The notes: generated from the letters alone by a model not told the origin. A stretch of DNA of 31,891 bases from Gemmatimonadales bacterium (GCA_034666205.1 JAXDMF010000210.1:1-31891); one strand, 5' to 3'; shown: positions 1-31,891, counted from the first letter of the stretch. Made by a program: numbers and translations.

Positions 1-157
1 GGGAAGGACGGGAAGGACGGGAAGGTGGTGCACTTCGTGGGAATTGGGTGGCTACATAGACGTGGCTGCTCTGTAGGTCACTTGCGAAAGGGCCACCCCC
101 TATGCCAGCGCGGTGACCCTTCCCGTCCTTCCCGTCCTTCCCGCCCTTCCCGTCCTT
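1..157. repeat. Inverted pair of 9-mer tandem arrays (GGGAAGGAC)n / (GTCCTTCCC)n enclosing about 90 nt
   Basis: 1-25 reads gggaaggac gggaaggac gggaagg (cut by the window edge). 118-157 is about 4 copies of the reverse complement and abuts the kamA stop at 158-160. Confidence 0.85.
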
Positions 158-1276
158 CTAAGCCGTCCGCCGCTTCGCCCCGCGCTTCCGCGGCTTCTTC
201 AGCTCGAGGACGCCCGCTTCCTCCCGTGGCTGCCGGTACACATAGCGCTCTCCCCGGAAGTTCTTCAGAACCACTTCGTCTTCCGTCATGCTCTCTACGT
301 AATCCGGCAGGATTGGGACCTTCCCGCCGCCACCAGGGGCATCGATCACGAAATACGGCACGGCCAGCCCGCTGGTCCAGCCCCGCAGCGCTCTCATAAT
401 CTCGATCCCGGTCTGCACCGACGTGCGGAAGTGCTCCGCGCCGGCCACCTGGTCTGCCATGTAGATGTAGTAGGGGCGGACCCGGGCCATGAGCAGCCGC
501 TGCATGAGCTCCATCATGACCGCCGGTGTGTCGTTCACGCCCTTGAGAAGCACCGTCTGGCAGCCCAGCGGGATCCCCGCGTCGGCCAGCATACCCAGGG
601 CGGCGACGGCCGCCGGCGTCAGCTCATCAGGATGGTTGAAGTGGGTATTGATGAAGAGCGGGTGAAACCGCTTCAGCATGGCGCACAGCTCGGGCGTGAC
701 CCGCTCCGGCAGATGGCATGGGATCCGGCTGCCGATCCGGATGATCTGAAGGTGGGGAATGGCCCGAAGCCGGATCAGGATGGCCTCGAGGCGTCGGTCG
801 TTCAGCAGGAGGGGATCGCCGCCGGACAGGATGACGTCCCGAATCTCGGTGTGTTCCTCGAGATAGCGAAAGGCGCTCTCGAACTGGGACATCGGGATCT
901 TCTCGGGATCACCGACCTTGCGCCGACGGGTGCAGAAGCGGCAGTACGTGGCGCAGACGGGCGACACCAGAAACAAGGCCCGGTCGGGATACCGGTGGGT
1001 GATATTGGGCACCGGGCTGTCGGCGTCCTCGTTCAGCGAGTCCACGATCCCGTCCACCACATCCAGCTCCTCGACCGACGGCACATATTGGCGCCAGATC
1101 GGATCGTCCGGAGACTTGATGAGATCGACCATGGCCGGCGAGATCCGGAACTCAAAGTTCTCGGCCGCCTGCCGGAGCCGCTCCAGCTCTGGAAAGTTCT
1201 CGGGACCGAACTTGGCGGCCAGCGCGTCGAGCGACGCGATCGAGTTCTTTCTCAGGACCTCTTGCCAAGTTTCCAT
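158..1276 (-). CDS. kamA: KamA-family radical SAM enzyme, lysine 2,3-aminomutase type (372 aa)
   Basis: CxxxCxxC (CATYCRFC), HRYPDR, SGGDPL, RIGSR, HFNHP, YYIYMAD and the PLP-lysine motif DAPGGGGK. GGAGG Shine-Dalgarno 7 nt before ATG. Confidence 0.92.
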   Translation of the reverse strand: METWQEVLRKNSIASLDALAAKFGPENFPELERLRQAAENFEFRISPAMVDLIKSPDDPIWRQYVPSVEELDVVDGIVDSLNEDADSPVPNITHRYPDRALFLVSPVCATYCRFCTRRRKVGDPEKIPMSQFESAFRYLEEHTEIRDVILSGGDPLLLNDRRLEAILIRLRAIPHLQIIRIGSRIPCHLPERVTPELCAMLKRFHPLFINTHFNHPDELTPAAVAALGMLADAGIPLGCQTVLLKGVNDTPAVMMELMQRLLMARVRPYYIYMADQVAGAEHFRTSVQTGIEIMRALRGWTSGLAVPYFVIDAPGGGGKVPILPDYVESMTEDEVVLKNFRGERYVYRQPREEAGVLELKKPRKRGAKRRTA

Positions 1277-1295
1277 TTATCCGCCTCCGGTTACA

Positions 1296-1365
1296 GGTAA
1301 GAGGTAAGAGGTAAGAAGTGAGAGGGCAGAACGTCCCTCTTACCTCTCACCCCTCACCTCTCACC
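1296..1365. repeat. Inverted heptamer tandem repeat (GGT[A/G]AGA) forming a 31-bp hairpin between GNAT and kamA
   Basis: Arms 1296-1326 and 1335-1365 with an 8-nt loop. One arm encodes the last GNAT codons and its stop. Confidence 0.9.
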
Positions 1366-1847
1366 TTCTTTACAAACACCACCTGATCATCCCCCGGGGC
1401 ATAGAAGTCGGGGATGGTGGCTGCCGCCCGGTAACCCCGGGCCTGGTAGAAGCCGCGGGTGGCGGCGTAATCGGGCCGCCCCGTGGTCTCGATGATGACC
1501 AGCCGGGCGAGCCCGGCGAGGCGGCGCTCCATTTCGCTGAGAAGAGCGGAGCCGATCCCGCTACCCTGGAGCGCAGGCTCCACCGCCATCCAATAGAGAT
1601 CGTATGTGCCGAGGGTGCAGGGGGTGGGGCCCCAACAGATCCAGCCGACCAGGCGGCCGTCGACGTCGGCTCCCAAGGCGGTGTATGACTGGCTGCCGCC
1701 TTCCCGGACCGCCTCATCGAAGACCTCGAGCGCGACCGGGATCTCGTCGTCACGAAACAAGCCCACCGCACGAGTAATGTCCTCGATGCGGCCGCGATCG
1801 GCTGCGCTGAGGGGGCGGAGACGAGAGGAGACCAGGGTGCCGCTCAC
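1347..1847 (-). CDS. GNAT-family N-acetyltransferase (about 166 aa)
   Basis: YDLYWMAV followed by acetyl-CoA motif A (QGSGIGSALL), then FYQARGY. The GTG start at 1847 overlaps the upstream TGA (GTGA). The ORF-track extension to 2195 lies inside the upstream gene and is spurious. Confidence 0.88.
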   Translation of the reverse strand: MSGTLVSSRLRPLSAADRGRIEDITRAVGLFRDDEIPVALEVFDEAVREGGSQSYTALGADVDGRLVGWICWGPTPCTLGTYDLYWMAVEPALQGSGIGSALLSEMERRLAGLARLVIIETTGRPDYAATRGFYQARGYRAAATIPDFYAPGDDQVVFVKKVRGEG

Positions 1848-2854
1848 GCGGCTGACACCCCGCTGACGAGGGCGACGGCGGCCTGATGGCGCTGCGAGCG
1901 CATGAGAGCCTCGTCCACGACCTGCATGACCAGATCGTCGTAGCTCCAGCCAAACGCCCGGCCCATGCGGGCGAGGCCGGCGTTGCTCGAGAGATCGGGA
2001 GTGGGGTTGACCTCGAGGACGTAGGGCTGGCCGTCCTCGCTCAGCCGCAAATCGACGCGGCCGTAGCCTTCGCCGTCGGACATGTGCTCCCAGGCTTTTC
2101 GGGCTATCTGGCCGATGCCCTGGAGCACCTCGGGCGACAGGTCCGCTGGGCAGACCGGCACCGTTCCCTCGTCTTCGGGGCTGCCGGGAATCCACTTGGC
2201 GGCATAGCTCACGATCGGCCAGGTTCCCTGGGGAAGGTCCTCGAACCGGATCTCGGCAATGGGCAACATCCGCTTGCCGACGAATCCGACGTTGAACTCC
2301 CTGCCCGCCACGTATTCCTGCACCAGCACTTCATCGAACTGCTCGAGCATCTGCGTGACCCGGCGCTTGAGGGCCCGCTTGCTGGTGACGACCGCGCCGT
2401 TGTCGATTCCGACGCTGGCGTCTTCAGCCGCGGGCTTCACGATGGCCGGGAGGGGGAAGTCGGCGGGAGCCTTGTTGGCCTGGGCCAGGGTGAAGGCCGG
2501 AACCGGAACCCCGGCGGATGCAAGCAGCGTGTTGGCCACGTGCTTCCGATGGCAAACGGCGGTGGGCCAGGTCCGGCAGCCGGTGAACGGCACGCCGGTG
2601 AGCTCGAGGGTGCCCACGACGAAGTCTTCGAAGCGGGCGTAGCCGTTGATCCCCTCGCACAGGTTGAAGACGAGGTCGGCCCGGCGAACCCGGGAGAGCC
2701 AGCGGAAATCGCCGTACCGGACGGGCAGGAGCTCGACCTCGTGCCCCCGGCGCCGCAACACGTCTCGGACTTCGTGGACGTTGGCGACTACCGCAGCCAC
2801 GTCCTGGGGACTCCACTCTTCGCTGCCCGCATCGAAGAGAATGGCGACTTTCAT
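1844..2854 (-). CDS. D-Ala-D-Ala-ligase-like ATP-grasp enzyme B (336 aa), non-canonical
   Basis: VFNLCEG, IVKP, QEYVAGREFNV, YGRVDLR, LEVNPTP. Lacks the Ddl N-terminal GGxSxE motif. Confidence 0.88.
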   Translation of the reverse strand: MKVAILFDAGSEEWSPQDVAAVVANVHEVRDVLRRRGHEVELLPVRYGDFRWLSRVRRADLVFNLCEGINGYARFEDFVVGTLELTGVPFTGCRTWPTAVCHRKHVANTLLASAGVPVPAFTLAQANKAPADFPLPAIVKPAAEDASVGIDNGAVVTSKRALKRRVTQMLEQFDEVLVQEYVAGREFNVGFVGKRMLPIAEIRFEDLPQGTWPIVSYAAKWIPGSPEDEGTVPVCPADLSPEVLQGIGQIARKAWEHMSDGEGYGRVDLRLSEDGQPYVLEVNPTPDLSSNAGLARMGRAFGWSYDDLVMQVVDEALMRSQRHQAAVALVSGVSAA

Positions 2855-3958
2855 TCAGGCTACCTCCGCCAGGAGTGAACGGCCGCTGATCCGCCGCCAG
2901 GCCACGTCGGCGACGGTGCGGATGAGTTCGTCGTAGCTCATCCCGGCCGCAGCCGCGGCCTTGGGAAAACACGAATGGTCTCGCGGGTCGGGCAAAATGC
3001 CCGGCAGCGGATTGAGCTCGACGACCATCGGACGACCGGCGGCGTCACAGCGGACGTCGACGCGGCACCAGTCGCGGCATTCCAAGGTGTGATACGCTGC
3101 CAGCGCGACCTCCCGTATTTCCGCCGCGAGCCGCTTCGAGATGTTGGCTGGGCACTCGTAGATCTCGAGCGGATTGCTGGGCGTGTCCCAGATCCACTTG
3201 GCCTCATACCCGTAAATCGGTGGCGCACCCTTCGGCAGCATATCAAATCGCATGCCGATAATCGGCAGGCAACGCGCCTCGTCACCGTTGCCGAGGATGG
3301 CGACGGTGAACTCCTGGCCCGGCAGATAGGTCTCGATCAGCACCGGCTCCGAGTACGTCGCGAGAAGATGAGAGACCTGTTCCACCAGTTGCGAGCGGTT
3401 CCGGCAGAAACTCCGGGTGGTGATCCCTTTCCCCGAGCCCTCGAACGCAGGCTTCACAAAGAGGGGAAATGGGAGCTTGACCCGCCGGGCATCTGCTGCT
3501 GAGTGCGCCACGGTGAAGGGAGCCGTCGGCACTCCGCGATAGGAGAGGATCTCCTTGGCCCGGCCCTTGTGGAGTGCGAGGCCGAGCGTGAGCGGATCGG
3601 AGGCGTGGTAGGGCACGCCGAGGAACTCGCAGATGGCGGGGACGTGCGCTTCCCGGCTTGCCCCGTAGAGTCCCTCGGCGATGTTGAAGACGAAATCCGG
3701 CCGGAGCAGCGCTAGCCGGGCCGGAAACCTGCTGTCGGCCTCGAGGCGATGGACCTGTCCCACGGTGCTGAGCGCCCGCTCCACCGCATTGATGGTTGCG
3801 GGCTCATCCCACTCAGCGTACAGGTCGGGTTGATGGAGGTCAGGGCGGAAACCCCGACTCGGAGGTTCGTCGGATGGAGGGGATTCGGAGATCGCCCCGG
3901 CTGGGTTAGCCGGCGCCGCGGGTTTGAGATTAAAGGCGAGTCCGATCCGAACTGCCAA
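2855..3958 (-). CDS. D-Ala-D-Ala-ligase-like ATP-grasp enzyme A (367 aa), non-canonical
   Basis: FVFNIAEG, LFVKP, ETYLPGQEFTV, CRVDVR, ELNPLPG. TTG start with GAGG 6 nt upstream. The stop directly abuts the next ATG. Confidence 0.88.
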   Translation of the reverse strand: MAVRIGLAFNLKPAAPANPAGAISESPPSDEPPSRGFRPDLHQPDLYAEWDEPATINAVERALSTVGQVHRLEADSRFPARLALLRPDFVFNIAEGLYGASREAHVPAICEFLGVPYHASDPLTLGLALHKGRAKEILSYRGVPTAPFTVAHSAADARRVKLPFPLFVKPAFEGSGKGITTRSFCRNRSQLVEQVSHLLATYSEPVLIETYLPGQEFTVAILGNGDEARCLPIIGMRFDMLPKGAPPIYGYEAKWIWDTPSNPLEIYECPANISKRLAAEIREVALAAYHTLECRDWCRVDVRCDAAGRPMVVELNPLPGILPDPRDHSCFPKAAAAAGMSYDELIRTVADVAWRRISGRSLLAEVA

Positions 3959-3971
3959 AGGCTTCCTCTAC

Positions 3972-3999
3972 AAAAAAGGCCGTCCGCGAGAGACGAGCC
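3972..3999 (-). terminator. Intrinsic terminator in the 5' leader of the ATP-grasp/GNAT/kamA operon
   Basis: Minus strand GGC(U)CGUCU-CUCGC-GGACGGCC followed by U6, ending 13 nt before the TTG start. Confidence 0.65.
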
Positions 4000-4026
4000 A
4001 GGACGAGTTCACGTATCGACACAACT

Positions 4027-4055
4027 AAGGTAAGGAAAATCTTTTGATGGCACAA
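4027..4055 (-). promoter_or_regulatory. sigma70-like promoter TTGTGC-N17-TACCTT
   Basis: -35 at 4055-4050 and -10 at 4032-4027, with an exact 17-nt spacer in an AT-rich island. Predicted TSS about 4020. Confidence 0.55.
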
Positions 4056-4093
4056 TAGTTTTTGGAAAGAAAGTCGGAATGAGTTTTGGAGGA

Positions 4094-4208
4094 GTCGCTA
4101 GTCGTTAGTCGCTAGTTCCTAGTCTTTGGTCGTTAGTCTCTGGTTTTCAGCTCTAGTGGGTGGCTGCCTCCGAGCTAAGGACTAGAGACTAACGGCTAGC
4201 GACTAGAC
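4094..4208. repeat. Inverted degenerate heptamer arrays (GTCGCTA-like / TAGCGAC-like) at the thyX 3' end
   Basis: 7-nt-periodic TAG/CTA units at 4094-4156 and 4175-4208. The thyX stop (4203-4205) lies inside the array. Confidence 0.85.
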
Positions 4209-4955
4209 CTTATGAAATTCCACCCGACCCGCTTCTCCCCCCTCGGGCGACTGATAGATCTCGAAGTCAGCGAAGAGCGCCGGCGCCTCCTGCTGGAGGA
4301 CACGGAGGCAGGCCACCGCCATCCGACGGATCTCCAGCTCGGCACCCTCGCCCAGCCTGAGCTCCAGCATGGTTCGCCAGGCACGGACGTTCGCGCTGGC
4401 CACGATCTTCACCTCGGTCGCGTTGGGGAGGACGCTCCGGGCCGCCTCGCGGGCCAGCTTCCGCCGGTGAACCTTGTCCTCGACCCACTCGTAGCGGGAC
4501 ATCAGGCGCTCGACCGCCTCGACATAGGCAGTTTGAGCAGCCCGGACCTGGTTGGTCCACTCCGCTTCGAGCGTCGGGTCCCCCATGATCGCGGGCGGCA
4601 TCACGAAGGCGGCGTGGGACTCGTCCACGTAGCGCTGGGAGAGCTGGGAAAAGCCCCAGCCCGCCCGGTGCCGCACCAGCTCATGGCTGCAGGAGCGCGA
4701 GATCCCCTCGATGAGCATCACATAGGTGGAGTGCTCGAAGACCGAGCCGTGCCCCTGCCGCAGAATGTTCCGCAGATACTCCGGGGTGCTCCGGCCCGCC
4801 GGATTGTGCTGGCTCATATAGCAGAGCCGTCCGGCAAATTCGGCCAGCCGCTCCCCGTCGGTCGATTCGCCCTTCCACTGGACTGGGAGATGCGCGGGCT
4901 CGAGAAACTGGGGCCGGGCGATAAGGGTAATGCGAGGTTCGCGGAGGATTTCCAT
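4203..4955 (-). CDS. thyX: FAD-dependent thymidylate synthase (about 250 aa)
   Basis: GHGSVFEH, SRSCSHELVRHR and the ThyX motif RHRAGWGFSQLSQRY, plus AARSVLP and NVRAW. Start placed at ATG 4955 because the 4997 extension only translates heptamer repeats. Confidence 0.93.
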   Translation of the reverse strand: MEILREPRITLIARPQFLEPAHLPVQWKGESTDGERLAEFAGRLCYMSQHNPAGRSTPEYLRNILRQGHGSVFEHSTYVMLIEGISRSCSHELVRHRAGWGFSQLSQRYVDESHAAFVMPPAIMGDPTLEAEWTNQVRAAQTAYVEAVERLMSRYEWVEDKVHRRKLAREAARSVLPNATEVKIVASANVRAWRTMLELRLGEGAELEIRRMAVACLRVLQQEAPALFADFEIYQSPEGGEAGRVEFHKV

Positions 4956-4958
4956 GGA

Positions 4959-5076
4959 GTCGCTAGTCGCTGGTCGCTGGTCGGTAGTTACGCTCATGAG
5001 ACTCTAGTCTAGGGTCCGGATTCCAAAGTGGAAGACCACGCGTCTGTTGGGTAACTCGCGACTAGCGACTAGCGAC
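4959..5076. repeat. Inverted heptamer arrays (GTCGCT[A/G]) / (GCGACTA) between the FAD oxidoreductase and thyX
   Basis: gtcgcta gtcgctg gtcgctg gtcggta at 4959-4986 and gcgacta gcgacta gcgac at 5058-5076, the latter containing the upstream stop. Confidence 0.85.
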
Positions 5077-6717
5077 TTCACCAGCCAATTCCAACCGGGA
5101 CCTCGCATAGCCCCCGGTCCGCTCGATCTCGCGCAACGAACGCTGGACGTCGTCGGGCAGCGGCACTGCAGTCGCCCCAACCTTGAGGTGGCTGATCGGC
5201 GGATCGCCGGCCTGAGGCCCCTCGGGGCACGGAAGGATAATGCCCGGGTTGAATATTCCCAGAGGATCGAAGCTGCGCTTGACCCGCCGGAACAGCTCGA
5301 CGATCTCCGGCCCGTAGACTCGGGTCAGTGCCTCCACCCGAAGGCGGCCGTCCCCGTGCTCGCCGGACAAGGTGCCGCCGAGACGAACGACGGTCTCGGT
5401 GACGGCATCCATCACCCGGACGATCGCGGACTCCCAGCCTGGACGACTCACGTCGGGAAGCAGGTTGACGTGGATATGACCGTCGCCCGCATGCCCGAAC
5501 ATGACAGCCGGGATGGCGGCCTCGGCCACCACCCGCCGCACCGCCCGGATGTACTCGCCCATGCGAGCAATCGGCACGCACGCGTCCTCAATCACCTGGA
5601 GCGAGCGCTGCCCCTCGGGTAACCGGGCCAGGATGGGGCTGGCAGCGTGGCGAATGGCCCAGAGCCGGTCCGCAGCTTCGGCCGAGACTCCGGTCTCGAC
5701 CGACAGGGCGAACGGGCGGACGGCAGAGCGAGCCTGCTCGACGGCCTGGGTCAGGGATTCGTCGTCGCCGCGCTCCAGCTCCACCAGCAGCACCGCGTCG
5801 GCATCAGAGCCAACGAGGCCTGCCTCGGAGAGTGCGCCTGATCCGACGAGATCGAGGAAGCTGCGGTCCAGCAGCTCGACCGCCGAAGGGTCGGCGGAGC
5901 TGAGGGCCGCCACGGCCGGGCCGAGCTCATCGAGCGAACGGAGCGACACGCGAAGGCCGGCCCGGCAGGGCGGCTTGGGGTCGAGCCGCCACTCGATCTC
6001 GGTCACAATAGCGAGGGTGCCCTCGCTGCCGATGAGGAGATCCAGCGCATCGCCAGAGGCGAGGTATGCGTCGAGGGCGTATCCGGAGGAATTTTTCCGG
6101 GTGTGGGGGAAGCGTTCCGCGATCAGCGGGGCCGCCGAGGCGATCGCCGGCGCCGCGTCCCGGTCGAACCGGGTCAGCGCCGCGGACTCCGGCTGGGCCT
6201 TCCCGCGCCTGAGAGCTACGACGTCAGCCTCGGCGGTTACGATGGTGAGGGCCTCGACCCAGGAACGCACGCTGCCGTACCGAACCGATCTCGCTCCGGC
6301 CGCGTTGGTCGAGACCATTCCGCCCAACGACGCCCACTGCCCGCTGGACGGGTCGGGCGGAAGGCGGAGCCCATAGGGAGCCGCGGCGGTGTTGAGCTCC
6401 GCGAGGGTCACGCCCGCACTGGTGGTCGCGCGCCGGGCGGTGGCATCAACGTCGAGCCGGCGACCTGCCATGTGGCCGAGATCCACCATCACGCCTTCAC
6501 CGACGTTGCCGCCGCCCATGGCGCTGCCTGCTCCGCGCGGCACCAATGAGGCGCGGTGCTCGGCCGCCCAGCGAATCAGATGCTGGAGATCGTCGATGTC
6601 GGCGGGAAGGCAGACGGCCTGGGGAAGGATGCGATAGATGCCAGCGGCCTCTGCATAGGCGGCCCGAGCCCTCGAGTCGGTTCGGTAAATGCCCCGGACG
6701 GCTGGAGGAGGCAGCAT
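5062..6717 (-). CDS. FAD-binding oxidoreductase, GlcD / D-lactate dehydrogenase-like (FAD-linked oxidase family)
   Basis: PRGAGSAMGG, PPDPSSG-ASLGGMVSTNAAG, GSEGTL, GHAGDGHIH, LSGEHGDG, FDPLGIFNPG. ATG at 6717 (TTG at 6723 possible). Confidence 0.88.
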   Translation of the reverse strand: MLPPPAVRGIYRTDSRARAAYAEAAGIYRILPQAVCLPADIDDLQHLIRWAAEHRASLVPRGAGSAMGGGNVGEGVMVDLGHMAGRRLDVDATARRATTSAGVTLAELNTAAAPYGLRLPPDPSSGQWASLGGMVSTNAAGARSVRYGSVRSWVEALTIVTAEADVVALRRGKAQPESAALTRFDRDAAPAIASAAPLIAERFPHTRKNSSGYALDAYLASGDALDLLIGSEGTLAIVTEIEWRLDPKPPCRAGLRVSLRSLDELGPAVAALSSADPSAVELLDRSFLDLVGSGALSEAGLVGSDADAVLLVELERGDDESLTQAVEQARSAVRPFALSVETGVSAEAADRLWAIRHAASPILARLPEGQRSLQVIEDACVPIARMGEYIRAVRRVVAEAAIPAVMFGHAGDGHIHVNLLPDVSRPGWESAIVRVMDAVTETVVRLGGTLSGEHGDGRLRVEALTRVYGPEIVELFRRVKRSFDPLGIFNPGIILPCPEGPQAGDPPISHLKVGATAVPLPDDVQRSLREIERTGGYARSRLELAGEVASR

Positions 6718-6745
6718 CGCCAAAAGCTAACTATCTTTTCCCCCT

Positions 6746-7540
6746 ATGGCTGAGGGTCCTCGAGCTCAACTGATTCATATCGACGTCGATCGCCGGCTCG
6801 GGCACGAATGGGACGAGTGGGACGGACGTCCGCTGCCGAATCAGGGGAACTACGATTCTCCCCCCGCGCTCTTCTTTGCCTGGTCAGCCATCGCCCTCGC
6901 CCTCGGTCTCGGTCTGGTCGCGCTGGTCCTTTATCTGCTCACACCCCGCCTCGGAACAGTTCACGCCAGCCTGCCTGCGATACTCTGGAGCGCCCTGCTG
7001 CTTGGAGGATCTCTGCTCTGGGTATGGTGGGGAGTGTTGCTGCTCTCACATGAGATCGAGCGGCCGCTTCTTCCCGAATGGCTGGCGGAGCGAGGGCCGT
7101 TCCTGGGCCTCATGCGGCTGACGTCCCGGGTCGCGGATCGGTTTGGCCGTCGGGACTGGGTGGAGAATGCGGCGGTGAAGGTCTACAACAGTCTTGCCGT
7201 GATGCGCGGCCGCAAGGTCGGTCAGGGGGAACTGCTGCTGTTGATCCCCCGCTGCCTCTCCAAGGTGACGCTCGACGGCGTGCTCGGGATCGCGGGGAAG
7301 TACGGAGTGCCCGTCTTCGTAGCCACCCGGGGACAACTGGCGCGCCGGGTGATCAGGGAGCGCCGGCCCCGGGCCGTGGTGGCCGTTGCCTGCGAGCGAG
7401 ACATGGTGAGCGGCTTGCACGATGTTGCCGGCAAGATCCCGGTGCTGGGCCTGACCATGACCCTGCCGGCCGGGCCCTGCAAGGACGCCTCGCTGGATCT
7501 GGGTCAGCTGGAGCGGTGGGTACAGGCTTACGTCGTGTGA
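6746..7540 (+). CDS. DUF116-domain membrane protein (264 aa)
   Basis: Two N-terminal hydrophobic helices, then IPRCL, VAVACERDM and GPCKD Cys motifs typical of DUF116. Confidence 0.75.
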   Translation: MAEGPRAQLIHIDVDRRLGHEWDEWDGRPLPNQGNYDSPPALFFAWSAIALALGLGLVALVLYLLTPRLGTVHASLPAILWSALLLGGSLLWVWWGVLLLSHEIERPLLPEWLAERGPFLGLMRLTSRVADRFGRRDWVENAAVKVYNSLAVMRGRKVGQGELLLLIPRCLSKVTLDGVLGIAGKYGVPVFVATRGQLARRVIRERRPRAVVAVACERDMVSGLHDVAGKIPVLGLTMTLPAGPCKDASLDLGQLERWVQAYVV

Positions 7541-7544
7541 AGAA

Positions 7545-8084
7545 CTAGTGGGGCTCGTCGCCGGTATCGCCTTGATCGACCGGGCGAGTCGGTTCGGCCT
7601 CGACCTGAGGACCCGGGGCTCCGCCAAATTGCTTGACCAACTCCTGGAGCGCCGCCTCCACTCTGACGGCCACCGGATGGCCTCGAGGGACTTGCCGCTC
7701 TAACTCCCGATCAGGTAGCGAAGGATCCAGCAGCGGACGAAAGAGCGTCTCGACCGTGAGCTGAGAGCTGCCCGGCCGAGCCGGATCAGCCCAGGCCCGA
7801 ACTCGCACGATCCCCGGTCCAACGGCGCGTCTTCCCCGGACCACTTTCCCGCTCCCCGCCTCGAACCAGGCAGTCTCGATGTACCCGTCTCGAAGCTGGA
7901 TCTTGCGGGGCGGGATCGAATCGGCCCGGAGCGCTTCGGCCAGGTGGCGGGTGGCTTCCGGTACGGTGAGGCGCACTTCGGTGCCTGCAGCTTCCGGAAG
8001 CGGGGTGTAGGAGGGGCGGGTGGTGTTCGGCTGGCACGCCACGGCCCCCAATCCTGCTCCTATAAGGAAGAGCGCTGCTCTCAC
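7545..8084 (-). CDS. Hypothetical lipoprotein (179 aa)
   Basis: Lipobox-type signal MRAALFLIGAGLGAVA-C. Start lies 3 nt after the upstream stop. Confidence 0.72.
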   Translation of the reverse strand: MRAALFLIGAGLGAVACQPNTTRPSYTPLPEAAGTEVRLTVPEATRHLAEALRADSIPPRKIQLRDGYIETAWFEAGSGKVVRGRRAVGPGIVRVRAWADPARPGSSQLTVETLFRPLLDPSLPDRELERQVPRGHPVAVRVEAALQELVKQFGGAPGPQVEAEPTRPVDQGDTGDEPH

Positions 8085-8087
8085 GGG

Positions 8088-8672
8088 TCAGTCCTGGTGC
8101 GGCGGGGTGCCGGGCGGATGGGAGTGTGGCGCTGAGCCTGGGGGATCGACGTGGGCCGGCGAGGTGCTTGAATCCGGTTCGGCTCCATGGTGATGGTGCC
8201 CTTCGCTCCGCTCGTGCAGCTCTTCTTGGAGGACCGGGCTGGGGATTCCCGCGGCATGCTCAAACACCAACTTGCCCCCATAGAACCCGGTTGCGCACAG
8301 CATTCCAACTCCCGCCAGCGACGCGATGACGGTTGCTGTCCGCTCCGGGCTCCCCATCCGCCTCTCCCGGAACAGCCGCCACAGGGCGAGGACCCCGAAT
8401 ATCCCCAGGCTGATCAGCGCGAACTGCTCGTGCGTCCCCATGACCTGGTGCACCGCCTCGCCATGGTCGATGTGCTCTTCGGCCTGAAGCCCCGAGACCA
8501 CGGCCACGATCGCTCCCAACGCGCCGACCAGCAGGAGCGAGAACCCCACCTGCCGGAGCACCACCCGCCGGGTGGCGAGTGCCAGGAGGTCGAAGAAGAC
8601 CGCGGTCACGAGCAAGGCGATCGGGAAGTCGTTCAGGAGCGCGTGCAGGCGGGGCCAGTCATAGCCGAGCAT
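8088..8672 (-). CDS. DUF2231-family membrane protein with His-rich C-terminal tail (194 aa)
   Basis: LHALLNDFPIAL start, four hydrophobic helices, HEQFA, GGKLVFEH and a GHHHH tail. GGAG Shine-Dalgarno. Confidence 0.75.
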   Translation of the reverse strand: MLGYDWPRLHALLNDFPIALLVTAVFFDLLALATRRVVLRQVGFSLLLVGALGAIVAVVSGLQAEEHIDHGEAVHQVMGTHEQFALISLGIFGVLALWRLFRERRMGSPERTATVIASLAGVGMLCATGFYGGKLVFEHAAGIPSPVLQEELHERSEGHHHHGAEPDSSTSPAHVDPPGSAPHSHPPGTPPHQD

Positions 8673-8688
8673 CTTGATCTCCAGAAGC

Positions 8689-8763
8689 GTGAGCGGTGAG
8701 CGGTAAGAGGTGAGCGGGAGGTGATGGGCGGGGCCCGCTCACTGCTCACCGCTTACCGCTTAC
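8689..8763. repeat. Inverted heptamer tandem repeat (GGT[A/G]AGC) forming a 30-bp hairpin between hbd and the DUF2231 gene
   Basis: Arms 8689-8718 and 8734-8763 with a 15-nt loop. The hbd C-terminus VSGKR-stop is encoded by the arm. Confidence 0.9.
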
Positions 8764-9651
8764 TTGCTGGACGACGTCAACCGGCACTGGTGGATCGACC
8801 GAGTAATCATAAAACCCCTTACCGCTTTTCTTGCCATGTAGCCCCTCCCGGGTCATCCGGCGAAGCAGCGGTGGCGCCGCGTACCGGTTGTCACCGTACG
8901 CCTCGAACATGATGTCGGCGATCCGCACGACCGTATCGAGCCCGATGAAATCCAACAGCGCCAGCGGACCCATTGGATGGCCGCATCCCAGCTGCATGGC
9001 ACGGTCGAGATCGGCGGTCGAGGCCACCCCGCGCTCCAGCGCACGGGTCGAGTCGAGCAGATAGGGAACCAGCAGCAGATTGACGATGAACCCCGGATTG
9101 TCCACTGTCGCCACGGGCTCCTTGCCCAGCGCCCGTGCGAAGTCATAGGCTCCCTGGAAAGTCTCCGTGCTCGTCGTGGCGGTCCGGATCACTTCCACCA
9201 GAGGCATCAGTGGGACCGGATTGAAGAAGTGCAGCCCCACGAACCGGTCGGCCCGGGTCGTAGCCGCCGCCATGGCCGCAATGGTCAGGCTGGAGGTGTT
9301 CGACGCGAAAATCGTGGCGGGACCGCACAGACGATCGAGCTCCCGCCAGAGACCATTCTTGAGCTCCAGGTCTTCCGTCACCGCCTCTATGATGATGTCG
9401 CAATCCCGGAGGGCCGAGAGGTCGGTACCAAAGGAGAGCCTGGCCAGCGCCGTGTCCCGGGCCGCCGGCGTCAGTTTGCCCTTCTCCACCAGCCGGCTCA
9501 GGGATTTCCCAATCGAAGCCCGGCCTTTCTCCAGCAGCGGCTGGGCCACGTCGCGGACGACAGTAAGGAATCCGGCCGCGGCCGCGGTTTGGGCGATACC
9601 GCTACCCATGAGGCCGCATCCGAGTACCCCCACCTTCCGGATTTCGCTCAT
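8746..9651 (-). CDS. hbd: 3-hydroxybutyryl-CoA (3-hydroxyacyl-CoA) dehydrogenase (301 aa)
   Basis: GCGLMGSG Rossmann motif, IEAVTE, ASNTSS, GLHFFNP, PGFIVN, HPMGPL, GKKSGKGFYDY. Confidence 0.92.
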   Translation of the reverse strand: MSEIRKVGVLGCGLMGSGIAQTAAAAGFLTVVRDVAQPLLEKGRASIGKSLSRLVEKGKLTPAARDTALARLSFGTDLSALRDCDIIIEAVTEDLELKNGLWRELDRLCGPATIFASNTSSLTIAAMAAATTRADRFVGLHFFNPVPLMPLVEVIRTATTSTETFQGAYDFARALGKEPVATVDNPGFIVNLLLVPYLLDSTRALERGVASTADLDRAMQLGCGHPMGPLALLDFIGLDTVVRIADIMFEAYGDNRYAAPPLLRRMTREGLHGKKSGKGFYDYSVDPPVPVDVVQQVSGKR

Positions 9652-10481
9652 GACTTGAGCGCCTTCCGCACCTCGTCTGCCAGCACACCGAGCAGGCCGA
9701 CAGAACGATCCGGAAGTGCGCCCGGCGCCTTGCCGGCGCTCTGCTCGAGGAAATCGAGTGCCCGCTCGAGGCCAAGCTGAAGCCGCTCGACGGCCGGGCC
9801 ATAACGCCGCACCACCGAATAGCCCAGGCCGAGGGCAACGGGAAGCGGCAGGAGCGCCAGCGGCAGCATGGCGCCGAGTGCTACCATCAGCGCCGTTCCG
9901 GCCGCACCCGACGTGATCAGCGCGGCGCTACCGCCGACGTAGCCGCTGCGGACACCCCTGGCGTCGGCCGCGAGGGTCACATGGGAGTACCCCGACTCGA
10001 GCGAGAGAATGGCTGCGGAAACGGTGCTGGCTCGGGAGAGCATGAACGATCGGGCTCCTGTGCTGAACGCGGCCATGGACCGGCGATAGGCCGCATGAAA
10101 CCCACCGACCGGTTCCCAGGTGATGCGGCCCGGCTGTGCCCGCTGCACGCAGAACAGCTCGTTGTTCTCCATCCAGCGAACCAGCTGCCGTTCGACGACC
10201 TCCGCCTCGGCGGGCACGACTCGCTGCGCGGTCACCTGTCCCGGCCCGGCGACCCGCTCGATCAGCCCCCCGGGTGCGAGGGGACCGACTCGAGTCCGTT
10301 CCTCGAGCAGGGCCTGCTGGAGATAGCGCACCGGAATCCCGACCTCGCGGCCCAGGGCCAACAGCTCGTCGGAGGTGAGCGTGTCGCCGATCTCGCGTTC
10401 GGCCGTTTGCAGCTCAGCTGCGCGTTGGATGATCCGCTCGAGCGCGGCACGGTCGATTCGGCCGGGTGGACCCTCGCTCAT
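9648..10481 (-). CDS. Hypothetical membrane protein (277 aa)
   Basis: Helical N-terminus (ERIIQRAAELQ...GREVGI) and a C-terminal hydrophobic hairpin. ATGA overlap with hbd and a 1-nt gap after the SPFH gene. Confidence 0.78.
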   Translation of the reverse strand: MSEGPPGRIDRAALERIIQRAAELQTAEREIGDTLTSDELLALGREVGIPVRYLQQALLEERTRVGPLAPGGLIERVAGPGQVTAQRVVPAEAEVVERQLVRWMENNELFCVQRAQPGRITWEPVGGFHAAYRRSMAAFSTGARSFMLSRASTVSAAILSLESGYSHVTLAADARGVRSGYVGGSAALITSGAAGTALMVALGAMLPLALLPLPVALGLGYSVVRRYGPAVERLQLGLERALDFLEQSAGKAPGALPDRSVGLLGVLADEVRKALKS

Positions 10482-10482
10482 G

Positions 10483-11349
10483 CTACTCCTTCGCGGGGGT
10501 CTTGGCGGCCTGCAATCTCATCTGAGACATCAAGGAAGAGATCTCCGATGCAGGCAGGGCGGGACCGGGCGCCTCCCCGGACAGGCTCGCCGGCTTCGCG
10601 GCCGCGGCGGCAACCTGATTCATGAACGGCCGGAACAGCTCGATGGGGATGGGGAAGATCGTGGTCGAGTTGTTCTCGGCAGCGATCTCGGTGACGGTCT
10701 GCAGATAGCGGAGCTGTATCGCGCTCGGTTCCATAGCAAGGTTGTGGGCCGCCTGAGCCAGCGTCTCGGAGGCCTGAAGCTCACCCTGCGCGTTGATCAC
10801 CTTGGCCCGACGCTCGCGCTCGGCCTCGGCCTGCCGTGCCATCGCTCGCTTCATCTGGTCCGGGAGGTCGACGTCCTTCACCTCGACGGCGGAGACCTCG
10901 ATACCCCACTGCTCGGTGCGCTGGTCGATAATTTTCTTGAGGACCGCGTTGATCTTCTCCCGGTCGGACAGCAGCTCATCGAGCTCCACTTCGCCCAAGA
11001 CCGAGCGCAGAGTGGTCTGAGCGAGCTGGCTCGTGGCATACATGTAGTCCTCGATCTCGAGCACCGCCTTGGCCGGCTCGCTCACCCGCATGTAGAGCAC
11101 CGCGTTGACCTTGACCGATACGTTGTCCCGGGTGATCACGTCCTGGGGCGGGATATCGACCGCCGAGATTCTGAGCGAGACGCGCTTCTGATTGGCAAAG
11201 CCGGCCGGAAGGAAGATGAGGCCGGGGCCCTTGGTCCCCCAGAAGCGCCCCAGAAAGAAGGTGACCCCGCGCTCGTACTGGCGCAGAACCCGGAGGCTCA
11301 GGAACGAGTAGACCACGGCAATGGCGAGTACAGGGATTAGAAGATCCAT
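10483..11349 (-). CDS. SPFH / stomatin-like (slipin) protein (288 aa)
   Basis: N-terminal [63 protein letters not shown]. Confidence 0.93.
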
Positions 11350-11359
11350 AGGATCGCTC

Positions 11360-12571
11360 TCAGCTGGAGAAGGCTTCCACGATCACGGCCGCACCCTGGC
11401 CTCCGCCAATACATGCGCTTCCTAGCCCGTAGCGCCCCCCGCGGCGCCGGAGTGCGTGGAGCAGATGGAGAGTGATGCGCGCACCGCTGGCCCCGAGCGG
11501 GTGGCCGATGGCGATGGCGCCCCCATCCACGTTGGTGCGCTCCCGGTCCAGGCCGAGCTCCTGCTCGACCGCAAGGTACTGGGCGGCGAACGCCTCGTTC
11601 ACCTCAACGAGATCCATATCGTCGAGTTTCAGGCCGGCACGGGCGAGCGCCTTTCGGGCGGCTGGAGCCGGTCCGATCCCCATGATGCTCGGCTCGACGC
11701 CTACGCTGGCCCAGGCGAGCAGGCGGCCCAGGGGGCGGAGGCCACGCTCGGCCGCGAACTGTCCACTGGCAAGCAGGAGCGCTGCCGCGCCATCGCAAAT
11801 GCCGGATGCATTGCCGGCAGTCACGACTCCGTCCTTCTTGAAGTACGGGGGCAGCTTGGCCAGTGCGTCCACCGTGGTCCCGGGACGCATATGCTCGTCG
11901 GCGGCCCACGGCTCGGTTTGCCGGGTCTTTCGATTCTGAATCGGGACCGGCACGATCTCCTCGGCGAATGCTCCCGACTCCCAGGCCGAGGCCGCGCACG
12001 CCTGGCTACGTGCGGCATAGCAATCGACCGCTTGGCGGCTGATTCGATATTGCTCAGCCAGCTTCTCCGCCGTTTCAGCCATCGAGAGCCCACAGCCGGG
12101 GTCCCGGAGTGCTTCCCAGAGTGTGTCCTCGAGCGGAGCCGCTGGACCGAGCCGAAGACCCCAGCGGGCGCCCCGCACGACGTGAGGAGCCTGGCTCATC
12201 GATTCCGTTCCGCCGGCGAGTACCAGGTCGGACTCGCCGAGGAGGATCTGCTGGGCGGCTTGGGCCACCGCCTCGAATCCGGAGCCGCAGAGCCGGTTGA
12301 CCGTTACGGCCGGAGCCTCGACGGGAGCGCCGGCGCGGAGCCCGACATGCCGAGCGAGGTAGATCGCGTCGGCCGAGGTCTGGAGAACGTTGCCGAACAC
12401 GACATGACCCACCGACTTGGCCTCTACCGAGCCGCGCTCGAGTGCGGCTCGCGCGGCGATCGCGCCAAGGTCGGTTGCCGAAAACTCCTTCAGCGCGCCG
12501 CCGAACGTGCCGAAGCCCGTGCGTGCGCCGGAAAGGAAGACGACTTCACGATCTGGCTGGCGGGAACTCAC
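11360..12571 (-). CDS. Acetyl-CoA C-acyltransferase (thiolase, about 403 aa)
   Basis: [50 protein letters not shown] at 12571 chosen because the longer ORF overlaps the upstream gene. Confidence 0.92.
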
Positions 12572-12633
12572 GCAGAAATTCCAGCGAAGGAGGAGGGACG
12601 AAACAGGGCAGGCATCGGAGGACGAAATATAAG

Positions 12634-13278
12634 CTAGTCCCGCCTCACGGCGGCGCCGCACGCAACACAGTGACGCCACGCGGGATCGAGCTCAGTCTGG
12701 CATTCAGGGCAGTGGGTAAGCGCCTGCCTCTCACCGCAGTGGGGACAGAATTTCACACTCCGCCCCGGGGGGAGCTTCCCGCTACACGCCCGGCAAATTG
12801 CAGGAGGCAGGGGTCCCGACTGCGGCTTGCTCACCTCTCGCGCGGGCGCGGGCGGATCTGGTACTCGGGCGGGCTCCCTGGGGGCAGGGGGCGCGAAACG
12901 CTGGTCCGATGGAGCAAAGGCGAGCTCCTGGGCCGGGTCGAGCGCACGGACCAACTGCTCCTGGTTCAGGATGACGACTGCGTTCTCGTGCCGGTGGGCG
13001 ATCGTCAGGTCAGGATTGGAACTCAGCGCTTCGGCCGCAAACTCCGCATAAACGTCGTCCGGCTCCGTGCGGGCGAACCCACCCTCGCCGGCGCACAGGC
13101 GGATGAGAACCAGCTCGTAGTCCTCGCTGGTCTCGAGCTGCAGAGCCCGACGGTTGGCCCGGTACGGGAGGATCGTCCCACGGATCTCGCCCAAAGGGAG
13201 AGGACGCCGAAGCCGGGCAGGATCGGTGGCTGCCAGGTTGCGGACCATCTGACGGAAGAAGCGGCTCAGGTCCTCCAC
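12634..13278 (-). CDS. Double zinc-ribbon domain protein (214 aa)
   Basis: Four C-terminal CxxC pairs (CRAC, CPHC, CPEC, CVAC) after a Pro-rich linker. Starts 2 nt after the upstream stop. Confidence 0.8.
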   Translation of the reverse strand: MEDLSRFFRQMVRNLAATDPARLRRPLPLGEIRGTILPYRANRRALQLETSEDYELVLIRLCAGEGGFARTEPDDVYAEFAAEALSSNPDLTIAHRHENAVVILNQEQLVRALDPAQELAFAPSDQRFAPPAPREPARVPDPPAPAREVSKPQSGPLPPAICRACSGKLPPGRSVKFCPHCGERQALTHCPECQTELDPAWRHCVACGAAVRRD

Positions 13279-13280
13279 GG

Positions 13281-14627
13281 CTAATCGGCGACCGGAAGAC
13301 CGCTGGGAACGCTAGACGGGATAGTGGCGGACAGGTCGCGCGCGGCGGGGTCGGTCAACGATCTCAGAAACGCCACGAGATCGGCTACCTCGGCGTCACT
13401 GAGTGCGAGCGGCGACTGGACCAGGGCATCGAGGGTAGCCGCCATGGCGTCGAGCGTCGACGGGTCGGAAAGGTGAGATGCCTGGAGGTCTGCCCGCAGC
13501 TGAGAAGCATCATAGGAGCGCAAGGCCGTATTCGTGTTCAGATAGTGTCGGACGGCGGCCTCCAATGTGGTGTAGGCGCCGTCGTGCATGTAGGGCCCGG
13601 TCAGCTCCACGTTCCTGAGCGGCGGGGTGCGGAACTGGTACCGTTGGCCCGCTGCCCCGGTGACTCGCTCACGGCCATGATCCTCCGGGCTCTCGGGGGC
13701 AAAGCCGGGGCCGACCTGGGGTACCCCGATACTGTGGAACAGCTGGTCGGTAAGCTGGGGTCCCAGATGACAGGCTCCACAGCCTGCTTTCCCGAAGAAC
13801 AAGAGAGCACCGCGTTTGTCCGCTTCACTCAAGGCACCTTCGTCACCGCGGAGGTAACGGTCCAGGGATGAGTTCACGCTGGTGAACGCTTCCACCTCGA
13901 ATGCGGCGATCGCATTGGCCGCGTGCTGAAAGCCGAGCTCTGCCGGGGGAACCGCCGGATAGGCTGCCTGAAACATCGAGACATACTCCGGTATGGCGAG
14001 CAGACGATTCATGAGAGCGGCCCACATGGCGGGGCGCTGGTCGTCACCGAGCTGCGCCAGCTCGTTGGCAGCGCCAAAGCGATCGAGGTCGCCGGCCTGG
14101 CCACGCATTTCCAGCCTGGTCGTCACCGGGAACATCGCCTGCGCCGCGAGCGCACTGGACAAGCCAGCTGGCAGTTGCGTCCCCGCAGGGGTCTGGAAGT
14201 CGCCATTGCCGGCCTGAAACACTCGCCCATCCCAAAACATGTTGGCGAACTCGGCATATCCGCGGTTGAAGAGCTCCTGCGAGTTCCGCGGCGTGAACTG
14301 GGGAGCGGCCGAGAGGACTCGGGAACCGGCGGAGCCGGCGCCGCCGGTGCCGATGGACAGAGAGAGTCCGTCGGATGTGCTGGATGCCGGGTTGTGGCAG
14401 GTGGCGCAGGAGATGTCGCGGTTGCCGCTCAGCACCTTGTCGAACATCAGGGCTTGGCCCAGCCGCACCAGGGCAGGGTCCTTTGCCGGCAGCGGCGACA
14501 GCGGGGTGACATTGGCTTCCGCCAAGGCGGCACGCATTTGGGTATCGAGGTCACTGGCGCCACCAGGGCCATCGCCACAACCGGCGACCAGCAGGGCTGT
14601 CGTGGTGATCGCGAGGAGTCCCTTCAT
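13281..14627 (-). CDS. Di-heme cytochrome c peroxidase / MauG superfamily lipoprotein (about 448 aa)
   Basis: Two CxxCH motifs (CATCH, CGACH), PRN, FWDGR, FRTPPLRNV, GPYMHDG. Lipobox LLVAG-C after ATG 14627, which overlaps the upstream TGA (ATGA). Confidence 0.88.
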   Translation of the reverse strand: MKGLLAITTTALLVAGCGDGPGGASDLDTQMRAALAEANVTPLSPLPAKDPALVRLGQALMFDKVLSGNRDISCATCHNPASSTSDGLSLSIGTGGAGSAGSRVLSAAPQFTPRNSQELFNRGYAEFANMFWDGRVFQAGNGDFQTPAGTQLPAGLSSALAAQAMFPVTTRLEMRGQAGDLDRFGAANELAQLGDDQRPAMWAALMNRLLAIPEYVSMFQAAYPAVPPAELGFQHAANAIAAFEVEAFTSVNSSLDRYLRGDEGALSEADKRGALLFFGKAGCGACHLGPQLTDQLFHSIGVPQVGPGFAPESPEDHGRERVTGAAGQRYQFRTPPLRNVELTGPYMHDGAYTTLEAAVRHYLNTNTALRSYDASQLRADLQASHLSDPSTLDAMAATLDALVQSPLALSDAEVADLVAFLRSLTDPAARDLSATIPSSVPSGLPVAD

Positions 14628-14995
14628 TTCACAACGATGGTTCCAGCCATGGCCGGCCCATGGATGCCGCAATCGTAGGGGTAGGTGCCGGCTGTCGGGA
14701 ATACCAGGCTGAAGACGCTTCCGTTATTGGCAAATACGGGGCTTCCTGGCAGGATGACATCGGCGAATTGCACACTATGACTTCCGGCCTCGATCCAAGT
14801 CCAGGTGACCGTTCCGCCTGCTGCGACCGTATCCACAGCCGGATTCACCGACCCGTTGTGGGCGCTCCGAAAGAAGATATTCCCCACGTTCACGGCAGCG
14901 TTCGACGGCGGAGTTTCGGTTCCAGCTGGGCCATCGCCACAGCCCGCCAGGAGGAAGGCAAAACATAGGAGCGACCATCGGGGTGAGCGCATCAT
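14624..14995 (-). CDS. Plastocyanin/azurin-like type-1 copper lipoprotein (123 aa)
   Basis: Lipobox LLAG-C. HSV and YDCGIHGPAM give the His/Cys/His/Met ligand set. Confidence 0.85.
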   Translation of the reverse strand: MMRSPRWSLLCFAFLLAGCGDGPAGTETPPSNAAVNVGNIFFRSAHNGSVNPAVDTVAAGGTVTWTWIEAGSHSVQFADVILPGSPVFANNGSVFSLVFPTAGTYPYDCGIHGPAMAGTIVVK

Positions 14996-15034
14996 CCGGG
15001 TGTACCGCCTTAAGGGTTCGTCAGTAGATCAGGT

Positions 15035-15658
15035 TCATGGTATCGGATCGTCGGCGAGAGGGAAACTCTCGCCGGCCGTGAGCCGCCGCTCCAGGGCCTC
15101 GAAGGCCGGGTCGGGGTCGTAGCCGACAAACATCCCGCGGGCCTGCTTCTTGGCCAGCCATTCACCGAAACCCGACTCCACCACACCGGCCGGCGTGATC
15201 TGCTCTCTAGCGGCGGCGACCGCGAGGTCGTTCGCGTACTCGTTCTTCGGGTGACCGCGGTGCCCCCGGACCCAGGTCCACTGCACGTCGTGCAGCCGGG
15301 CCGCGGCCGCCAACTCCTGCCAGAGGAGGAGGTTCTCGATGGGGCCCGCCTTTCGGGTCCATCCCCGGCCGGCCCAGCCCGGCACCCACTCCCGCATCCC
15401 CTTCACCAGGTACTCCGAGTCGGAGACCATGAGGACCCGCATGCGCTTCCCTTTGGCGGCCATCAGCCGCAAGACGGTGCTGGCTCCGATCAGCGCCATT
15501 CGGTTGTTGGTCGTGGCCGGGGCGTGGAGATAGAAATCACGCCGCTGAATCCGCCCCTGGCTCCGTACCTCGATGAGCCCTCCGGCCCCGCCCGGATTGT
15601 CTCCTTCCCGCCCGTTCCCGAGGCAGCTCTCGTCCAGATGCACCACGCTGACCTTCAC
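15035..15658 (-). CDS. rnhA: Ribonuclease HI family protein with variant active site (207 aa)
   Basis: DESCLGN, TTNNRMAL, SDSEY, NLLLW and WVRGHRGHPKNE are colinear with E. coli RNase HI. Confidence 0.88.
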   Translation of the reverse strand: MKVSVVHLDESCLGNGREGDNPGGAGGLIEVRSQGRIQRRDFYLHAPATTNNRMALIGASTVLRLMAAKGKRMRVLMVSDSEYLVKGMREWVPGWAGRGWTRKAGPIENLLLWQELAAAARLHDVQWTWVRGHRGHPKNEYANDLAVAAAREQITPAGVVESGFGEWLAKKQARGMFVGYDPDPAFEALERRLTAGESFPLADDPIP

Positions 15659-15879
15659 TCGATCACCTGAAAGCTGTCGATCTCGTTCAGGCGAAAGGTG
15701 AGGTCCTCTCCGGTCATCGGCAGCTTGCCGATCAGGGCATCGTGCTGGTCAATGGAGGTGACCCGGATTGCCACCACGATGTACTCGGTACCGCGACGGG
15801 ACAGCGCGACCCGGAGCCCTCGCCGGGCGGCGTTCTCGAGCTGGTCCATGCGGTCGGCTGTCCAGCGGACTGGGGACAT
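15655..15879 (-). CDS. Small hypothetical protein (74 aa), possible WYL/Sm-like fold
   Basis: Fills the selD-rnhA gap with a GTGA overlap to rnhA. Helix followed by beta strands ending FRLNEIDSFQVI. Confidence 0.75.
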   Translation of the reverse strand: MSPVRWTADRMDQLENAARRGLRVALSRRGTEYIVVAIRVTSIDQHDALIGKLPMTGEDLTFRLNEIDSFQVIE

Positions 15880-15925
15880 CGAGATCAGACCCTTTTGGTT
15901 CCGTGATTGTTTTCGTTGGTGTTTC

Positions 15926-16999
15926 TCAGGCGAGCTGTCGAGTAACTCGAATGTGACCCGGCTTGCCGGCGACCACCCGACCGATCACCACAGCGGCAGG
16001 AGTGTGCTCTTCTCGTAATGCGGCCAGCAGCGCTGTCTCGTTCTCCGCCGGTACCGCCAGAAGCAGGCCGCCGGAGGTCTGGGCATCCACGCACAGGTAT
16101 CGGTCTGCGGTTCCCAGGTCGGCTGCCCATTCCACTTTCTCCGCAGCCTCGAGATTCCGCTCGGTGCCGCCCGGCACGACACCCCGGGAGGCAAGGTTCC
16201 GCGCGTGGGGCAGAATGGGGAGAGCGTCGAAGGCGATCTCAGCCGCGACCTTACTCGCCTCCAGCATGCTGGTGAGGTGCCCCACCAGCCCAAAGCCGGT
16301 CACATCGGTGGCGGCGCTGACGCCCACGCGCAGGGCCGCTCGGGAGGCGCCGTCGTTCAGAACCGTCATCGACCGGACCGCCTCGGCCATGCCGGTTTCC
16401 AGCAATGCGTCCCGCTTGAGCGCTGTGGCCAGGATGCCGGTCCCGAGTGGCTTGGTCAGGACCAACCGATCCCCGGCACAGGCGCCGGCGTTGGTCAGCA
16501 TGCGGTCCGGGTGCACCTCGCCGATGACCGTCATGCCGAAGGTGGGCTCCACCGCATCGATCGAGTGGCCTCCCAGGATGAGACAGCCCGCCCGCTGGGC
16601 CACCTCGGCAGCGCCGCGGAGGAGCTCTCCCAGCATGTCGAATGGCAGTCGATCCCGGGGCCAGCCGACCAGGTTGAGACCGAACAACGGGGTGGCTCCC
16701 ATCGCGTAGATATCGCTCAGCGCGTTGGCGACCGCGATCGCTCCCCATGCTGCGGGATCGTCGACGATCGGGGTGAAGAAATCGACCGTCGCCACGAGGG
16801 CACGTTCAGGAGACAGCAGAAACACCGCGGCGTCGTCGCGGGTGGCGGCGTCGATCAGGACCCGAGGGTCCCCGATTGCGGGCAGATGGCGCAGGACCTG
16901 CGCCAGATCGGCGGCGCCGAGCTTACAGGCTCAACCTGCGCCGTGCGAGAGCGCGGTGAGACGAATCCGTGGCTTCTGGTCGATTGGGGTGTCGGGCAC
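15926..16999 (-). CDS. selD: Selenide, water dikinase with in-frame selenocysteine (357 aa)
   Basis: Manual translation from GTG 16999 gives MPDTPIDQKPRIRLTALSHGAG-U-ACKL, with TGA at 16933-16931 in the catalytic Cys/Sec-x-x-Lys position. It continues in frame into DDAAV, TVDFFTP, NALSDIYAMG, GGHSI, TKPLGTG, DVTGFGL, DAQTSGGLL. GGAGG upstream. Confidence 0.92.
16887..16905 (-). promoter_or_regulatory. Putative bacterial SECIS hairpin of selD
   Basis: Minus strand UGGCGCAG-GUC-CUGCGCCA (perfect 8-bp stem). The loop starts 33 nt after the UGA, and the apical GCAGGUC resembles the E. coli fdhF SECIS. Confidence 0.72.
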
Positions 17000-17032
17000 A
17001 GGACCTCCGGTGAACGGATCGAACCACGCAGT

Positions 17033-17935
17033 CTATCCCTCCTGCTCTACCCAGATCAACGCTCTCAGGGCGATGAGCGCCCGCTCCTGCTGCGCAGTCG
17101 AGCCGAAGCTGCCGTCGGTCCTCTGCCGTGCCAGCAAGGCGGCCACGGCGCGGCGCAGGACAGCCTGGGCCTCCGCCGTGCCGATGGCCAGCAGCGCCTC
17201 GATGGTGTGAAAGAGATCCGCGTTGGGCCAGGTCCCGTCCTCCGCCTGGTTGGCGGCGAGCACCGCGGCAAGCTGGGGAACTTCGTCGCGCCGTGGCCCG
17301 GGGACGTACGCCAGCGCGTGAACCGCGGCAACGATCACGTCGGCCGCAAAGTAACCATCGCATTCGTCCCAACGGTTCTGGAGACGGCCCAGGCTGACGG
17401 TGTGCCGTTCGATGGCTGCGCGGTTGGCCAGGCCACCTCGGAGCGCGGCCCGTAACGCCAGGCAGCTGATGGCGAACCGCGCCGCGGGCTCGGCCCGGTA
17501 GACCTTCCCGTTCGGCAGCATGACCGGCGCAATCCGCTGTGCCGGCGGTGCCGGCGAAAAGAAGCCGGAGATGAAGTGCTCGCAAGCTCGGTACGAGTGC
17601 CGGGCAGGAGTGCATCCTTCGCTGAACGATCCGGGCCGGTCTTGATGCTCGAGTACGCACGCCATGACCCGGACCCAGTCTGACTGGTCCGCCCCACACC
17701 TCAGATCCAGCAGCTCATGGGCCCTCCAAATCGTGGCAATCATGCCACCGGGGACGCTCCCGTCGGCCCGAATCTCCGCTCGCATCTGATCGATCAGGCG
17801 GCTGGCCAGGGCCTCGTCATCGGGCGCAGGCTGGCCCAACGCTTCCCGAGCAAGGATGCCCTGGCGGGTCGCCAGCGGGGCGAAGTAGAGCCGGAGCTGC
17901 TCGATGGCCTCGGCGGTGCCGGCCGGCGCACTCAT
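17033..17935 (-). CDS. Hypothetical protein with prenyltransferase / squalene-cyclase-like QxxDGxW repeats (300 aa)
   Basis: Helical pattern punctuated by HQDRPGSF, NQAEDGTW and RQRTDGSF. ATGA overlap with the amidohydrolase. Confidence 0.65.
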   Translation of the reverse strand: MSAPAGTAEAIEQLRLYFAPLATRQGILAREALGQPAPDDEALASRLIDQMRAEIRADGSVPGGMIATIWRAHELLDLRCGADQSDWVRVMACVLEHQDRPGSFSEGCTPARHSYRACEHFISGFFSPAPPAQRIAPVMLPNGKVYRAEPAARFAISCLALRAALRGGLANRAAIERHTVSLGRLQNRWDECDGYFAADVIVAAVHALAYVPGPRRDEVPQLAAVLAANQAEDGTWPNADLFHTIEALLAIGTAEAQAVLRRAVAALLARQRTDGSFGSTAQQERALIALRALIWVEQEG

Positions 17936-19308
17936 TGGGGCCAGGTCGCGCGAATCGAGTCGGCGTCGAGCAGGTGCCCCCGAATCATCACCGATTGAAT
18001 TGCACGGCTGTTCCTGATGTCGGCCAGGGGGTCCCTGGTGAGAACGACAAGGTCGGCTGCCTTTCCCGGCGCGAGGAGCCCAAGGGAGTCGACTCCGAGC
18101 AACACCGCTCCGTTTCGCGTCGCCGCCCGCAGCGCTTCACGGGGCGAGAGGCCGGCGCGTACCAGGAGCTCCATCTCCCGGTGCTCGCTGTAGCCGGGAA
18201 CGAGGAGCGGGTTCGACGCGTCGGTCCCGGCGGCGATGCGGCCACCGCTGGCGGCGAAAACCCGGAGAAAGAAATCCTGTTTGGGTCGGGACCTCCGAAA
18301 CGATTCAAAATCGGCCTCGGTCCACCCGGCACGGGCGATGAGGCCGCTCACATCCCACTCCTTCAGCTGCGTAGCCGGCACGTCGGCCAGGGCGGCATCG
18401 TTCAGCACCGCTGGGTCATCGAGCCGGCTCATGGTCTCGTGCAGGATCAGGGTGGGAATAATTGTGACCTTCTGGTCAGCCAGCCGTGCGGCCACTCGGG
18501 TAAGAGCGGCCGAATCGAGGTCGGCCCAGCTTCGCTCGGAGGCGGTCCAGCCCTGCCAGAAGCCCCGATAGTGTGCGGCGAATAGGGCAGATGGATCCTT
18601 CGACGCCGCTTCAGCCACCCCACTCATGTGCTCGATGCCGGAGATGCCGACCTTTGCCGCCGCGAGCGCATCGGTCATCCCGAGGTGGCCGGTGACGCTC
18701 AGATTGAAGGCGTGGGCCTCATCGACTATCGCTCGAAGCAGGGCGGGGTCAACATGGGTGTACACCTTGATGAGATCGACGCTGGCGCTTACCAGCCGAT
18801 CCACGGCCTTGCGGGCGTCGTTCTCGGTATTCACGGCAATCGCGTCACGATACGTCGCCGGCAGCCCGTCGATCATGGCTCCGGCCGCATAGACCCGCGG
18901 GTTGTTTCCCGGGCCCAGGTTGGCCCGCTTCCGAACGTGGAGGATCTGGTTGAGGTCGCCGTGCACGTCCCTCAACGTGGTGACGCCCCAGGCGAGATAG
19001 CGGGAGGGGGCCCAATCGGCTGCCGGCGCCAGGTGGCAGTGCGCGTCGATCAGGCCCGGGATGATCCACCGGCCCGTGACATCCAGCTCGCGAGTTTTCT
19101 TGGGAAGCTCGAAGGCCGATCGAGGCCCGACGAACTCGATTGTTCCCTGGCGAACGACGATCGCGGCATCGGTCAGGGGAGGGCCGCCGGTGCCGTCGAT
19201 GAGCGTGGCTCCGACAAGAGCGACACCGTCGGGCGTCGATTCCCGGCATCCCTGCAGCACCAGCCCGCAGAGGAATAGGCCCGCGAGCCGGTAGCTAACG
19301 CGGATCAC
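17932..19308 (-). CDS. Amidohydrolase-family metallo-hydrolase, probable lipoprotein (about 458 aa)
   Basis: IPGLIDAHCH, IKVY, GHL, IEH, AGTD, LAPGKAADLVVL. Signal ending VLQG-C after GTG 19308 (start inferred). Confidence 0.85.
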   Translation of the reverse strand: MIRVSYRLAGLFLCGLVLQGCRESTPDGVALVGATLIDGTGGPPLTDAAIVVRQGTIEFVGPRSAFELPKKTRELDVTGRWIIPGLIDAHCHLAPAADWAPSRYLAWGVTTLRDVHGDLNQILHVRKRANLGPGNNPRVYAAGAMIDGLPATYRDAIAVNTENDARKAVDRLVSASVDLIKVYTHVDPALLRAIVDEAHAFNLSVTGHLGMTDALAAAKVGISGIEHMSGVAEAASKDPSALFAAHYRGFWQGWTASERSWADLDSAALTRVAARLADQKVTIIPTLILHETMSRLDDPAVLNDAALADVPATQLKEWDVSGLIARAGWTEADFESFRRSRPKQDFFLRVFAASGGRIAAGTDASNPLLVPGYSEHREMELLVRAGLSPREALRAATRNGAVLLGVDSLGLLAPGKAADLVVLTRDPLADIRNSRAIQSVMIRGHLLDADSIRATWPQ

Positions 19309-19765
19309 TGGATGTATGGTCGTGGAGGATTCGCCAACCTGCGGGCCTCTGCTCCATGACCAGCGTGAATGGACCGCTGGCAGTGACAAGGCCGCCGCGG
19401 GTGAGCAGGAAGCGGGCGGTGACCAGCGCGAGGCCTGGGTTCAAGTAGCGAGCCTCAACCTCCTCGAACCGAAGGCTGTCCCGGCGGGCCCCAGGGGCGA
19501 AGCGGGGAGCGTAGTTCTGTCGGATGAACTCGAAGCCGTGGCGCGCCCGGCGCCCATCCACGAAGGTCGTCGTGCTTTCGGCCGCGTAGTCCGACAGAAA
19601 GCCTTCTAGATCGCCACGGTTCCAGTCATCCGCGGCGCGATCGAGCTGGCTTGTGATCTGGCTGGCAAGGGTGACGACACTCGAGTTGCTTCCCGACGCC
19701 GTGGTCTCGCCGCCGGTCCGGCACGCCGCGACGGCGGCAGCCAGAAGGAGCGTGATGGCACGCAT
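19295..19765 (-). CDS. NTF2-like / DUF4440 lipoprotein (156 aa)
   Basis: Lipobox AVAA-C, WNRGDLEGF, and C-terminal GWRILHDHTS. Confidence 0.82.
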   Translation of the reverse strand: MRAITLLLAAAVAACRTGGETTASGSNSSVVTLASQITSQLDRAADDWNRGDLEGFLSDYAAESTTTFVDGRRARHGFEFIRQNYAPRFAPGARRDSLRFEEVEARYLNPGLALVTARFLLTRGGLVTASGPFTLVMEQRPAGWRILHDHTSSDPR

Positions 19766-19838
19766 GGACGACCGGTGGGAAAGGGTGCTGGAAGGTGGAC
19801 AAGTCAGACGGGCGATGCAAGATCCGGCGCACTCGGCT

Positions 19839-19853
19839 TATACTTGGGCGATG
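19839..19853 (+). promoter_or_regulatory. -10 box TATACT 6 nt before the GH15 ATG (leaderless-type promoter)
   Basis: TATACT at 19839-19844, ATG at 19851, no Shine-Dalgarno. Confidence 0.55.
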
Positions 19854-21707
19854 ACCGACGTCCAGGATCAGACGCCGACCGAAGCTCCCGCTCGGCGCTC
19901 CGGCGCCGCTCGCCAACAACCGATTTCCGCCTACGGTCTCATAGGCGACATGCGCACGGCCGCCCTGGTCGGTCTCGATGGCTCGATCGACTGGTGCTGC
20001 CTGCCTCGCTTCGACAGTGCGAGCGTCTTCGCAGCCCTGCTGGACACCGAACGGGGTGGAACCTGGGCCATCCATCCCGAGGGCCGGTGGACCTCCACTC
20101 AGCGATATCTCCCGCGGACCAACATCCTCGAGACCACATTTCGTACTGCTGACGACGCGGTCGTCAGCGTGACCGACTTCATGCCGGTGGCCGAGGATGG
20201 GCGTCCCTCGGGGCCCCATCCGGAGATCCATCGTCGGCTGCGCTGCTCCCGCGGCCGGGCCCTGATGAGCATGGTCTTCATGCCCCGGTTCGAATACGGA
20301 GCTCGGACCACCCGACTCGAGCTGCTGCGGGCAGGGCTCTTCGCTACCGATCGGACCGATCAGGTTCTCACCCTCTCCAGCGGCAAGTCGTTCGAATGGA
20401 TGATCGAGCAATCAACCGCAACGGCGCGCTTCGAGCTCGAGAAGGGAGAGGAGCGCTGGCTCGTCCTCCGGTACGATGACGACGACATCCATCCGGTGGA
20501 TCGGTACGAGAGCGCGCGCAAGCTCGACAACACCGCGGCGTTCTGGCAGAAATGGTCTGCCCAGGTCCGCTACCGGGGGCCCTATCGCGGGATGGTCAAG
20601 CGATCGGCCCTCACGTTGAAGCTGCTCACCCATGCCGAGACGGGCGCGATGATTGCCGCTCCAACCACGTCTCTCCCCGAGACGATCGGAGGGGTGCGCA
20701 ACTGGGATTATCGATTTGTCTGGCTGCGTGATGCCGCCTTCACCCTGGCGGCGTTCGACGCCGTGGGACACTACCGCGAGTCCGATCACTTCATGCGGTT
20801 CCTCAAGAAGGTCTGCCGGCACGAGGGTGGCGGTCACCTCCAGATCATGTACGGCATCGACGGCCGCCGTGACCTGGTCGAGCGCCAGCTGGACCACCTG
20901 AGCGGCTACCGCAACTCCCGTCCGGTGCGGGTCGGCAATGGTGCAGTGGGCCAGCTCCAGCTCGACGTCTACGGAGAGGTCATGGAGACCGCCGACATCT
21001 GGCGACGGAAGCACGAGATGACGGAAGGCACGTGGCGAGTGCTCCGGGGGCTGGTGGATTGGGTGAGCAAGAACTGGCACCTTCCAGACTCGAGTATCTG
21101 GGAGGTGCGGGGCGAAGTTCGCCACTACGTGTTCAGCAAGGTGATGAGCTGGGTTGCGGTGGATCGAGGCATACGAATGGCCGAGGAGCTGAGCCTGGAA
21201 GGCGATACGGTCGGCTGGCGGGCCGCACGGGACGCGCTCCACGCGGAGATCATGGAGCGCGGGTGGAATGAGGAGCGACAATCGTTCGTCCAGTCATACG
21301 ACGACACTGCACTCGATGCCGCCGCCCTGGCCATACCGATGGTGCGTTTTCTCCCCTGGAGCCACCCACGGGTGCATGCAACCGTGCGGGCAGTGGCCCG
21401 GGAGCTGACCAGCATGGATGGCGAACTGGTCTACCGGTACCGCCATCCCGATGGACTCGAGGGTGAAGAAGGCTGCTTCTCCATCTGCACCTTCTGGCTG
21501 GCCCAGGCGCTGGCCATGATCGGCGAGCGGGAGCGCGCCGAGCGGGTCTTCCGCCGCATGCTCCAGCACGCAAATCACGTCGGCCTGTATTCCGAGGAGA
21601 TCGACCCGCTGACGGGTGAGTTCCTGGGCAACTTTCCCCAGGCCTTCACTCACATCGCGCTGATCAATTGTGCCGCCGCCCTGGCCCGGCTCGAGAAGCA
21701 GAGCTAA
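19851..21707 (+). CDS. Glycoside hydrolase family 15 (glucoamylase/trehalase-like, about 618 aa)
   Basis: YGLIGDMRTAALV, DWCCLPRFDS, AAPTTSLPE, RNWDYR-WLRD, IWEVR, LYSEE, GNFPQAFTH. The ORF-track start at 19653 overlaps the divergent gene. Confidence 0.92.
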   Translation: MTDVQDQTPTEAPARRSGAARQQPISAYGLIGDMRTAALVGLDGSIDWCCLPRFDSASVFAALLDTERGGTWAIHPEGRWTSTQRYLPRTNILETTFRTADDAVVSVTDFMPVAEDGRPSGPHPEIHRRLRCSRGRALMSMVFMPRFEYGARTTRLELLRAGLFATDRTDQVLTLSSGKSFEWMIEQSTATARFELEKGEERWLVLRYDDDDIHPVDRYESARKLDNTAAFWQKWSAQVRYRGPYRGMVKRSALTLKLLTHAETGAMIAAPTTSLPETIGGVRNWDYRFVWLRDAAFTLAAFDAVGHYRESDHFMRFLKKVCRHEGGGHLQIMYGIDGRRDLVERQLDHLSGYRNSRPVRVGNGAVGQLQLDVYGEVMETADIWRRKHEMTEGTWRVLRGLVDWVSKNWHLPDSSIWEVRGEVRHYVFSKVMSWVAVDRGIRMAEELSLEGDTVGWRAARDALHAEIMERGWNEERQSFVQSYDDTALDAAALAIPMVRFLPWSHPRVHATVRAVARELTSMDGELVYRYRHPDGLEGEEGCFSICTFWLAQALAMIGERERAERVFRRMLQHANHVGLYSEEIDPLTGEFLGNFPQAFTHIALINCAAALARLEKQS

Positions 21708-21716
21708 CCCAGCGCG

Positions 21717-22121
21717 TTACCGCCTCCGGCCGCCGCGCCCCTTCTTTGCTCTCTTACGGGAAGCGGATCGACGCGCACTCTTCCTGCCGGAAGACTTGCT
21801 GCGCGAGGCTTTCTTGCGAGCCGAACTCCGCCCGCCCTTCTTGGCGGATTTCCTGGCTGATTTCCTGGTGCTCTTCTTTGCGGCCTTCTTGGCGGATTTC
21901 TTGGCGCGCTTCCGCGAGGAGGACTTCTTGGCGGAGCCGCGGCTCGACTTCTTGGCCGGCTTGCGACTCGGCTGGGCTGTCCGGCCGCGGGCGCTGGATG
22001 AATCTTCGAAGTCGTATGAAGGCGTCGAGGCGGGAGTGGGAGCCGGCGTGTTCTCCATTGGCAGCGGATCCATCCAGCCAGAGCCGGACCAGCCCATCTC
22101 CATGTAGTGAAGCTCGGCCAT
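21717..22121 (-). CDS. Histone H1-like Lys/Arg/Ser/Ala-rich basic protein (134 aa)
   Basis: ATG 22121 preceded by GGGAGGGAG. The C-terminal ~92 aa are AKKS/ARKS-type repeats with no acidic residue. Confidence 0.75.
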   Translation of the reverse strand: MAELHYMEMGWSGSGWMDPLPMENTPAPTPASTPSYDFEDSSSARGRTAQPSRKPAKKSSRGSAKKSSSRKRAKKSAKKAAKKSTRKSARKSAKKGGRSSARKKASRSKSSGRKSARRSASRKRAKKGRGGRRR

Positions 22122-22262
22122 CTTCGCTCCCTCCCAACGCAGGTGCGGCGCTACCCGCCGCCGGTTTCGAGGCGCGCACGCGCCTTCCAGTGAACAGGAC
22201 ATATAACTTGCACATCCTCATGGCTTCTGCAAGCCGCCGCTGCAGCGTCACCCGGGCCGCGC

Positions 22263-22268
22263 TATAAT
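22263..22268 (+). promoter_or_regulatory. Perfect -10 box TATAAT upstream of the Ig/TolB gene
   Basis: Exact TATAAT in a GC-rich background. CTGCAG lies 17 nt upstream as a weak -35. Confidence 0.45.
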
Positions 22269-22304
22269 TACGCACTACATCCTCTTCCCGGAATCAACTG
22301 CCCG

Positions 22305-24521
22305 GTGATCTCAGCCCCAATCGCTGGGGCCCGTAGAGCCTGCGGGCTTCCGCCATGGACGCGCAGCTATGTGCTCACGGGCTTCGCACTTGCGACGCTC
22401 ATTCCCGGAGCTTCGGCGGCCGCACAGACGGTAGCCGAGGTCCAGGTAACCCCTGAAACCCTGACCCTGGGGGTGGGGCAGAAGCAGGCCATCTTCGCCG
22501 CAGCCTTCGATCAACGCGGCAACCTCATCCCCTCGGCCAAGATCACGTTCGGGAGCTCGGACACCCTCATCGCCCAGGTCCGAAAGGATGGAACGGTCTT
22601 GGGCGTGACCCCCGGCTTGGCCAAGATCGAAGCCCGGTCGCAGGGGAAGCGGGCATCCCTGGCGGTGCTGATCACCGGCACCGCTCGCGGAGCCCCGGTC
22701 GCTTCGGTCCTGACGCTGGAGCCCGCCGCGGTGACCCTCCTCCTCGGCGAGAGCGTCCGGATCTCCCCCCAGGCCCTTCGGGATGACGGTACACCAGCAG
22801 CGATCGGACGGGTGACCTGGAAATCGCTCAAGCCGGAGATCGCCACCGTGGACAGCGCCGGGGTCGTCTTCGGCGTCGGAGCCGGCAGAACGATCGTACA
22901 GGCAGCCACCGGAACCAGGCTGATGGCGACGCTGCCGGTGGAAGTCGTCCAGGCCGACTTTGTTCTCTCGCGCAGCAAGATCTCGCTGGGACCGGAGGAA
23001 GCCGACACCATCGGGGTCCTGGTGCCGAGTCAAGGCAACCGTGAGGTCCGCGCATTAGTCCAGTGGCGATCGACCGACTCGACCGTGGCGTCCGTCAGTC
23101 CCTCGGGCATCGTGCGGGCCCGCGCGCCGGGCCAGGCGGAGATCATCGCCAGTGGTTCCGGCCAGGAGCACAGGGTCGCGGTGTCGGTCCACGCCTTGGC
23201 AGAGGCCCTGGTGGTTTCACCTCATCAAGGCGGTACGATCCAGGTCCCGCTGCACTCCACCCGCCAGTTCACGGCTGTAGCCGAGGCCGCCGACTCGAGC
23301 CCCATTCCCGAGGCACGAGTCGTTTGGCATCAGAGTGACAGCGCAGTGGCCTCGTTTGATCAGCGAACCGGCACCCTCACGCCCAAGGGGCTAGGGACCA
23401 CCACTCTGACCGCGACACTGCCCGGAATACCCCCGGCGGTGTGGACCGTGCAGGTGGTGCCCGGAGAGCTCGTGGTGGACCCCGCCCGGGTGGGTCTCCT
23501 GGTCGGCCAGCGTACGACATTGACGGCGCATCTTCGAGAGGATCAGGGCGGCTCGACCAGCCGGAGCACGGCTCCCCGCTGGACCTCCGATCGGTCTGAG
23601 GTCGCCATTGTTCGGGATGGTGTGGTGGACGCGCTGAGTCCCGGGCATGCGCTGGTGAGCGCCACCTCCTCCTGGGGGAAGAGCGCCACCGCCGACGTGT
23701 ATGTGGTTGGCGACCTCCTGCTGGTATCGAATCGGGGTGGAGCCTACGGCATCTACCAGATGCGGGTATCCGGACCTGCCGGACTCCAACCAGTCCTGGT
23801 CGACAGCGCGACCAATATTCAAGCGGTGCTCTCACCCGATCGCACCAGAGTCGCATTCAGCTCCAATCGGACTACCAACTACGATCTCTACGTCATGGAC
23901 GCCGATGGACGGAACCTGCAGCGGCTCACCACCAGTCCCGGTAACGAAGGGGAACCGGCCTGGACTCCGGATGGGAAACGCCTCGTCTATACTGCCAATT
24001 CGGGTGCCACAACGCAGATCGCAATCATCTCGGCAGACGGCAGCGACAACCGCCAGCTCACGATGGGTCCCAGCCGAAACCAATCGCCCGCCGTGTCACC
24101 CGATGGCCGGACCATCGCCTTCGTTTCTACCCGGGATGGAAACCAGGAGATCTATACGATGAGTCTCGATGGAAGTAATCAAAGGCGACTCACCAAGAGC
24201 CCGGCCCGTGACTCGAACCCGCGATTCTTCCCCAGCGGCGATCTGCTCTACGTGACCGAGGGCGGCAAATCGAAAGGATCACGGGTCATGCGCGGGGGAG
24301 CGGCTGGTAGTGCCGGGCTGCTCTTCGAAACCGACCAACCGATCGCCTCCCTGGCGTTGTCTCGGGACGGTGACCGCGCGGCTTATATCGTGGGACGCCT
24401 CGCCGATGCCGCAAAGGGCCGGGTCGAATTCAACCTCTTCTTGCAATCTACGGCGCCCAAAAGCCAGCCAGTCGCCGTTCCGATCCGCCCTGGAGAGCAG
24501 ATCCTGAACCCATCCTTCTGA
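22305..24521 (+). CDS. Secreted protein with tandem bacterial Ig-like (Big_2) domains and a C-terminal TolB-like beta-propeller (up to 738 aa)
   Basis: Repeated W-x-S-x-D/P-x-x-(I/V)-A-x-V...G-x-V units, then PD40-type SPDRTRVAFSS, WTPDGKRLVY and SPDGRTIAFVS. Start uncertain (GTG 22305 or 22371). Confidence 0.82.
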   Translation: MISAPIAGARRACGLPPWTRSYVLTGFALATLIPGASAAAQTVAEVQVTPETLTLGVGQKQAIFAAAFDQRGNLIPSAKITFGSSDTLIAQVRKDGTVLGVTPGLAKIEARSQGKRASLAVLITGTARGAPVASVLTLEPAAVTLLLGESVRISPQALRDDGTPAAIGRVTWKSLKPEIATVDSAGVVFGVGAGRTIVQAATGTRLMATLPVEVVQADFVLSRSKISLGPEEADTIGVLVPSQGNREVRALVQWRSTDSTVASVSPSGIVRARAPGQAEIIASGSGQEHRVAVSVHALAEALVVSPHQGGTIQVPLHSTRQFTAVAEAADSSPIPEARVVWHQSDSAVASFDQRTGTLTPKGLGTTTLTATLPGIPPAVWTVQVVPGELVVDPARVGLLVGQRTTLTAHLREDQGGSTSRSTAPRWTSDRSEVAIVRDGVVDALSPGHALVSATSSWGKSATADVYVVGDLLLVSNRGGAYGIYQMRVSGPAGLQPVLVDSATNIQAVLSPDRTRVAFSSNRTTNYDLYVMDADGRNLQRLTTSPGNEGEPAWTPDGKRLVYTANSGATTQIAIISADGSDNRQLTMGPSRNQSPAVSPDGRTIAFVSTRDGNQEIYTMSLDGSNQRRLTKSPARDSNPRFFPSGDLLYVTEGGKSKGSRVMRGGAAGSAGLLFETDQPIASLALSRDGDRAAYIVGRLADAAKGRVEFNLFLQSTAPKSQPVAVPIRPGEQILNPSF

Positions 24522-24534
24522 AGCTACGCCACGG

Positions 24535-25572
24535 ATGAAGGCTGCAACCTTGGTGGCTGCCGGAGGGCTCCAGCACCTCCGGGTACAGGAGTTGCCGGAA
24601 CCCGTTATCCAATCCGCTGATCAGGTCCTGGTCCAGATGCGAGCCGCCGCGCTCAACCGCCTCGATCTGTTGGTCGCCGAAGGATTGCCAGGGGTCACCT
24701 ACAGCTTCCCCCATATCCTGGGTTCGGATGGGGCCGGGGTCGTTCGAGCGGTCGGGTCGGCGGTCCGGCAGGTGAGCCCCGGAGACCGGGTCATGGTGAA
24801 CCCGACCCTCTCCTGCGGCCAATGCGCGGTGTGCCAGTCAGGGGATGACCCGCTCTGTGCTCGCCTTCGGGTGATTGGGGAGCACTATCCCGGCACCGCG
24901 GCCGAGTACATCGTGGTCCCGGCCCAGAACCTGGCATCAGTTCCAGCGAAGATGCCGTGGCCGGAGGCAGCGTCCTTCTCGCTGGCCACGCTCACGGCGT
25001 GGCGCATGCTGACCACGCGGGCGCGGTTGCAGCCCGGAGAGACTGTGCTGATCTGGGGCATCGGCGGTGGGGTCGCGCTGGCCGCGCTTCAGATTGCGGG
25101 CTTGCTGGGCGCGAGGACGGTGGTCACCAGCGGGTCGGACATGAAGCTCGAGGCGGCGCGGAAGATGGGTGCCGATGTGGTGCTCAACCATCGGAAGGCC
25201 GACGTCGTGGCAGAGCTGCGGAAGCTCACGGGAGGGCAGGGCGCCGACGTCGTGGTGGACAGCGCCGGGGAGCAGAGCTGGCCGATGTCGCTCCGGTCGC
25301 TCAGACGGGGCGGGCGCCTGGTGGTCTGCGGCGCAACCACCGGACCAATAGTCTCTCTCGATCTACGCCGGCTCTTCTGGCATCAGTGGACCATACTGGG
25401 CGCGACCCTCGGCAGCCGGCGCGAGTACGCCGAGATCCTCGAGCTGGCCCACGCAGGAAAGCTATGGCCTGTCATCGATCAGATCGTACCACTGGATGAG
25501 GTTCAAAAGGCCTTCGAACGGCTCCAACGGGGTGAACAGATGGGCAAACTCGTCATCGAGGTTACACAGTGA
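24535..25572 (+). CDS. MDR-superfamily zinc-binding dehydrogenase / quinone-reductase-like (345 aa)
   Basis: Structural Zn motif CGQCAVC...C is retained. The catalytic GHE is replaced by GSD. Nucleotide loop WGIGGGVA. Confidence 0.87.
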   Translation: MKAATLVAAGGLQHLRVQELPEPVIQSADQVLVQMRAAALNRLDLLVAEGLPGVTYSFPHILGSDGAGVVRAVGSAVRQVSPGDRVMVNPTLSCGQCAVCQSGDDPLCARLRVIGEHYPGTAAEYIVVPAQNLASVPAKMPWPEAASFSLATLTAWRMLTTRARLQPGETVLIWGIGGGVALAALQIAGLLGARTVVTSGSDMKLEAARKMGADVVLNHRKADVVAELRKLTGGQGADVVVDSAGEQSWPMSLRSLRRGGRLVVCGATTGPIVSLDLRRLFWHQWTILGATLGSRREYAEILELAHAGKLWPVIDQIVPLDEVQKAFERLQRGEQMGKLVIEVTQ

Positions 25573-26294
25573 ACGAGCTCTGGGAACGCATGGTGATCGG
25601 CGCCGAGCAGATCGGGACCGTGATCCCCGCCCTGGTAGGAGCCGCCGTCATACTCCTGACGGGGTACTTTCTGGCTCGCCAGGTGCAGCGCTGGGCGGAC
25701 GACCTCCTCAAGCGGCTGGGTTTCAATCGCATGGCTACCGCCGGAGGGCTGGACGAGGCGGTGGGGCGTACGGGGTCCCGTCTCGACCCGGTGCGCGCGC
25801 TCGCCAAGCTCATCTTCTGGCTGGTAATGCTGGTGGTCATTCTCCTGGCCAGCATGGCTCTCGGACTCGAGAGCATCAACGAGATGTTCGGGGCGATGCT
25901 CAGCTTCATTCCGACGCTGATTGCGGCCATCGTCATCGTCATCCTTGGAATCATCGTCGGCGAGTTCGTCCGGGGGCTCATCGTGGCCTCGGCCGGTGGC
26001 CTTTCGGGGGTGCCCACGGTGGCCAAGATGGCCAAAGCCGCCGTCATTGTGATCTCGATCTTCATGGCGTTACAGCAGGTGGGAGTGGCGGAAGAGATCG
26101 TCACCGCCGCCTTTACCCTGATTCTGGGAGCCTTGGCACTGGCTGTGGGCCTGGCGTTCGGCCTGGGAAACCGGGACTTGGCCGGCGAGATCACCCGGAG
26201 GTGGTACGAGGAGGGTCAGCGGCGGGGTCGGCGTCGCTCCGACCGCTCCGGGCCGAATACTCCGCCCGGAGATGATCCGCCGATCTTGGATTAG
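25569..26294 (+). CDS. CmpX-like / mechanosensitive-channel TM-helix repeat membrane protein (241 aa)
   Basis: Two P-x-L-(V/I)-(G/A)-A-x-x-I repeats, ALQQVGVA, and GLAFGLG. No MscS cytoplasmic domain. GTGA overlap with the upstream gene. Confidence 0.78.
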   Translation: MNELWERMVIGAEQIGTVIPALVGAAVILLTGYFLARQVQRWADDLLKRLGFNRMATAGGLDEAVGRTGSRLDPVRALAKLIFWLVMLVVILLASMALGLESINEMFGAMLSFIPTLIAAIVIVILGIIVGEFVRGLIVASAGGLSGVPTVAKMAKAAVIVISIFMALQQVGVAEEIVTAAFTLILGALALAVGLAFGLGNRDLAGEITRRWYEEGQRRGRRRSDRSGPNTPPGDDPPILD

Positions 26295-27391
26295 TCGCGC
26301 AGCCTCCCCACCGTCTTCGTTCCATCCGCGTTTTTGACCGATCCGTAGACCGATCCGCTAGGCCCGAAGCCGGCGAGTGCCGAGCCCTGGGGAAAGGTGA
26401 CCGTGCGTTCCCAGATTCCCTTTCTATTGAATACGTCGTAGATCAGCGCCGCGCCTTCGCGGGACTGGGGCCGCTGGAGCCAGACCTCGCCATTCGGGCG
26501 CCCCAAGGCGAAATCGAATGGTGGTTTAGTGTCCGCGAAGGGGTAGACGATGCGGAGGTCCTGGGGCATGCCGAACTGCTTGCCATGCTCCCTGACTTGG
26601 GCAAGGACCCGATCCTTGTCTGCCTGGGTGACCGGCACCCGGGTGTACGCGTGGGTTTGTCCGAGCTTCCAGCGCCCGTCAGGCGAGCGCCAATCGACCC
26701 GGTTTTCCCTGCCCCTGGCAATCCAGGCCGTCCCATCCGGGAGCACGCCAAAGAAATCATTGGGTGCGAATACCTTGGCGGCCTGCTGCACCTGCTCCCC
26801 AAAGGTCGCATCACCGTACTCGGGGCCAGCCAGGAGCGCGACCGTGTCCACCGCACCACCCTTCACAGTAAGACGGAGGACTGGAATGCTGTCGGGCCGG
26901 AGGATCCGTCCCGGCTCCCCTCCGCCGACCACGGCCTGGTAGTCAATCTTGTATCCGTGCCCAACCGTGTCGTAGAGCAAAACCGGTGTCTTGCCCGCGA
27001 CCTCCTTGATCGGCAGCACGCCGAGCGGCCGTCCCGCCTCGCTCCAGAGCGTGGTGCGGATCGCACTGAAGTCAACCAGGGCCACGGTATCCCCTGCCAG
27101 ATGAGCCGTCCATCCGGGAAACTTGTACTGTCCGTCAGAGCCGCTCTTGGATAAGGAGTCAACCCGGCTCCCGATCGTGTCCACCTTTCCGTTTTTCAGG
27201 TCGCCCCGAAGAAAGAGCTTGTTCTTGGTATCGGCGAATATCACCCGTCCATCCCTCAGCTCGACGACGTTGCTGATATTGCCGAAACGGGCCGGCAGCT
27301 TGGCATCCAGAGCCAGGGTCTGACTCTCGGCCGGGCTGCATGCGAGCATTGCCACTAGTGCGAACAGAGACAGTGAATGCGGCAGCTTCAT
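26291..27391 (-). CDS. Hypothetical beta-propeller-like lipoprotein (366 aa)
   Basis: Lipobox AMLA-C, AGGAGG Shine-Dalgarno, beta-rich repeats. Paralogous to 27434-28519. Confidence 0.78.
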   Translation of the reverse strand: MKLPHSLSLFALVAMLACSPAESQTLALDAKLPARFGNISNVVELRDGRVIFADTKNKLFLRGDLKNGKVDTIGSRVDSLSKSGSDGQYKFPGWTAHLAGDTVALVDFSAIRTTLWSEAGRPLGVLPIKEVAGKTPVLLYDTVGHGYKIDYQAVVGGGEPGRILRPDSIPVLRLTVKGGAVDTVALLAGPEYGDATFGEQVQQAAKVFAPNDFFGVLPDGTAWIARGRENRVDWRSPDGRWKLGQTHAYTRVPVTQADKDRVLAQVREHGKQFGMPQDLRIVYPFADTKPPFDFALGRPNGEVWLQRPQSREGAALIYDVFNRKGIWERTVTFPQGSALAGFGPSGSVYGSVKNADGTKTVGRLRD

Positions 27392-27433
27392 CCGACCGAC
27401 CCTCCTGGGAGAACTCGACTTCAGTGAGTGAGG

Positions 27434-28519
27434 TTACGGCGTTGGGTTTGGCGAGGACGGGGGCAGGCCGACACGGATCAGCCGGATGCCCTGGGCGGCC
27501 GGCTCGGCCACTAGCACTGAGTTGGCTCCGACGGCCAGAATACGCCCGTGGCCAGGGACGCGGATCTCCCGTACCAACCGACCCTGCCGATCCACCACAT
27601 GATACCGGCGGGAAGAGTCAGCCGGTGCCCGGCTCTTCTCCAGCCACACGTCTCCATCTGCGCCGGTAATGCCAGCCTCGAATGGCGGCTTGATCGCGGC
27701 AAACGGCAGATCCTGCGCTGTTCCCCGGAGCTCCGGAGGGAATTTGCGCAAGAAAAGCTCACGGTCGTAGCGCGTCACCTCCAGGACCCGGTCGGGCAGT
27801 GGCTGACCACGGCTCCACTGCCCATCCGGCCCGCGCCAATCTACCCGGTTGTCGTAGACTCTTCCCAGCCAGAGCGAGCCATCGGGCCGCACACCCCAGC
27901 GGTCCAACCCGCTGAACACACGACGCTCGAACCGCCGCCCGGCGTCGCCCTGAACTACTGCGATGTCGAGCGGCGCGAGCCGTGCGAGGGTGTCGGCCCG
28001 AATGAGTGAGGTGTCGACTCGCACCACGGCGGCGGAATCGCGATTCCCGCTCCCGTCGGGGCCGGGCAGGGGATAGAGGTCGAGATAGAAGTACCCGGCT
28101 CGGTCACGCGCCCGGGGTAGAGTCCCCCGTAGCGAGTTGACGGCAGGAATGGATCGTACCAGTCGTCCGCTGGGAGTCCAGAGCGTGAGCCGGCGAAGGG
28201 CCCAGTCGCCCACGTACAGGGTGTCGCCGGACACGAAGAGATTGGAAGGATTCCGCAGCGCTTTCGATGATCGACCGCCCAGAGGGGTGAGCGCCTTGGC
28301 CCCGAAATCGGCGATGGCGACGGCGTTATCCGCCGGCGCCAGCACTGCCCAGCGGCTTCCGCCCAGCCACGCGGCCGCGGTCACGTCGGAGTAGGGCGTG
28401 GGTAGAGTGTCGCCGGCGAGCGCGAGCTCGACCACCGGTGTCTCGGGCTTGGGCGCTCCACAGGCGGCGAGTAGCCCGAGGAGCAGGATGGTCAGGAAGT
28501 GGATGGGTCTGGCGGGCAC
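27434..28519 (-). CDS. Hypothetical beta-propeller-like lipoprotein (361 aa)
   Basis: Lipobox LLAA-C. Shares RVDWR-x-PDG-x-W, KPPF and G-x-VWL motifs with the downstream gene. Confidence 0.78.
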   Translation of the reverse strand: MPARPIHFLTILLLGLLAACGAPKPETPVVELALAGDTLPTPYSDVTAAAWLGGSRWAVLAPADNAVAIADFGAKALTPLGGRSSKALRNPSNLFVSGDTLYVGDWALRRLTLWTPSGRLVRSIPAVNSLRGTLPRARDRAGYFYLDLYPLPGPDGSGNRDSAAVVRVDTSLIRADTLARLAPLDIAVVQGDAGRRFERRVFSGLDRWGVRPDGSLWLGRVYDNRVDWRGPDGQWSRGQPLPDRVLEVTRYDRELFLRKFPPELRGTAQDLPFAAIKPPFEAGITGADGDVWLEKSRAPADSSRRYHVVDRQGRLVREIRVPGHGRILAVGANSVLVAEPAAQGIRLIRVGLPPSSPNPTP

Positions 28520-28534
28520 CGGGGGAATGTAACA
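28517..28534 (-). promoter_or_regulatory. Extended -10 (TGt-TACATT) 6 nt before GTG (leaderless-type promoter)
   Basis: Minus strand TGTTACATT-cccccg-GTG, no Shine-Dalgarno. Confidence 0.5.
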
Positions 28535-28563
28535 CGCAGCCTGCCCGGCTCATGGCCTGCCGC

Positions 28564-31227
28564 CTACGGATTCCACCAGTACGACACCTTTACCAGAAAG
28601 ATGTTGTCCGCGACGGCGCCGAACAGCCGATCGAATGCGCGGCCGGTCCGGAAGCTGCCAATCGTTTCCGTATCCTTCCGATTCTGCGTCCATACGAAGA
28701 ACAAGGTGGAGCCGGGCGAGAACTCCCAGCGGAGCACCGCATTCCCCCGCAGTGATGCCAGGGAGAAGTTGGGGTCATCGATCTCATGGGCCTCCGCCGG
28801 TCCCGCGGGCCCATCCGGGTCGACCAGGATACGGTCGGGATCAGCCGTCTCAGTCGGATCCGGGTAGCCGTTAAACAGGTAGCTGCGAGGCCGCGCCAGC
28901 TCCTTGAACCCGGCGTACCGCCCCGAAGAGAGCAGCGGTTGCGCATACACCTCGAGACTGAGCCGCGGCGTGAAGATCCAGTTGAGCCGCACGCTGGCGG
29001 ACACTGTGGTCTGATCCAGGCCGGCAAAGACGTATCGATGACCGAAGGTATTGGTCGCCAGCCCATCGTCGAACGTGTCAACGTACTGGGCCGACGTACC
29101 GGTCCGTTCGATCTGCGGCTCGACCCGAAGCGACAGCCGTGCGCCCGGCTTCCACTCGAGCGCCGCCCGCGCACTCCAGCTCTGATCCCAGTTCTCCCGG
29201 TAATGAGTGCCGTGAAGCCCGACGCCGTAGATCCAACGCTGGTTGGGATCGGAGTCGAGCTGAAAGTCCCACTCCACGCCCGGCTGGTTGACCATCAGCG
29301 GCCCACCGCGGGTGCGCCGGTCACTGAGCGTCCTAGGGTTGTAGGCCACGAACCACTTGCCGGTCGAGAAGTTCCTCAGCTCGTACAACCCGGTAAGAAA
29401 CAGCCCGGTCCAGGTGACGTCGCCGCCAAAGTCATAACTCCGGAAGCCGGCGAGGTTGAGCCTCCAGCTCCGGAACAGCCGACTCGGCTGGGTCCATTTG
29501 TGCCCCACCATGACGTGGGAGTTGATCTGATCGCCGCGGAACTGAAAGCCTAGATCGTTCACCTCGAAATTCGGGTCCACCACACCGATGGCCGAGTTGA
29601 GCATCCAGTTGCCCTTCTGCTTGTTGAGCGAGACCCGGGCGGCATAGCCGGTGAGAGACGTCCGGCTCGAATCAACGCCGAGGTAGCCGGCGTCGGGCCG
29701 CTGGAAGTAGTGCACCGAGCTTTCCTGGAGCGACTGTATCCGCTCGGGAGTACCGCTTACCCGGCTCGCACCGGCCCAGCCGCTGACCACCCACATCGCG
29801 TTCTGGTCCAGCGTCGTCCACCCGTCGAGGCCGAACCCAGTGGCGCTGGAGCTGAGCTCCTGGCGAAGCTGGGGCTCATCGAAGGAGCGTGCGGTCAGCG
29901 TGCCAATGAATCCCAGCCCATGCCGGCCTCCAGCCAACTCCTTCTGGGCCCGATAGACGCCATAGTAGGTGAGCGGCTCGACTTCCTGCTGCCAGCGCTG
30001 CTGACCCAGCGAGAATTGGGCATGCTCGCGGCTGGTGACTGCGTTGAGGGCGCCGAAGCTCCAGCTCCCTACCTTCCCCGAAAGCTTGGCGGCGCCGATG
30101 ATGTTGCTCCCCGCCGGCACGTTCGAATAGTCGTAGTCGTCCGGCAGCTCGCCCTGAGGTGCCCGACCGATGCGGCGACTGTACAGGAAACTGGGACCCG
30201 CCCAGTTGAAGCCCCAGAAATCATTGGCACCGCCTTCCCCATAATTGAAGATGTTGGCCCCCTCCATGAAAAACGGCCGGCGCTCCTCGAAGAAGGTCTC
30301 CACGTCGCTCAGATTGACCACCGCAGGATCTACCTCGACCTGCCCGAAGTCGGGGTGCACGGTGGCGTCGAGAGTCAGGTTGCTCCCGATGCCCAACTTG
30401 AGATCGCCACCGATGCCAGCGCCCAAGCGAGAGCCGTCGTTGAACGGGTCCGCCACGCCGTGACCCATGTATTCGGCTCGCGTGGTCACATAGGGAAGAA
30501 TTTCGAGTCGTGGCGGAGGTGAGACCTCCTCGATGCCAACCAGATCGACGAACCTCGACACGAACCCGCTCCCATTGCTGGGGGTCCGGACCAGGTAATC
30601 CAGCTCGTTCCGGCGCGCGATCTCCCGCTTGAAATTGATGGCCCACCGATTCTCCTTCTGGCGTTGAAAGCGGAGCTGGGAGTACGGGATCCTGAGCTCC
30701 GCCGTCCAGCCGGCGGAGTCGCGGCTTGCCTTGCCTTCCCAGACTCCGTCCCACGTGTCGCTGTCCCAATCATCATTGTAGAGGGTTCCATCGTAGAGCG
30801 TCCCGGCCGCGTTGATGCCGAAGTAGAAGCCGGTGCGACGGTCGTGATAGCAGTCGAGGAATACCAGGAAACGATCCGAGCTGGTGATGCGGTCTCGCCG
30901 GGCCAGCTGAGCCCGTATCGAATCCGGACGGCTGTCATACAACCGGGCCCCCACGTAGAGCGCATCATTGTCGTAGAGAACCCGGACCTCGGTCCGCTCG
31001 GTAGCGGTGGCGCCCTCGTGTGGCTCCCGTTGAGTAAAGTCGGAGACCGGCATTGCGGTGGCCCAGTCGGGCTCGGAGAGGATCCCGTCCAGCGTAAACC
31101 CACCGTGAAGCCGGGCCGCGTGGACCATGGGGCTCTCGGGCGGTTTGGGTACCGTGTCGCCCGGGCCTGTGGGGATCAGGCCCGCCAGCGCGAAGTAGAG
31201 CGCGACTGCAGTTGTGGGGTCGCCCAC
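28564..31227 (-). CDS. DUF5916 protein with N-terminal CBM9-like domain, probable outer-membrane beta-barrel (about 887 aa)
   Basis: LDGILSEPDW, TEVRVLYD, WTAELRIPYSQLRF, PDFGQVEVD, ERRPFFMEG, YSRRIG and an aromatic terminal strand KVSYWW. GTG 31227 has GGAGG 8 nt upstream (ATG 31260 is an alternative). Confidence 0.82.
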   Translation of the reverse strand: MGDPTTAVALYFALAGLIPTGPGDTVPKPPESPMVHAARLHGGFTLDGILSEPDWATAMPVSDFTQREPHEGATATERTEVRVLYDNDALYVGARLYDSRPDSIRAQLARRDRITSSDRFLVFLDCYHDRRTGFYFGINAAGTLYDGTLYNDDWDSDTWDGVWEGKASRDSAGWTAELRIPYSQLRFQRQKENRWAINFKREIARRNELDYLVRTPSNGSGFVSRFVDLVGIEEVSPPPRLEILPYVTTRAEYMGHGVADPFNDGSRLGAGIGGDLKLGIGSNLTLDATVHPDFGQVEVDPAVVNLSDVETFFEERRPFFMEGANIFNYGEGGANDFWGFNWAGPSFLYSRRIGRAPQGELPDDYDYSNVPAGSNIIGAAKLSGKVGSWSFGALNAVTSREHAQFSLGQQRWQQEVEPLTYYGVYRAQKELAGGRHGLGFIGTLTARSFDEPQLRQELSSSATGFGLDGWTTLDQNAMWVVSGWAGASRVSGTPERIQSLQESSVHYFQRPDAGYLGVDSSRTSLTGYAARVSLNKQKGNWMLNSAIGVVDPNFEVNDLGFQFRGDQINSHVMVGHKWTQPSRLFRSWRLNLAGFRSYDFGGDVTWTGLFLTGLYELRNFSTGKWFVAYNPRTLSDRRTRGGPLMVNQPGVEWDFQLDSDPNQRWIYGVGLHGTHYRENWDQSWSARAALEWKPGARLSLRVEPQIERTGTSAQYVDTFDDGLATNTFGHRYVFAGLDQTTVSASVRLNWIFTPRLSLEVYAQPLLSSGRYAGFKELARPRSYLFNGYPDPTETADPDRILVDPDGPAGPAEAHEIDDPNFSLASLRGNAVLRWEFSPGSTLFFVWTQNRKDTETIGSFRTGRAFDRLFGAVADNIFLVKVSYWWNP

Positions 31228-31318
31228 TGATGGCCCCTCCGCGGCGCCGGTGGCCCGCATACTGACGGAATGGAATCCGGCGGGGATTCATGGCACGCGC
31301 CGGGAGCGAACGCGTGAC

Positions 31319-31347
31319 TTAGACGGAGGGAACGACGAAAGGGTTGC
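31319..31347 (-). promoter_or_regulatory. ECF-sigma-type promoter GCAAC-N17-CGTCTAA
   Basis: -35 at 31347-31343 and -10 at 31325-31319. Matches the general AAC...CGT ECF pattern. Confidence 0.55.
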
Positions 31348-31400
31348 CTGCGGGGCTATCGCAAAATTTCTCGAACAGAGCCAGTGCGCGCGGGTCTTCC

Positions 31401-31891
31401 CTAGGGCTGCTCGATGATGTCCTGGAGCGCCTGCACCGCACGGCTTTCCTCCGATTGGCCCAGCCAAAAGAGTGCGCGCTTCCGAAGATCCGGATTCGGG
31501 TCCCGCTTGGCGATCTCTATCAGCTTGTCGAGAGCCTCGGGCTCGTCTCGCTGGGAGTACACGAAGATCAGCTGCTCCCGCATCCGCTGGTCGCCGACGT
31601 CGCCATAGAGCTTGGTCAGCTCGACGAGCGAGACGCCACCCTGGCCGGCCCAGAAGAGCGCCTGCTTCCGCATCTCGATCCCCTGTGCCGTGTCGCGGGC
31701 GACGCCGAGGAGCCAGCGGCCATACTCTTCGCCACCCATCTGAGAGAGGGAGAACAGCACCTTCCTCTTCAGTTCCTGACTCTTGAGTCGCCCATAGAGC
31801 GAGCGCAGGAAACCAGCGTTCTCGGGACTCTCGTTCTGCCCGATCCAGAAGATTGCCTTCTCCTTCAGCGCATCGGGGACCTCGGCCCGCT
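31401..31891 (-). CDS. HEAT-repeat protein, C-terminal part (5' end beyond the window)
   Basis: Frame is open to the window edge, with repeated KEKAIFWIGQ / RKQALFWAGQ / REQLIFVYSQ / RKRALFWLGQ units. Confidence 0.85.
   Translation of the reverse strand, partial: RAEVPDALKEKAIFWIGQNESPENAGFLRSLYGRLKSQELKRKVLFSLSQMGGEEYGRWLLGVARDTAQGIEMRKQALFWAGQGGVSLVELTKLYGDVGDQRMREQLIFVYSQRDEPEALDKLIEIAKRDPNPDLRKRALFWLGQSEESRAVQALQDIIEQP

What the first reader, a model, noticed from the sequence alone, without database searches (positions are those of the whole stretch)
158..3958. Orphan operon: two Ddl-like ATP-grasp ligases + GNAT + lysine 2,3-aminomutase, a candidate beta-lysine peptide pathway
Seen: four co-oriented, tightly coupled genes (abutting stop/start, GTGA overlap, strong SD for kamA) with their own promoter. 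Established: in Clostridium subterminale lysine 2,3-aminomutase, Asp293 and Asp330 bind the substrate side-chain amine and Lys337 binds PLP. The equivalent YYIYMAD and VIDAPGGGGK motifs here keep both Asp residues, whereas glutamate 2,3-aminomutases substitute them, so lysine is the likely substrate. Aminomutase plus GNAT alone (AblA/AblB) makes the osmolyte N-epsilon-acetyl-beta-lysine. Inference: two added amide-forming ligases suggest a beta-lysine-containing, N-acetylated di- or tripeptide (osmolyte, cell-wall modifier or small antimicrobial with GNAT tailoring or self-protection). I know of no characterised product for this arrangement.
Basis: partly seen in the sequence, partly recalled or inferred. 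Interest (0 to 1): 0.82.

Follow-up and report, generated by a model that had tools for sequence, protein, structure and literature searches.

The report
Conserved beta-lysine two-ligase operon
Four tightly packed genes in a soil Gemmatimonadales genome (a lysine-to-beta-lysine enzyme, two ligases derived from the cell-wall D-Ala-D-Ala ligase, and a small acetyltransferase) form a real operon that recurs in many bacteria and archaea, and it probably builds a still unidentified acetylated beta-lysine amide compound.

Summary
Four minus-strand genes form one unit: AG1 2855-3958, AG2 1844-2854, GNAT 1347-1847 and KamA 158-1276. Stop and start abut, there is a GTGA overlap, and kamA has a GGAGG ribosome-binding site.

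- **Conservation:** The order AG1-AG2-GNAT-KamA holds in 36 of 49 Gemmatimonadota loci and 27 of 34 metagenome loci from other clades. Named relatives include Acidobacteria, Deltaproteobacteria, Kryptonia, Nitrososphaerales and Altiarchaeales.
- **Co-occurrence:** Among 151 Gemmatimonadota genomes, the orthologous KamA occurs only where AG1 occurs (63 versus 0).
- **Fusions:** Natural AG-AG and KamA-AG1 fusions exist. A predicted AG1-AG2 dimer scores 0.71 against a best control of 0.01.
- **Enzymes:** KamA keeps the lysine-binding Asp293 and Asp330 and the PLP-binding Lys337. Both ligases keep the Ddl catalytic residues but differ from Ddl, and from each other, at substrate positions.
- **Excluded roles:** A true ddl lies elsewhere in the relatives' genomes. 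No AblB or EpmA was found.

A sister variant replaces KamA with arginine decarboxylase and agmatinase, which points to amides built on a basic amine.

The product is unknown, and I found no paper on the cassette. The nearest mechanistic precedent is phevamine A, made by an amine-tailoring enzyme plus two ATP-grasp ligases. This scan has already noted the cassette on about 300 other windows.

New here are a promoter-like motif and a hairpin plus U-run leader upstream of the operon, conserved across two clades.

The parts
4025..4057 (-). Conserved promoter-like motif TATTGTGC-N17-TACCTTAG (-35-like TTGTGC at 4055-4050, -10-like TACCTT at 4032-4027)
   Evidence: There is one copy in the window and one per genome in three same-genus genomes, always upstream of AG1. 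The motif is conserved in about 30 related loci. The generic sigma-70 scan did not call it.
3972..3999 (-). Leader hairpin (3999-3978) followed by U6 (3977-3972), directly before the AG1 ribosome-binding site; a candidate attenuator
   Evidence: The scan called it terminator-like. The hairpin plus U-run is kept in two clades with different stem sequences. No Rfam family matched. RNA-library contigs run across it. Its function has not been tested.
2855..3958 (-). AG1: Ddl-derived ATP-grasp ligase, 367 aa, TTG start with AGAGGA at 3969-3964
   Evidence: It matches PF07478 at 124 bits, but reaches only 171 bits on Ddl NCBIfam model NF002378 against a cut-off of 243. It keeps K97, K144, E180, K215, R255, D257, E270 and N272 (DdlB numbering), plus E15, S150 and S281. 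It has H63E, Y216W and L282C in about 90 orthologues.
1844..2854 (-). AG2: second Ddl-derived ATP-grasp ligase, 336 aa, 35% identical to AG1
   Evidence: The catalytic residues are kept. It has G149D, S150A, G276D, S281A, L282G, Y216W and H63E. The predicted complex with AG1 scores 0.71 against a best control of 0.01. AG1-AG2 fusions are common.
1347..1847 (-). Small GNAT acyltransferase, 166 aa, GTG start in a GTGA overlap with the AG2 stop
   Evidence: It matches PF13508 and PF00583. Its best NCBIfam hit is RimI, below the cut-off, and it does not match AblB. PDB 2R7H 'putative D-alanine N-acetyltransferase' matches at E 4e-31. The gene is missing in 4 of 49 Gemmatimonadota loci.
1296..1365 (-). 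Long intergenic hairpin between the GNAT and kamA, made of heptamer-like repeats
   Evidence: The sequence is shown. Only spurious miRNA-model hits were found in Rfam. RNA-library depth peaks here, as expected for a repeat shared with other loci. Not followed up.
158..1276 (-). KamA-family radical-SAM, PLP-dependent lysine 2,3-aminomutase, 372 aa, GGAGG at 1288-1284
   Evidence: It scores 283 bits on TIGR00238 (cut-off 199). On AblA TIGR03820 it scores 436 bits, below the cut-off of 525. It matches 2A5H at E 1e-111 with C125, C129, C132, R134, D293, D330 and K337 kept. The Zn ligand C268 and the C-terminal 45 or so residues are absent.
1..151 (-). Inverted-repeat array downstream of kamA, probably the end of the operon, cut by the contig end
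   Evidence: The sequence is shown. In relatives the next gene is usually convergent.

Best explanation
The four genes are one transcription unit encoding a self-contained small-molecule pathway.

**Proposed steps**
1. KamA turns L-lysine into beta-lysine (3,6-diaminohexanoate). This is inferred from the conserved substrate residues.
2. Two different Ddl-derived ATP-grasp ligases form two successive amide bonds through acyl-phosphate intermediates, with beta-lysine as one building block. They probably work as a heterodimer. AG1 is the ligase most directly coupled to KamA.
   - AG1 keeps the Ddl residues that hold an amino group and a carboxylate, so it looks like an amino-acid-to-amino-acid ligase.
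   - AG2 has lost the carboxylate-binding Ser281 and gained two Asp residues, so it may accept a cationic amine.
3. The small GNAT then caps a free amine with an acetyl group. This is a tailoring step that some lineages do without.

**Product and role**
The product is an unidentified N-acetylated di- or tripeptide-like amide of beta-lysine. The cassette is inherited vertically, carries no export, immunity or regulator gene, and occurs in both bacteria and archaea. The product is therefore more likely a cytoplasmic solute or polyamine-like cation (stress or desiccation protectant) than an antibiotic or a wall component.

**What is shown and what is inferred**
- Shown: gene structure, co-conservation, fusions, and the residue patterns.
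- Inferred: the substrates, the order of steps, the product and the role.
For: **Gene order and co-occurrence**
- The order AG1-AG2-GNAT-KamA is kept in 15 of 16 loci spread over Gemmatimonadales, in 36 of 49 species-representative loci, and in 27 of 34 metagenome loci of other clades.
- All four genes occur together, reshuffled, on a contig whose AG1 clusters with a Nitrososphaerales archaeon protein. An Altiarchaeales-like contig has AG1-AG2-KamA.
- In 151 Gemmatimonadota genomes the orthologous KamA is found in 63, all of them AG1-positive, and in 0 of 78 AG1-negative genomes.
- Of 10 AG1-positive genomes without the orthologous KamA, 8 carry a divergent KamA paralogue. In some it lies directly after the GNAT.

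**Fusions and predicted complex**
- Among 123 full-length cluster representatives, 34 are double-ligase fusions and 4 are KamA-ligase fusions, the latter in both orders.
- The predicted AG1-AG2 complex scores 0.71 against a best of 3 controls of 0.01. That mark was reached by 55 of 80 solved complexes and 3 of 110 mismatched pairs.

**Residues**
- KamA keeps D293, D330, K337, R134 and the Fe-S cysteines.
- Both ligases keep all the catalytic and ATP/Mg residues. They differ consistently from Ddl, and from each other, at substrate positions in about 90 orthologues each.

**Expression and precedent**
- Soil RNA-library contigs 92-99% identical cover all four genes and bridge the AG1/AG2 and AG2/GNAT junctions.
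- In the phevamine A pathway, an amine-tailoring enzyme plus two ATP-grasp ligases assemble a dipeptidyl-polyamine (PMC6187163).
Against: - No product, substrate or enzyme activity has been measured for any member.
- The assignment of DdlB residue roles comes from my memory of the DdlB mutagenesis and structure literature. It was not tested here.
- The complex prediction may only echo the known Ddl homodimer, and it cannot tell a heterodimer from two homodimers (caveat).
- A sister variant lacks KamA and sits behind arginine decarboxylase and agmatinase. Yet its AG1 and AG2 show no residue column that separates them from the KamA-linked ones. Either the ligases do not read the amine that the neighbouring gene makes, or those genomes hold a KamA elsewhere. 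I could not check which.
- Six of the 49 Gemmatimonadota loci have no KamA gene next to the cassette, and 4 have no GNAT.
- The RNA libraries may contain DNA (caveat).
- The habitats seen are non-saline (soil, permafrost, sediment), so a classical salt-osmolyte role is not obvious.
Confidence: 0.55

Rival explanations
1. This is a variant of the AblA/AblB osmolyte pathway. [quoted passage not shown]
For: The best NCBIfam match of KamA is the AblA model TIGR03820 (436 bits). A GNAT lies next to it. N-epsilon-acetyl-beta-lysine is known in bacteria as well as methanogens (PMC3543383; PMC9337991).
Against: - KamA scores below the AblA cut-off of 525 bits.
- The GNAT is 166 aa and does not match AblB TIGR03827. 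That family was not found in five genomes.
- The GNAT is missing in some lineages that keep the ligases and KamA.
- KamA is fused to AG1, not to the GNAT.
- The ligases are the most constant part of the cassette.
Confidence: 0.12
2. This is a secreted bioactive compound of the phevamine or dapdiamide type: a cationic pseudopeptide antibiotic or effector, with the GNAT serving for tailoring or self-protection.
For: Two ATP-grasp ligases plus an amine-forming enzyme is exactly the logic of the phevamine A pathway. Specificity positions 216 and 280-282 of AG1 vary between subfamilies, as expected for diversifying natural products.
Against: - The cassette holds no exporter, immunity or regulator gene.
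- It sits in conserved synteny with thyX and an FAD oxidase across an order.
- It is present in most genomes of a family (57 of 71) and in archaea. That pattern suggests core physiology rather than accessory chemistry.
Confidence: 0.12
3. This is protein or translation-factor modification: an ATP-grasp route that attaches beta-lysine to a protein, in analogy with EpmA/EpmB on EF-P or with RimK and RimI on ribosomal proteins.
For: - KamA-family enzymes supply beta-lysine for EF-P.
- No EpmA is present, so the beta-lysine has no known user.
- The best family match of the GNAT is RimI.
- In the sister variant a deoxyhypusine-synthase homologue lies upstream.
Against: - Ddl-type ATP-grasp enzymes are known for small substrates. 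AG1 keeps the Ddl residues for a free amino group and a free carboxylate.
- The cassette occurs in archaea, which have no EF-P.
- It is absent from about half of the phylum.
- EpmB TIGR03821 scores only 234 bits against a cut-off of 369.
Confidence: 0.06
4. This is a cyanophycin-like reserve polymer or beta-peptide built from beta-lysine by the two ligase domains.
For: One double-ligase fusion is followed by a Peptidase_S58 gene, the DmpA/BapA family that includes beta-aminopeptidases. Double-ligase fusions recall the two ligase domains of cyanophycin synthetase.
Against: The S58 neighbour was seen once and not in the 80 metagenome loci. The Ddl fold closes over small substrates. No primer or granule protein is evident.
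Confidence: 0.05
5. This is cell-wall chemistry: the ligases make D-Ala-D-Ala or an alternative peptidoglycan stem dipeptide.
For: The only named families they match are the Ddl and Van ligases.
Against: - All the scores are far below the Ddl cut-offs.
- Y216, H63 and L282 are replaced in both ligases, and S150 and S281 are lost in AG2.
- A separate ddl above the cut-off exists in four relatives, and a fragment of it lies at a contig end of this genome.
- The cassette occurs in archaea without murein.
Confidence: 0.03

Closest known systems
AblA/AblB pathway to N-epsilon-acetyl-beta-lysine (methanogens, some bacteria; Pfluger et al. 2003, as cited in PMC3543383 and PMC9337991)
   Same: A KamA-family lysine 2,3-aminomutase sits next to a GNAT acetyltransferase, and beta-lysine is the likely intermediate.
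   Different: - KamA scores below the AblA cut-off.
- The GNAT is a different, much smaller family; AblB was not found.
- Two ATP-grasp ligases are the constant core and are fused to KamA in some lineages.
- The GNAT is optional.
Phevamine A pathway, hsv operon of Pseudomonas syringae (HsvA amidinotransferase, HsvB and HsvC ATP-grasp ligases; PMC6187163)
   Same: The logic is the same: one enzyme prepares a basic amine, and two ATP-grasp ligases add two acyl or aminoacyl units in turn.
   Different: - The amine-forming enzyme is different (radical-SAM aminomutase here, arginine decarboxylase in the sister variant).
- The ligases here are of the Ddl branch. Their relation to HsvB and HsvC was not tested.
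- A GNAT is added.
- The cassette is vertically conserved in many phyla and is not a virulence operon.
D-alanine--D-alanine ligase (E. coli DdlB, PDB 2DLN/1IOV) and the Van ligases
   Same: The fold and all the catalytic and ATP/Mg residues are the same (K97, K144, K215, R255, D257, E270, N272). The predicted dimer resembles the Ddl dimer.
   Different: - Substrate positions are changed: H63E and Y216W in both, L282C in AG1, and G149D, S150A, G276D, S281A and L282G in AG2.
- Scores fall below all the family cut-offs.
- A separate true ddl is present in relatives.
Clostridium subterminale lysine 2,3-aminomutase (PDB 2A5H)
   Same: The match is E 1e-111 over residues 10-350. The Fe-S cysteines, R134, D293, D330 and K337 are kept.
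   Different: It is shorter: it lacks the Zn ligand C268 and the C-terminal 45 or so residues. In that respect it resembles the short KamA forms.
EpmA/EpmB beta-lysylation of EF-P
   Same: A KamA-family enzyme makes beta-lysine for an ATP-dependent amide-forming step.
   Different: No EpmA is present (only LysRS-type hits below the cut-off). EpmB scores below its cut-off. The ligases are ATP-grasp enzymes, not tRNA-synthetase paralogues.

Membership tests
KamA family radical-SAM aminomutase (TIGR00238) | Score over the family cut-off | tested here: met
   283.4 bits against a cut-off of 199.2.
Lysine 2,3-aminomutase (substrate lysine) | CxxxCxxC cluster, PLP lysine K337, carboxylate-binding R134, and the side-chain amine binders D293 and D330 (roles from the 2A5H literature, recalled from memory) | tested here: met
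   All are aligned and identical in the phmmer alignment to 2A5H. Enzyme activity is not testable here.
AblA (TIGR03820) of the N-epsilon-acetyl-beta-lysine pathway | Score over the equivalog cut-off | tested here: not met
   436.5 bits against a cut-off of 525.4.
AblA/AblB pathway | AblB-type beta-lysine acetyltransferase (TIGR03827) present | tested here: not met
   The GNAT has no TIGR03827 hit. There was no match in G000 or four relatives.
AblA/AblB pathway | [quoted passage not shown] | not testable with these tools
   This needs cultures and NMR or LC-MS.
Glutamate 2,3-aminomutase (TIGR04368) | Score over the cut-off; D293 and D330 replaced (recalled from memory, Ruzicka and Frey 2007) | tested here: not met
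   382 bits against a cut-off of 650. Both Asp residues are kept.
D-alanine--D-alanine ligase (TIGR01205 / NF002378) | Score over the family cut-off | tested here: not met
   AG1 scores 140 and 171 bits, and AG2 scores 129 and 142 bits, against cut-offs of 246 and 243.
D-alanine--D-alanine ligase | Substrate-site residues H63, S150, Y216, S281 and L282 of DdlB | tested here: not met
   AG1 has E63, W216 and C282. AG2 has E63, A150, W216, A281 and G282. This holds in about 90 orthologues each.
D-alanine--D-alanine ligase | It is the genome's only ddl, or lies in the cell-division/wall cluster | tested here: not met
   A separate ddl above the cut-off is present in G121, G127, G045 and G016. A fragment lies at G000:C186.
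ATP-grasp ligase (catalytically competent) | ATP/Mg and acyl-phosphate residues K97, K144, K215, R255, D257, E270 and N272 | tested here: met
   These are invariant or nearly so in the AG1 and AG2 orthologues.
EpmA/EpmB EF-P beta-lysylation | EpmB over its cut-off and EpmA present | tested here: not met
   EpmB scores 233.8 bits against 369.3. The TIGR00462 hits are all below the cut-off and lie in LysRS-sized frames.
Phevamine-type two-ATP-grasp amine-dipeptide pathway | An amine-preparing enzyme plus two ATP-grasp ligases in one operon | tested here: met
   Gene content; precedent. Homology to HsvB and HsvC was not tested, so this is a likeness in how it works, not family membership.

The most novel reading that the evidence does not exclude
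The cassette makes a widespread, still unknown class of cytoplasmic metabolites. These would be N-acetylated aminoacyl or dipeptidyl amides built on a basic four-carbon diamine skeleton: beta-lysine here, and agmatine or putrescine in the sister variant. They would be assembled by an obligate heterodimer of two Ddl-derived ligases. They would serve many mostly uncultured bacteria and archaea as a stress solute or polyamine analogue. In Gemmatimonadales, production would be controlled by a new leader attenuator.
Probability: 0.3. Interest if true: 0.8.

Novelty: new variant of a known kind. Interest (0 to 1): 0.62.

Why it matters
A gene set conserved from soil Gemmatimonadota to Acidobacteria, Deltaproteobacteria, Kryptonia, Nitrososphaerales and Altiarchaeales, with no known product, implies a common microbial metabolite that has escaped chemistry and annotation. 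Its ligases are routinely mislabelled as D-Ala-D-Ala ligase.

Identifying the product would do four things:
- correct thousands of annotations;
- add a new use of beta-lysine besides the acetyl-beta-lysine osmolyte, EF-P modification and antibiotics;
- show how the Ddl scaffold was recruited twice for new substrates;
- possibly explain stress or desiccation tolerance of abundant soil lineages.

The conserved hairpin plus U-run leader offers a handle for finding the signal that controls the operon.

Tried and rejected
- **New low-molecular-weight thiol** (two ligases as in GshA/GshB, a GNAT as in mycothiol synthase). GshB was not found. BshC is over its cut-off in this genome and three of four relatives, so bacillithiol already fills that role. 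The idea is weakened, not excluded.
- **EF-P beta-lysylation.** No EpmA was found.
- **Acetyl-beta-lysine pathway.** No AblB was found.
- **Housekeeping Ddl.** A separate ddl is present.
- **Riboswitch or known RNA in the leader and intergenic hairpins.** There were only spurious miRNA-model hits.
- **Generic sigma-70 scan.** No site was found.
- **RNAalifold on 32 leaders.** The consensus was weak (6 pairs, 1 compensatory), because indels misalign the stems. The hairpins are evident only sequence by sequence.
- **Residue columns separating KamA-linked from arginine-decarboxylase-linked ligases.** None was found.
- **A conserved fifth gene downstream of kamA.** None was found; the neighbour is mostly convergent.
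- **Cross-phylum view from genome contigs.** The 80 loci kept were all Gemmatimonadota. That view came instead from cluster representatives, named cluster members and metagenome contigs.
- **Literature searches.** Searches for the cassette, for 2R7H, and for the residue roles of glutamate 2,3-aminomutase found nothing usable.

Full report
**1. What is in the window**

The window is the first 31.9 kb of a contig of a Gemmatimonadales metagenome-assembled genome, 65% G+C and 83% complete. Four ORFs lie head to tail on the minus strand:
- AG1, 2855-3958, 367 aa, TTG start.
- AG2, 1844-2854, 336 aa.
- A GNAT. Its real start is the GTG at 1847, which overlaps the AG2 stop as GTGA (1347-1847, 166 aa).
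- KamA, 158-1276, 372 aa.

The AG1 stop abuts the AG2 start. A 70-nt spacer with a long hairpin precedes kamA, and a GGAGG lies 7 nt before its ATG.

Pfam gives Dala_Dala_lig_C for both ligases, Acetyltransf_1/7 for the GNAT, and Radical_SAM plus LAM_C for KamA. Upstream on the same strand lie thyX and an FAD-linked oxidase. The 245-nt gap between thyX and AG1 holds an inverted-repeat array, a promoter-like motif and a leader hairpin.

**2. The enzymes**

*KamA.* It scores over the KamA subfamily cut-off (283 against 199 bits). It is below the cut-offs of AblA (436 against 525), glutamate 2,3-aminomutase, arginine 2,3-aminomutase and EpmB. The alignment to the Clostridium subterminale enzyme (2A5H, E 1e-111) shows the three Fe-S cysteines, R134, D293, D330 and K337 all conserved. 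The Zn ligand C268 and the last 45 or so residues are missing. That D293 and D330 hold the lysine side-chain amine, and that glutamate aminomutases replace them, is established knowledge recalled from memory (Lepore et al. 2005; Ruzicka and Frey 2007). I could not retrieve a paper to cite.

*The two ligases.* They are 35% identical to each other. They match Ddl models at 129-171 bits, far below cut-offs of 243-246. I mapped about 90 orthologues of each onto E. coli DdlB.
- Both keep K97, K144, K215, R255, D257, E270 and N272.
- Both have H63E and Y216W.
- AG1 keeps E15, S150 and S281, and has L282C.
- AG2 has G149D, S150A, G276D, S281A and L282G.

From memory of the DdlB literature, E15 and S150 belong to the first (acyl-donor) site, and S281 and L282 hold the carboxylate of the second D-Ala. 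On that basis AG1 still looks like a ligase joining two amino acids. AG2 looks as if it accepts a nucleophile without that carboxylate and with more positive charge. This is inference.

*The GNAT.* It is not AblB. Its best family match is RimI, below the cut-off. It has a solved relative of unknown function, 2R7H, at E 4e-31.

**3. Not the known systems**
- Four near-complete relatives each have a separate ddl above the cut-off. This genome has the first 126 positions of one at a contig end.
- No EpmA was found; the hits are LysRS-sized and below the cut-off.
- No AblB was found.
- The genome has a single KamA-family gene.
- It also has a third Ddl-like paralogue elsewhere that shares E63 and W216.

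**4. Co-conservation**

Within the phylum, 73 of 151 sampled genomes have AG1. They are concentrated in two families of the order (57 of 71 and 14 of 31).

The orthologous KamA (66% identity or more) is found in 63 genomes. All of these are AG1-positive, and none of the 78 AG1-negative genomes has it. Related genomes are not independent, so this is a pattern, not a statistic.

Of the 10 AG1-positive genomes without the orthologous KamA:
- Eight carry a divergent 460-550-aa KamA paralogue. It lies either directly after the GNAT or 12-18 kb downstream. It keeps the Asp equivalents.
- Two have none detected. In one of them AG1 lies 1.6 kb from a contig end, so kamA may be cut off.

Among species-representative loci with enough flank, the arrangements are:

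| Arrangement | Loci (of 49) |
|---|---|
| AG1-AG2-GNAT-KamA | 36 |
| AG1-AG2-GNAT-divergent KamA | 3 |
| No adjacent KamA | 6 |
| No GNAT | 4 |

The gene after kamA is mostly convergent, so the operon ends there.

**5. Outside the phylum**

A search of 1.84 billion cluster representatives gave 1018 proteins at E 1e-30 or better. Of the 123 full-length proteins among the best 150, 34 are double-ligase fusions and 4 are KamA-ligase fusions in both orders.

Contexts of individual relatives:
- A KamA-AG1 fusion followed by AG2 and a GNAT.
- A Nitrososphaerales-type contig with all four genes reshuffled.
- An Altiarchaeales-type contig with AG1-AG2-KamA.
- An Acidobacteria contig with AG1-AG2-GNAT at its end.
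- A contig with KamA-AG1-AG2, two more ATP-grasp genes and an Orn/DAP/Arg decarboxylase.

Source names of AG1 relatives at 41-55% identity include Bathyarchaeia, Altiarchaeales, Deltaproteobacteria, Kryptonia, Bacteroidetes and Acidobacteria. Atlas clusters add Ignavibacteriota, Chloroflexota and Bacillota, as leads only.

In 34 metagenome loci of these other clades with enough flank, 27 have the same order as the window.

**6. A sister variant**

Nine metagenome loci and one further contig form one clade. There the order is (deoxyhypusine-synthase homologue)-(agmatinase)-pyruvoyl arginine decarboxylase-(unknown)-AG1-AG2-(GNAT-methyltransferase-GNAT), with no KamA in reach.

No alignment column separates the AG1 or AG2 of this variant from the KamA-linked ones, and all active-site positions are the same. 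Beta-lysine contains the same four-carbon diamine skeleton as putrescine, so one pocket could in principle take either. It is equally possible that these genomes have a KamA elsewhere, and that the polyamine genes are only neighbours in one clade. I could not reach their whole genomes. Earlier notes of this scan describe the same variant; I found it independently before reading them.

**7. Do the ligases work together?**

The complex prediction for AG1 with AG2 gave a score of 0.71, with the best of 3 controls at 0.01. The mark was reached by 55 of 80 solved complexes and 3 of 110 mismatched pairs. Because Ddl is a known homodimer, this pass may reflect the family likeness. It cannot exclude two homodimers. 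The many natural AG1-AG2 fusions are independent support for a joint unit.

**8. Regulation**

About 30 related loci share TATTGTG-N-TTTCTTAYYTTAG upstream of AG1 (window 4057-4025, with TTGTGC-N17-TACCTT inside it). The full motif occurs once per genome in the three same-genus genomes that have it.

Some 25-30 nt further on comes a hairpin followed by U6, then the ribosome-binding site (window 3999-3972). A second clade, with AG1 about 60% identical, has a different stem sequence but the same hairpin-U-run-GUAGGAGG layout. That argues for selection on the structure. The automatic consensus fold was weak because of misalignment, and no Rfam family matches.

A promoter followed at once by a terminator-like element suggests attenuation. 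This is a hypothesis only.

**9. Expression**

The stretch is present in soil, permafrost and sediment runs. In four RNA libraries, contigs 92-99% identical cover all four genes and bridge the AG1/AG2 and AG2/GNAT junctions. Two contigs run across the leader hairpin, and nothing was laid on 4073-4200. Contigs carry no strand, and RNA libraries can hold DNA, so this is weak support for transcription of the unit in relatives.

**10. Reading**

The best-supported explanation is a dedicated pathway. KamA makes beta-lysine, two distinct Ddl-derived ligases form two amide bonds, and the GNAT caps an amine. The result would be an unidentified small acetylated beta-lysine amide.

Vertical conservation, the lack of export or immunity genes, and the presence in archaea all favour a cytoplasmic solute or polyamine-like compound over an antibiotic. 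Cell-wall and EF-P roles are disfavoured by direct tests.

The nearest precedent for the logic is phevamine A. The nearest for the chemistry of the first step is AblA/AblB. I found no paper describing the cassette.

This scan has noted the same cassette on about 300 other windows, with the same conclusion.
- the strict KamA/AG1 co-occurrence in one phylum;
- the paralogue replacement of KamA;
- the residue map over about 90 orthologues;
- the absence of residue differences between the KamA-linked and decarboxylase-linked variants;
- the conserved promoter and leader.

Noticed in passing
window 3972-4057 (minus strand): A promoter-like motif and a hairpin plus U6 leader ahead of AG1 are conserved in two Gemmatimonadales clades, with different stem sequences. 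This is a candidate attenuator with no Rfam match.
   Followed up: partly
window 1-151, 1296-1365, 4094-4208: Long inverted-repeat arrays built of heptamer-like units sit at gene junctions. RNA-library depth peaks on them, as expected for repeats shared with other loci.
   Followed up: no
G000:C136:3840-4820 (locus L112): A third Ddl-like paralogue scores below the Ddl cut-offs and shares E63 and W216 with AG1 and AG2. It lies between a sugar-1-phosphate nucleotidyltransferase, an unknown 538-aa ORF and an MFS transporter. It may belong to another uncharacterised ligase pathway.
   Followed up: partly
L034:10706-12094, L111:1714-3222: A divergent 460-550-aa KamA-family paralogue, about 32% identical, has a CPQYCGHC cluster and an insertion after the PLP-lysine region. 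It replaces the orthologous KamA in some Gemmatimonadales, either directly after the GNAT or 12-18 kb away.
   Followed up: partly
L119:6001-9432: A 724-aa double-ligase fusion is followed directly by a Peptidase_S58 (DmpA/BapA family) gene, with no KamA or GNAT nearby. It was seen once.
   Followed up: no
L122:1169-8416: This is an extended variant: KamA-AG1-AG2, then two further ATP-grasp genes and an Orn/DAP/Arg decarboxylase, with no GNAT.
   Followed up: no
L118:6001-8088: An AG1-KamA fusion stands alone. The KamA part has Gln at the Asp293 position, and the ligase part has T216, Y280 and L282. It may act on a substrate other than lysine.
   Followed up: partly
L028 and L064 (about 8508-9529): In these two loci, which hold the same contig, kamA is matched in three pieces in different frames. 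It is either a decaying gene or a product of long-read assembly errors.
   Followed up: no
window 4203-7540: The genes thyX, an FAD-linked oxidase (GlcD/YdiJ-like) and a divergent DUF116 membrane protein keep their synteny with the cassette across much of the order. This is probably inherited gene order rather than shared function.
   Followed up: partly
G000:C124:1068-2459: BshC is over its cut-off here and in three relatives, and no GshB was found. These Gemmatimonadales look like bacillithiol producers rather than glutathione producers.
   Followed up: partly
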